A stretch of 64,000 nt of DNA, taken from the NCBI RefSeq assembly GCF_000143415.4, contig NW_003314380.1:20924-84923 (forward strand). Reading direction: 5' to 3'. This DNA comes from Selaginella moellendorffii. Its lineage: Eukaryota > Plantae > Lycopodiophyta. The notes under the pieces are model-generated. The model worked only from the letters and a program-made list of their open reading frames with translations, was not told the DNA's origin and made no database searches. Of the stretch, positions 1 through 64,000 are shown piece by piece (positions within the stretch are counted from its first letter, which is position 1; each line of letters begins with the position of its first letter). The position numbers were made by a program, and so were the translations under genes.

Positions 1-776
1 TCATGTAAAACCATTCCTTGACTCCACTCGAATCATGTAGCTTTTTGGACTTTGCTAATTTGACGACCCATAAAGTCCTAACTTTTTGGCTATTTTTGAG
101 GTGCTAGTTCACTAGAATACATCTTTTTGTATTCATGTCCTACTCACAAGGATCATCTTTGCAAGTGTTACTTCAACACTTGATTATTTTCCATTCTTTG
201 TAGGCTACTTTTTCCTCTTAAGATTATCTATCATATAATGAGAATACCGACCCATCCTCTAGGTATAACCCCAACTCCTTGGGTTTGTTTTAGCATTTAT
301 AAAAGGTAGCTCTAGCTAACATTTCAAGAACTCGTGTCTTTATCCATATTTGATTTCCCACGGTCATTAATTCTAGTCTCAAATTCATGAACACTAGCCT
401 CAACTATATGAAGATAATTTTATGACTTTTTTATTGTTTTGGAGTCTCTATCTTTTGTGTGATCCAAACTATAGTTGTTTACAATAACTACATTAACTAG
501 TTTGCTAAGTCAAATGCTCATCTCGATCACATCCTCAACTCTTTGAAAAAAACTTTACATTGTTCCCAAGGTCCTAAAGTTGTTCTTTTATTGGCCCTTT
601 TCTATTTACCATCTTACCTACAAGTTCACACATGAACTATAGTGGAGACCCATATCCTCCCGACCTGATAATCCTCAAGGATAGGCCCACTCTTAGGACC
701 TTCAGATGCCAACACAAGTGGTAATATACTTGTGCACCAATAAAAGTTAAATTAAGGAACAGTTCTAATACCAAGT
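1..776 (-). mobile_element. Internal (post-PBS, gag-side) remnant of a minus-strand LTR retrotransposon
   Basis: 762-773 GTTCTAATACCA is the reverse complement of a degenerate tRNA-iMet primer-binding site (TGGTATTAGAAC vs TGGTATCAGAGC), 3 nt from an LTR-type terminus at 777. No intact ORF remains. Confidence 0.55.
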
Positions 777-1495
777 TGTAAACAACTAATTTTTCCATTC
801 TCTTTAGTCACTTAACCACAATTTCAACCATATAGAGAAGTTTTACTTTCAACCTCTATAAGTCATATTCCAAACTTAGAGCTTGCTAGCCCCGAGAATG
901 GCATCCATGCCACCCAACCTTTGCACTTGGTCGAAGTGCTTCACGTATCCGATCCCATAATTGACACCCAAAAGTACCACTGACATATCGGCCCATTATG
1001 TTAAAGCCATACCCATTCACCGTTGTCACACTAGTGATTCAAAGGCTGGAAACAGCAATCCCAGTTGGAGGGGATCAGTCACACAGCAGCAAGGAGAGGA
1101 CTTCCAGGCAGCAGCAGCACCACCATTACTGGAGACGGCACACTCCTCCTCAGTTCACCGCACTGTGGGATCCAGGACAGTACATCTCCAGGGGCTTCTT
1201 ATATCTCTGGGAAACTGTAGGCGTCATACAGATGGAGATCAAGCAAGGGCGGTGTACCTTCACTGATCTCACGATCGACTCAAGTCCTTCACATCGGTAG
1301 ATGCAACCACATGGGAGAGACGAGGTTGGGGACCATGGATAAGGCGCGAAGTTCACCACCAGTACGGATAGGGAGCACGCGTTTGCGGGGTGAGTGGCAC
1401 GGATTTGGGCAGCACAGAACCGGACTCTAGTTCCTTGATCTGATCTGCACAGATCCGAACCGAACTCTAGTTCCAGGGATCCCCCCCTCATCACA
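777..1495 (-). mobile_element. Putative LTR (TGTGAT...TTTACA on the minus strand)
   Basis: TG...CA termini, a G-rich polypurine tract immediately upstream on the minus strand (1497-1503) and a PBS immediately downstream (762-773). May be chimeric: AT-rich 777-890, GC-rich 890-1495. Confidence 0.5.
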
Positions 1496-1711
1496 ACCCC
1501 CCCATATGCTCTTTGCCAGTTTCGAGCATGTCGAAACTGGACCTCTATGGTTTTCAAGAGGATAAATATGAAAAGCCCCCATTGACACTGGTGATTCAAC
1601 ACCACCTACATCATAATCCCGTCTCTCAAACACTAAGCCATCCATCCATGAATGATCATCATAGATCCACTCTTTAGCATCCTTAGGATGCCCACAAGCA
1701 TGGGGAAAAAT

Positions 1712-3020
1712 TGTCGCAAATGTGACTTTGGGTATCAAAAGATACTTGTTGGCCAATCTTTACAGACACTCTTTCCTTACTACCATGACAGCAAGAGGTC
1801 AGTACAGTTGGTTCCCATTATTGTTCCCACTTGAGTTAGTTGAGAAACTAGTTAATGACCTTGCACTTAAATTGCATAAATATAAGGTAGGAACTTTATA
1901 TATTTCTTGCTAAGTATACTCAGAAAAACTTGTGTTATTAGCTTGCACTTGCTAGTATTAAGAACCCCCACGATATTGAAATTGGTCCCTCAATATTTGC
2001 TAAATGATAGCTTACCGTGTCTGCCAAACACCCTTGCTATCATGCCCTTTGTGTTAATCTCATTTCAGTCCCAAATGCTATTTATGGAAAGTGTCTAGAT
2101 TTGCTTAGAGATTTGCTTGAATGCATTGGTGTTCATCCCGTGTCCAAATTTGCAATCTAGGGATATTCTATATTTAGTAAATTTCGAGCTTATCCCAGAG
2201 ACTAACTCCTGGTACTAAGGGAGGCTTGGGGTGAAAGCCCAAAGCGTGTGTTCCTCAAGGCAAGGGGGGGGGGGGGGGGGGGGGGGGTTGTTTGAAAACA
2301 TTTTTTAACCCTTTAAAAATTAATTTGGGTCCCCCCAGGGTATGTCGCTTCTTATTTTGGATTCGGGTTGGGGCTAAACCCCAAAACCCCACTGGTCTAG
2401 GCAAAGGGGGATCCCCCCCCCGGTAGGCCCTTGGGATGCCCAAAATCCTTTAAAACCCTTTTGGGGACAAAGGGTGGAAATTTAAAGCTGGGGCTTGGGG
2501 GAATTTATCGGACCCCCTTTTTGTAAAGGAACAAGCTTGGGGGTTGGGTCTAAAATCCGGGACGTTACATTTGGGATTAAAAAAATTGTNNNNNNNNNNN
2601 NNNNNNNNNNNNNNNNNNNNNNNNNNNNNNNNNNNNNNNNNNNNNNNNNNNNNNNNNNNNNNNNNNNNNNNNNNNNNNNNNNNNNNNNNCATTTGGTATT
2701 AGAGAAATTGTCTCAGCAATTCTTATCCAACTTTTGTCAGATTTTCTAACTCAAGTTGCATACGCAGGGACTTTTCTAGTGGATCCAAAGTGACTTATGT
2801 AGGATTAGTTGGATTGCACCATTCGGTAAAAATGTTGTATGCATGTTTAATTACTGATAGAGGCATATATGCAACTAGCAGGATGGTGAAAAGAAACCAT
2901 GCTAATGACGCAGAAACCTCTAGACAGATGAGTCGAGAGGAGGAAACTCCTACTAGAGATGCTGCAAAAGAGGTTGAGGCTGAGTTAGAAGAGGAAGAGT
3001 CAGACGCTACAGCACTATAG
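1712..3020 (+). mobile_element. 5' LTR (1712-2569), PBS (2694-2704) and gag N-terminal remnant of a Gypsy element
   Basis: TGTCGC...GTTACA termini. 1712-1923 is closely similar to the PPT-adjacent LTR start at 6680-6469 (minus). After the gap, CA-TT-TGGTATTAGAG is a PBS, followed by an acidic ORF (MVKRNHANDAETSRQ...). Confidence 0.65.
2590..2689. other. Assembly gap (100 N) preceded by a low-quality read end (~2250-2589)
   Basis: Run of N; homopolymer-rich sequence before it, including a 24-nt poly-G. Confidence 0.97.
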
Positions 3021-3048
3021 CGAACAGCTTAGGAAGTTTGCTGGAAGT

Positions 3049-6000
3049 CATAACAAATTTTTTGTTGTGTCCAAATGCTCAACCCAGTTGGTCCGCCGTG
3101 ACATAGTACCACAAATAATCCTTAAGTTGAGCATTCATGCATTCAGTCTGCCTATCAATTTGAGGATGATAAGCCATACTAAACTTCAACTTGGTACCGA
3201 ACAACTAGAACAATGTGCCCCAAAACTTCCCTGTGAATCTCGGATCTCTATCCGAGATCATCTCTTGAGGAAGACCACAAACCCACACTACATCATGGAA
3301 AAAGAGCTTTGCTGCTTGTTTTGCATTCACTGTTTCGACAGTTGGAATGAAGTGTGCAATTTTTGACAACCCATCCACAACCACTATCAAAGTATCATAA
3401 CCCTTAGACTTTGGCAAGCAAGTGATGAAATCAAGTGCCACACTATGAAATGGTCATGCCGGTACTGAAATGCACTACAACTTTCCAGCCTACTTCTTAG
3501 TTTTGCACTTACATTGCTGGCATATAGGGCAGGAACGGACATAGTCCGTTACATCACCTTTTATACTAGACTAGAAAAATCCTTTTTTCAATGAAGCTAG
3601 AGTCTTTCGCTTTTTACCATGTCCCACTACGGAAACATCATGATGTTCCCACAGAAACCAACTGCTACAGATCCTTAAAGGGAAGATACAATCTTTCTTG
3701 CTTATAGAATATAAGCCCATCCCAAACTAAGAAGTGAAGCTTCATATTGGTGCAGCTAGTAATTTTTGTTGTTTCGTTACCAGGGTTCTGCTTCAACAAC
3801 TCCACATGGTGCAAGATTGCCTTTGCCAATGGATCACTTCCATATGAAGCCTAAACATCCTCCAACCAGTCCAAACTGATTACTGATATTTCCCGAAACT
3901 AAGCCTGACAACTCATCCGGAACAATATTGTCTTTATTAGGTTTTATATGATTTCAATATTATATCTAGCAAGCTTCTCTTACCAATGAGCTTGCTTCGG
4001 CATAAGCTTAGGCTGTGTAGCAAAGTAGCTCAATGTGTTACTACTTGTATAAACTTTGGTGTGTCCACCCAAGTAGTGTCTCCAATGTTCCAATGCCGAC
4101 ACTATAACAAACATCTTCTTCTCGTGCATTGGCCATTTTCGTTAGGTTTCATCTAATTTCGTGGAATAGAACGCAACAAAACAACCATATTGCCTTAGTG
4201 TAACACTAACCACTTTGTTATAATCTTGCTACAACATGGCACCAATAGCATAGCCAAATGCATCACAATGCACTTTGAAGAGTTTATCAAGATCTGGAAT
4301 CCTAAGAATAGGAACTGTAGTCAACATCTCCTTCAATCGTACAAAAGCACGCTGACAAGTTGGTGTCCAATGAAACGGTATACTACTCTTTGTCAACTCA
4401 GTCAATGGAAGAGCAATTCTTGCAAAATTGCGGATAAACTTGCGATAATATCCCGCTAAACCAAGAAATGAATGAACATCTGATATAGTGGTCAGGACTT
4501 CCCAGGACTTCACTGCTTCCACCTTCTTTGGATCTACCTCAATTACACCACCACCAACTATATGTCTGAGAAAGTTTACGTGCAATTGTCTGAAAATGCA
4601 TTTACTTTCCTTAACATATAGTTTGTGTACACGCAACTTCTGAAACACTAACTCCAAGTGTTTCAAATGATCCTCCAATGTTTCACTGAAGGCTAGAACA
4701 TCATCGATATATAGAACAACAAATGTGTCCAAATAATCTCTGAATATTCTATCCATCATAGTGCTAAATATTGCTGGTGCATTGCATAACCTAAATGGCA
4801 TGACAAGGAACTTATAAAATCCATAGCGAGTCTTAAAAGCTGTCTTCTCCACATCCTGATCTGCCACTTGTATTTGATGATACTTGGACCGCAAATCAAG
4901 TCACATAAAATACTTGGCTTTTAAGAGTTGGTCAAATAAGTCATTAATGCGAGGCAAAGGATAACTATTTTTGACCGTGATCTTGTTGAGTGCTCAATAC
5001 TCAATACACATCCTCATAGTTTCATCCTTTTTCATAACAAAAAGGACCGGCACTCCATAAGGTGACTTGCTTGGTCGGATATGACCTTTGTCAAGAAGTT
5101 CCATAAGTTGCTTCTTGAGTTCAACCATCTCCTTGATGTTCAAATGATACAGAACTTTCATAGGTGGTTTAGAACCCAAAATAACCTCAATTTGATGATC
5201 AACCTCACAACTATGAGGTAGCTCTGGTGGCAAATCCTTCAGAAAAATATCCTGATTTTGTGCCAACAACTCCAATATCTTCTTTGGTACAAGATCAACC
5301 CCATCACCAATTCGAACCGAGTCACCAACACCCTCAACTTCCATCACTTGAACCCAAAAGGTCTGACATCCCTTCTTAGTTGTTTTTTGAGTGGCTCTTG
5401 CAGTCAAAACCTTAGTATCCCAATCCTTTGAGGAGCGCTTTTGCAATTGAAAGGACATATCGGGACGCCCTTCTAACTTTAATGTGATACAACTTTGTCC
5501 AGCATCATAAATCTCTTTAATATAATTGTTAAAGAAATCCATACCAAACACTATTTGAAAATCTGGTATCTTCAACACTACCAAGTCCACTCTTTCTTTC
5601 CACTTGGATATTTTTATTGGAACATCACTCACAAATTTTCTGACTACCTACCCACGTTTCGCAAATCAGAAATATATGGGCGACATTTGCTCAGCATTCA
5701 ATCCTAACAACTTAATTAAGTCTTCAGATATCACGCTGTGTGTAACTCTTGTGTCAATCATCACTCGGATTTGGTGTCTGCAGACAAAGCCTACCAAATA
5801 CATCAACAGATTAATGTTTGTATTGATTGCGAGAAAAATTTGAGGAAAACAACAAAAGTAACTCACCTCCTCTTCTTCATAGTCTACATTAACCAACTCA
5901 TCAACCCTTTTAGCTTCACCACCACCGTTTTCCCTCATGGCATTAATATGAGACTTTATCTTGTGTTTGTTGGGACACTCCGAGGACCTATGTCCCGACT

Positions 6001-7959
6001 CTCCACAATGGAAGCAATGACCCACACTACCCATTCCACTAGGAGTAAGGTTTGCAAGTTGCTGTTACTTGTACCCACTAGGAGGAGGAATAGAGGACTT
6101 AGGACCAGAAGAAGCTACTGGTGGTCTCCAACCACCACCACTTTTGTTAACCGTTGTTTGTAAGCCTCTAGGGTAGAGCCTTCCTTCCACCCTCTATTTC
6201 TGATCACCTTGTTTATTTCTAGAATTCTTATTTTTATTTGAGGTACCAGCATACCACTGTTGGTATTGTTTCATGAGAGACTAAAGGCAACTTGCTGCGC
6301 TACCTCCTTACACTCTAGATATATCTTTGGCTTAAATTTCAAAATCTCATTGCAAGAAAGTGAACTTAAATCCTCTAGGAAATAACTCCGAGCATCTTTG
6401 TCACTCATATTTGCAATCATAATGCGCTTTTGAGCAAACGCATTAACATAATGCATAAGGTCCCCAAACTGAGTATGCTCAACAAGAAACACATAGGGTT
6501 CCTACCTTATGTTTATCCAATTTAAGTGCAAGGTCATTAACTAGTTTCTCAACTAACTCAAATGGAAACAATAAAAGGAACCAATTATACTGACCTCCTG
6601 CCATCATGGCAGTAAGGAAAAAGTGTCTGTAAAGACTGACTGACAAGTATCTTTCAATACCCGAAGTCACATTTGCGACACTCTCCCCCCTTGGGGAAGA
6701 TGGACATCCTCGTTGATGCATACCCAAGTCTAGCAAACCATCAAGGAAACAACTCCAAAAGTTAACGGAAAACACACTATATGGGAAGCACACCGACTTA
6801 AATGAGTTATGGAATGACCTTTCCTCTACGTCCAAAGATGTTAAGACTCAGACACCCTCCAGCCATTGCCGATAAAGAAATGACTAACAGAGTTAGTCAC
6901 CCTTGCTGCTCTGAGTACCACTCCGCTTACAAAGGAATGATACACCCTTGCTTGTAGGGACATAGAGGCCCAACTTCCCCTGAGCAATAAATCAACCATG
7001 TCAGGAAGATTTAGACAACTATTATAAATTGGCAAATTAAGTTATTTACACGACCACACCCCTTTTCAAAAATGAGTCATCAAAAGAGAGGTGGGGACTT
7101 ATGATCAGTCTATAATAGTTATCCCCATGGTTATAGATTGGACCCATGCACCGATGTGCTGAAGTCAACTTACCAAAACTGACCCAAGTACTAACAAATG
7201 AGAGAAACAAAACTTTGATGTATAGAAATATATTACTTTATTGATTTGTAAGATTTATTACAAATTTTATAAAAGCTAGTCTTTATTACTATTCTCATAC
7301 TCCGTGACAAACTCACAAGCATGTGTAAGATTCCTAAGAGGTTCCCATGTTGATTCACAAATCGGGTAACCTTTCCACTTAACTTGATATTCCTTGGAAT
7401 GACCACTACGAGCTTTGTGGGACAAGAGAATCGCCTCGACCTCATACTCAAGGTCACCATGCACAAGTTCCAGAGGGAGACGAATGTCCATAGAGTGATC
7501 CGCATTAACACGATATAGTGCCAATAAACTGACATGAAACACATCATGTACATGGGACAACTCATCTGGAACATCCAACTTGTAGGATACATCACCAACT
7601 CGCACCACGGTAACAACTTCCGAGATAAATATCCTTTAATGTTCAAGTTTTGGGAAAATAGCCATAGCTGATCTCCCACTTGATAGGATACATCCTGACA
7701 ATGCTAATCCTTATCACATCGATACCTATCTTGAGCTTTGCCCATTGCATCAGTAGCTCTAGACCAACCTTGGCGTAGCTGCTTCGCATAAATCTCAACA
7801 GCTGGGACCAACACTTTGGATATTGGTTTCCATACAACAATTTATTGAGGCACCCCACGAGCATTCCCTTGCAGCATCTCCCATGGAGAATAGCCTATAG
7901 CACTGTGAAATATGTTGTTATAATAGAATTCTGTTGTGTCTAAATACTCAACCCAGTTG
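3049..7959 (-). mobile_element. Degenerate, rearranged Ty3/Gypsy chromovirus (gag-PR-RT-RH-IN plus IN C-terminus/chromodomain, PPT, partial LTR)
   Basis: Gag C-terminus 6271-6470; zinc knuckle CFHCGESGHRSSEC; protease IDTRVTHS; RT (KTAFKTRYG...VMPFRLCNAP...LYIDDVL); RNase H (VHCDAFGYAIGAML); integrase (ALDFITCLPKSKGYD...ISDRDPRF); chromodomain 7276-7608 (YEVEAIL...YQVKWKGYPICESTWEP); PPT 6681-6692. Many stops and frameshifts. Confidence 0.93.
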
Positions 7960-8269
7960 CATCCAAATGCTCAACACATTTCATAGCGCTATAGGCTGTT
8001 CTCCATGGGAGATGCTGCAAGGGAATATTCATGGGGTGCCTTAATAGATTGTTATACCAAAACTAATGTCCAAAGTGTTGGTCCCGGCTGTTGAAACTTA
8101 TGCGGAGTAGCTACGCCAAGGTTGGTCTAGAGCTACTGAGGCGATGGGAAAAGCTCAAGATAGGTATCGACGTGATAAGGATCAACATCGTTGGGATGTA
8201 TCCTATGAAGTGGGAGATCAGATGTGGCTATTTTCCCGGAACTTGAATATGAAGGGATCTTTATCTCAG
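7620..8269. repeat. Long inverted repeat (arms ~7620-7917 and ~7972-8269, ~54 nt spacer) derived from the integrase C-terminus
   Basis: The arms read as reverse complements along their whole length, e.g. CTCTAGACCAACCTTGGCGTAGCT vs AGCTACGCCAAGGTTGGTCTAGAG. Mismatches are scattered. Confidence 0.93.
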
Positions 8270-8479
8270 AGCTTCTCCCCTTGTCTCATACTTATTTCTT
8301 TTATTCCTCTCACTTATATTCCTTTTCGTCCTTTTGCTTTTACCTTTGCTTTTATCACTTTTGTCTCCCCATTACTTCCTTCTATGTTTTCGTCTTGTTC
8401 CTCTATTCCCTTTTCTGATCCCTTTGATGGTCTTTGTGTTGCAAGAAATCTCTTTGAATTTGACCTATTATTTGGGGTC

Positions 8480-11400
8480 AAGATTAGAACACATCATCCT
8501 ATTCTAACTGAGGATGGTTGTCCAATCAAGGTTCTTATTCGTCGTCAGTCACTAAAAGAGATCAAGATTTTATATACAAACGTTAAGAAAATGTTGGAAA
8601 ATAATGTTATTTGAAAGTCATAAAGTCCTTAGGCGTATAAACCTCATCTTGTGACAAAGCTTGATGGGACTATTCATTTCTGCATTGACTATTGCCCATT
8701 AAATGAAGTGATAATCCCAGATATGTACCTTCTTCCTCACACTATTGATCTCTTGGATCATCTAGGGAAAGGTCATCAGTTCCTCAAATTAGATCTTGCT
8801 TATGGGTACTAGTAAATGCCAATGGCCGAAGAAGATATTTCTAAGATTACTTTTCATACACCGTTTATGTAGCACATGTAGGGGAGAGAGATAAGGTGCG
8901 TTACAATTTAGTTTGTATGAGTTCTTGGTGATGCCGTTTGGTTTGAATAATGCTTCAGTAAATTTTTAGTAGATGATGGATTAAGTTCTTTGCGATATGC
9001 CAGAAGTGACTAATAACTTCATTAATGATGTCTTGATACACTCAAAGGGGACATAGGAGGAACATATCTATGATGTTCGTAAGGTTGTTGGATCAATTAC
9101 AGGAAGTTGATTTAAAGCTAAAGCGGTCGAAATGCATGTTTAAGTCCAACAACACAACCTATCTTAGGTAGGCAATTTTAAAATTCTTTATTTTGAAGTG
9201 TATGAATGATATGCAACATTTTGTGCAGTATCTCGATCATTTTGTTGATCATCTTTTTGATCGCACTACACCATCATGAGCATTATTGAAGTTGTCAACA
9301 TCATCTTTAATTTAGTTTGTGGAATGTGAGTGGGCATTTATGGATCTTAAAGAGCTATCGACAACTCCTCCAATATTGGCATATTTTAACTATACTCGAC
9401 CTTTTATTTTGCACATGGATGCTTCTAATATTAATCTTGAAGGTGTGTTGATGCAAAAGAACTTGAGTGTGCTTGGTTAGTGCCATCCTATTGCATATAT
9501 CAGCCATACATTAGAACTAGCAGAGGTGAACTACTCCATGATAGAGAAGTAATGTTTAGCAATAATTTGGGGTTTCGAGAAACTTCATGCATATTTACAT
9601 GGTTCTAAAATATTACTAAAAGGTGATCATGCTGTAGTTACTTCATTATTGAAACAAAAGAACTTGGATGGTTATATTGCTTAGTGGGCTTTAAAGCTTC
9701 AGATATATAATTTTGATATTATTTATTACCTAAAGGGTTCTATAACTAATACTGATGCCCTTTCTTGAGCTCCTTTTCCTTCTTCGCTTTCTTCTCATAT
9801 TTCTTATGAGCTTGTTATTCTAACATCTATGGATTTTTTTGACAAGGATTTTGTGTTGTTGGTAGTTATTATACTTAATGTTCAGAGTCCATAACATGTA
9901 GAGCAAAATTTACTTTCTTTTAACGAAGTTTATGAGGCCTAAGAAATTGAGCCATGGATTCGAAGGCTTCACGACATATTTGAAAATCCTACATCACTTG
10001 CTAATGAGTTACCATTTTGGCATTTACATTCTTAATATCGTCTTGTAGACAATCTTCTTTATTTTGTGGAGATGAATCTTGATAATCATTTATGACTAAT
10101 GGTGCCTTTAATTTGTATTCCATACTTTCTCCATGCCTACCAAGATTCTCCTATTCTAGATGGGCATATAGGACATCATTGTGTGACTAAAAAGTTATGT
10201 AGGTCTTTCTATTAGCCAAAGATATGACGTGATGTTATCCTATATGTGCATAGTTGTGTTTAGTGCCAAACTCGTAATATTCCCTCTCATGCTGTGAAAG
10301 GATAGTTACAGTCAATTGCAATTTCATGTTTTTTTGAATTTGTGGCATTTAATATGATGGGGCCTTTTCCGCAGTTGACTGATAACAATGAGTATGTCAT
10401 TATTACTTCTAGCTATCTAACTCACTAGGTGGAAATCAATGCTTTTGCGACATTGATTTCCACCTAGTGTGTTTACAACTGTTGTTGGATATTTCCTCCT
10501 CAATTGAATAATGTTTTAGCATTCCTATCCAAAACGAATACTTTCGGATAATAGTCCCATATTTATAGCTAAAGCATTTTATATTTTGATGTCTTAGTTG
10601 GGGATACGCCACACTTTCATAAATGCTTATCATCCACAGTCAGATGGTTTAGTGGAACGGCTCGTTTGGACTTTCAAAGGGATGATCATGAAGTAAATGA
10701 ACTTTTAACATTTGGATTATGATGGTTATTTACTGTCTCTTCAATATGCATATGTCACAAAAGTGTAAAGTTTATGCTTCACCATATAAACTCTTACACA
10801 ATCATAACTCAATATTACCAATGGAGTTGAGTTTACCTTCGGAATTGCCACAAGTTACTAATGTTAGGTCTTGGGATCAGTATTTAATGAGCATTCTTCC
10901 CCTTGTTTGAGTAAGGTTTACCAAGCACCTAGGTCACATACAAATGGGATAACAATGGTGCTATAACTCCCATCATCATTCACTTGCAAAGTACAAAGTA
11001 GATAATTAAATATTAGTCCATTTTCTCAATCTTATGGTATATGGTTTGTTTAAAGGGCTCCTTGCTTACTGAAAAGAGATTATATTGGGTGTTGTGGCAA
11101 TTTAAACCACAAATTTATAAGGTTTGGCATGACGTCTAACAGGTCGATCCTCCAAAAAATTGTGCATGTGTAATAGTTAAAACACTTTGTACAAACAGAT
11201 TAGGAACAATTGACACCACCTATAAATGCACTAATGCTTCCTCCTAATGTTCTTTCACATCCTGACCCATCCACAAGAGAACTTTGACTATTTTCTATCA
11301 TTCTAATAAGGGATGATGTGAAGTCTAAATGTATAGTTACAATGCCATATGTAGTGGGATTTTGATAGATTGGTTTCAATTTAGACCACTTGTTAAAGTA

Positions 11401-11500
11401 TATAAGTTAGGGTTTTTAGGCTAATTAATATGTATATCTTTGTATTCCATTTCTATATTCCATGCACTCACATTAATACTTGTTAGATACTTATCAATAA
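8480..11500 (+). mobile_element. Heavily decayed Gypsy pol (RT-RH-IN) with possible PPT and 3' LTR remnant
   Basis: Motifs persist across stops: KLDGTIHFCIDYCPLN, LKLDLAYGY, LYEFLVMPFGLNNA, FINDVLI, LHMDASN, AYHPQSDGLVER. Purine tract 11308-11316 is followed by TGTG. Confidence 0.88.
8868..8905. mobile_element. 38-bp TG...CA insertion with 5-bp target-site duplication (miniature solo-LTR-like remnant)
   Basis: TGTAGCAC...GTGCGTTACA interrupts the RT motif FHTPF|SLYEF and is flanked by GTTTA (8863-8867) and ATTTA (8906-8910). Confidence 0.7.
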
Positions 11501-11796
11501 TAGTTTATAAGAATAGTTTAAAAAACATAATTTTGAAAAATAATTATAATTTAAAATTTATATTTATTTATTTAAATTTTAAGATTTTTAGAAAAGATAC
11601 ATGGGCTAAACATTCCAATATATTTGAATATAGGAAGTATTGAAGCATTAACAATCGATATTAAGTAAGAAACAATGCTTTTTAATAGGTTCATAACTCT
11701 TAATATTATTTTATAAATACAAATTTAATTTATATGTTTAAAATTTTCTAAATGTATGAAAAAATATATATTTTATAACAGGTGAAATGATTTTGT

Positions 11797-11945
11797 TTTT
11801 GGTTTGCTTAAACAAACCTGAATAGTAGTGGATTTACCTAAAATATACTTGAATCTTCTAGGATATTCTACAATCTAACAATTATTATTCATTTAGATTA
11901 ATCTTGTACTTTTAATTTATAAACATGTTTATAATTTATAAACTT
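11797..11945 (+). repeat. AT-rich dispersed repeat (MITE/DNA-transposon-like), copy 1
   Basis: GGTTTGCTTAAACAAACCTG...GATATTCTACAATCTAA matches the reverse complement of ~61620-61706. Confidence 0.7.
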
Positions 11946-13128
11946 TCTTAAACCCATTCTAATATATTCTTTTTTATTCTATCATCTTGCAATAAGATAT
12001 GTTTATTTCTGATTATAAACTTTATTTGATCAATTGGATTAATAAGTAACAATAACACTAGTATTACAACGCAATTTATTAATAATATAGAATTTACATT
12101 GTCATAACTCTAAAAGAAATCAACGTGACAACCTCATCGTCAAATTTGTGTACAGTGTTGGTGCGTTTTGGTTCTTTCAAATATAAATCTACTTATGACC
12201 TTCTTTATTGATAATCAATCATGAATATCGTAATCATAATTTCAGTAAGAAATAGATTTTAAAATGTTTTTACAACAATAAAACCATAGCTCGCAGCCAT
12301 CCAATAGCAGGCCCAGGACAGTCGTTGGAAAACTTTTGTGGACGTTGCTCTTGGCCAATAGGAGGCTGGCACATCTTAGGTGCTCATTGGCTGAGCGAAT
12401 TAAATCAATTTGACACTTGTCCGGTGGTATCTTGTGCTCGCAGGAGCGGCGCCAATCGCTCGTCGACTTATTCCACTTGCTACAGACTTTACAACCAAGA
12501 ACATGTGCTTTGATCTTCCCTGTTTCATTCTTCATGCATATAGAGGTTACCTCTCTTTTAGAACATACGTTCAAAAGCAGGCTTGAGAAGCTGGTAGGTC
12601 ACATACATACGTTGCTTCCATCCGTTGCTCCTTTCCCTGCACAAAGGTCACCTTTGCAAACCAGTAAGTAAGTTACAAATATCATGGTCATTTTGTAACT
12701 TGGTGTTTCCATGTGAATTCCGCACTGTTAGTGGGATGATCTGAAATCCAAGTTATTCCACTTCAGGCAGCTAGGGGACATAGTAGGTTAGATGTGAGCG
12801 GGTGAAGTTGTACAAGCTTGCTGGCAAGTTTGAGAGGGTTTGCCAACTGCCCAGCATTGCCATCATTATTTCGTGACACCAGCAGTATCCAACGACTACA
12901 TAGTTAAAGTCCTATGCCCCAGGGCCAAGACTGTAAACTAATATTAATTGAAACTCAAGCTTTGCTCTCTATGTTTATATAAGACACACATAAAACATGT
13001 GTAGGTACACACACACCTGCTACTGATGGTCGTTATGCAAGACTCTCAGCCCAAAAATTCTCCCTTGCTCTTGGTGAGTACGCTCCAGGGCCATGTCGGT
13101 GGTTACAATACAATGCATGCTCCCCAAC

Positions 13129-13131
<3 letters not shown>

Positions 13132-13173
<42 letters not shown>

Positions 13174-13184
13174 TCTCTCTCTCT
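13132..13184 (+). repeat. (CT)n microsatellite
   Basis: About 25 CT units with an interruption. Confidence 0.95.
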
Positions 13185-13222
13185 CCACACATGGTGACAG
13201 ACCTTTTCCTCTGCGTCTCTGC

Positions 13223-15295
13223 TGACGGCGCACATGAGATTGCCCTATCACCAAGCTTGCATTCCCCATCTTTTATCCCCTGCGGGCAAAAAGACGAAAT
13301 TATAAATGAAACAAAACCCCACAAAAAAAGGGACAAAAAAAAAAAAAAAGTCAAACCGCCACGGGACCCGGATGACCACACCATGCATGTTCGCCCCGCC
13401 ACCCTAGCAGCGCCCGTATCTTTGCGTGCTCAATGCAAATATGGCATCGCCACCTGCAAGACACCAACACGTGAACGCATGTCGTCTTGCCAAAACAGTT
13501 TCCATATTTTCACCCCCAATTTCGGGGCACGATGACGTCCTTCCCTCTCTGTCTTTGCCAACAACAAGATCGTCTTCCCCGTACCACGCAGGATGACGCC
13601 GCGCGTCTTTAGCTTAAGTGCCGTGTGACAACGAAAAGCCAAGTTTGCTTCAATCGATATAAATGGGCAACACATTTGCTCCTACTTGTGCCTGTAGATC
13701 AACGAGTGCGTCTAGAAGACAGTGACAACAGCCGAGCTCGGGAATTTACGTCACGCACAGGCAGCAACCAGCCAGAGATAACTGTGGGCTTGTGGGCCGT
13801 GGCACACACTGCGTACACAACCAGCACGGCCGTACACCCATACATACAACTGCTGCTACGAACTGGGACCCCTCACTGATCAACAAACATGTGCTTCTCT
13901 GAGGAGCCTTGGCGTCATGCCGTACGCCACCTTATCCAGGCACTTTGCATTTTACGCCCACCGGTTTCTTACCCGACTCTTTTTACCTTTTACCTTTTTG
14001 ATTTCACCGGCTATATGCACTGTGCGGGATCACGGGGAGCTCCTGCGCTGGGCACCGTAGAGTCAAGCGGTCAAACAGGGGAGCGTGATCACGTGCATTG
14101 AGAAGTCGTAGCTAGGGATGGTTGGTTTAGGTTTTAAGGGGTAAATTATTTAGGTCACGGGGGTTTTAGGGTACTCGCAAATGGGCTGGTCGCTGGATCA
14201 ATCGTTACAAATCCGCCGCGAAAGCCACATGGTCGCAGACAAGCCTCGTGCCCGGCATGGGAGGATGCATCCCCATGTGAGCTATCGACGTCCGGGTCTC
14301 CTCTGAGATTTTTGTTCCAAGTTCCAAGCTATTAAATAATCAAACGCTAAACTATGTGTAGATTCCGCAATGCAAGTTATAGAGAGGGACTTTGTCGCCG
14401 ACAACGAGTGACGCAAGTGTGATTTTCGTGAGCATTCTTATGCATGGGCATGGGGGTGGCGTTGCTGGCGTGAAAGCGCCACCACCGCCGCTTGGAAACC
14501 CATCCTTTTTTCCTCTTTTGTTTGAATGGCGTGCTTACTGTATTTTAAGTTTGATAGAAATATAAAGGCCAGGGAAGAAAGAAAATCTGGAGCTCCCTCC
14601 AAAGATTCGCATACCTAGGACCAGATCCAGTCAAATGCCTTTCCTTGTCCAAACCTCACAACACAGGGGGGCCGAGGACCTGGTCCTCTTATGACAAACC
14701 AGCAGGTGGTTTGTAAGAGGGAACAATAATCTGGGCCAACCGGGGCTCTCCACGTGGACCAACAGGAATTCGGCGATGGCCCATGATGCCATCCATGGCG
14801 ATGTCACCATGCGGCATGACGGACGAGAAATGCGTATTTAAGCGCGCCGCGGAATGTGCTGTGATGGCGTCAGCTGATTCACTTTAATCTACTTTATCTG
14901 GTGACGTCACGGGGGAGCTGGCCCAGGTGGCATGGGACGTGGCCACGTCACACTCGTCCCAGCAATGGAGCTTCTTTTCGAGCGCAAAGGTCAAATCAAA
15001 TTTCGACAGCTATCCAACAAATGTTCCATGTTGGCAAGGCTTTTTGTTAGGGCTAATCAATCATTTTTGGTGTATCTCTACAATACAAGGCCAATATACG
15101 TAAGCCTCAAACGTACACACATGAAACGGGCCGCCACGTCATGCGGTCCCACCGCCAGTGTGATGTGGCCGATTCGTGAGCTATGGCTGGCATCATGCCC
15201 ATGACCATATGATGTAGGCATGATGGCGGCATGCCATGGGCCGGGGCGGGTAAACTCGCCATGGAAATTACCTCTTCACTTTCCGCGTATAAAAG
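13223..15295 (+). promoter_or_regulatory. Upstream regulatory region of the glutaredoxin: TGACG/bZIP cluster, G-boxes, TATA box
   Basis: TGACG or CGTCA at 13223, 13533, 13594, 13749, 13913, 14409, 14817, 14868, 14902 (TGACGTCA palindrome), 14946 and 15137. CACGTG at ~13468, 14089 and 14751. TATAAAA at ~15288. Confidence 0.6.
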
Positions 15296-15917
15296 TTGGT
15301 AAAACAAGGGGGGTAAAAACCCTCACAAGCACAAAGCCTTGTTCATTCGTCGTTCCTTCATTCATTGTCTTGGCGTTGGTTTTGGAGGAGGATCGATCCA
15401 GTTCAGGGAGAGCAAACTTTGGTGGTCTTGTCTCGGGGCGATGGATCTCGATCAATCAATCATCGGGCGGCGACTGGGAAATTGGGCCGAATTTGTTAGT
15501 TATATCTCGGATTGTGGGCTTACACAGCTAGTAGATTTCTCCTCTCTTCTCTTTATCTCTCTCGTCTAGATTCTCGCCTCTCCATCTCCATCTAGAGACT
15601 CTGAGTCTTTGCTCGTCTCCAGTTCTCGTTTGACTGGCCAATCCTCTGGGATCAGATCCCTTTGCCTTAACGTGCCCGGCTTGATTGACTGACCACTCCA
15701 AAGTCATCCAGCGTGTGTCGATTCCTCTCTTGGCTCTGTAAGGCCTCTATTCGCTCTCTCTTTAGAACAGTGGAAGAAGAATTCTCCTTGCATGGTCTGG
15801 AAAGAATTGGATCAGATGCTTTAAGTATCCCTTGCATCCTCTCAAGATTTTCTCTCCTGTCCTCTCAGTGTTCTGATCTTCTAGTTCTCCCTACAACATC
15901 TCAGAGGAGGTGTGGCG

Positions 15918-16313
15918 ATGAACGAAGTGTCGAGCCAGAGCGCCATTGTGCTGCCGCTCATGGGCCATGCAGCGCCCGCCGAATCAACGTCTGCGTCGGC
16001 GGTGGAAGTGGTGGAGAAGCTGGCGGTGGAGAACGCGGTGGTGATCTTCAGCAGCAGTGGCTGCTGCATGAGCCATGTCGTCAAGAGGCTGCTGTGCGGA
16101 TTGGGAGTGAATCCAGTGGTGTTCGAGCTGGACGAGGAGAAGAACGGGCCCGAGATCGAGAAGGCGCTGGCCAGATTCACAGGGATTTCCCAGGTGTCTC
16201 CCACTGTTTTCATCGGGGGTAAGCTCGTTGGTGGCTTGGATCAAGTCATGGCTTCTCATATCAGCGGCAAGCTTGTCCCCCAGCTCAAGGAAGCAGGGGC
16301 TCTGTGGCTATGA
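15918..16313 (+). CDS. CC-type glutaredoxin (ROXY family)
   Basis: Intronless; CCMS active site, PTVFIGG motif, LxxxL motif and C-terminal ALWL. ATG at 15918. Confidence 0.96.
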
Positions 16314-17561
16314 AAGAAAGTCCCAGAATCAAACGCCACCATAAAGCAGCACAACATCAAACCACAAGAGAAGAGTGGAAAAAGCTTCTCGGCAAAGAGT
16401 GTGCCTCCAAAAGACTTGATTTCTCTTACTTTGTTTGTTTTCCCTGCTTTTATTTTCTCCTTTTTTTTTGTTTTCCTTTCGGGATCTCCTGACTTGTTAA
16501 ATAGAGGCTGGGGGTAAAATTTCCCTTCTCATGTCCTCTCCCCTGTATCTCTTTTGCACTCCCAAGTGGGAATGGAATTTGATATGGTGGGATTTTCTCT
16601 GGCTGCTCTGGTTGGTGTAGCAGCAGGAGGGAGGATGGAATAGAATATTGGTTCCATTGGGGTGATATAATGGCTAGAATGTTTTGCTGTTTTGCAAAAT
16701 ATGGCTCCTTGGTGAATGCTGACATAGCTGTTGTATCTCTTTGCTTGTCAAGTGTAAGTGGAGTGGTGTCAAAACAAGAATGAAGGGATTGGAATTTCTC
16801 AGAGGCGCATAGCAATTATTATCAGGTTCTATACCCCCAGCATCTTTTTTTTTGTTTTGTTTTTGGAACCCCATTTGTCAAGAAATGCAAAAAAAGGAAA
16901 TGTGGTGTAAGAAAGTAGCAATTGCAAAGTGGGGACGTTTTACGGAGGATTGCAGGAAAACTGACGCAGCAAGAAATGGACGTGCTGCTTTGTTTCGAGT
17001 GACCAAAAATAAAAGCTTTGCGAAAAACCTTGTAAGGAAAAGAATAAAGATCCAAAATGAATCGTCATCTTGACGACTTGCTGCTGAGTTGAGTGATCTT
17101 TTCGTGCCCGTCACCCGGCGTCACAAAGACTTCGAAAGCAAACGTACAATAATTTTCCCAATTTCTCTTTTCACCCAGCAACACTCTGACCTTGCAGTTA
17201 AAATTGTCAAAACAACCTTCTCCTTTTTTACCTCGATGTGAGTTCATCTTTTTTTTTTATTTCCATGATGCGTGCGTCATGATCCTCGCGCGATGCTCCT
17301 TTCGCAGGAGTCAAGATTTTTACACATCCGCTGGTGGGGGCACACTCGCCAAGCCATGTTGCGCTGTGTGCTTGCGTTGCTGACTTCCACAGGGCGTGGA
17401 AATGAGAGGCCTTTTTAGAAACTTCGAGCACTGACCGATACACACTCGAGTGACATCAACAGCGAAGCTTTCTTTCTGCACCAACAGGATAAGAGGAAAT
17501 CAGCCACAGCTCTAGAGAAAAGAGAAGAAAAAAAAAACACACTCAAAGTTGCCCACCTTAG

Positions 17562-20500
17562 CTAAGGACGATGAGTGCTGAGCATGCCACGACCAAAGTA
17601 GTCCGCAATGACGGAGAATCCATCGTCCGAGTTCCGGACGAGCTGGAAGAATCTGTCGTGGTCCGTGGCGTTTTGTGCCAGATTCCGCTTCATCTCTAGC
17701 AGCGTGTGGTTCGAAGGAGCGCAGACCGGGCACTCCTTTTCGTTGTCACCCAGGCACCTTTGGTGGAAGGAGTGCATGCAAAAGAAGTGGACGGCCGGCA
17801 AGTCGAGGATCGAGGTGCAGGCCGTGCATTTGCTCAGCTGGAACACTCGGGGCTTTGTTCTCAGCTCCTCGATCTCGGCCCTCATCAGCCTGTTATCCTC
17901 CTGCACCACAAACCATCGCCAACTTTAGAACACGAGTGGGAATAAAAAGCAGCGGGTAGGAACTCACGTCGTATTTCTGGATTGTTTTCCGATCGTCCTC
18001 GATCTGCCTCGACTCTTGCTTGAGTTGTGTAGCGATGTAGTTTTTCACCACCGAGAGAGTGAGTGTCGGGTTCTTGGATAAAGTCTGGAGCACAACCAGT
18101 GGAGGCAGGAGCGAGTATTGTTCGATGTATCCCAGCACCTCCTTGACTTCCTTGGAGCAATCTTCCCCTCTCTCCCCGAAGTACGCAAGGACATCGGCCC
18201 AGAGCGAAGGATCGCCACCTCTGCTCGTGTCCGCAAGCCGCTCACAGCAGGAGATGAGGCCGCGGTAGTCACTGTCTTTCATGTAGCACGACATCACCTC
18301 CTTGAAGAGCCTCTTTTTCTCGTAAAGGAAGAGAAGCCCGTCACGAAACTTATGCCTCTCACACAGCATCACCGCCAGTGCTTCATCGTATTGCGGCTCC
18401 TCTTCGTGAGCACCCCATCCTTTCTTTAGTAGATCCAGTGACTTCTGCAAGCGCAAGGATCTCTCTTCGGCAGTCTCCCGGGTGTTAGACACCGCGTCTT
18501 TGAAAGATCTCGTCTTCTTAACCTGAGTTTTTCGCGACGAACTAGAGCTCTCTTCCTCGGGAGAAGTAGAAGCCAAACTATCGGACAGGTAGAGTTCCAG
18601 GAGCGTGTTGTGAATGTCTTTCACTATCGGGGAGTTGCTTACCTTCACAAGGTATTGCTCCAGGAGAACTATCAGCCACCTCGGTTGATCAACATAAATG
18701 TGAACGAACTCCATCGGTGACGGTGGCGCAGCACTGCTGCTGCTTGTGTGAGTAGCATTGCCATCACTACTGCATAGTGTCAAGAGAGTAGCCGTGGTTT
18801 CGTCAGGCTTGTGCTCGACCAGTATTTTCCCATACTGTTTTAGCGTAACCTCGGCCTCGGATGGTGAAAGTCCTGATATATACTCCAGTGCTTCAACATA
18901 ATTTCCCAGGTCTCCAAGAAGAATTTTGAGATACGATTCGTGCAGCCCCGCGGTTTTTGCAACGTACAGTGCTTGCTCGTAGTAGCCAGCAGCTCTGCAT
19001 ACTCTCACCGCCGTTTCGACATCAAACCGAAGCTGTCCTTCCGTCTGCTCGTCCCCCCTGATGAACTTGTCCAACTTAGTTGCGTCCTTGAGCTTCGTGT
19101 AACAGTTGAGTAGCAAGGTTGTGTGGTCTGCCGATGCCAGTGCCTTCTCGTGAAGTCTTTCCAAATAAAGCGTCAAGTTCTGAATGAGCTGAGCGTCCAA
19201 AAACTTCTGAATGACGTAAGAAGGCTCGAGTTGTCCAATAGTTTTGATATACTGGGCCATAGCTTCGTCGTAATCCTGCTTGCTGTACAGATGATCCCCA
19301 TACTTTCGCATAACTTGAGCAGTGGCTGCAGCGTCTGCTTGCTGTCTCTGGACAAGGCTTATAGCAACCGGGTAGAGATTCTTTCGGTAGAGAAGCTCCA
19401 GCTTGCTGTTCATGTCTTTTTCTGTTAAGCACGTAACCTTGTGGTCCTTTGTGATAATTGCGATGATGCCCCATTCGCAAAATACTTGCGCAACATCCTC
19501 CACTTCTGAGCTATAAGCGATCAACTTGCTCTTAAGGTCGTAGATGTTGAACACGCTCTTACGGACGTCTGCAATAACAGCAAGTAAATATCCGCGAAAC
19601 CAGCCAACGTACTTCTTTTCGCCTTCAAAAGCCCAACAGGGACCTCTACCGTCCACCTCATAAAAATAAATAGCTTCCGGCCTTCCAATAACAAGCTCCT
19701 ATAAAGTTATAAACCATCAACAATTGTCAGCCTAAGAAAAAAGAGAAGAACGTGTAGAACTTACTTGTCGATCACTCATAGCCACGCAGAGACCATCGCA
19801 ACCATGCCCGTCCAAGACTTGCTTTTGAGGAGGGTGTTGAAGCATGTTATAAAGATTCACAGTCGCCGCCGTTACTACGAAAAGCTGTAGTGCCTGACCA
19901 TCTAGTCGAAGTCCCAAACCGGTAATCGGCGAAGCACTACTCGTGGCCGTTGCTGGATCAACTGAAAGCTTGAGTCGTGAGATTCGCTCTCGAGCAATAT
20001 CACCACGGATGCAATACACGATGCCCGATTCCAAGCCAAAACATAAGAGCAAAATGGGAGGTGCTTCCTCGTAGACCAGAAAACAAGTGATCTGCAAAAG
20101 GAAAAGATTAGAAACCTTTCTCTGGATGTGGAGAATAACTTACTTTTGCCTCGGGAAATTTATTTGAGAAGATTCTCAAAGCTCGGTCGCAGACTGGATC
20201 TATTCTGCTAGAACTCGGGCCCTCGCTTTGATGTTTACTCAAATCCCAGAGCTTGAGGGACATGGAAGATACCTGTGCTGAGGCAGCCTCATCCTCTCCC
20301 ACAGTCACCAACATGTTTCTTTGCTAAGAAAACGAGGATCGAGGATCAATGAGAAAACAGCACCAGGGGCTACGAAACCGAGACTTGCCTTGAGCTGATG
20401 GACGTGGAGCACAGACGTGGAATGCGCCTGGAAGCTGTAGCTGAGCTTGAAACCTCGATCCAGGACGTGGACCATGGCATCGTCGCCACCGAGCACGATC

Positions 20501-20607
20501 TGGCCCCTGCCGCTGCTGCTGCACACGATGTTCTCCCCCAGCTCCGCCGCGGCGCCAGATCCGAGCGCCTTCTCCTCGAAGAAGGGGAATTTCCTCCATT
20601 GGTACAT
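17562..20607 (-). CDS. VPS11: Vacuolar protein sorting 11 (HOPS/CORVET subunit), multi-exon
   Basis: N-terminus MYQWRKFPFFE; YGDHLYSKQDYDEAMAQYI; C-terminal RING CTACTSILDLPAVHFFCMHSFHQRC...CPVC; DGFSVIADYFGRG. First intron has a GC donor at 20388. Confidence 0.96.
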
Positions 20608-20664
20608 CTTCTCCCAAGAACCCTAAAATCGAAATCCGTGAAGAAAATGGAGGGTTGAGGGTTT

Positions 20665-22558
20665 ATGGCGCTGAGGAGGAGCTCCATTCTTCGCCGCCGC
20701 CATGGAGAATGCGCGCGAGGTAATCCTTTCTTTCGCTCCAGTAGTCGATATTACGGCGCATTCAGGGCCTACGGCTGCGAATCGATCGAAGAAAGGAAGA
20801 GTGTCACCGACGATAGGGCGGATTTGTGCCGGAAGCTGGCCGAGTCTCGGGACAGGGAAATCGGCGCTCTTAAGGTGGCGCTCGAGGCACGGAAATGTGA
20901 GTCGCAGGCGATCGCGATGTTCAACCAGAGGATGAAAATCGACGTGTGTGGCATGGAGGATGATGTCTCTGGCGGCCATACCCGGGAGCTCAAGGCGTTG
21001 CGAAACGCCTTGGTAGCACAGGAACAGGAGAATCTCAAAATCATGGAGACGAACAGGAAGCTCCAGAAGCAGATCGAGCGGCTGAAGAGTGGGAAGTTTG
21101 TGGCTGAGAGCTACGAAAGCGAAGAACTCTCGAAGGACCTTGGCGGTGTGAGACCATTCGAGCAATGTGTCATAAAACTCGGCAAACCTGAAGGGAGAGT
21201 GGTCGAACAGAAGAAGGTGGAGGAGGAAAAGAATGGTGAAGAGGAGCCTTTATTCCACAGCGAGGGTGTCCCTAGCGGCGAGGAAAAGCCTGCCGCCATC
21301 GCGAAGCGCTCCATCGTCCCCCGGAACGTAGATCTCGTGCACCCATGGCCGGAATGGGTTTCCTTTATACAGCACCTCAAGAAGACATCGCACTTGAAAT
21401 CAACGATGGACAAAGTTGACGATGCTATGAGCATGGAGGAGAAAATCAAAGCAGCGGCAATGAGCTTCTGTGCCACGCACGAGAATGTTTTGCAGTAAGT
21501 TTTTTCTTCTTTTTTTTTTTCCGTTTCTCGTTGTAGACTGATAGCTTGGCAGACGTTTGTCACAGGATGACTTGATGGTTTTTGGTGCTTTCGGGTGCCC
21601 AAACACGGACAGGAGAATTGTTAACTCGGGAAAGAGATTGAGAAAGTATCTAAACCTGACCGAATCGGATGTAAGCTTTTATTACGTTTTCATGTAGCGA
21701 CACATGTCACCTTCACTTCAGGTTTGCAAGTTCTGTAGCCACAGCAACGTCTGCTCCAGAGCGAGCTGCGAAAGTACTCCGTCTGCGGTTCCTGCGGAGA
21801 GCAGCGACATTCTATGGCTTCTTCTTCAGTTTGGATTTGATGCGGTCAGTGATCACTCTGAGAAAAGGCCACTGCCAGAGGATGTCGAGAAAACTACCAG
21901 GAGCATTCTGCAGCAGCTCGTGTTCCTCGCTGATAATCCCCATGCTGTCGTCGAGCGTCAACAAGAAATGGAAAAGACGGCTGTCAAACCGGGAAACTGG
22001 AGATGTACAAGGTAAGTTATTTGCCATTGGTAGGAAAAATAACTAAAAATTCATGTGTACTTATGTTCCTAGGTGCAAATTGCTTAACTTTAGTGGCAAT
22101 AAGTTCTGTCGCGGATGCAGTACTCCATGTGGGCTCCGGACAGGAGAATGGAAATGCTTCAAGTAAGCCTTTCGTGATTAAAATTTTCAGGCTTAATTTT
22201 TTGGTCACAGGTGCAATCAAAAGAACTTGGCAAGAAGTCTAGTATGTGACGACTGTAGCGCACCACGACCGCCAAAAGAGCTTCGTTGGGGAGACTGGGA
22301 ATGTCCAAAGTAAGCTTTTAAGTTTGTCCCGGCTCAAAATATCTTGCCATCTTTTGTAGCTGCCAGGGGGTCAACTTCGCGAGGAACAAGGACTGTTTTC
22401 GCTGCAATGGGAAGCAGCCTCCTTTCAAAGACCGACAGGTGATTGGAGTGAACAGAAGCACCGTTTTGGAGACTACAGCGGCCCCAAGCTTCACACTGGG
22501 AGTGACGCCGTGGCTCATGACCAAAGAAGAGAAAGAGGCAAGCCTCAAGAAACGCTAA
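20665..22558 (+). CDS. Organelle-targeted RanBP2-type zinc finger protein (VAR3/OZ family-like), multi-exon
   Basis: Arg-rich presequence-like N-terminus, HPWPEW motif, and RanBP2 fingers PGNWRCTRCKLLNF...CRGC and WGDWECPNCQGVNFARNKDCFRC. Stop at 22556-22558. Confidence 0.85.
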
Positions 22559-22588
22559 TTCTCTGTTTCTGTAATGTTATTTTTCCAG

Positions 22589-24139
22589 TCAAATCACCAA
22601 AGCTTTCTTGAAGTAATAGTAATAGTATATGCTGCAGGGGTGGGTCCTTTGCTTCAAGTGCTCCACTCTCCTTTGTTGTGTCCATTGGAGCTGGGACTGG
22701 CATCTCCATTCGTATCAACGTATAACCTAGAAATCCGCCAAGCCAACTTCAAAGATCAGGAAGGAAGAAAAGAAGAAAGCCATCCCATCTCAGCTCACCG
22801 GAGTTGCAAAGAGGTGTCGGACTCGTCCCTCAAGTTGTCCTGAGCTTGAGCTCCCGGTGTGATCGTCGTGGGTTCCCTTGTTTCCGAAGGGCTTGGGGCT
22901 TCGGTCAGCACTGTAAACGAACGTAGCGTGTGACTTCCTATCCCTTCCACTGCCTCGACCTGTGGGATTATCAACCACAATCTTGTTCAAGAGCTTCAAT
23001 AGCAAAGATCAAAGCTTGCCTGCTCGCGAAGTTGAGTGTTCTCGTCCTGCAGCTCACGCTCCTGAACAGTGTTTAGATATTTCCAGCGTGGAAAGTTAAC
23101 TAGATGCTGCAAATAGTGACAGGAAAGTTTGGACGCACCTTTCGCCGGAGCTCCTCGAGCTCTTCCATGAGAAGCGACTCCTGCAAGTTCACCAGTGTCA
23201 ACTAGATCAAAACCAATTTCAGATACACACTTCAGTTCAAAACGTATCGAAACTTTTTGAAGTGGGATCCTCACCTTTCTCGCTCGGATCTCATTGTATC
23301 CGTTCTCAGTCATTCGCTCCAGCTCCTGGAGCTCCTTCACCGTCAGAGAAGTGAGTTCCTCGCCCATCATATGCCTGGAGACCACAACGACGCTCTATGA
23401 TCATCAACCTCCAGAAAAGAGATGACCTTTTTGTGTTCTCCAGTTGCTCGATTTTCTGCTTGAGCCTTGCCACTTCCTGATTCCAGTACTGTCAGAAAAG
23501 CACCCAAGAGAATTCATGGTAGATACACCTAACTAGTTGTAAGCTAAGGACTTACGTCGTTATCGAGATCAACATCCAGCGGGCTGCTGGGATTCCTCTC
23601 AGGGCACTTGCTGTACCTCTCCAGGATGTCCTTCATGCTGTTAGACAAGGAGCAAACATCAACCTCACAGTTTCTATATGTCAATCGCAAAATCCTGGGC
23701 CAAAGTGGAAGCTTCGCCATTAAATGCATCTTCTGGGCGCTAGATCCCACATGCAAAGAATGGCGACTTCCCATGCAAAGAATGACGGAACTAAAAAAAA
23801 GTAAGAAACACCACTCTTCGCTTTCTCTTCTTCTTCTCGTTCTCTCCTCTCTCTCTCTCTCTCTCTTCTTTGTTCTTCCCCCTCTCTCTCTCAAAATGCG
23901 AGAAAAAGTCTTGAGAACACACCACCTCCTGTTCATATTCTCTCTCTTATCTCGTACCTGGAGCTCGCATACTCGAACAATTTGCCGGTGCTGGAGAAGA
24001 TGATAACCGAGAGCTCGGCATCGCACAGAATCGCTAGCTCGCGCGCTTTTTTCAGGAGCCCCCCACGGCGCTTGGAAAAGGTAACCTGCCTTGTCGTCGC
24101 ATTCTCGATCCTCTTGATCTCAATCTTGCCGCGACCCAT
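22589..24139 (-). CDS. MIKC(c)-type MADS-box transcription factor, 7-8 exons
   Basis: MADS domain [32 protein letters not shown]; I exon; K-box exons including two canonical 42-bp exons (23180-23139 and 23061-23020); C-terminal SDTSLQL motif. The stop is at 22589 if the last intron is spliced, otherwise 22795. Confidence 0.95.
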
Positions 24140-25269
24140 TGCTCCCCTCTTGCACAATCCCCCGGGCCTGCTACAGCTCCGTGAAATCATCTAACTCACA
24201 CATCCCCCCCAATACCGCCTCTCTCCCTCTTTCTATCGAGAAGAAGAAGAAGAAGAAGAAGAAGGCTGGCTTGCTTAATTGAGCTCGCCAAGAGGAAGAA
24301 GAAGGAAAAAAAGGTAGAAGGAGGAGGAGTGGATGGAAAAAGGAAGGAGCAGTGAGCCTTATTTTTAACTGGTGAACCAAACCGGATGGTTGCTATTTGT
24401 GGAACGAGGGTTTGCGCTGTGCTCCACTACCCTCTACTGTTTAGCCTTTCCTCTTATAGAAATCTCGCCCGTTACTACCTCCCCATACGCGCCAGGCACA
24501 TCCTGGACAGGCGGTTTATATGATCCACACACTAGCCGACGCCTCCATCTGGGGGAGGCCAAAAAGCTTATCCAGAGCTCGAATACTCATCCATTCGCGC
24601 ATTCGAGATCGGGAGCGCATAGCTGTCGACCACGTGTCTAAAAGGAGATGAAATATCTTTCCGCTTTACCTTTATTTTCTAGCCTGTGGAACGATCCCAA
24701 TGCTTTGTGCCTGATTAAAGTAGCACTAGCACACAAGGAATTCAAGTAATATTTTCCTGAAAAATCGAGATGGAAGTTGCGTGTTTTGCCTCGCTTTCGA
24801 TTGTGTAAAAGATAAAGTGGCAGTAGTACCATTGCGCTTTTGATTTTGGAGGGGTCAATTCCTTGCGATGAATGTAATCTCTGGGACTGATAGAAATGTT
24901 TTGCGGGGGAGCTGTAAATGCTGAGAGTGTAGCGTCCGAATCACAGATGATTTGCTGCAGATACACCGAATCATAATCAAAAAAGGATTGCAAGCTTTCT
25001 CCTGAGTTTTTTTACCGAGTACGCTGGTTTTGCTTCGACGCACTGCCGAAAAAGACCCCCACTGATTGAGATTCGGATGCGTTTTTTCTGCAAAATCCCC
25101 AGCAACGGCCAATAAAAAAAAGCAGATTCGTAAACAGAATCCTGGCAATGAAAACAATGCACGAAAATATCTCAATCACTCACCCGGTAAATAAAAAAGA
25201 AAAGCTGAAAAGCTTTCGCTTTGAAGCATAAAGCACAGGCTTCGCCTTTGGAATTCTGTGTGCAGTGCA

Positions 25270-28200
25270 AATTCCGAATTGTCCAGGCCGCAATTAGTAC
25301 GCGGCGTGTGAGAAACAAAAAAATGACGGCAATTCTACATCAATTCCTTCAGCTGAAACCTTGTCCTTGCCCTCTCGGCAAAACAGCGACACTTGCAAGA
25401 GTGATCGGACTTCCTGGTGCACAATTATGTCATTTCTCCTAAAGAGGAACGAAGATGACTTACCTTTCGGAAAGAAGAGAAGATATTATATGATTCCCTG
25501 ACACCTTGAGGACGCTTTTCATCTTCTAGAGCTTTCTCTCGATGCTCCTGAGTCATGGCTTAATTGAGGATGAGCAGTGTAGCGAGATCGATGTATGCCT
25601 GTCCATTTTAGGCAGCGGTCTAGTGCCTAGCATGCGAGTTTGACGGACTGCGTCGAGATTTCAGAAGCACGGGCTGAGCAGCAACTCGAAATTATCCTGA
25701 ACGACTCTCGTTACATAAGGACTTGCTTGGTTCATCAACGTGGCACTGAAAAATTAAGCTTGAATGAAAAATGTGACAAAATGCTCTTACTTTCCATGGA
25801 AGAAGATTGCTGGCGAGTTAAAAGCCTCGCTCCAAGAACTGTAATCACTGCAGAAAGCTTCGGAGAAGAAAACCGGCTGACTGGTTTTCTCGCAGTCGAT
25901 ATTATATGCATCTGCTTGTCTTGAGCTTCTACCATTAACATGAAAATGTAGAGAAATGAAAGTCACAAGGACTTCCAGTACTTACAGGAAAAAAAAAAAT
26001 GCAGTACAACAAACGATCTCTTGCAATTGAGCATTTCGGTGGACAAGTAATAAAGGAAAATACCTTGGATTGCCTCATCGAATCCAACAGTAAGCTTTGC
26101 GTTCTCATTCCTGCATACAGAAAAAGAAAATCAACCGCCTTCAAAGTGATCCCAGTACTTACCGGTTTAAAGCGCCAGGAACTTTAATGGCCTCTCGTTT
26201 ACCGACGCTTGTTCTCTGCAAAGAGCTTGAAGAAAATGTATTCCAGTTACAAAAGGATCTGCACAATCTGTGCGTGCGAAACTAAGCTACAGTTACTAAT
26301 CTCACAGCTGGAAACTGCAAATTGTAAAGTTTTAAAGAGATTTACTCAGCTTTGAGGGTAGCACTTAATGCTGCTGCGTGTTGCGTCGTTTGAACTTCAT
26401 AGAAGGTGAAGGTTAGTCTTTTTAGCTCTAGAAATAACTGCAACTTGGCCTTTCCTCACACTGTTTGTTTGTAGAGATTCACATATAGTTTCCAAAGTTA
26501 GCTCTATATACAAGTTTAGAACAGTGACTTTGTGGAAGAACAAACTAGAAAAACTGATTTACCAGATTAAGTGGCAATATCACCAGAACAATAGTAGAAT
26601 GAGAAACGGCGCAAACTTGTGTGCTTACAAGCCGAAATTAATAAGCTGCTTGAAATCCGGATTTTTCCAAGAATGATGAACCTGTTCCTTCCCCAGAGTT
26701 TAATCAGTCATTAATTAATCAGGCACTCAGGCTTGACGACATGCACGAAACAAAAGGTTCCAGCCAAAAAAAGTCAAACAGTTTGATGCTTTTGCAAAAA
26801 TGTTTGTTGGAAACTGCTGCAAGAATTGCTACAGTTACTTGAAAGATAAAGGACTGATCGGCAGAGTATAGGAGACTTACATAATGGCGACGGCGATTTC
26901 AATAGGGACACAATGTCTTTCGCAGCGAGGATACTTACCACTAATACATATTTCCGGATCATGGCCTCAATAATGAGTAGAAGATTGAAAGAATTGACGC
27001 TTTAAGATTTGTTGGTCTTGAGCGTCTATGACAACGTAGAGGAATGTTAAGCGCAAAGACATGTCACCAAAGACATGTCACCCACACACAGGAGTTCCAG
27101 TAATTACAGAAAGAAAAACATGCAGTACAAGAAACGACTCTCTAGTTGTGATAGAGAAAAATAGAAAACGAACCTTCAAAACCCGGAGTGCCTCGTCGAA
27201 GCCAGCAGTAAGCTTTGCGTTGTGTATGCCTGCATACAGAAAAACAAAACAAACAAGCCAGCTTCAAAGTGATCCCAGTAGAATAAAAGCTTACCAGTTT
27301 AAAGTGCCAGAAACTTGAATGGCTTCTCACCAAGAGTTTTAGCAATAGAAAAGAGCCTGAAGAAAATGTTTTCCAGTTTCAAAAGGATCTGTACAATCTG
27401 CGAGAGGCTAAGCTACAGTTTACAAGATTTGAAAGCTTTGAAGGAAAGTTACTCAGCTTTGGTGCTGCTGCGTGTTGCGTCGTTGGAAGTTCATAGGTAG
27501 GTCTAGAAAAAAGAGCAACTTAGCCTTTCCTCGACCAAGCTGTATGTACAAGCTTAGAAACTGGCCTTGTTTGCGAAGCTCCCGTGCACTTTCTTGCGGA
27601 TCTGGGCCACTGCAAAGGATGACGTTATGATGAACAAAGCATCTCAAACCAAACATTTCATGTATGCGAAATAACCTCCACCTTGAGAAGCACGTTTGCA
27701 GGCAAACAGCAAATACGTATCCACCTCCAGAAAACCCCAGCGGGAATCGTCCACTCGGCAGCTAGAATCCACGCCGAGACTCGCAACAAACTTTGGATGG
27801 AGACCCAGATGCCTAGACGTACTGCAAGATCACGTTTTTATCATCGAAGCAGAGACCAGAAAAAATAAATTCTAAGAGGACATTTCACCGCCTCAAGAAT
27901 CAAGCGAAAAGAAGACTTTTATAAATGCGTAAAATGGATGGAAACCTTTGCACGCCTCTTGTATCTAGCCGACATGTAACACGAGTAGAATGGCGCCAGG
28001 AAGGCATGAAACATGTCGTTCCCAGAATTAAAATGGTTCTGTAGAACCAGACAGTGATGGATCCCAACCACATGAAATCCCTCCCATCTAAGAGCCCTAA
28101 AAAGGCCAACCCAGATCCAGAACTAAGGCAGCTGGCTCTTAGATATTTTGACTCGAGATCCGCCACGTCATCCAGGTATTATGAAAATAGTAGACCCAAA

Positions 28201-30400
28201 GAATGCTCTGGTTTGAAAAAGCCTTAGGTAGCGCATCGTGCGCACGACCAGGACGCGAGGATGGCGACCAGGAGCGCAATCTGGAGCGTTCCATGCCCAG
28301 ATCCAAGACTCCGGCATGCCATGGTCGCCCCGGATGTTGAGCACCCGGATGGCGTTGGAGTCGTATGGATTGGTGGCGGGCTCTCGGACAAGCTGGACCA
28401 TCTCGCCGTTGGTCACCGTGCCGTGGTAGTACCGCAGACCCACAACGTTAACCGTGAGACAACCCACCAGGATCACATCCCTGGACAATCTCCGCTCACT
28501 CCCGCGCCATCGATCGCCGGTTCCTCGTCCAGATGTATGGCCGCTGCGGCTGCTTCCACGGCGTCCAGGCGGCCTTGGGATCGCAATGTCTTCTCGTGGA
28601 CGCTTACGAAAAGGAGATGAAAAGAACTGGTGAGAGCGTCACTGTAATCGATCGAGCTGCATACCAAAGAGATACAATCACACCCAGACGAAGAAAAAGT
28701 GAGAAAGAACAAAAGAAAAGAATTCTCCTGGCTTACCCATTGTGAATGCTTCTTGCTCCATCCCGGAATCATCGCTTCTCATGTTGCATCGGTCCTCAAA
28801 ATCCATGACACAGGAGATGCCCGAGCAACCTCCCGGTAAGAGAAAGGACTTCGAAGTCTCCGATCTGTTGGAGAACTGTGCAGTGCAAATTCCGGAGCGT
28901 CCAGTGATCACTCCTACAAGTGTCGCTGTTTTCCCGAGGATCAGGGACGAGGTAGAATTGCCGTCATTTTCTGTTTCTCGCATGCCGCGTACTAATCCCG
29001 CAGCTGCACGAGAAACCAAATTTTATGTCATTCCAGAGTTCCGGCTTACCTTCGGAAAGAAAATTACGATTTCGTGATGAGCAGCAAAACTTGAGACTCT
29101 TTTCTCCCGTGGGGAAAACCAGGCTAAAAAAGTCGAATTTACTTATGAATGCGGGAACTCCGAAGCGCCAGTTTCAGAATAAAAAACTTAGAATCGAGGA
29201 AAACCTCAAAATTTGTTACACTTACCTGAAAGGATGAAGGACTCATCGGCTGAGTGTAGGAACCTTGACATAATGCTGAAGGCCATTTCAATCGCTGGAC
29301 ATTATGCCTTTCCTCACTCTCCAAACGTGTTTGGCTGGCAAAGCAAAAAAGACTAGAATCAAAAGACTTTGGGATAGTGTCTACCATTAACATGAAAATG
29401 TAGAGAAATGTTAAGCACAAAGACACCAACACAGAACTTCCAGTAAAAAGCATGCAGTACAACAAAACATCTCTCCTGCAATTGCAAAGTTGTGAGGATT
29501 CTAAGTATAGTCGGTGGAACAGATAGTAAAGAAAAAGAACCTTCAAAACCCGGATTGCCTCGTCGAAGCCAGCAGCAAGCTTTGCATTGTTTATGCCTGC
29601 ATACAGAAACTTCAATCTCAAAGTTTTAGCGACGCTTTGTTCTCTAGACGTTTCTGCGAGAGGATAAGCTACAGTAACTGGTTTAATCTCACCCATCTCC
29701 CAGTTGGAGGAAACAAAAATTTTTGTGGGAACTTACTCAGCTTCGAGTGTAATGTTGCTCAAGCTCTCTCTTTCGTGAGTTCTCTCATCGCTGCGATCAA
29801 TTGTGTCGTTCTAGGTTGCTCTGTTTTTTAACCTTAGCCTCTCCGACACTGTTTGTTTGTGGAGCTTCACGGTGTATTTTAAATGTAACAAGCTGGCGTT
29901 GTTTGCGAAGTTCCCGTGTTTTCTTGCGGATCTGTGCCACTGTAATGGATGGCGTTATATGAACGATGTGTGTAATCACAATCAAATTCCAAACGAAACA
30001 TTTCACAAAAGCCATGATTTTTCGAACAAGATTTGCCAGGCAAACAACAAACACATCAAGAAAAATACGATACCTCCAAGTCCGCAGCTCATGTCACTTT
30101 GGCCAAAACTCGGATTGAGACCTCGGGACGGAGGCATACTGCAAGCTTGGACGGTCATTGCTTTCCCCAGGAGCTTTGGACGGCCATTATTGCATTGTGT
30201 CACCAGCTAGCATCGTGATGCCAATTCCGAGATCACGTCAGCAGAGAGGAGAAAAATCATGTACACTCCCTCAAGATCGAAAGCCAAGAAACCAGGAAAG
30301 AACATTTAACATTTTCTAACGTTGCGCCCCTTCTATAACTCGCCGACGCGTAGCGCCAGGAAGGCATGAGACATGTCGATCCAAGATACACTCACCTCGT
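25270..30400 (-). pseudogene. Three diverged tandem copies of an unidentified multi-exon gene (core copies ~25915-26480, ~27010-27615, ~29375-29945)
   Basis: Shared blocks such as ATGCAGTACAA, GCCTC(G/A)TCGAA...AAGCTTTGC...CCTGCATACAGAAA and TTACTCAGCTT recur in the same order three times. Minus-strand GT/AG sites are conserved, but frames are broken differently in each copy. Confidence 0.7.
27900..28612 (+). pseudogene. Duplicated upstream region and 5' end of the PPR gene, interrupted by an antisense HIRAN-domain fragment
   Basis: Matches ~30290-30810. 28320-28473 on the minus strand encodes ILVGCLTVNVVGLRYYHGTVTNGEMVQLVREP.NPYDSNAIRVLNIRGD, a RAD5/HLTF-type HIRAN motif. Confidence 0.85.
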
Positions 30401-30520
30401 GTTTGATCCTAACCGCACGAAACTCCCGAATTTAAGAGCGAAATCCAGGGCATGAAGTGACTCAGTGGAGGACCAAAAGAATATGCTCTGGTTTGACCGA
30501 GAGAGAAGAAGCCCTAATGC

Positions 30521-32980
30521 ATGCTTCGCACCTCCAAATGGGGGCGGCTCGCGCGCGCGGTGCTCCAGTCGCACAGCCTCGATCTCCGCGAGCAGGAGAA
30601 CGCGTTCGCGAAGGTGGTGCGCGAATGCGGGCAGGAGCGCGATCTGGAGCGCGGGCGGAGGATCCATGCACAGATCCAGGACGCCGGCATCGCCTCCAAC
30701 ACATTCCTGGGCAATCTCCTCGTCCAGATGTATGGCCGCTGCGGCTGCTTCCACGGCGCGCGGGCGGCCTTCGATGCCATCCAGCGCCGGAATGTCTTCT
30801 CGTGGACGCTCATCGTCGCCGTGTTCGTCCAGCTCGGGCACCTTGACAAAGCCAAGGAGATGTTTGATCGGGCGCCAGAGCAAGACCTTGTGTCGTGGAC
30901 TGCGATGGTTACCGCATATGCCCAAGCCGGGCATCTTGAGGAGTCTAAGTTTATGTTTGATCTCATGCCGCAGCACAACGTCATTGCGTGGAACGCGATC
31001 CTGGCAGCGTACGCTCACAACGAAAACCCGGATGAGGCGAAACATGTCTTCGACTCGATGACGGAGCGCGATGTTCTGTCGTGGAACTCGATCATTTCTG
31101 TGTTTGCCCAAAAAGGGCATCTGTTGCAAGCGCGAGATGCGTTTGATCTTATGCCCAGCAGAGACATAGTCTCGTGGAACGCAATCGTGAACGGCAGTGC
31201 CGTGAACGGGTATCTCGTCGAGTCGAGGCTGCTCTTTAACTCCATGCCCGAGCGGCAGATGATCTCCTGGAACACTCTTCTCTCAGCGTATGCCCGAAAC
31301 GGGCATTTGCAGGAATCCGAGTGGATCTTCCGCTTCATGCCGTTTCACGATCTCGTCTCGTGGGACGTGATGATCACCGCCTACAACCAGGCGGGTCTTT
31401 TCTACGAAGCCAAGCGAATTTTTGACAGCATGGGCGGGAGATGCTCGGTATCCTGGAATGCAATGGCGCAGGCATATTCCCAGGCAGGGCATCTCCAGGA
31501 GGCGCGCGACGTGTTTGACTGCACGCCCCAGCGTGACTGCGTGTCGTGGAACATCCTCATCGTGGCATATTCCGAGCACGGGTATCTGGAGGAATCTTAC
31601 GCGCTCTTCAATCTCATGCCGGCGTGGAACGGAATCTCGTGGAACATCATGGCCACTACATATGCCCTGCGAGGGCACATCCAGGAATCTAAGCGAATCT
31701 TCAACTCCATCCCTTCCAGAAGCCTCGTACTGTGGAATTCCATGGTGGCGGCGCACACCCAGAGAGACCATCTCCTAGAAGCGAAAGCGCTGTTTGAAAA
31801 GATGCCCGGCTGGGACGTGGTATCCTGGACGACCATGATCCAGGGATATTCCGAGTCCGGGAATCTTGAGGAAGCCAAGGGCTTGTTCGATCGAATGCCT
31901 GGAGTCTGTGCCGGATCCTCGTCCGCTAGGGACTACCCGTGCTGGAACGCGATTCTCTCGGCATTCGTTCACAAGTCACGGATGGACAACGCAAAGTCCG
32001 TCTTTGACAAGATGCCCATGCACGACGTCGTCGCCGCCACCTCCATGGTGGTGCTCTACTCGTCACCCCGCGGCCATCTCCGCGAGGCCAAGCTCGCCTT
32101 CGACTCCATCCCCGCCCGCGACTCCACCGCCTGGACGATCCTCATCTCGGCCTTCGCGACCAACGCCGACCTCGCCGGCGCGGAGCGCATCTTCGATCTC
32201 GTCCCGCTCCGGAGCTCCTTCAGCTGGAACTACATGATCCAGGCCTTCGCCACCGATCCGCGCAGCCTGGATCGAGCCAAGCAGGCCTTCGACGCGATGC
32301 CGCAGCGCAACGACGTCCCCTGGAACGCCATGATCGGGATGTACTCGAGCAGCGGCGCGGTGGGCGATGCGCGCGCCATCTTCGATCGAATGCCCGCGCA
32401 CGAGGTCCTGGCGTGGAGCGCCATCCTCACGGCCTACGCGCAGTCGGGCGACCTCGAGTCCGCTGCCCGGATCTTCGACTCCACGCCGCTCCACGACGCC
32501 GTCTCGTGGAGCGCGATCATCTCGGCGCACTGCCACAAGGGCCGGATCCACGACGCCGTCTTTCTCTTCCGCTGCCTCAACCTCGAGGGGATCCAGCCCG
32601 ACGAGGTGAGCTTCACGAGCATCCTCCACGCTTGCAGCCACGCGGGGATGCTGCGCGAGGCGTGGAGTGGATTCACGAGCATGGTGGCCGACTTTGGACT
32701 GGCCGCTTTGCACGACCACTACTCGTGCATTGTAGACGTGCTGGGACGGACGGGAAGGCTTGCGGAGGCCGAGGAGCTCGTCCAGACCATGCCGTTTCTG
32801 CCAAACTCTGTCGAGTGGACGAGCTTGCTGGGCGCTTGCAAGGTGCACGGCGATCTGGGCCGGGCTGCTCGGTGCGCGAGCTTTGCAAACGGGCTCGGCG
32901 CCACGCATTCCTCGTCGTACATGCTGCTGTCCAGCGCATATACGACGACGAGTCCCATGGCCAAGGTTAGTCTAACATGA
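30521..32980 (+). CDS. PLS-class pentatricopeptide repeat protein with truncated E extension, no DYW
   Basis: 819-aa intronless ORF with many ~31-aa S-type repeats (FD.MP.RD.VSWN), PDEVSFTSILHACSHAG, HYSCIVDVLGRTGRL and WTSLLGAC. It ends soon after SSYMLLSSAY. Confidence 0.95.
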   Translation: MLRTSKWGRLARAVLQSHSLDLREQENAFAKVVRECGQERDLERGRRIHAQIQDAGIASNTFLGNLLVQMYGRCGCFHGARAAFDAIQRRNVFSWTLIVAVFVQLGHLDKAKEMFDRAPEQDLVSWTAMVTAYAQAGHLEESKFMFDLMPQHNVIAWNAILAAYAHNENPDEAKHVFDSMTERDVLSWNSIISVFAQKGHLLQARDAFDLMPSRDIVSWNAIVNGSAVNGYLVESRLLFNSMPERQMISWNTLLSAYARNGHLQESEWIFRFMPFHDLVSWDVMITAYNQAGLFYEAKRIFDSMGGRCSVSWNAMAQAYSQAGHLQEARDVFDCTPQRDCVSWNILIVAYSEHGYLEESYALFNLMPAWNGISWNIMATTYALRGHIQESKRIFNSIPSRSLVLWNSMVAAHTQRDHLLEAKALFEKMPGWDVVSWTTMIQGYSESGNLEEAKGLFDRMPGVCAGSSSARDYPCWNAILSAFVHKSRMDNAKSVFDKMPMHDVVAATSMVVLYSSPRGHLREAKLAFDSIPARDSTAWTILISAFATNADLAGAERIFDLVPLRSSFSWNYMIQAFATDPRSLDRAKQAFDAMPQRNDVPWNAMIGMYSSSGAVGDARAIFDRMPAHEVLAWSAILTAYAQSGDLESAARIFDSTPLHDAVSWSAIISAHCHKGRIHDAVFLFRCLNLEGIQPDEVSFTSILHACSHAGMLREAWSGFTSMVADFGLAALHDHYSCIVDVLGRTGRLAEAEELVQTMPFLPNSVEWTSLLGACKVHGDLGRAARCASFANGLGATHSSSYMLLSSAYTTTSPMAKVSLT

Positions 32981-33046
32981 TTTATTCTAACACACTGTTT
33001 CAGAGTAGAACAAAGTACTTGAGAAAGATTCTTAAGATTTGTGAAG

Positions 33047-33295
33047 TTAAGGATCACAGCAACTACGGGAACCTGTGTCCATGCAACAATCGCCAATTAA
33101 ATCAGTGGGATGTATTTTCACGGACGATGTTGTAGGTGGTGTAGTAGTACTTTCAGTTTCTACCGCTGCAAAATGTACACTTTCAAGGTGAAAATCCTAA
33201 CACAGAGTGATTTTCTTACATGTTTTCCTGCAGTCGGACAGAGACGCTACAACAAGGAGAACCATCAAGAACACAACTGCAATGTATGGCTTCAT
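33047..33295 (-). CDS. Putative small secreted cysteine-rich peptide precursor, 64 aa, 2 exons (33295-33220, 33165-33047)
   Basis: Signal peptide MKPYIAVVFLMVLLVVASLSDC; 54-bp phase-1 intron GTAAGA...TTTTGCAG; open exon 2 SVETESTTTPPTTSSVKIHPTDLIGDCCMDTGSRSCCDP*. Confidence 0.72.
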
Positions 33296-33547
33296 AATTC
33301 TTTTTAGTGTAGAAGTTTTGGAGTGTAACAACGCCTTTAGTGGATATCCGTTGCGAATATCTATGTTGTAGAAAAAACAAATACAAACCAAAACATTTTT
33401 GTCAATATTGAAAAAGGATTAAAAAAATGTGAAGAAAAGATTATACTCATTATACTTACCTTTTTCTTCTTAACTAACTTCTAAGGATGTCTCATAAAAT
33501 TATTTAATAAGTGTTTAGGCTAACTAATTATACATGGTTTATGTAGT

Positions 33548-34050
33548 TTACTTGATCGTCATTATCTTGACAAATTCTACATAGTTGACGTTCCCATCAC
33601 CATCTACGTCCGCTTCTCGCATCATCTCCTCCAGCTCCTCTTGTCCCAGCTTCTGTCCCATGCTCGCCATCACTTGGCGGAGCTCCACGGCGCTAATGTA
33701 GCCATTCTGATCGCGATCGAACACGCGAAATGCCTCCTTGAGCTCCTCCTCGCACTCGCCACCTCTTATCTTGCGAGCCATGAGGGCGACGAACTCGGGG
33801 AACTCCACTGTGCCGCTCTTATCCTTGTCAACCTCGTCTATCATATCTTGCAGCTCCACTTCCGTTGGATGCAGGTCAAGGGATTTCATCACGGCCCCGA
33901 GCTCGCGAGTGGTGATGCGCTCTGTCAAATGCAAAAGGTTTTTAGAAATCACTGGCTTGAGACCTGGGAAGTCAGACCATCGCCGTCTTTGTCGAACAAG
34001 CTGAATGCTTCCTTCAGCTCAGAGACCTGCTCCTCAGTCAGCTCCGCCAT
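33548..34050 (-). CDS. Calmodulin-like protein (4 EF hands), 2 exons
   Basis: [24 protein letters not shown], an intron at the conserved calmodulin position, then EF loops [24 protein letters not shown] and [12 protein letters not shown]. Confidence 0.95.
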
Positions 34051-34185
34051 GGGGGAATGAAGAGGAAAAAAAAGAGAGAAAGGAATACTACCTTCTGGAA
34101 AATCTCACCTTTACTCCACACAAAAGAGTAACATTTTGTCATGTGGATCTCATTTTTTTGTAATATTGGTGAACGGATAGTTCAT

Positions 34186-34977
34186 CTAATCTTTAACGTC
34201 CAAGTCCGACACATATGGTTCTCGTCCCCTCTGCCAAAGCTTTAAATATCACTCAAACTTGCAAGGAATAGAAAATCAATGTCAACCTGTCCGTCTGGGC
34301 GTTCAACAACACCTCCACGAGTATACGTCGGCAGCCTGTCCATGTCTTTCGGATCAAAAGTTTTTAATGGATCACGGGGAACTCCGGCTCCTTCGTTCGG
34401 CGGAGCTTTGGACTCGTCGGGGGGATTGTTTATCACCACGTAGCCGCCAACAAGGCCTGCCACCAGTAAGAATGTGAATCCCAACAGAACTGGATAGCGA
34501 ACTCGGAGTGGATCAAGTCCAAGTTGTCCGAAAATCCCTTTTCCCGTCACAACTTCCATTACCAGAGCCGCCTGCAGACGCTTGTAAGTTTGGCGGAAGA
34601 GCTGCGAATCCAGCTTACCACAACGCCAACCATAGCGAATCGCCCAACTAGGCGCTCCTGAAAGTTGCCAAATCCAAAGAAGGAACCAGGACCACCAAGC
34701 CCGTACTGGCTGGTTCCTTGCTCACCCCCACCACCACCACCACCGCTGCTCTCAGCGCGAACTACAAAATTCTCAATCGTCTCTAGCACTGTTTTCTCTT
34801 TCTGCCTAGAAAATCAAAAACTCGTCAAGTACCTGTGAGCCGCAGCGGCACTCCGAGTTTGGGACTTTGCCTCCATTTTTTGTTCTCGCCCAGCCAAGCA
34901 TTCCTGGAGAACGTTGTTGGTATTCCTGGAATGTTAGCAACGCAAACGGACGAAGCCAATGTCAAGCGTTGCGCCAT
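34186..34977 (-). CDS. Light-harvesting-like stress-enhanced protein (two-helix SEP/LIL), 4 exons
   Basis: Transit peptide, chlorophyll-binding motif FGFGNFQERLVGRFAMVG...MEVVTGKG, and a second hydrophobic helix. Confidence 0.85.
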
Positions 34978-35152
34978 TTCCACATCAATCGGAGCTTACA
35001 CTGCTCTTTTTGCAGCGAACACGTGGAGAGCTACAGACCATACCTGTGAATCTTAAAGAAGGATGGATTTATCCGAGTCAAACACGTTTGCTCGCACGAA
35101 ATTCGCTTAACTCTGCTCGTCATCCTCAGCGTAGAATTATTAAAAACTACGC

Positions 35153-35742
35153 TACCTCTTGCATGTTGCAATTGCGTCCCGTCCAGTCCAAGCAAATCCT
35201 TTCCAATCACGACAAAAATGGCGACTAACACATAGCAATAGTCATGGTAGGATTGGAAATGCAACCAAGTTACCTGAGTTCTGGTAGCATATAAGCTTTT
35301 GGAGCCAATCAGGCCCCAAGGAAAAAGCTCGAATCTCATCTTTAAAGTGGCACAGCTTCTGGAAAATCCGGACGAAAAGCAAAGCAAACAGTAGTTGTCA
35401 AAGAAATTTCTAAACAATTACCGATGTTTTGTACCTCTCATAGTGCTTGAGCTCGACAAGTCCATAAACCTGTGCAAGGCGAGCTAATGCTAGCAAAATT
35501 TCTCGATACGAAAGCATGATTCCCCTCCACCACAAAAGGCGAAAGATATTCTATTCCCCAAACCTCCAGGCGCCACGTCCAGGATCGCAAGCCTCTGGCA
35601 GCATCGAGCGCTTGGAGCACCGCAGCCATAGCCGGAGCACCGCAAAAACCCTAGAGAGAGTGTTTGAAAATTGGCGGGAAAAAGAGGGAGACGATTCAAC
35701 GCTACCGTACAGTCTCTTTGCTCCACGACATAGAGCAAACAT
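35153..35742 (-). other. Apparently spliced transcription unit of unknown coding status, directly upstream of the SEP gene
   Basis: A series of 4-5 short GT...polypyrimidine-AG introns. The longest spliced ORFs are ~50-67 aa with no recognisable domain. Confidence 0.4.
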
Positions 35743-35828
35743 TCCTCGCTTCTTCCTTCGCCCGCGCTTCCTCTCGACGCTCCCTCGCTACATCGCAATG
35801 CAGACCTAATCGTTTAGAGCTCTAAGCT

Positions 35829-36530
35829 ATGGCTGCCTTCTTGCTCCTCTTCCAGGGACTCCGGAGCTCTCTCCTCTTCGCGGTTCTCGTTCCGCTGCTC
35901 CTCGCCCTCGATTCCGAGGCCATCAGGTCGCGCGCGCCCAATATCTCCATGCGCTCGCTCTTTCTCGCTGTCAATCTCCTCGTCATCACACTGTTTGCGA
36001 TGGGCCGCGCTGCCCAGAACCCTGGCAGCGACCAATTGTCCAGAGCGCTCGTCGTCCACGACGACGCGAATGCCGCCATCCCGCACATCATACCGGAGGG
36101 CGGCAATGAATTTGACATCCTCGTCGTCTCTTCCTCTTCTTTCGGGGATTATCCGGGAGAGGAGCTCAAGGAGCTCGAGTTTTGCGGCGCCGGGGAATCT
36201 CTGGCTTTGGTCGTGACAAGCCAGGGCGATCCAGAGCTCCTGGACAGCAATCATTGCAGGGATATGGTGCCAGCCCCTTCGCTCTGCGATGAATTGCCGC
36301 CGGAGACGCCAGTGGAAGTGGAATCCCCTGTTGTAATTTCGCCCGGGAAGATCAAGAAGAAGGGCAAGAAGGCGAGGAAATCTCCTCCAGTGAGCAGCAA
36401 TCCGGGGCGCGGCACAAACGCGATGGTCACGGTGGGCGTCGATGGGCTGCTGGATTGCTCCATGGATGATTTCAACAGGGCATGCTCTGCCATCATCAAG
36501 CTCCATCGCAAAGAATGGCAATTGAGATGA
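35829..36530 (+). CDS. DUF4408/DUF761 (cotton-fibre-expressed)-like membrane protein, copy 1
   Basis: N-terminal TM segments with LFLAVNLLVITL; C-terminal LDCSMDDFNRACSAIIKLHRKEWQLR resembles the DUF761 helix. Confidence 0.65.
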   Translation: MAAFLLLFQGLRSSLLFAVLVPLLLALDSEAIRSRAPNISMRSLFLAVNLLVITLFAMGRAAQNPGSDQLSRALVVHDDANAAIPHIIPEGGNEFDILVVSSSSFGDYPGEELKELEFCGAGESLALVVTSQGDPELLDSNHCRDMVPAPSLCDELPPETPVEVESPVVISPGKIKKKGKKARKSPPVSSNPGRGTNAMVTVGVDGLLDCSMDDFNRACSAIIKLHRKEWQLR

Positions 36531-37152
36531 TCCAAATCCAAAGGAATATGGATCGTCGCGAAGAATCACGGGGCAAAGTTCCTTGTTCATTGTGTATAGA
36601 TATAAGTTTCCACAAATGCTGGACACTAAGAATGGTCTCTCAAAAAGATAAAAGATGCAAAAGAGATGAAGGTCGAATGTAAAGCGATTTTCACGGGTGA
36701 TTCCTTCCCAGCCAGCATAAAAACTAGAAAAATACGAGAGAATCTTTTGATGCCACCTTTAATTCTGGTGAGAGCAATGCAATGCAATTAAATTGGGGGA
36801 TTGAGACCTCGAGCTAATCTTTTCGACATCCTAGTGACCCGCTCGCTGCTCATGAGCGTTGATTAATCCCGAGGACTTTGGGACGAAGAAACCTGGGAAG
36901 ATCACCGCCGAGACTTTAGTCTCTGTTTTGTAGGCCCGTCAACTTGTTTGCTGAGCCAAGTTCTATAAAACTATGAAAAGTGTCGGGAACTTCCCAGATT
37001 TTGTCTGTTTTTGCCGCCAGGAGGAACATTCGCCTTGACTAAACCCTAGTCGAAACTTCAAACTATACACATGATCATAGAAGGTTCTTGACAAGTCACA
37101 AGATCATAGCATGTTCTTGGGGTATTTTTTCAGCTTTTGTTTTTGTTAGATC

Positions 37153-37950
37153 TCAACGGATTTGCCACTCCTGACGACGTAGCTTGATGATCGTCGAGCA
37201 TGCCTCGTTGAAATCTTCGATGGAGCAGCTGGACAAGCGACCAACATCGACTGTGGTGGCCGTCCCGAGTTCTCCATTACTGCTAATAACTTGATCACTA
37301 ACCTGTGCTAATTGTTTGTGATCCTGATGTTCTTCCAGTAGCTTTGGGATTGCTGCCGCTGCTTTCCTCTTCTTGATCGTGCTCTTCTTTGTTGTCTTCT
37401 TCGTCTTTGTTGATCTTGGTGGATCCTCGGCGATTTCTTGGTGGAAGGGAACGATGGCTTTGCAGATCTGGCGATTCTCGACCGGGAAAACGACCTCGGT
37501 CGTTATCAGGGCCAGAGAATCGTCGTAAGCGCCATCGTCTTCCTTTCCGGGATTATAACAGAGTTCCTCGCGGCCGTGATGGTCATCACGGGTTGGATGC
37601 GGAGTTAGCGGAGAAACATTCTCGCAGTAGAAAGCGGGAGAGGAGATGAAAAACACATCAGCATTGCTCGATCCATCGGCGGAATTGACATGGGCGACGA
37701 TCATGGGGTCGCGAACTACAATCGCCCTCTGCGATTCGAATTCTTCGCTGGGGATCGTGCCAGGACTGCCTCTAAAACTTGGGGTTGCGATCAGCAGCGA
37801 GAGAATTAGCAAATTCACGGCCAGGAACAAGAAGAATTTGGGGCTCCTGGACGCTAGATCGGCAAGATCAGGGGAGAAGGCTAGCAGGAGAAGAATCAGC
37901 AGCAGCCTACTGATCCCGATCGACTGGAAGAGAAGAACCACAAGGGTCAT
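37153..37950 (-). CDS. DUF4408/DUF761-like membrane protein, copy 2
   Basis: LFLAVNLLILSL and C-terminal LSSCSIEDFNEACSTIIKLRRQEWQIR; a clear paralogue of 35829-36530. ATG at 37950. Confidence 0.65.
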   Translation of the reverse strand: MTLVVLLFQSIGISRLLLILLLLAFSPDLADLASRSPKFFLFLAVNLLILSLLIATPSFRGSPGTIPSEEFESQRAIVVRDPMIVAHVNSADGSSNADVFFISSPAFYCENVSPLTPHPTRDDHHGREELCYNPGKEDDGAYDDSLALITTEVVFPVENRQICKAIVPFHQEIAEDPPRSTKTKKTTKKSTIKKRKAAAAIPKLLEEHQDHKQLAQVSDQVISSNGELGTATTVDVGRLSSCSIEDFNEACSTIIKLRRQEWQIR

Positions 37951-39681
37951 GACTTCCCTAGACAACACGATCTTGCTACGATCCCCGCAAGAGCCCTAAA
38001 TCGCGAGGAAAGGCTACATTTATAAAACCACTTGCAGCCTTCGTGAAATCCACGCTACTGGAGAGCATTTGCGCGTGCCGAATCTTATTGTACCCGGGAG
38101 CATATTCGCCAATCCACTTGAAAATAGTAAATCCTCCGTACCGTTGTCTGCCGTACGAAACTTTCCCGTTGCCAAGGATATGCCCCACGCCCTCGCGAAT
38201 ATCCCCCTTTAGGGCTTTTAAACATTCTCGTGGGGCCTAGGTCAAAATATTTGGTAGGGTCGCAGGAGGAGCACGGATGCCTGGCGCGTCAATCAGGAAG
38301 GAGCAGCGCAGCTACGGAGAATGGATCCAAATCTCTCTCGCAGCTCCTGGTGAGTGATCGTCCTTGCCCTGATCCTTTCACCAGTAACATAGGTCCTCTC
38401 TATGTGTTTCCTAGTCATGCCTTAGATTTCCACCCTAGATTTTATGGCTCTGCGAGTAAGCAGTGGTCTTGAAGCTCTTGTTCTTTCGTATTTCTTCCTC
38501 CCTCCTCTTTGAGTGCTTGCATTTTTTATAGCGAGGGCGCTAAGTACGTGGGCTTCTTTGGATGGTACTGCATTCATTTGTGGAGGAAGTCATGGATCTT
38601 CTTACATGCAAAGCCTGCGTTCTTTCTTTTCTTTTCTCTTGCGATTCTTCTCGTCATTTATGGCTCTTCAATGGATGCTTTATGCTGCCTGCTGCTCCCG
38701 CCTGATCTGCTGACTGCACTTGGCTTCTTCATCGTCTCGTTTCTTACAAGTCATGTGTTGTGTGGGGTGCGCTATCTTTAAGCCCAGTCTATCCTGTGTC
38801 TCCTGGTCCTTTTTTATATGATTTCTCGTCGCGATGTCGAGAAGTTGTTTATAGTATTTGGGGAGAGCCAATGTTGCTTTCCGAGCGAGAACAACATCTA
38901 GGCGGCCCCGGCCTCTTTAACTTTCAGCCCGTCTCTGATAAGGTTGGTTTCCGTGTTCCGCTATGCTGGCTGAAAGTGTATGGCTTGCTTTCTCTTTTAC
39001 AAATCTATCCACAACGTAGCTGTCGGGTCTTGCCTCTATTTCTCTGTCACTGTTCCGTGACAGTATGTTACAGTCTTAGTTTTTTTTGTTTTCCTCCCTC
39101 TGAGTGCTTAAATGACCCTCTGAGTATGGTTTTTGTTTTCTAGTCTATCGTTTCAACACAGTGTGGTCAGCGGTGTGATTCGACCGAGGGGTTAACACTG
39201 GTTAGCTACTGCGTTGGAGTTTTGCCAGGCGGTGTCTGCTGTCTGCTTTCTCCTAGCACGCACTCGGTACACAGGTTCTTCCTTTATATTCTTCGTTTTC
39301 GATTCCACCCTGAATCATCCTGGCATTTCTTCTTCCTCGTGCCCTCCTCCTTCTCCTTCCTCTCCTCTGTTCTCCAAGTTCAGGGGACTGGTTGCTTTGG
39401 GGGATTTGATTTTTCTGCTCTGGTTTCCTGTGGTCCTGCACTTTGTCTACATCTCCATCCTTTGTAAGTTTCTTCGCTAGTTATCTGTTCAAATGTCCCA
39501 GCCTAGAGGGTCGGCTGTAGGCTTCACTTTTTGAAGTGTAGTCTGGAAGCCGAGATCCTTGTTTGCTTCTGCTACATTGCAAATATAAGCCACAGTCCTC
39601 CCTTGAGATCTCTCAGCGCTCGAGTTCTTCTCTCCTTTTCCCTTTGCTTTAATCAGACAGAGTTCTTTTTACCTCCGCTAC

Positions 39682-40512
39682 ATGGAATTTGGTGACAACA
39701 AGAAGTCTTGCTTCGTGTCGGACACCTGCGGAGGAATTCCATGTCTGAAGCAGGTTGCCATACTCTGGTCCTTGATGGCCGTGTTAGTCGTCACCATGGA
39801 TCTTCTCTCCTTTTCGGGGCTTCTCCCATTTCCCGGTGGGTACACATTTCCTGTTATTGCTTTTCTATACTTCACTCTGGGCCAACGAATGTGGTCTATC
39901 ATCGCAACGCTTGGCAACTGCCTCACTCCCGCGGTCTTGTTCCTCCTCATGAACGTGATGATCGTCGCCATACTTCTCTCGTCCGGCTGCTTCTCTAGAG
40001 ACGACATGTCTAATCTTCTCCCTGTTGCAGCGCCAGCCTCCGGTAGCTTCCAGGATCATCAAGCCCCTCCCGCCAGCGACGATGACAAGCACAAGGCCGC
40101 AATTGCAACGAAGTCCCGGAACTTAACCCGTTCTTCCTCGGCAACGGGCGCTACGACTAAAGTCAAAGCTGCGAAGAAAATGAAGAGGCAGTACTCGGCT
40201 CCCAGTCCGTCGAGGTCCAGACTCCAAGACGAGCTCGAGCTCCGGGAAGAGGAGAAGCAGCAGCAGCAGCAGGTTGAGCAAGAGTCGTGCTATAACAAAG
40301 AGGAGGATCAGTGGCACCACCACCAGCACCATCATTCATCCAGCCTGATCATCATGGAGCTCCCGGCCGAGGCAGCGGGCAGTGGCAAGGCATACAGCAG
40401 CAACCTCATGACTTGCGACCAGGACGTTTTCAACGAGATAATCGGGAATTACATCGATAAGTTCAAGCAGGATATGCGACAGCAGGAGATGATCCCTGCT
40501 CGCGGCTGGTGA
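39682..40512 (+). CDS. DUF4408/DUF761-like membrane protein, copy 3 (more canonical)
   Basis: LTPAVLFLLMNVMIVAILLSSG (DUF4408-like) and DQDVFNEIIGNYIDKFKQDMRQQ (DUF761-like). Confidence 0.75.
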   Translation: MEFGDNKKSCFVSDTCGGIPCLKQVAILWSLMAVLVVTMDLLSFSGLLPFPGGYTFPVIAFLYFTLGQRMWSIIATLGNCLTPAVLFLLMNVMIVAILLSSGCFSRDDMSNLLPVAAPASGSFQDHQAPPASDDDKHKAAIATKSRNLTRSSSATGATTKVKAAKKMKRQYSAPSPSRSRLQDELELREEEKQQQQQVEQESCYNKEEDQWHHHQHHHSSSLIIMELPAEAAGSGKAYSSNLMTCDQDVFNEIIGNYIDKFKQDMRQQEMIPARGW

Positions 40513-42686
40513 GTTTGCAAATGTGAGGTCTCAACTCGGCGTCTCGGGCTCCTCGAGCTGTAAAGTTTCCTATGTTCTTGGGGAAGAACGAGGCTTCGTC
40601 GCATAGCCAAAGGAGCCGAATTAAAAATTTTGGCACTGTACAGTATAAGTGAGTCTTTTGCTGTGGTACAGATTGTTGGGACTTTCCATGTACATCATAC
40701 TAAGGGAAAATTTATAGGTTTTGTTTGTGTATTGGTTGATGTTTCTGGCTTCCGGAATCTTTTGATTTTCGGTCTGCCCAAAGTTGTAACTTTGATCTTT
40801 TGTGGCTTGTTCAACACTGTTGCTTTGATTGAGGGAAATGTCACAACCACAGCCCTAGATGGCTAGATTCTTCCTGTCAGAAAAAATGGAGGTGGTCAAA
40901 AAGCTCCATGGTGATTAGTAAAAATATAGTCACCTATAGTGGGTTTGTTGGATGTTGTTGAGCTACTTGTTGTTGCTTGGATTGATGACACTTTGCAAAC
41001 CCCACTTACAAGAGAGGGAGACATGAGCAATTGAGTGATTGATCAGTAAAAAACACCCAAACAAGAGGAAGTGGTGTAAGATCATGCTCTCACCTCTAGA
41101 GGCCTACAAAGAAATCCACTCTACACACAACCTATGAGTGGGGGTTGTCTCTTTGCCTGGGAACCTACTTCCTGTTTGTAAGATTTCCATTTGACAATGT
41201 CCAAAATGGTCCATTAACAAGCATGACATACATATACTGGTGGGATTTTGTTTATTTTGTTTCTTGATTTGATTTGACAAGACCTGGGATACAGGATGAT
41301 ACAGGTGAAAGGCAAACAACAAAGAGAAAAAACAAGCCACCTCTCTTCTCTACTATAGCCAGCCACCACCAGGATAAGCACAAACATGTGTGTGTCTGTG
41401 TGTGTTGTTGGTCCTCAAGGCTTTCATTGCAAAGTTTCCATCACACATACTACTACTAGTGAAGCTATATGGCTACAAACACTGTGCATGTAGTAGCTAT
41501 ACCTCAAGTTTCTTGAACCTTGCTCCCCACATTGGACTCAGGGAAAGCTGCATGAAGAAAGAGAAGATGAGAAAGGAAAAAAGGAGACAAGCTTATCTAG
41601 AACATTGTCAATTGTGGTCCAAAGCTCCCCTGCCCTGGCCTTGATTTGCTCCTAGTTTGAGGAATTCTACCTAGTGCTGTCCAGAAAGAAGAATAAGGAT
41701 CTGATGGTTGAATTGAGCGGCCAAGCTCTGCCTATGATTCACAAATCATCCAAGCCTATCAACCAAGGCTGGTCCTTCCTAGTTCAACTTGAAGTGGAAT
41801 ATTTACGTACGCGTACTTTGGCCTAGAATTGAATGGAGAGTACTGAGACAGACCTGGAGTACTACAGACAAACTCCCCCACGTGAACCAACATTGCTAGC
41901 TACAAACATTTAGTTCAAGAAGTTCTCCTTTTTTTTTCAGTTTTTTTTAAAAATCTGTTTCTTTTCTTTTCCTTGTTGACTTGGTGAAAAATAAAGGATC
42001 AAAAAAAGTTGTAGAGCACTGAATTGCTTTGCTGTGGTGAGAGAATACAACTCCAGGGGAGGATGTTTTCATTCCCCAAAGAGCTTTGCTTTTCCACTTT
42101 TATCAAAGGCTTCTTTTTCTTCTCTTGCTTCGTTTCTCTCTTTCCTGTATGATTTAAAGTTGGAACTCAAGTAGAACTGACACTCTCGGGTGAAAGGAAT
42201 GAAAGCTTTGCGGCTAGCACTGCACAGATCTAGTACAGATCATCCGATGCTTTTCAGAGGAAAAAAAAATGCAAGTAGCCACAGAGAAAGAAGCCACACG
42301 TCTACCACAAAAACTCGCTCACTCACTCACCTATGGTAGTGAATAATCATGGCACTTACCCGAAGATTCGTAGCGTCTCTTTCCACGTTGAGCTAAAGTA
42401 CCTTGTCCAAGTGAGTGTCAAATGATTCGATGGCTTTCGCAATAAGCGCGATCCCATAAACAGTGAGTGAGTGGTGTCTTGTCGCGCATTTCTTCCATCG
42501 TGAAAAGCACTCTATCTGAACGAACAGTTCAAGATCATAAGAACCTCCAGCAAAAGAATTAAAGCCTCGTCTTTTTCTCGCCTGGGGCCGATCAGCACGA
42601 TCGTAGAAACGTAAAGCGATGGCGCGCAATCTTCGTTGTTTATACAGGCAAATCGGTCAGGAGCACAAAACAAGGAAGAAAAGATT

Positions 42687-44683
42687 TCACTTGAAAACCA
42701 CTGCACGAACCCGTCTTGTAGGATGCTGTTTACGAACACTCACCACCCTCCTTACTTCTTCCATCATCAATGGCTTGATCTTGTTGGACTCGATGATCGC
42801 TTGGACCTCCTTCCGCTCGATCGTAAGTGGGTAATTCTTGGCCGCCACGGCTGCGCTCTTCTCCTCCTCCTGTAGAACCAGATCTTTGCTGCCACTTGCA
42901 GAGCTTGCAAGCGGCAATGGAGCCCGTCCGGTTTCGAGTAGCACTGGATCCCTCTCAACCACTTGTTTGATTTGGGACTGTGTTAGTTGAATGAACATCC
43001 CAGAACTGCAATGCAAGGGACGCAAAACTAAACAAACAAAACAAAAATGCACTGCAGTACCTTAGCTTGGAAGGGAGACGCAGTCCACCGACGCGAACTC
43101 TTTTGAGAGCATGAACCTGGTGGAACAACCAGTCAGGCAGTTGCAAGAGGAATACAGAAGTTCATATACCTTGAGAAATGCACTCTCTACCAGCTGCCGT
43201 ACCTCGTGATTTCGTCCTTCCGTAACCTGCAAGTTCCAGCTTAGTCAGATGAAAAGCCAGGGAATCCAACTGGACTTACGACAACACGTATTCTATGCCT
43301 GCTATCTCCTGGCTCCGACTTTACAAGCTCGACGGAGATTGGGACGCACATAACCCCGTCAATCTCTGTTCCACTTGCTATTCTTTTTAGTTGCCTCTTT
43401 GTGACACTTTCATTATCCACAGTAACAAGATACCTGCACAACAGCTGTATGAGCTCTTTTTCATTTTGTAAGATCTTACTCTTTTGTGATACCCGACGAT
43501 GGATGCGAAACCTTTTGAGCAAATTCACCTGTTTCAGTCGTAAGCATGAGAGATTCTTCTCAATTCTTTGCTTTCTTACCGTCATTCGTAACGAATATAA
43601 GACCAGTTGTGGCAACATCTAAGCGACCGACTGTAAAGAATCTAGGCTTTGTTAGTCCCGGGTTATTTTTTTCCTGCAAATACAAAGGATTAAACGACAA
43701 ACTCCGAATCGAAATACACTAACCCATGTCTTAAGGTACTTTTCAAGTAGTAAGTAGACTGTTTTCTTGTCATCCTTGGCATCAGAGCAAATGTAGCTAC
43801 ACATGGTATCAAACATTGAGAACTCTAGCATCTGGTGACAATAACAGCTCACCCTTTTGGTTTGTACAGAGCGAAAACCATTTTTGGAGGCAGCCTCCGA
43901 GGAATTGGCTTCCCGTCAATGTATATAAGATCTTTCAGTGGATCTACATGAGTCTGTCAGAGCATATGTCACTACCTTCAAAGTCAATCGAAATAAAGAA
44001 AAGACAGACCTCGGGTGTCCTGCAAACTTTACCATTCACAACAACCTTGCCAGCAAATATGATCTCTTCGCAAGCACGCCTCGATGCCACTGCAAGGTAG
44101 ATAGTTATAAACGTGGCTAGAGAGTGAGGAAAAAAAGCAGAAGAAAAAAAATCTAGTCACCTCCAGCAGCCGCCATAACTTTGCTCAATCTTTCAGCTTT
44201 CCGGAATCTCATGTTGAAGAACCTCCTAGCAGCTTTGGAGAACTTTGGCTCTGGAGTCGGCACCTTTTTCACCTTGGGAGAACGTATATCTTTCTTCTTG
44301 AGCTCCTCCTCTTTCTTTGGAACCTTAGCGACAGCTTTCTTCTTTTCCTTCACTTCCTTCACGCCAGACCCCGCATTCCCAGCGTCCTCCGCGTCCTTGA
44401 CGACGATATTCCCGTGAGCGTCCTTGCCTATAATCTTCCCGGAAGTGCTCAATGCAATCAATGCTGCCAATCCTTCGAGCGGATTCGCAAAGGGCGTCTG
44501 GTAATCCACTGCCGGCGGGGGAGCTTTCGAGCTGCTTACCTCGCTCGTCCCGCAGCATCGCACCAGAAGCCCCCATCTCTGGCTCCGGGAGCTCCAAATC
44601 CCGGTTCTCCGAGCGTGGCACAGCAGTGTAAATCCACGCGCGACAGGAGAAACCCTGGACAGCCCTGGAATGGGCAGCATCAT
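42687..44683 (-). CDS. SVR1: Plastid rRNA pseudouridine synthase (RsuA/RluB family, SVR1-like), multi-exon
   Basis: Transit peptide; S4 domain ERLSKVMAAAGVASRRACEEII; catalytic RLFTVGRLDVATTGLILVTND; VTEGRNHEVR; LKRVRVGGL. Confidence 0.88.
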
Positions 44684-44689
44684 CGCTCC

Positions 44690-44866
44690 TACCCAGTGTG
44701 CATTCTCGAGGAACCCTAAAACAGGTAAACCCTTAAACTAAAACCCTAATTCTTAACACAAAGTGCCACCTGGCAGCACTACAGAGTGCCACGTGGTATT
44801 CCACATTGTCCTAAAAAGCCCTAAATATTCGTCTCCTCTTTCCTCTTCGCGTGAAACTAGAGGAGC
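44690..44866. promoter_or_regulatory. Bidirectional promoter with telo-box-like AAACCCTAA motifs and a G-box
   Basis: AACCCTAA, AAACCCTT and AAACCCTAA at ~44712-44749; GCCACGTGG at ~44788; 183 bp between divergent ATGs. Confidence 0.6.
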
Positions 44867-45888
44867 ATGCTAGGGCATTCAATGGACGAAGAGGATGACG
44901 GCATCGTGGAGTCCAACGGCTGCGATGGGCCAGGGCTCGCTGGGCCGATCCTCATTGTGGGGAACTACTGCCACGACACGATCATCACTCGATCCTCGCG
45001 CACCGATACCCTGGGCGGATCGGCGGGTTACCTGGTGAATGTCCTCGACGCTCTTGGCGTGGAATCGGAGGTAATCTCCAAGGTCGGCCCGGATTTCGCC
45101 TATCGGTCTAGGGTATCGCATCCGCCAGTGGTTGTCGAGCGATCGGCGACGACGCACTTCGTGGCGGATTACACAGGCGCCGAGGATGAAGATCGCGTGC
45201 TGCGAGCGGTCAAGATGTGCGATCCAATTGTCTCGTCGGATTTCGGCGGCGCTCGGCGGAGCCGCTATGGGATCGGCCTGGCAGCGGGCGTCGCCGGCGA
45301 GATTCTGCCCGAGGCGCTGGAGAGGATTATCAAGCTGTGCGATCGGGTGATCGTGGATCTCCAGGCGCTCATCCGGCTCATCGATCCGGTGACGGGAGTG
45401 GTCAAATATCGCAAGCTCGAGGACACGGAGTTCTATGGGATGCTAGACAGGGTTTCTTTCGTCAAGGCGGCCCAGTCCGAGGCCAAGTACATCGATCTGG
45501 AGAACGCTCGCCAAAAGACGTGTGTGATCGTCACAAACGGTGACAAAGGCAGCACGGTCTACATCAAGAGCAACGAGTATCACGTCCCGGCGTTTCCGGC
45601 GAGCGAGCTCGATCCAACTGGTGCTGGAGATAGTTTCTTGGGTGGATTCACTGCGGGGCTCTATCGAGGCCTGTCCGTCGAGAAGGCTGTGGTGGTGGGG
45701 AATTATTTTGGAGCGCTCGCTGTGTCTCATGTGGGAATTCCTACGCTCACGCAGTTCCAAGTCAAGGTAATGCTGTTTCTTTTTCCTCTAGGATCTAGCT
45801 TCTCTTCGTTTGATCTTGTCTGGGCTTTTGTTCTTCGGTGTAGGATTCAGATAAACTTTTTTCTGGCAACGATTGTAGGCTTGCCTGA
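44867..45888 (+). CDS. MIK: pfkB-family myo-inositol kinase (MIK/lpa3-like)
   Basis: LIVGNYCHD, TLGGSA, GVAGEILPE, VDLQALIR and pfkB signature DPTGAGDSFLGG. Donor at ~45767; last exon uncertain. Confidence 0.88.
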
Positions 45889-46290
45889 GCAACCTTTGCT
45901 ACAGCGGCATAGTACAATTCTTATTTTTTCTTGATCCAGAAGAATTCCAGATATACAGCAGGCAATAAACATAAGAGAGGGGCTTATGATTCTCCTCACG
46001 ACAGCGTAAGGTTGCAATGATGTTTGCGATGATCTTTGCTAATCACTGTATGTTGACTAAGCCATAGCTCGAAAGAAGGTGAGCGAGAGTAAAGCTTATG
46101 CTCGAGTTACACGTGAAGGAAACTTCCATTTTCACTATATCATACATTCAAGAAACAAAACCAAAGACGCACAAAGCACAGGTATGGTTTCTGTTACAGA
46201 TTGACTCTTTTCCAGACTCGCAAAGTTTTGTAACTTCGATCGATCGTCGTCAAAGGTTCTATACTCCTTTTCTTTTTATTTCTTGGGCTC

Positions 46291-47190
46291 CTAGTACTGA
46301 GCTTGCTTCGTGATCGGTTTCATAGGTATGGAGCTCCCATTACTGGACTCGATGTCCACAACTGGCAGATGTTCGTAGCCACCACCACTGCTTCTCCTCC
46401 TGGCGACTCCACAGTAGAGAAACGAGCTCACCACCATCGCCACCAGGAGGTGACAGATAAAAGCCAGGTCCACGAGCGAGAAGGCCCGAGCTCTAGCTTC
46501 CTCGAGATCACACTTGGTGCTTCCTCCAACTCCTCGCGGAAGATCCAGCAGCTGGTGGCAGCCCTCCGGCGTGAAGCTCTTGACGAAGAGCGTCAAGCCT
46601 GACTGCACGAGCCACGATCCCTGCAGAAGGATCGACTCGGTCAACACCAGATCGGCGAGGATGGCAGTGGGTTTCCAGGCCAGCAGCGCCGCTGAGATCG
46701 AGCACGCCGCCGCGAGGTTGGAGAGGATGGCATTGCATTTCCCCTCAAGATCCTGGCCGTGCTGGGACAGAACCATCCACTCGATCCCAAACGCTACCGC
46801 GGAGAGGAGGAAGGCTGCTTCGGCGGGGAGTGGAAGCCACAGCGTCGTGTCACTGACGAGCAGCACGACGACGAGGAACAGGAAGCCGAGGAGCATGGCG
46901 GCGCGCTGGAAGTCGACGACCCGGGTGTTGGGGGCGCCGATCTGGAGGAGGGCCTGGAAATCGGTGGAGGCGGCCAGCTCGTAGACAATGGCGATGGGAA
47001 GAGCGAGGAGGAGGATGTAGAGCTCGAGGTGCTTGATCCGGCCGCGGAGGCCGGCGACCGGGTGCCATAGCCTGGCGGAGTAGTCGCGGGGCGAGCGAAT
47101 GTAGGTGGAGATCGCGCGGAGCTGGTGCCAGAAGCCGATGGCGATGAGAAAGATACCTGGTAGAGCGTGGGCAGCGAGCGTCCCCCCCAT
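46291..47190 (-). CDS. DUF716/TMEM45-like multipass membrane protein
   Basis: MGGTLAAHALPGIFLIAIGFWH, LQGSWLVQSG and PEGC; about 7 TM segments; intronless. Confidence 0.88.
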   Translation of the reverse strand: MGGTLAAHALPGIFLIAIGFWHQLRAISTYIRSPRDYSARLWHPVAGLRGRIKHLELYILLLALPIAIVYELAASTDFQALLQIGAPNTRVVDFQRAAMLLGFLFLVVVLLVSDTTLWLPLPAEAAFLLSAVAFGIEWMVLSQHGQDLEGKCNAILSNLAAACSISAALLAWKPTAILADLVLTESILLQGSWLVQSGLTLFVKSFTPEGCHQLLDLPRGVGGSTKCDLEEARARAFSLVDLAFICHLLVAMVVSSFLYCGVARRRSSGGGYEHLPVVDIESSNGSSIPMKPITKQAQY

Positions 47191-47484
47191 GGCGCCGAGC
47201 GAGAAGAGCCCTAGATTAAAACACGCTTAAGAAAATGGACGTTTAAGTGTGACTGACTAAACTCGATGGGGAGCTTAGCCAAGCCATAGTATAATTTCAC
47301 GAAACATGACCATTGTCTGAGGTACCATCGATTAAATCAAGATATCACAAGCTCTTCAGAGTTGCTGCATGGAGAAGAAAAGGCCAAAAAACTTATATGT
47401 GATACGTGTCAGCTGCTCGCCAAACTCAATGCAAAGTTGTGGTGCAAGACTAGTAAAAAAGCCGATTTTTTGTTTGTAGAAAGA

Positions 47485-47700
47485 GTGTTCTGACAAATGA
47501 AACCAACCTTTTAACAAAGGAATAAGTCCTGTGCATTTGCCTTAACAGGGGATATGCTGCCTGCATTGAGTTCTTTTCACTGAAGAATATAACCTGTTTG
47601 CCTTAATAGGAGAATTGCTGCATTGCGCTCTTCTCATTAAAACATCCTACCAATTTTTCTTTCACAAGAGTTGGCTGATTGATTGCAATGAGCTGTTGCT
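47485..47700 (-). pseudogene. Decayed tandem duplicate of the GDSL gene 3' end and 3' UTR
   Basis: TCCTGTGCATTTGCCTTAACA, CTTTCACA.GAGTTGGC and TTGCAATGAGCTG recur in the same order at ~47887-48010. Confidence 0.65.
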
Positions 47701-47958
47701 GTTCTTTTTATTACATCCAAACATATAACTTGAATCGATACACCTCAATGTCTATCTCATGCTTGGTGCTGCGAGACCATGTAAACAGTATATGAATGAA
47801 TCTAGATCCTGTACAGTTTTAAACAATACATGAATGAATGAAAGCGGCAAGAGGTGATTCTGCTTCACACCCAACCCAAGAACAAATCCTGTGCATTTGC
47901 CTTAACAACAAAGGATCATCCTCTTTTCATTAATATATCCTACACAGAGCTCTCTCTT

Positions 47959-49302
47959 TCACAGGAGTTGGCCAATTCCCTGGTTGAAAGCAGTATTTGC
48001 AATGAGCTGATTCATGGTGCTGGTTGGGTGAAAGCTGTCCCAGAACACGTACTTGCTGGCATTGCTGCACGTCCCGATTGAATGCTCGTTACAAAGGATG
48101 CTGACGGCCAGCCTGCCGATGCCGCAACACCCAGTGGTGGTCTGCTCAAACCCTGCAAGTCGATCAAACAATCAGTATCGCTCCACCGAAGCAGTTGTTC
48201 TGATCGATCGATCACCCCTTACGCACCGTTCTTGGAAGGGTTCTTGATAACGTCCTCGACCAGCGGGTAGATGTCAATGTAGGCGAGCTTGATGTCCTTG
48301 AGGCTCGCTCTGATCGATGTCACTGTCGAGTTGAGCGCCCGATTGAAGAGGCGGGCGTCGCGGTTGGCGAAGTCGACGCAGCTGAGCGATCCTTTCCCGT
48401 AGAGGGTGACCATCGATGGCAGGCATCCCAGCGGCGCCATGCTCACCACCGCGATCCTGCGAGCACCCAAGCTGTAGAGCGCCTGGCGATGCGATGGAGA
48501 TGAGAAATCGATATCGGTATCGATGGAGCGAGAGAATTGAAACAAGAGTGGAGGCTACCTTGGTGAATTGGGTGAAGGAGCTGAGGAGCAGCGAGCGAAA
48601 GGCGTTCCTGCTATACTTCTCCTGGACGAGGGGATTGACGTAGTAATTCGCGACGTAATCGTTGCTGCCAGTGCTCAATGTGTAGACCCCCTGCGAGATG
48701 ATGTTCGTCGCATTCGCCTTCCCGACGATCTTGACGAGATTCTGCGTGTAGGATTTGAACCACTGGAGCTGGCCATCCAGGCCTGGCACATTCTGCTCAA
48801 GCACAAGAACAGCGAAAACAGAGGATTGATAAGAAAAACAGAGAACACTGTGCTGTTCTTGGCAAATTTTCGAAAATCACCAGCGTCGCTCCAGTCTCTG
48901 ACAGGTATCCAGATCCTCCCGTTGCGAAATTCACACCCGTGACGATGTTTTGCCCCTTGGCTGAGGGATCCAAGTATGGGAGAGCGAGCGGCAGTCCCAG
49001 CAAAGCCGCTGCAAACAACGCACATTTGCCCGAATCGATCGCTGCAACATATGAAGAAACAAGGAATCCATCCACTCACCGAGATAATCCGAGGGAGTCC
49101 TCCCGTTGCTGAATCGCCCAGTGGGCTGCTTGGTGTCGAAGTCCCGGCCATAGGGCGGGAAATTGGCCCGGAAGATCGTCTTGAGGTAGTCGTTGTTGCC
49201 GGCATCGACAGTGGAATCGCCAAACGTGAAGGCCGCGGGGATGAGCTGCGCGCGCGAGACCGAGAGAGAGCAGAAAAGGAGAGAAATCGCCAGGGAAATC
49301 AT
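47959..49302 (-). CDS. GDSL esterase/lipase (APG-like), 5 exons
   Basis: Signal peptide, FGDSTVDAGNN, PTGRFSNG, GVNFATGGSG, TGSNDY, GCCG and YVFWDSFHPT. Confidence 0.96.
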
Positions 49303-49602
49303 CGTCCAGGCGCGCGCCTCGATCGAAGAAGGCAGAAGAAACTCGAATAGGACAGTGGTGATCCCCCCTTCCTCGTCGCCCCTTTGTACTCCACTGGCAT
49401 CGTTGAGTGGGAGACACCCATTAAAGCTAGAGGACGGGAGGACAGGCTTTCTACTCTTTGGCGTTGGGATCGTCTCCTTCCTCCTCCTTGAAGGCCTCGG
49501 TTCTTTAATGCACCGGAGTGTGAGGTGCACGAAGACGGAATATCTCCCGACGGCGTGGGATATTCTGTCTGCTGGGTTTAGGGTTTTGGCATTCCAGGGC
49601 CG

Positions 49603-51136
49603 ATGGAGAGCGCGAGTACTGGCGGAGGCTCGCAGCGCTACAGCCTCAAGAAGGCGATCCAGGCGAGCTTCGGCGCGCCGGACAATCCGGATTACATCTT
49701 CGACATCTCGACCAGGTATGGCGCCCTTGGATCTCGCTTTGATCTCCGGGATTTCTTTCAGTGGGGATAGCATGATGGCCGTGTCCCTGTCCACGAATGG
49801 GATCAAGCTCTATTCTCCTGTCAAGGACAAGCTGCTTGGGGAATTATCGGGTCACACCAGTACCATTACAGACATTGCCTTTCCTAGTCCTTTGGCGCCC
49901 CATAAGTTGTGTTCTTCTTCCACGGATGGAACGCTAAGAATTTGGGATACGCGAACGCACAGACAGGTCTGTGTGTATAGTTTTTACTTTCCTTCTAAGA
50001 TTTTCCCTTTTCCTATCTACAGATAGGCTGTCTAAAATCTCCATCTCCTAGAGAACTGTGGAGTTTTAGCTTAGGTGGGATGAGTGGAAACTTGATCGCT
50101 GCTGGAAGCCAAGCACAGGTACTTCCACTAAAGGCTTAACAGGAACTTTGGAAATACTGCCTCCAGTACTGTGCTGTTTGTGCAGATTATGTTCTGGGAC
50201 TGGAGAACCAAGAAGCAATTAGGATGCTTAGAGGAATGCCACACTGAGGACGTCACACAGGTCTGTCTAGCAGAAAGGAGAAAAAGAAAGAGAGCTGGAA
50301 TTTTTCTGACTGTGCTTGACAGGTACGGTTCCATCCAAACAAAATGGACAAGCTTCTTTCTGCATCAGTGGATGGTTTGATGTGCGCGATCGATACGAGT
50401 GGAGGCATCAATGACGACGAGGGCCTAGATTCTGTAAGCTTATTCTTTATTCTCTCGCTAGCTGTGAAATCGCTGGATCACGCAGGTCTTGAGCGTGGGT
50501 ACTTCAGTTGCGAGGATAGGATTCTATGGCGAATCTAATGAGAAAGTTTGGTGCCTAACTCATACAGAGTCCTTGAGGTAACTAGCACTATCTCGTTACT
50601 GGATCTCAAGTCTTGGTCATCCTGCAGCGTTTGGAACTTCGAAGAGAAGAGGCTAGAGGCAGACTTTGGAGACACGAGATCGAGAGCTTCCGCTGCATGG
50701 TCACTAACACCTGTAAGTATACTTCTTTCCACGATAGATTCGTCTCTCACGGCAGCAAGCATCGACACAGGTTAACTACTTGATCGACTGCCACTACTCC
50801 CCGACACTAGACGGCCTGTGCCTCGTAGCAGGAACTCTCGGGGGCACGATTGGAATGTTCCCGGTGAACTACACGAAATGCGGTGGTGACACGCACTGCT
50901 CCGGCCAGATCGGCCCAGTTTGCTCGGTTCTGGAAGGAGGTCACACCGCAGTCGTCCGGAGCGTGAAAACTTTCGATCAAAGCGAGCTCTTTTGCTGGTC
51001 CGGCGGCGAAGATGGACGGCTTTGCAGCTGGAGCAAACCGAGCTCGAGCTCCGAGTTTGAGAGCAGTGCTTGGGTTTCGAGCAATCTGGTGCTCAAGAGG
51101 GCCAAGCAATCCAACAAGAGACATGTCCCTTATTGA
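49603..51136 (+). CDS. WD40-repeat protein WDR89/GTS1-like, multi-exon
   Basis: DYIFDI, GHTSTITDI...SSSTDGTLRIWD, CLEECHTEDVTQV, LLSASVDGL, GGHTAVVRSV...WSGGEDGRLCSW; ends RHVPY. Confidence 0.88.
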
Positions 51137-51431
51137 TGACGTGTAATGACAAGTGTGCTGCCTTATAGTGACGTGCCAAGTGTCCGGACCGCCACGTCGT
51201 GACTCGTGTCTTAAAGTGTTACACGTCGGCAGATATGTCTGACGTGTCGGAGCGATTGCTCCAAAGGCATACATTTTCCACTGAAAAGCAGATCCATAGT
51301 GTTCTTAGGGTTAGGGCGCGTAGGGAGAAAGGGTTTTCTTCGCCTGGGGATGTGAGTCTCTTTCTCGCGATTCCGGGAGGTTTTGATCTGTGTTGATCGG
51401 CTTGGCTGCAGATCGATCCATAGCGAGCGCC

Positions 51432-52970
51432 ATGGCAGATCATACCGCACAGGCGAGCAGCGGCGGCGATGGCGATGAGAGCCCGAGGTATTTCTGCTAC
51501 CAATGCGAGAAGGAGGTAGCTGTGGCGGGGGCCCAGGACGGCATGACATGCGCCGAGTGTGAGGGTGGATTTGTGGAGGCCATCGCGACGGCGGCAGCTG
51601 CGGCTCCAGAATTTGGCCGCCAGTCGAGGCGGCGGCGCAGGAGAGCTCACGACACCATCCCTCTCAGCGACGCCCTGGAGCATATGTATCCCCACCAGAT
51701 GCTCCAGATGGTCCAGATCCTTCTCGAGGCGTCGAGGGCGAACAGCCGGCAAGGGGCTTCCAGCGATGCCGCGGGGGCCAATGCGCTGGAGATCGAGAAT
51801 GGTGGACCGAATCCTCCTGGCGACACTGTTGAAGAGGGCGAATTGCCTGCTCGATCTGGAGGGGAGGAAGCGCCTGGAACAGCTGCTGAAGGTCGCGTGA
51901 TGATCGTCCGGGAGCGGCAGCTCGGGCAGGACGATCTCTCTGAGGAGCACGAGAGCGACAGTGAGACCGGTGGCTTGCGGCTGGAGCTGGAGGGCTTTGA
52001 TCTCAACGAGGACGACGACGAGTGGGAAGAGGCCGAGGAGGAGGAGGACGGAGGAGTGATCACCCACACCACCAGGATCGATGCGGACGTGGTTGGCGAC
52101 GACTCTGGCGGCGATCGGGAGGAGCGAGTGAGCAGGGCCAGGAACAACCTCACTTTCTACATGAGGGAGATCTTCCAGAACTTGTTGGAGCAGAACCTCG
52201 AGGTCCGGCTGGAGCTCCCGGACGTGTACCTGGGCAACCCGGGCGACTACCTCGACTCTAGAGGATTCGAGCAGCTCCTCCAGCAGCTGGCGGAGAACGA
52301 CACCACCCGGCGCGGTGCTCCCCCGGCGGCCAAGTCGGCAGTGGACGAGCTGGAGATGGTGAAGATCGCGCAGCACCACATAGACAGCGGGATCGCGGTG
52401 TGCGCTATATGCAAGGAGCAGCTGATGCTGGACGAGCCCGCCAAGCAGCTGCCGTGCTTGCACCTCTACCACCAGGACTGCATCCTGCCATGGCTGGGAT
52501 CGAGAAACTCTTGCCCGGTCTGCCGCTACGAGCTTCCCACGGATGATCCCGACTACGAGGAGCAAAAGAAGGGCCGCAAAGCCCAGGACTCCACTCCTGG
52601 CACTGCGGCTAGTGCCACTCCTGCTGCTGCTACTACTACTACCGCTGCTACTACGATTGGTGGCGAAGAGAGCAGCAGTGGTGCCGACCGGGGGCAAAAC
52701 TCTGGAGGTTCTAGCGAAGAAAGTTGCCGAGATAGCAGCGAGGAAGTGACCAGTGGTGGTGGTGGTGGCGGTGGTGGCTACCGGGGAATATCGCGGAGCT
52801 GGCTCATTCTCGCCGTGGGACCAGTGCTGAGCGTGATGGGATTCATGTTTATATCTCTGGCCAACCATCTCGTGGGGAGACAACCCGATCGATTGTTCCA
52901 AGAGTTCCAGATGATGTTCCACTCCAACGACGTTCCAGGTACTTCTCAGAGACACTGGTGGTTTCACTGA
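51432..52970 (+). CDS. RING-H2 E3 ubiquitin ligase (BTL/RNF126-like) with N-terminal zinc ribbon and C-terminal TM
   Basis: YFCYQC...CAECEGGFVE, GNPGDY, PPAAKSAV and CAICKE...LPCLHLYHQDCILPWL...CPVCR. ATG at 51432. Confidence 0.93.
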   Translation: MADHTAQASSGGDGDESPRYFCYQCEKEVAVAGAQDGMTCAECEGGFVEAIATAAAAAPEFGRQSRRRRRRAHDTIPLSDALEHMYPHQMLQMVQILLEASRANSRQGASSDAAGANALEIENGGPNPPGDTVEEGELPARSGGEEAPGTAAEGRVMIVRERQLGQDDLSEEHESDSETGGLRLELEGFDLNEDDDEWEEAEEEEDGGVITHTTRIDADVVGDDSGGDREERVSRARNNLTFYMREIFQNLLEQNLEVRLELPDVYLGNPGDYLDSRGFEQLLQQLAENDTTRRGAPPAAKSAVDELEMVKIAQHHIDSGIAVCAICKEQLMLDEPAKQLPCLHLYHQDCILPWLGSRNSCPVCRYELPTDDPDYEEQKKGRKAQDSTPGTAASATPAAATTTTAATTIGGEESSSGADRGQNSGGSSEESCRDSSEEVTSGGGGGGGGYRGISRSWLILAVGPVLSVMGFMFISLANHLVGRQPDRLFQEFQMMFHSNDVPGTSQRHWWFH

Positions 52971-53193
52971 GGGAGAGATCTCCTGTTCTTCTCTTGTGCT
53001 TCACTTTTTTTTTTTTTTTGGTTTCTTCGCTGGTTCGTGAATGGGGGGTGAAGATCCGGTTTCTTCTGCTCCATGTAAGTATGGCCAAGGAATAAAATCT
53101 CTTTACTTGCAAACGCACCTTCTTTGTTCTTCGCTCTTTTCGTATGTTTATTTTTTGATAGGGAGGAAAATCTTGTCAAACTTTGTTAAGTTT

Positions 53194-55946
53194 CTAATCG
53201 AAAGGTGGATGATCGTTTTCAGGCCGTGTGGGCGGTAGAGGTTTCCACCCAGGCTTCTCGTCCCAGAAAAAATCGTAGTAAATGTGGCCTCTTTCCAGGC
53301 TCTCCAAGCAGCACCATATTGCCGTGTATCTCTGGAGCCGCCTCCTAAACTTTAAAGCTTTGTCCTGACAAAAAGCGCAAGAAAACAGTGAACTGGAAGC
53401 ACGTTTTGGCTTCACTCACTGACCTTGTCAACAAAGCCGCCAAAAACGTTTTTCATTGTCGAAAAGTCGAGGATTTTGACGTCCTTGTGTCTGGAGAACT
53501 CGTCTCTAAGCTGCAAAAAGAAATTTGCCATTGTTTAGAGTGATTTTGAAAGTGACTAGTGTTTACGCTAGTACCTGGGTGTCAGTCATGTTTATCGGTA
53601 GTTCGATAGCTCCTTGAGATACTTCCGAGCTACAGTTCTTGCCTCGAGAACACAACCGGATGGATAGCCTCGAGGTTTTTATCTGAAAGAAATCTCTGTG
53701 TCAGTGGACAACTTGTTTGTTTATTAGTACTGTACCTCTTGTGGAACTCGAGGATTTTCCAGAAAAGAATACTCCCGGAAGTCTATCGCAGGCCCGAACT
53801 CTTCCTCTGGCATATTTTTCAACATATTCGAAACCTGTTGAGCCTGCGGCGTAAGGAAGAGATAGAATAGAACACCGAAGTAAAAGCTTGCCTCGAAAAC
53901 ATGGTCCATGGGACACAAAAACGGCTGTGGTGTTTTCGTGTCGTGCAAAATACCCGGATGACCAAACCACAGTCGATCGTTCCTACACCACATTTCGGGC
54001 ATCACCTGGAGGAAAATAAATCAGCAAAAAAATGTGAGATGCTTGAACACCACGTACCAAAGTTCGATTCAGAACGTATGCCACAGCAAGCGCTTCCCGC
54101 ACTCGTTTCATCTGCACCAAACAACTAAACAGTGTGAGCGAGTGATGAAAGAATAAAGCTGTGAGTTCCGCTGCTACAACCGATCCTCAAGGATTAGAAG
54201 AAGAACCGCAGTTTGAGAAAAGTACAATGAGAAAATACTTGGTAGTTGACCAACGCGAAATGCGTCTCGACGGAGTGGTTCCCTCCCGTCAGTAGCTCCT
54301 TCGGTATGGAAGCGTCGAACGCTATGAAACGCCCTGTAAAGCCGAGAGAAAGCTTACAGATTTGAAAGAATAGAAAGAAGAAACTCTTGCCTTGATAATA
54401 CTCTGGCTTGTCAAAAAAGAGTTGGGCCTCCCGGAGCCGATGCCTCTTTCCTTCAGTTCCCGCAAACTGGAATGTCGTGTGTACGGCATACACGTCTAGT
54501 CCCAGCTGCTTGTACAAATGCTGCCACCATCAAGCAATATCTTTAGAATCTTATCTAATCTTTCAAGCGATAGCATGCGGACCTGTACGAAGTACGTATG
54601 TCCACTGCAGAACATGCTCACGGGAAGTATACCGACTTTCAATGTTCTGTCGAAGGCATAAAACAATCCACGGTCGTTGTCGGGATCGACAGCCTCGCGC
54701 GTCCCATTTTGAATCAGCTCGTTGAAACCGTTCTGGTCCCAAATCTTTTCATCTTCGAGCTGGATCTGCCAGGCCCGTGCGAACTTCTTCGCGGCTTCAG
54801 TTGGCCTCCAGTGAAAAATACCAATGTTGAGAGCCGCATAAGCTGCAAAACAGAGGAAAAAACATGAAACGGAGGGAAACAAAACCATGCGTTCGGAAAC
54901 TTACATCGTCTCCAATCTTCCAGAGATTCGTCAGTCACAGTCGCTATCACGGCGTCACTAGACACCAAAACATCAGCATCAGGATAGCGCTCCATGTATG
55001 GTAATGGATTCTGCAAAACACCCGAGCTGGTTCCAACGTCCGAGAAAAGTGCGAAAGGTCACACGAGACGATGAAAACTCGTACCTTCATCCACACCATG
55101 TCAGTGTCACAGAATAAAACTTCGAATCCCATTGCCATGATCGCATTCACCAAGAAAACCTTCTCACGTCCCATTTTATGAAACACGGGAGTTCCCCATC
55201 CAACATCAGCAGGATTCATCTCACTGCCCATGTCAAAAACCGGGACACCTTTCCAGAAAAGCTCCTCCAAAATCTTTCGATCCATAGCACCTGATCAAAA
55301 CAACAAAAGAAAGGTGTACTTAGCTCGAGGCTATGGCAAACTTAGACGTACCAACGAGAAGATTGGTGACACCAACATCAGTTAAGTGCCTCACCCAAGT
55401 CAGCACAAAGTCCTCGAATGCGTGGTTCGCGAAAGTCACCATGATCACGTTCTTCTTCGCCCGAAACTCCACCATTTCTTTCGAGAGCACAAACGCCTCG
55501 CGGGGTGGAAGCTCTGATCCATGCGGAGGAATTTCCCAGATAGCCTTCTTGAGCACGTCGTGATTCATAAACTTCTTGGGATCACGCACAGTGGTCGGAT
55601 CCTCACGGCCACCTCTCTCCTTTAATTTCGTCTCATCTAGCAAAGACCGGCAGTGAGTGAATGAGATCCACTAAATTGGTTGCTTGCAAAAGAGAGAAAG
55701 ATAACATAAAGAACAAAAACTCGAGCGAGGGCTCCAAGATCGCGAGCTGGAATCTCACTCACCAGGCAAAGGCGGCGACGAAAGAATGTAGGAGGACCGC
55801 GAGGCAGCTCCGAAATTCACCGATCGACCATAGCCCTGGACCGCCCGCGACAAGACCTCCCAGTAGACAGGGCGTCCCAGATAGTAGGAGAAGATCACGA
55901 AGGCCGCTAGGGCGCCAAGCTTGGCGCCGATGGACAGCCGCTTCAT
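53194..55946 (-). CDS. XEG113: GT77 arabinosyltransferase XEG113-like, multi-exon
   Basis: Type II membrane anchor, IMVTFAN, DTD motif (LFCDTDMVW), WDQNGFN, FCSGHTYF, HTTFQFAGTEGKRHRLRE and HIYYDFFWDEKPGWKP. Confidence 0.92.
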
Positions 55947-56476
55947 TGCGATCGATCGGCGGGATCGACCGGTTTCTTGGATCAGCGCGACAACATTGGA
56001 CTACCTAGCCGCCACAGCCAGTTGACCGGATCCAACGCGGCGGACGGAATATCCCCGGCGCGGCATATGCCGTCATGACGGGAATTCAAGGAACCCTAAA
56101 CCCATAAAAACGAAGGCTGGGTGGCTCATCCCTCGTCCGTGAATGCGCCGGTGAGCTACCTCCAAAAAGGAGGAGATTTTCGTTATGGAATCGATCCAGG
56201 AGAGACGAAAGTGTGGGAGGGAATATGAATCTTTCCAGGTTTGCACAAATGGGGATTTTTTTGGGACCGCACCGATGGGAAGAGATAGAGAGCAATGTCG
56301 GTGTGTACAACGCGCACTCGGAGATGGGGTAAAGAAAAGCTCCCTGTGGCTTTGCTTTGTACGTGACAAGGACGTAGCCAGCGGCCTCGCTTTCTTAAGA
56401 GCAATGCAATCAAAGCGCGAGAAAAACTCCAAGAAGAGCAAGAAGACGAAGATAAAAAGGAAAGGTCTGCTGAACG

Positions 56477-57620
56477 ATGAGAATGCTGCTTGGATTGCCA
56501 CAGTTCTGGACTCTTCCGCTGCTCGTCGTCATCTTGTCTCAATGCTCGCTTGCACTGGGTATGTCATCTTTTAGTTTTCTGTGGATGAAGTTGATCTCTT
56601 TGTTTGAGATCCCTCGACTTTGATTGTTTTTGTGTTGCTTGCAGTGATCGACTATAGTTACGTTGGAGCTCGAGGTCCAAGACACTGGGGCGATCTCAAG
56701 AGCGACTGGAAAGAGTGTAGCGATGGAAAGGCGCAGTCGCCGATTGCCATCCGAAGCAAGCACGCCGAGCTAAACTCCAGCTTGCCAGGCCTGCGAGCCC
56801 ACTACCAGAGCAGCGTTTGCTCCATCGCTTCCAGCCAGTACATTTTCAAGGCAAATCCAGAGAAACTCCAGAAGTTTTTGTGATCCATCATTCACAAGTT
56901 TATGTTCGTTCTCCTTGCTCAGGTGTTCATTGCTGGAGCACACTGCACACTTCCACTCAACCGGGCAACATATACGCTCACAGATTTCCACTTCCACATC
57001 CCAAGCGAGCACACCGTGGATGGAACTCGGTAAACTTAAGAAAATCTCTATTTTCTTGGTCGAATTCACAGAGAGAGATTCACAGCTTCCCGCTGGAGCT
57101 TCACTTGGTTCACAAGGTAGCACCAAATTCATCGCAGATCACAGTGGTGTCTAAGCTCTTCAAGCTCGGAAGGAGCGATCCACTGCTCGATCAAGTCAGT
57201 AGCGTTGGGATAAAAGAAAGTATAGCCGCTAACGCACTAATGCTCCAGATACTCAAGCTCAAAGGAGGAAACGCTACCATCAACCTCTCCAACTATATCA
57301 ATCTTCACGGAGGTTATTACCGATACCTTGGATCGCTCACAACTCCACCCTGCAGCGAAGGGATTCTTTGGACAATACTGAAGAAGGTTTGCTCTCAAAA
57401 TCACTCTTTTTCTTCATTTTTTTTCTTGCGAAACCATCACATTTTCTACAGACGGGAACAGTTTCTAGCAGCCAGATCAAAAGGGTCATAGCTCTCCTGC
57501 AGGTAAACTGTTAAAAATCATTTTTTTAGATGGATATTTTCTATGGTTTTGCAACAGGGGAAAAACGCAAGGCCACTCCAGAAGATCAACAAAAGAGCCA
57601 TTTACAAGCACTCTTCGTGA
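56477..57620 (+). CDS. Alpha carbonic anhydrase (secreted), ~7 exons
   Basis: Signal peptide, GPRHWG...C..GKAQSPI, zinc ligands FHFHIPSEH and ELHLVH, YYRYLGSLTTPPCSEG, NARPLQ. Confidence 0.94.
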
Positions 57621-57772
57621 AATATGTCAGAAGAATCCAAAGAAAAAAAATGCATTGTCCAAAGAAACTAAATGACAATAAGTTTTGAGTTAGGGCTTTG
57701 GGCTTATCAACGAACGGCTTCGATGGATCTAATCGAACGGCTGTAGATCGGGGAGATTTGAGGTTTTCGGCT

Positions 57773-59190
57773 ATGGAGGAGGAGGAGGCACACCCCGGCA
57801 GCGCTGCTTGTGATTTCCCAGTGCTACGCGTGGTCGGCGCATTGGAACGTGTGAGGCCGCTCCCGGCGGGGCGGCATTCTCTGCTGGCTCGGATCGCGCG
57901 AGGTGCGCGCTCCGTCTTGGATCACCGGCCGGAGGATTCCGTGGCGCTCAATGCCGAGCGCGCAATGCTGCTCTTCAGCTCCGCCGCGCTGGGGTCTCGA
58001 ATCAGCGGCCCCCTAGGTCGGAATTCTTCTCCTCCCGGTAATATCTCTTCCAGGCCTAAAGAAATTAGAGAGAGAGGGAATGATCCGGACAAGAGGCTGC
58101 GTCTCACTGGCTCCCACGCTGTAAGTTTTCCACGATCTTCCTTGCAAAATTCTAGTTTTGATTGTTATTGATCAACTTTTCTTTCAAAGTTCTAGTTTTC
58201 TTCGATCGTTCCAGAGTGTAACTTTCTTGGTTTTTTGTTTGAAAGTTCTGGTTTTCTTCAATCGTTCTAATGGAGAACTGACTGTTTTCGATCAACTTTC
58301 TTCGTTTTTCTTTCTAGATTGGATCGAGAACCATGGTGGACAGTGTGATCGAGGGGACGAGCATCCAATTCACAGAGCTCCGTGTGAGAATTATCCACAC
58401 GCCTCCAATCCCTCGACTTGCGGATGGACGAATCTCTCTCACCGCTGGGACTGACTTGCGTTGTCGCCATCGTGTCGCCGTGGAGAGCATGATGTGGTGC
58501 AAAACTGCTGTAATTTTTTAGCACCAATCAGTGTGTGTTCTTTCACATACTTCTTTTCTTACGTTTTTCTTTTTTTGTTCTTCATTGCAGTTCTCAAGAC
58601 GATAAACATTCCTTGTCGAGCATCGTTTCCAGCACCGACTTTTCGTCGCCACCGGCCTGGGGGATTGCAACCTCTCACAAGTGAGTAAATCTTATTCTAT
58701 TTCTTCAGTTCTTTCAAGCAAAGAGATACGATTTTCTATGCCATTTGTTTTTCGGCTTGTGCAGATTTGCCAGAGGATTAAGCGTGTTTTCCAGATACAG
58801 CAACGATCACTACGCCGGGAAGAGCGTGATCTTGCAGGTATGTTCGTGCAGCTTCCACGACGATGCGAGAGAAAATTTAAATGGCATTTACTTGTCGTAC
58901 AGGCTGTTCAGAGGCACGGGAGGAATACTATATCGCCGATCTGCTCAGTTGCCTCTAAAGGGCGAGTGCAAGCTGGAATCACATGGAAGAGCACCATTCA
59001 CTGCAGCAAAGGTTGTTTTTCTTCTCTTCCATTGTTTTCTTTACAAATTCGTGTGTGCTCGCCTGTTCTCTTCCCAGAGAATGGAAGCGAGGATTTTTTC
59101 CAGGTGAAAGCGCTCTGGAGCCAAAAAGGCGCCTTCTCCGTGCTCTTGAAAGCCCAGCTCGGGGATCCAGTAGAATGGTCGCAGTGAGCA
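57773..59190 (+). CDS. Hypothetical multi-exon gene (frame not fully resolved; possibly degenerate)
   Basis: GC-rich first exon from ATG 57773 and several strong GT/polypyrimidine-AG introns. No family recognised. Confidence 0.4.
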
Positions 59191-59614
59191 AAGAGAAAAA
59201 GAGATTTTTTATGTAAATAAGAGATTAAAAAAAGCTTTTCCAGCCAATCAGCAAGCCGAGAAAAGCGAGAAAACGCGAGAAAATACCGATTTTTCGGAGC
59301 TCGCCAGCCAAGTGAAGCGACAGTATCTCAGTTCTTCCCTAAAATAGCGGGAGTCAACTGAAAGAACACGCTGCCCGGCGGTTAGGCCGCGCTGCCCGGC
59401 AGTTTAGTTAGCGGCATTTCAAAGTAGCGGGCAGCGGGCAGCGCCTATAGCTCCCGACACTCAACTGGAAAGAGTGTTTTGTGCTGCTCTAGTGTCCCCG
59501 GCGGCGGCGGCGGCGGCGGGAGCTTTCTTTGCCAATTCTTTGCCAAGATCAAAGGGGAGAGCAACAGCGCTGGATCTAGAGCTCCACCGAGCGAGTGTGA
59601 GTGGATTTCTTGGC

Positions 59615-59962
59615 ATGAATTTGTGTGGAATTGGGCTTCGAAGTGTTAAGATCTCTCCCCAATTGGAGGCGGAAGATCGTAGGATGAGTGGGAGCCAGGC
59701 CGCAGAGGAAAGGAAAGAGGAAGAATGCGCGACTCCAAAAGGGCGGCAGCACCAAATTCCCGAGCCAGCAGCGTGGGCGCCGCCGCAGCCGCCCAACAAG
59801 CCCCGCCCCGCCAAGAGGAACAGCAATTGGAGCAGGGATTTCTTTGTGGTGGCTGACGATGATGAGATCTTCGCTCCACTACGCAACGAGCAGCATCACC
59901 AGCCTCGAAAGGTCCACAAATCCGAGCTCACGATCCCCTGCACAAATGCAGTGAAGTGGTAA
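59615..59962 (+). CDS. SIAMESE-RELATED (SMR) cyclin-dependent kinase inhibitor
   Basis: Ordered SMR motifs ECATPK, HQIPEP...PPQPPNKPR and RDFF...DEIF in a short intronless ORF. Confidence 0.82.
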   Translation: MNLCGIGLRSVKISPQLEAEDRRMSGSQAAEERKEEECATPKGRQHQIPEPAAWAPPQPPNKPRPAKRNSNWSRDFFVVADDDEIFAPLRNEQHHQPRKVHKSELTIPCTNAVKW

Positions 59963-60328
59963 TTGTTAATAGTACATTAAAACTAACTTAATTATAATTA
60001 ATGTTTATATTAATTCAAATGTATATATATTTATAAAGGGTGATTTTCCTTTTCTTATCAACGAGGGACCATCGAATATTCTTTGAATTTGAACACCAAA
60101 ATCAGCCACTGGGTTTAGCCGTCCGATGACACCATCCTACGGCCCAGTTTTGATCTTAGAGAAAATCCCCGGGTCATCCAACCGGCGGCGAAGGATCACA
60201 GACGAATCCCCCGAGCTAGAGAACGGGCGCTCTGATCCCTCGACTCCCGCGGTCTCGTCGCTTTCTCGCCACGTTTCTAAGATGTAGCCATCCATTTTCG
60301 ACAACGCCCCTGTGCGCGCTGGCCGATC

Positions 60329-61085
60329 ATGGATGCGTCTGGGGGGATCTCCCGTTCAATGGCGAGCTCAATAGCCAGGAGTTTGATTCCTTGCTTCGGT
60401 TTCTCGAGCAGCAGGAGGAGAACGAGTCCTGCGCTGCTGCCTTCGCATCGGCGCTAAAGCATGGTGACGCGCCAATGCAGGCAGAGCAGTCATCAAAGGG
60501 TGAGTCAAAGCTCTTCTTTTACTCGCTTTTCCGCTTACAGGTTTTCGGGAAGACGCATTGCTGCAGCGTTTCTCGTTGGAACGAATTCACTCCGGAGATG
60601 GAGGGGAGAATTCTTGTTTTCAAGAAGATCAGCAGCACCAGCACGACATTCTCCAGCAGGCACGGCCAGAAGATGCAAAAAGATATCTCCACCCCATAGC
60701 TGCAACAGAGAAGCTGGAAGAATGGTGGAAGAAGAACATAGAAAATCCGTATCCGACGGTAAGATTCTTGCTTCTTATGGTCTTTTCTTCCCTATGTATA
60801 GAAACTAACACTTGCATCTATTCAGGACGAAGAAAGAAGTGAGTTGGTAGCAGAGACAGGATTGAGTGAGCAACAAATCTCTTACTGGCTCAACAATAAG
60901 AGGAGACGCACAAAGACGGTGATTTCATCCTGTGTCGTGGTTCTCAAGGAATGTTACCGCTCTAGAGGGCCACCAGCCCAACCATGTGGTTTCTGTCGTC
61001 GATTACCTGATTGATCTGTTTTATAGGGCATTCTTCACGCAGCATTGCACAACGAGTACTGGAGACTCATTGCATTCTTTTCTAG
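60329..61085 (+). CDS. Divergent TALE-class homeodomain gene (5' start frameshifted or uncertain)
   Basis: Spliced HD ATEKLEEWWKKNIENPYPT|DEERSELVAETGLSEQQISYWLNNKRRR (intron 60759-60825). 5' and 3' ends are approximate. Confidence 0.8.
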
Positions 61086-61574
61086 CGTGAGTGCACTTTG
61101 TTATCGAAAGCAGAGGAAGTTCCTCCAGTCGCATTGATCCAATCGACGATACGTTGTCTATGAGCCGAGCATCTTTACACGAAGGTGGAAACGTTGCATA
61201 TGCAAGTAAAATACATGACTTGCCTCATTTAATATTTACAGCGATGTCCCAGCACTCTCAGATCACTGGCTTCAATATATTCTTTCACGTAGCTCCTCAA
61301 ACGAGATAATCGACATATACGACATTGCTGTAATATTCTTAGAATATTCTGTTATACCCAAAGGATTCTGTCAAGGTTTTAAATTGACAGTTTTAGAGGC
61401 AATAAAGGATAAAAAGAACATTAATTATAATAAAATTAAATCCAATCTCAAATTCTTAGTGGCAATTGTTAACTAATAGAGGTTCAGAGTTTAGATCCTA
61501 TTTTTCAGTTAATCTGCATGTTGCATGCAGTCACATTTTGTTTTATTATCGTATTTATTAATCCAATTGATCTA

Positions 61575-61710
61575 AATTTTATAATTTATAAACATAAAAT
61601 TAATCTTATTGCATATCAACCATTAGATGGTAGAATATCTTAGGATATTTAAGCATATTCTAGGTATATCCATTACCATCCTTACAGGTTTGATTAAGCA
61701 AACCTAAAGC
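61575..61710 (-). repeat. AT-rich dispersed repeat, copy 2 (inverted relative to 11797-11945)
   Basis: CAGGTTTGATTAAGCAAACC and TTAGATGGTAGAATATC are reverse-complement matches to copy 1. Confidence 0.7.
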
Positions 61711-62559
61711 TTTATTGTAATAACTAAAAGCAAATTTTGTATTGAGACTAATTATTAGAGTAAGAATTCTCTATTTATAATGTAATTTTATATAAATTAT
61801 TTTTATTAATAATATAAATATCTTTCTTGTCTTATTTCTCTGTAATTTAATATAAAAAATTTATTAATAATAATGTAACATCCATAATATTGCAGATCTA
61901 AAGCTTAGTATTTGAATCCATTCCAACAAATACATAATAAGAAATATATATATGCTTGCAAGGGATGAAAATTTTACCATAGACCTCCCCATTTATAGTA
62001 TCAATTCCAAGGTTGAGAACTATAAATTTGTGATGATGGTATTATTGTTTGATACTGTTACTTTTAACTTTTGCCTTCAACTTTCAACTCCAATGCCTTT
62101 AAATATGTTATTCTTTGAGCAAGTATTTGTAATTTTCACATATTTGTTTTTTTTTTTTTTTTTTAATTTCTTGAGAAAGTTTTGGGCTTGAGCTTCTAAC
62201 TTTGGTTGTAAAGTGTTTTTTTTTCAAATTTAAAACCTATTTAAATTAGAGTAAATTAACTAATACATGTTCTAGTAACCTATGCTGCAACTTATGTTGA
62301 ATTAAACCATATGAATTGATCAAAGTGTTGTGGAGGATTAACATTGTCCCTAAAAAATGGAGCTGGAATATGAGTGCTTATTATAATCTGTTTACCACAT
62401 AATTTTCCTTTAGTCCAAGCAAAACATTTGACAGTGAATTTTGTTATCATCATACTCCCTTATTTAAACGTGCTATTGGCATATGGCATCTGGCATCTTT
62501 TATTCCATTTTTAGAATATTATTTCTGAATATACTTATAATCTAATGATTCAAATTCAA

Positions 62560-63170
62560 AAAATTCAAATAGATGGCATAGATCAAGTGCCAAAGGGGTG
62601 GCAACGCTTCAATGAAGATCAGCATCTCACTATCAGGTTTGTCTTTTTTTGTGTGTGAAACTACATTGTAAACCTTGGTGTGCAGCATGCAGCAGTGGTT
62701 GTACACAATAAGATGTTCATGATTGGAGGGAACCACTATGTGAACGATGTCCAGGTATGTAGCTTTTCGCTCTTTAATAACTGTTTGTTGTGGGTGGCCA
62801 CTCAAAAAACTTCCCCGACTCTGTCTCAGGTTAATGTAATGCAGAGGAGCTTTGAGATCCATCTCACTTCAGTGCTCTCTATCTCCAGTTCATGCTTTTC
62901 ACACAGGGACTTTCACTTTCACTTGCAGGAACAAGATCCAGACTTGTAGTCAAGTCGCAAGGGGAAAAAGTTGAGGAAATTGGTGAAATGGCTTTATATT
63001 TTTTCATTTTTGTGTTATAACTAAAACTTTGCAGCATTATGCAAGACAATGATTTAAATCCAAGCCTTCAAGAGTACACCCTGCTGTAAACAACTCTCCT
63101 CCATCCCTCTTGCTGCCATCAGCAAATGGTGGGATTGTCACGGAGATGAAAATGGAAGAAAGTGCTCCAC
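62560..63170 (+). pseudogene. Kelch-repeat (ACBP4/5-like) gene fragments
   Basis: Exon HAAVVVHNKMFMIGGNHYVNDVQ bounded by AG/GT; no complete gene. Confidence 0.6.
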
Positions 63171-63984
63171 TATTATAGAGAGATTGATGTTTGCAATGAA
63201 TGGTTTTCACCTCTAGTATCTGTCTACCTCGATTGTCCACGTGGTGGAGAACAACCTCTGGGCAATCGCCATGGACCACTTTCAAGCTACATTAGTGCCG
63301 GAGATCTGGAAGAAAAGAGAGGCTTTTGTATGCATGGAGTTCACATCGATGGAATGGACATGCTCAAAGTCGGTGAGGTGGCCAAGGAAGCCATTGCGAG
63401 AGCTCAGAGGGGTGACGGCCTGATATTAGTGGAGTGTGAGACTCATCAGTATATAGAGGTCATTCTCTCACCAATCTGGACGAGCTCTGCAAGCCTGGTA
63501 AGTGCCTTGCTTTGTTCTTCACTCTCTTCTGGTTCTTTAGAAGCTAGACTTTGTTCTTTCTTTCTGTCCAGAGCAAAAGAGCAAGCATGCCGCTTGCAAT
63601 CCCATCCCTCCTTTCAAGAAGTACTTGCTGGAAGAAAGACTAGCCAGTGAGGCAGAGTTGAAAGCCATCGAAAAGAAGAACGAGGAGATTGTGGAGGATG
63701 CCGTGGAGTTTGCGGACACATCCCTTCTTCCACCTCATATCCAGATCCTGGAGAACGTTGGTGGATCGCTGAAGCTTTGGAATCTGGTGGGATGGGAAAT
63801 ACAGGGGCGAGGATCCAGCCTTCACACAACAAAAATGTTTAGAGACAGGATGCTTTTTGTTGTGGGTGGCCACTCATAAAACTTCCCCGACTCTGTCTCA
63901 GGTTAATGTAATGTAGAGGAGCTTTGAGATCCATCTCACTTCAGTGCTCTCTATCTCAAGTTCATGCTTTTGACACGGGGACTT
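62786..63984 (+). repeat. ~127-bp direct repeat (62786-62912 and 63858-63984)
   Basis: TGTTGTGGGTGGCCACTCA...CAGGTTAATGTAATG...GGGACTT occurs twice with few mismatches. Confidence 0.92.
63235..63815 (+). pseudogene. Plastid-type pyruvate dehydrogenase E1-alpha 3' fragment, frameshifted
   Basis: VVENNLWAI, GVHIDGMDMLKV.EVAKEAIARA.RGDG..LVECET, RGHSL and AELKAIEKK.EEIVEDAVEFAD are spread over different frames. The intron is retained and the N-terminal half is missing. Confidence 0.9.
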
Positions 63985-64000
63985 AACTGATGTTGCACCT

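Follow-up and report, generated by a model that had tools for sequence, protein, structure and literature searches.

Within the 64,000-nt stretch of Selaginella moellendorffii DNA analysed here (the window), a split TALE homeodomain at 60541–60918 on the plus strand marks a locus that is, in all likelihood, a polymorphic, transcribed and decaying KNOX-derived pseudogene. Its lesions, its mosaic structure, the pattern of its substitutions and the fact that it has neither annotation nor relatives were observed directly, and the locus most likely makes no DNA-binding protein. In the history proposed for this relic, a KNOX-family homeobox gene would have lost its partner domains long ago, so that the homeodomain, its intron at position 27/28 and about 110 upstream codons would be what is left, and the 3' end would have gained a filler of scrambled amylase sequence. 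Selection would no longer uphold the locus, each allele seen having disabling lesions of its own, and the weak residual transcription would probably give an unspliced non-coding RNA. Since each lesion was seen in one allele only, the lesions and the death of the locus may be recent, and the reading frame may still have been intact in the ancestor from which both haplotypes descend.

The window is gene-dense plant DNA, with genes for VPS11, a PPR protein, PfkB, DUF716, a RING E3 ligase (7 kb upstream of the homeobox locus), a glycosyltransferase, carbonic anhydrase and pyruvate dehydrogenase E1-alpha, and the public annotation of both haplotypes contains no gene between window positions 59188 and 62970. 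The RING protein has 100% identity to a database entry whose sole cluster mate is SELMODRAFT_451319 of S. moellendorffii, and the homeobox locus is located between the carbonic anhydrase and small-ORF genes on one side and pyruvate dehydrogenase E1-alpha on the other. All parts of the homeobox locus described here lie on the plus strand; the exons were searched singly, and the blocks were joined only for codon counting. The former start region (60329–60346) consists of ATG 60329 and a run of six G at 60341–60346; in the window haplotype it does not share the frame of the coding sequence that follows. The frame opened by this ATG has 42 codons and stops at 60455–60457, and the frame DLPFNGELNSQEF...AEQSSK (60346–60499), which has no ATG, is one base out of register with it at the G6 run. 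The latter frame forms coding block 1 (DLPFNGELNSQEFDSLLRFLEQQEENES...MQAEQSSK, 60346–60499), in which no domain is recognisable and which gave no Pfam match. It is followed by a 41-nt GT..AG segment (60500–60540) whose splicing, judged by sequence and frame arithmetic, is needed for block 1 to continue into the homeodomain frame; its removal would link block 1 in frame to ...RYLHPIAATEKLEEWWKKNIENPYPT, ending at 60758, and with the segment retained the homeodomain frame meets a TGA at 60501–60503 and has no ATG. Coding block 2 (60541–60758) comprises a linker and homeodomain residues 1–27 (KRYLHPIAATEKLEEWWKKNIENPYPT) and lacks 18 nt after ~60677 in the window haplotype. A 67-nt GT..AG intron of phase 0 (60759–60825) separates it, at the KNOX-type homeodomain position 27/28, from coding block 3 (60826–60918), which carries homeodomain residues 28–58 (DEERSELVAETGLSEQQISYWLNNKRRRTKT). 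Past the homeodomain the frame stays open for 31 further codons until a TGA at 61012–61014, and this read-through tail (VISSCVVVLKECYRSRGPPAQPCGFCRRLPD, then stop; 60919–61014) is the antisense of an alpha-amylase fragment and not a domain.

The Pfam profile Homeobox_KN matches the first piece with its positions 1–12 and block 3 with its positions 13–40 (32.4 bits, E 8.5e-8), so that the match is continuous across the 67-nt intron, and it is far above chance level; the Pfam profile Homeodomain reaches 25.4 bits on block 3 (60826–60918). With W48 as the reference, the residues are numbered L16, W19 and W20, followed by three additional loop residues, then P24-Y25-P26-T27, the intron and D28, and helix 3 contains L49, N50, N51, K52 and R53. 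From W20 to L34 there are 17 residues, compared with 14 in typical homeodomains, and PYP occupies positions 24–26, as in the TALE superclass. KNOX-type residues are present at W19-W20, PYPT-D, LV.ETGL (A/V-E-T/S-GL) and QI, but helix 3 reads SYWLNNKRRR and the F49-I50-N51-Q52 signature of KNOX helix 3 (NWFINQRKR) is not kept. From L16 onward, 20 of 46 residues are identical to Klebsormidium KNOX2, and 20 of 46 to the class II KNOX protein Sm135843 of S. moellendorffii (~43%); the canonical KNOX2 homeodomains are nearly identical to each other in the alignment block shown. A PDB search with residues 28–58 gave no help in assigning the class, as generic homeodomains (engrailed, DUX4) outranked the TALE members.

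The position of the intron was compared with those compiled by Joo et al. 2018 (PMC6219170), where the homeodomain introns of Klebsormidium KNOX1 and KNOX2 lie at 27/28 (Table S2), the chlorophyte KNOX intron lies at 48[2/3], and the Klebsormidium GLX gene has introns at 24[2/3], 44/45 and 60/61, 24[2/3] being the plant BELL-specific position. The intron at 60759–60825 falls between T27 and D28 in phase 0, and no intron interrupts the homeodomain at codons 24, 44/45 or 48; BELL affinity is not indicated, as there are no introns at 24[2/3] or 44/45 (the P24 and Q44-I45 codons are intact) and no POX match. With its intron at the streptophyte KNOX1/KNOX2 position and not at the BELL positions, the homeodomain is, judging from its sequence, KNOX-derived but very diverged. 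The locus does not have the make-up of a processed pseudogene (intron loss, poly-A tract), the KNOX-type intron still being there, and the retention of this intron points to an origin of the relic in place or by a DNA-level event. No match to KNOX1, KNOX2, ELK or POX was found with Pfam at E up to 10 in the upstream open frames from 59962 to the homeodomain, the search for KNOX1 and KNOX2 covering both haplotypes, and visual comparison with the ELK region of Klebsormidium KNOX2 shows no more than a weak likeness in LLQRFS...HDIL. The preliminary description of this DNA had reported the TALE PYP loop, the WW pair in helix 1, the SYWLNNKRRR helix with N50, an intron after PYPT as in KNOX genes and the lack of KNOX1, KNOX2, ELK and POX upstream, and all of these statements hold; its term KNOX-derived is backed by the WW pair, PYPTD/E-E, LV.ETGL, QI and the 27/28 intron, and its term fast-evolving is fair in view of the low identity to canonical KNOX homeodomains.

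Differential lesions were observed among the three alleles. The window is part of scaffold GL377684.1, and it was aligned with the sister haplotype, GL377652.1 (L002); the background divergence between the haplotypes is 1–2%. In the window allele, the frame is shifted after the ATG and 18 nt (SKKGCR) are deleted just before or at the start of the homeodomain N-terminal arm; L16, W48, N51 and R53 are kept. These 18 nt are kept in the sister haplotype, in RNA run X5 and in organism B (RNA run X12), indicating that the window deletion is the derived state. In the sister haplotype, four extra bases after the ATG bring it into frame, but the product would read MDA-stop (TGA at codon 4). In place of window 60713–60843 the sister haplotype moreover has an inverted copy of the sequence that precedes it, a perfect 36-nt duplication with a spacer of 23 nt; gone with the replaced stretch are the last part of helix 1, the PYP loop, the intron and the first part of helix 2. 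The remaining helix 2–3 codons are out of frame, and Pfam gave no Homeobox_KN match on this allele. The third allele, found in the independent DNA run X2, has G5 instead of G6 in two contigs, which worsens the frame at ATG 60329, and carries the replacements K52N and R53W. An intact coding gene is thus not seen, frameshift, stop and deletions being spread over the three alleles.

The one-base offset of ATG 60329 at the G6 run, which had been suspected in the preliminary description to be a possible sequencing error, was confirmed and is real: an added G at 60341–60346 that would restore the frame occurs in none of the listed variants. That the frameshift and the mosaic are errors of sequencing or assembly and the true locus is intact is very improbable. 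Sequencing errors are common in homopolymer runs, and the reference, a draft of 2011, contains both haplotypes, but among the listed contigs of the independent DNA run X2 none has a run other than G6 or G5, the scaffolds of the two haplotypes have the same general structure, and the junction with the amylase fragment recurs in X1, in X2 and in RNA contig X5 record 27.

The substitutions at the locus also fit neutral evolution. Between the window and the sister haplotype, four non-synonymous and no synonymous differences were counted in the alignable codons, coding block 1 showing three and none, respectively; when the listed X2 differences were added, the codon count rose to at least 11 non-synonymous versus 1 synonymous, a small sample of 12 substitutions. 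The 11:1 ratio is compatible with omega = 1 (P = 0.26), is marginal at omega = 0.5 (P = 0.05) and rejects omega <= 0.2 (P < 0.001), and canonical KNOX genes have an omega of about 0.06 (PMC4617109). The proposal of the preliminary description that the locus encodes a factor of altered specificity, or else a dominant-negative mini-TALE, finds no support, given the stop at codon 4 and the loss of the homeodomain core in the sister haplotype and the 11:1 substitutions. A confirmed frameshift, neutral substitution and no expression had been named there as what would speak against this proposal; the first two were found and the third was not, as RNA contigs of low depth exist.

Transcription of the locus was observed in RNA runs of several studies. 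In run X5 a small neighbouring ORF (59684–59962) is covered at depth 52 with a poly-A end at 60023, which identifies X5 as RNA. This ORF has 92 codons on the plus strand and is unannotated on both haplotypes; it gave no Pfam match and no hit in a word search covering proteins of 0.55–1.75 times the query length, and its motifs C.TPK....IP....PP.P.KP and EIF presumably resemble those of SIAMESE-related CDK inhibitors. At the homeobox locus itself, the X5 contigs have a depth of 2–7 over 60162–60338, 60369–60678 and 60849–51. The contig of X5 record 26 is colinear with the genome over 60369–60678, indicating that the 41-nt segment is unspliced there, and no RNA contig spans the 67-nt intron (joint 60758/60826). 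The RNA contigs end where the sister-type allele diverges from the window, which suggests that the expressed allele looks like the broken one.

These RNA data bear on an alternative in which at least the window allele is a live, fast-evolving homeodomain-only KNOX protein, started at ATG 60475, with the 41-nt and 67-nt introns spliced out, and acting through an altered DNA-binding specificity (N50) or through competition with KNOX/BELL dimers. In principle, removal of the 41-nt segment would allow a protein of ~143 residues to be made from ATG 60475; the frames agree in this splice model, and introns in Selaginella are very short. The structural core of the homeodomain is kept in the window allele, and RNA contigs are present. 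However, ATG 60329 and ATG 60461 lie upstream of ATG 60475, both in other frames, the RNA contig retains the 41-nt segment, the sister haplotype of the same plant is without the homeodomain core, the third allele carries R53W and the substitution pattern is compatible with neutrality. The locus is, in addition, unannotated and without relatives, and the C-terminal tail of the protein would be antisense amylase, and such a live gene is considered unlikely. A presence/absence polymorphism of a working homeodomain-only KNOX derivative, in which some alleles encode ~140–200 residues with the N50 helix and no MEINOX, is likewise a doubtful reading and of low probability. If it were true, the homeodomain-only protein would bind KNOX/BELL target sites, or compete for them, without forming dimers, and lycophytes would have in it a counterpart, inverted in architecture, of the KNATM and MpKNOX1A/B microproteins.

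The 3' end of the decaying pseudogene abuts, at homeodomain residue 58, a scrambled alpha-amylase gene fragment (60920–61291, minus strand), which was recognised by PDB sequence search and contig matches. The stretch 60928–61002 (minus strand) matches residues 276–293 of barley AMY1 (E 4.4e-6) and 61085–61174 (minus strand) matches residues 223–242 in the PDB search, and the middle piece (61025–61072; GILHAALHNEYWRLI, read at 61027–61089) is inverted relative to the other pieces; Pfam gave no match on these short amylase pieces, which are too short. Highly expressed mRNA contigs of 2616 nt (depth 150 in X5 and >2000 in X12) match the fragment at ~93–97% over stretches of 48–62 nt, show joints between opposite strands and then pass into unrelated sequence, indicating that the parent amylase gene lies elsewhere and that the fragment here is scrambled. 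The fragment is present in both haplotypes. A 58-nt segment further along (window 61181–61238, L002 19758–19815) is flipped between the haplotypes, with 96.6% identity in reverse, and the flip was also seen as opposite-strand joints in DNA run X2 and RNA run X12.

A mosaic of two unrelated genes with local inversions would also be expected if the gene fragments had been captured by a transposable element of Pack-MULE or Helitron type, and the homeodomain piece had not existed here as a gene of its own. A 29-nt inverted repeat of 83% identity flanks 60013–61409, and a very high-copy short repeat of MITE-like appearance lies directly downstream of the relic (61525–61726, ~200 bp), where the DNA-run depth rises to as much as 26,000 versus ~20–40 around it. 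However, the inverted repeat consists of short, imperfect and AT-rich arms, the left one lying inside the 3' UTR of the neighbouring transcript, and the DNA depth over 60100–61300 is single-copy, as in the neighbouring sequence. The homeodomain, moreover, has ~43% protein identity to any KNOX, whereas the amylase pieces have ~93–97% identity to their parent in short stretches, and with the homeodomain so much more diverged the two fragments were not recent joint arrivals. Capture by a transposable element was dropped as the main reading on account of the single-copy depth and the great age difference of the two fragments, and it is regarded as improbable. Further downstream, the pyruvate dehydrogenase E1-alpha region contains a 132-nt direct repeat (62781–62912 and 63853–63984; 95% identity, 1072 nt apart), each copy of which overlaps a short minus-strand ORF beginning MDLKAPLHYINLRQSRGSF; at window 62432–62931 the alignment with L002 is rich in gaps and its identity falls to 61%, suggesting that the two haplotypes differ in structure there.

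Close relatives of the decaying KNOX-derived pseudogene were not found in the protein collections searched. The 73-residue piece with homeodomain residues 1–27 had only two weak hits among 1.84 billion representative proteins (P0001 and P0002), and P0002 is an unrelated repeat protein with no aligned stretch. A word-index search with the 100-residue stop-free piece covering the first half of the homeodomain returned no candidates, which is weak evidence as its range was proteins of 0.55–1.75 times the query length, and in an exact-sequence look-up three ORFs of the window were absent from the protein collection. Other genes of the S. moellendorffii genome are in this collection, so the blank searches carry some weight. 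Rfam gave no match on 58000–64000. The best match, P0001, has NPYPT-x-EE-K/R in common with the relic and WFNN (N50) in one domain, but at 41% identity along 34 residues (E 8e-5) it does not count as a useful relative. P0001 itself is an intronless eukaryotic protein of 517 residues with six tandem TALE homeodomains (Homeobox_KN, 246 bits), encoded at L001 3001–4554 (metagenome contig ERZ23491133 scaffold_11063).

Among known systems, class II KNOX proteins (Sm135843 and Klebsormidium kfl00118_0070) share with the relic the TALE homeodomain, W19-W20, PYPT, D/E-E-K/R, LV.ETGL, QI..W..N.R.R and the phase-0 intron at 27/28. The relic differs from them in having L49, N50 and K52 where KNOX has F49, I50 and Q52, in being without KNOX1, KNOX2, ELK and an intact frame, and in its neutral-looking pattern compared with their omega of ~0.06. 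KNATM of angiosperms and MpKNOX1A/B of Marchantia are truncated KNOX derivatives that have been proposed to modulate KNOX/BELL dimers (PMC8476127); these keep MEINOX, have no homeodomain and are intact and expressed, whereas in the relic only the homeodomain is left and it is broken. Mukherjee et al. 2009 (PMC2775110) counted five or six TALE genes of Selaginella as unclassified and one KNOX gene as a pseudogene. The relic agrees with these in species and in having a TALE homeodomain without KNOX or BEL codomains, and it may be one of them.

The relic adds one unannotated KNOX-derived member to the known orphan TALE homeoboxes of Selaginella, which matters little alone; it indicates that at least one of these orphans descends from KNOX. 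It also offers a clean case of a gene caught dying, with three alleles bearing three different sets of lesions, and it advises caution in that altered recognition-helix residues in orphan TALE proteins need not mean a new DNA-binding specificity.
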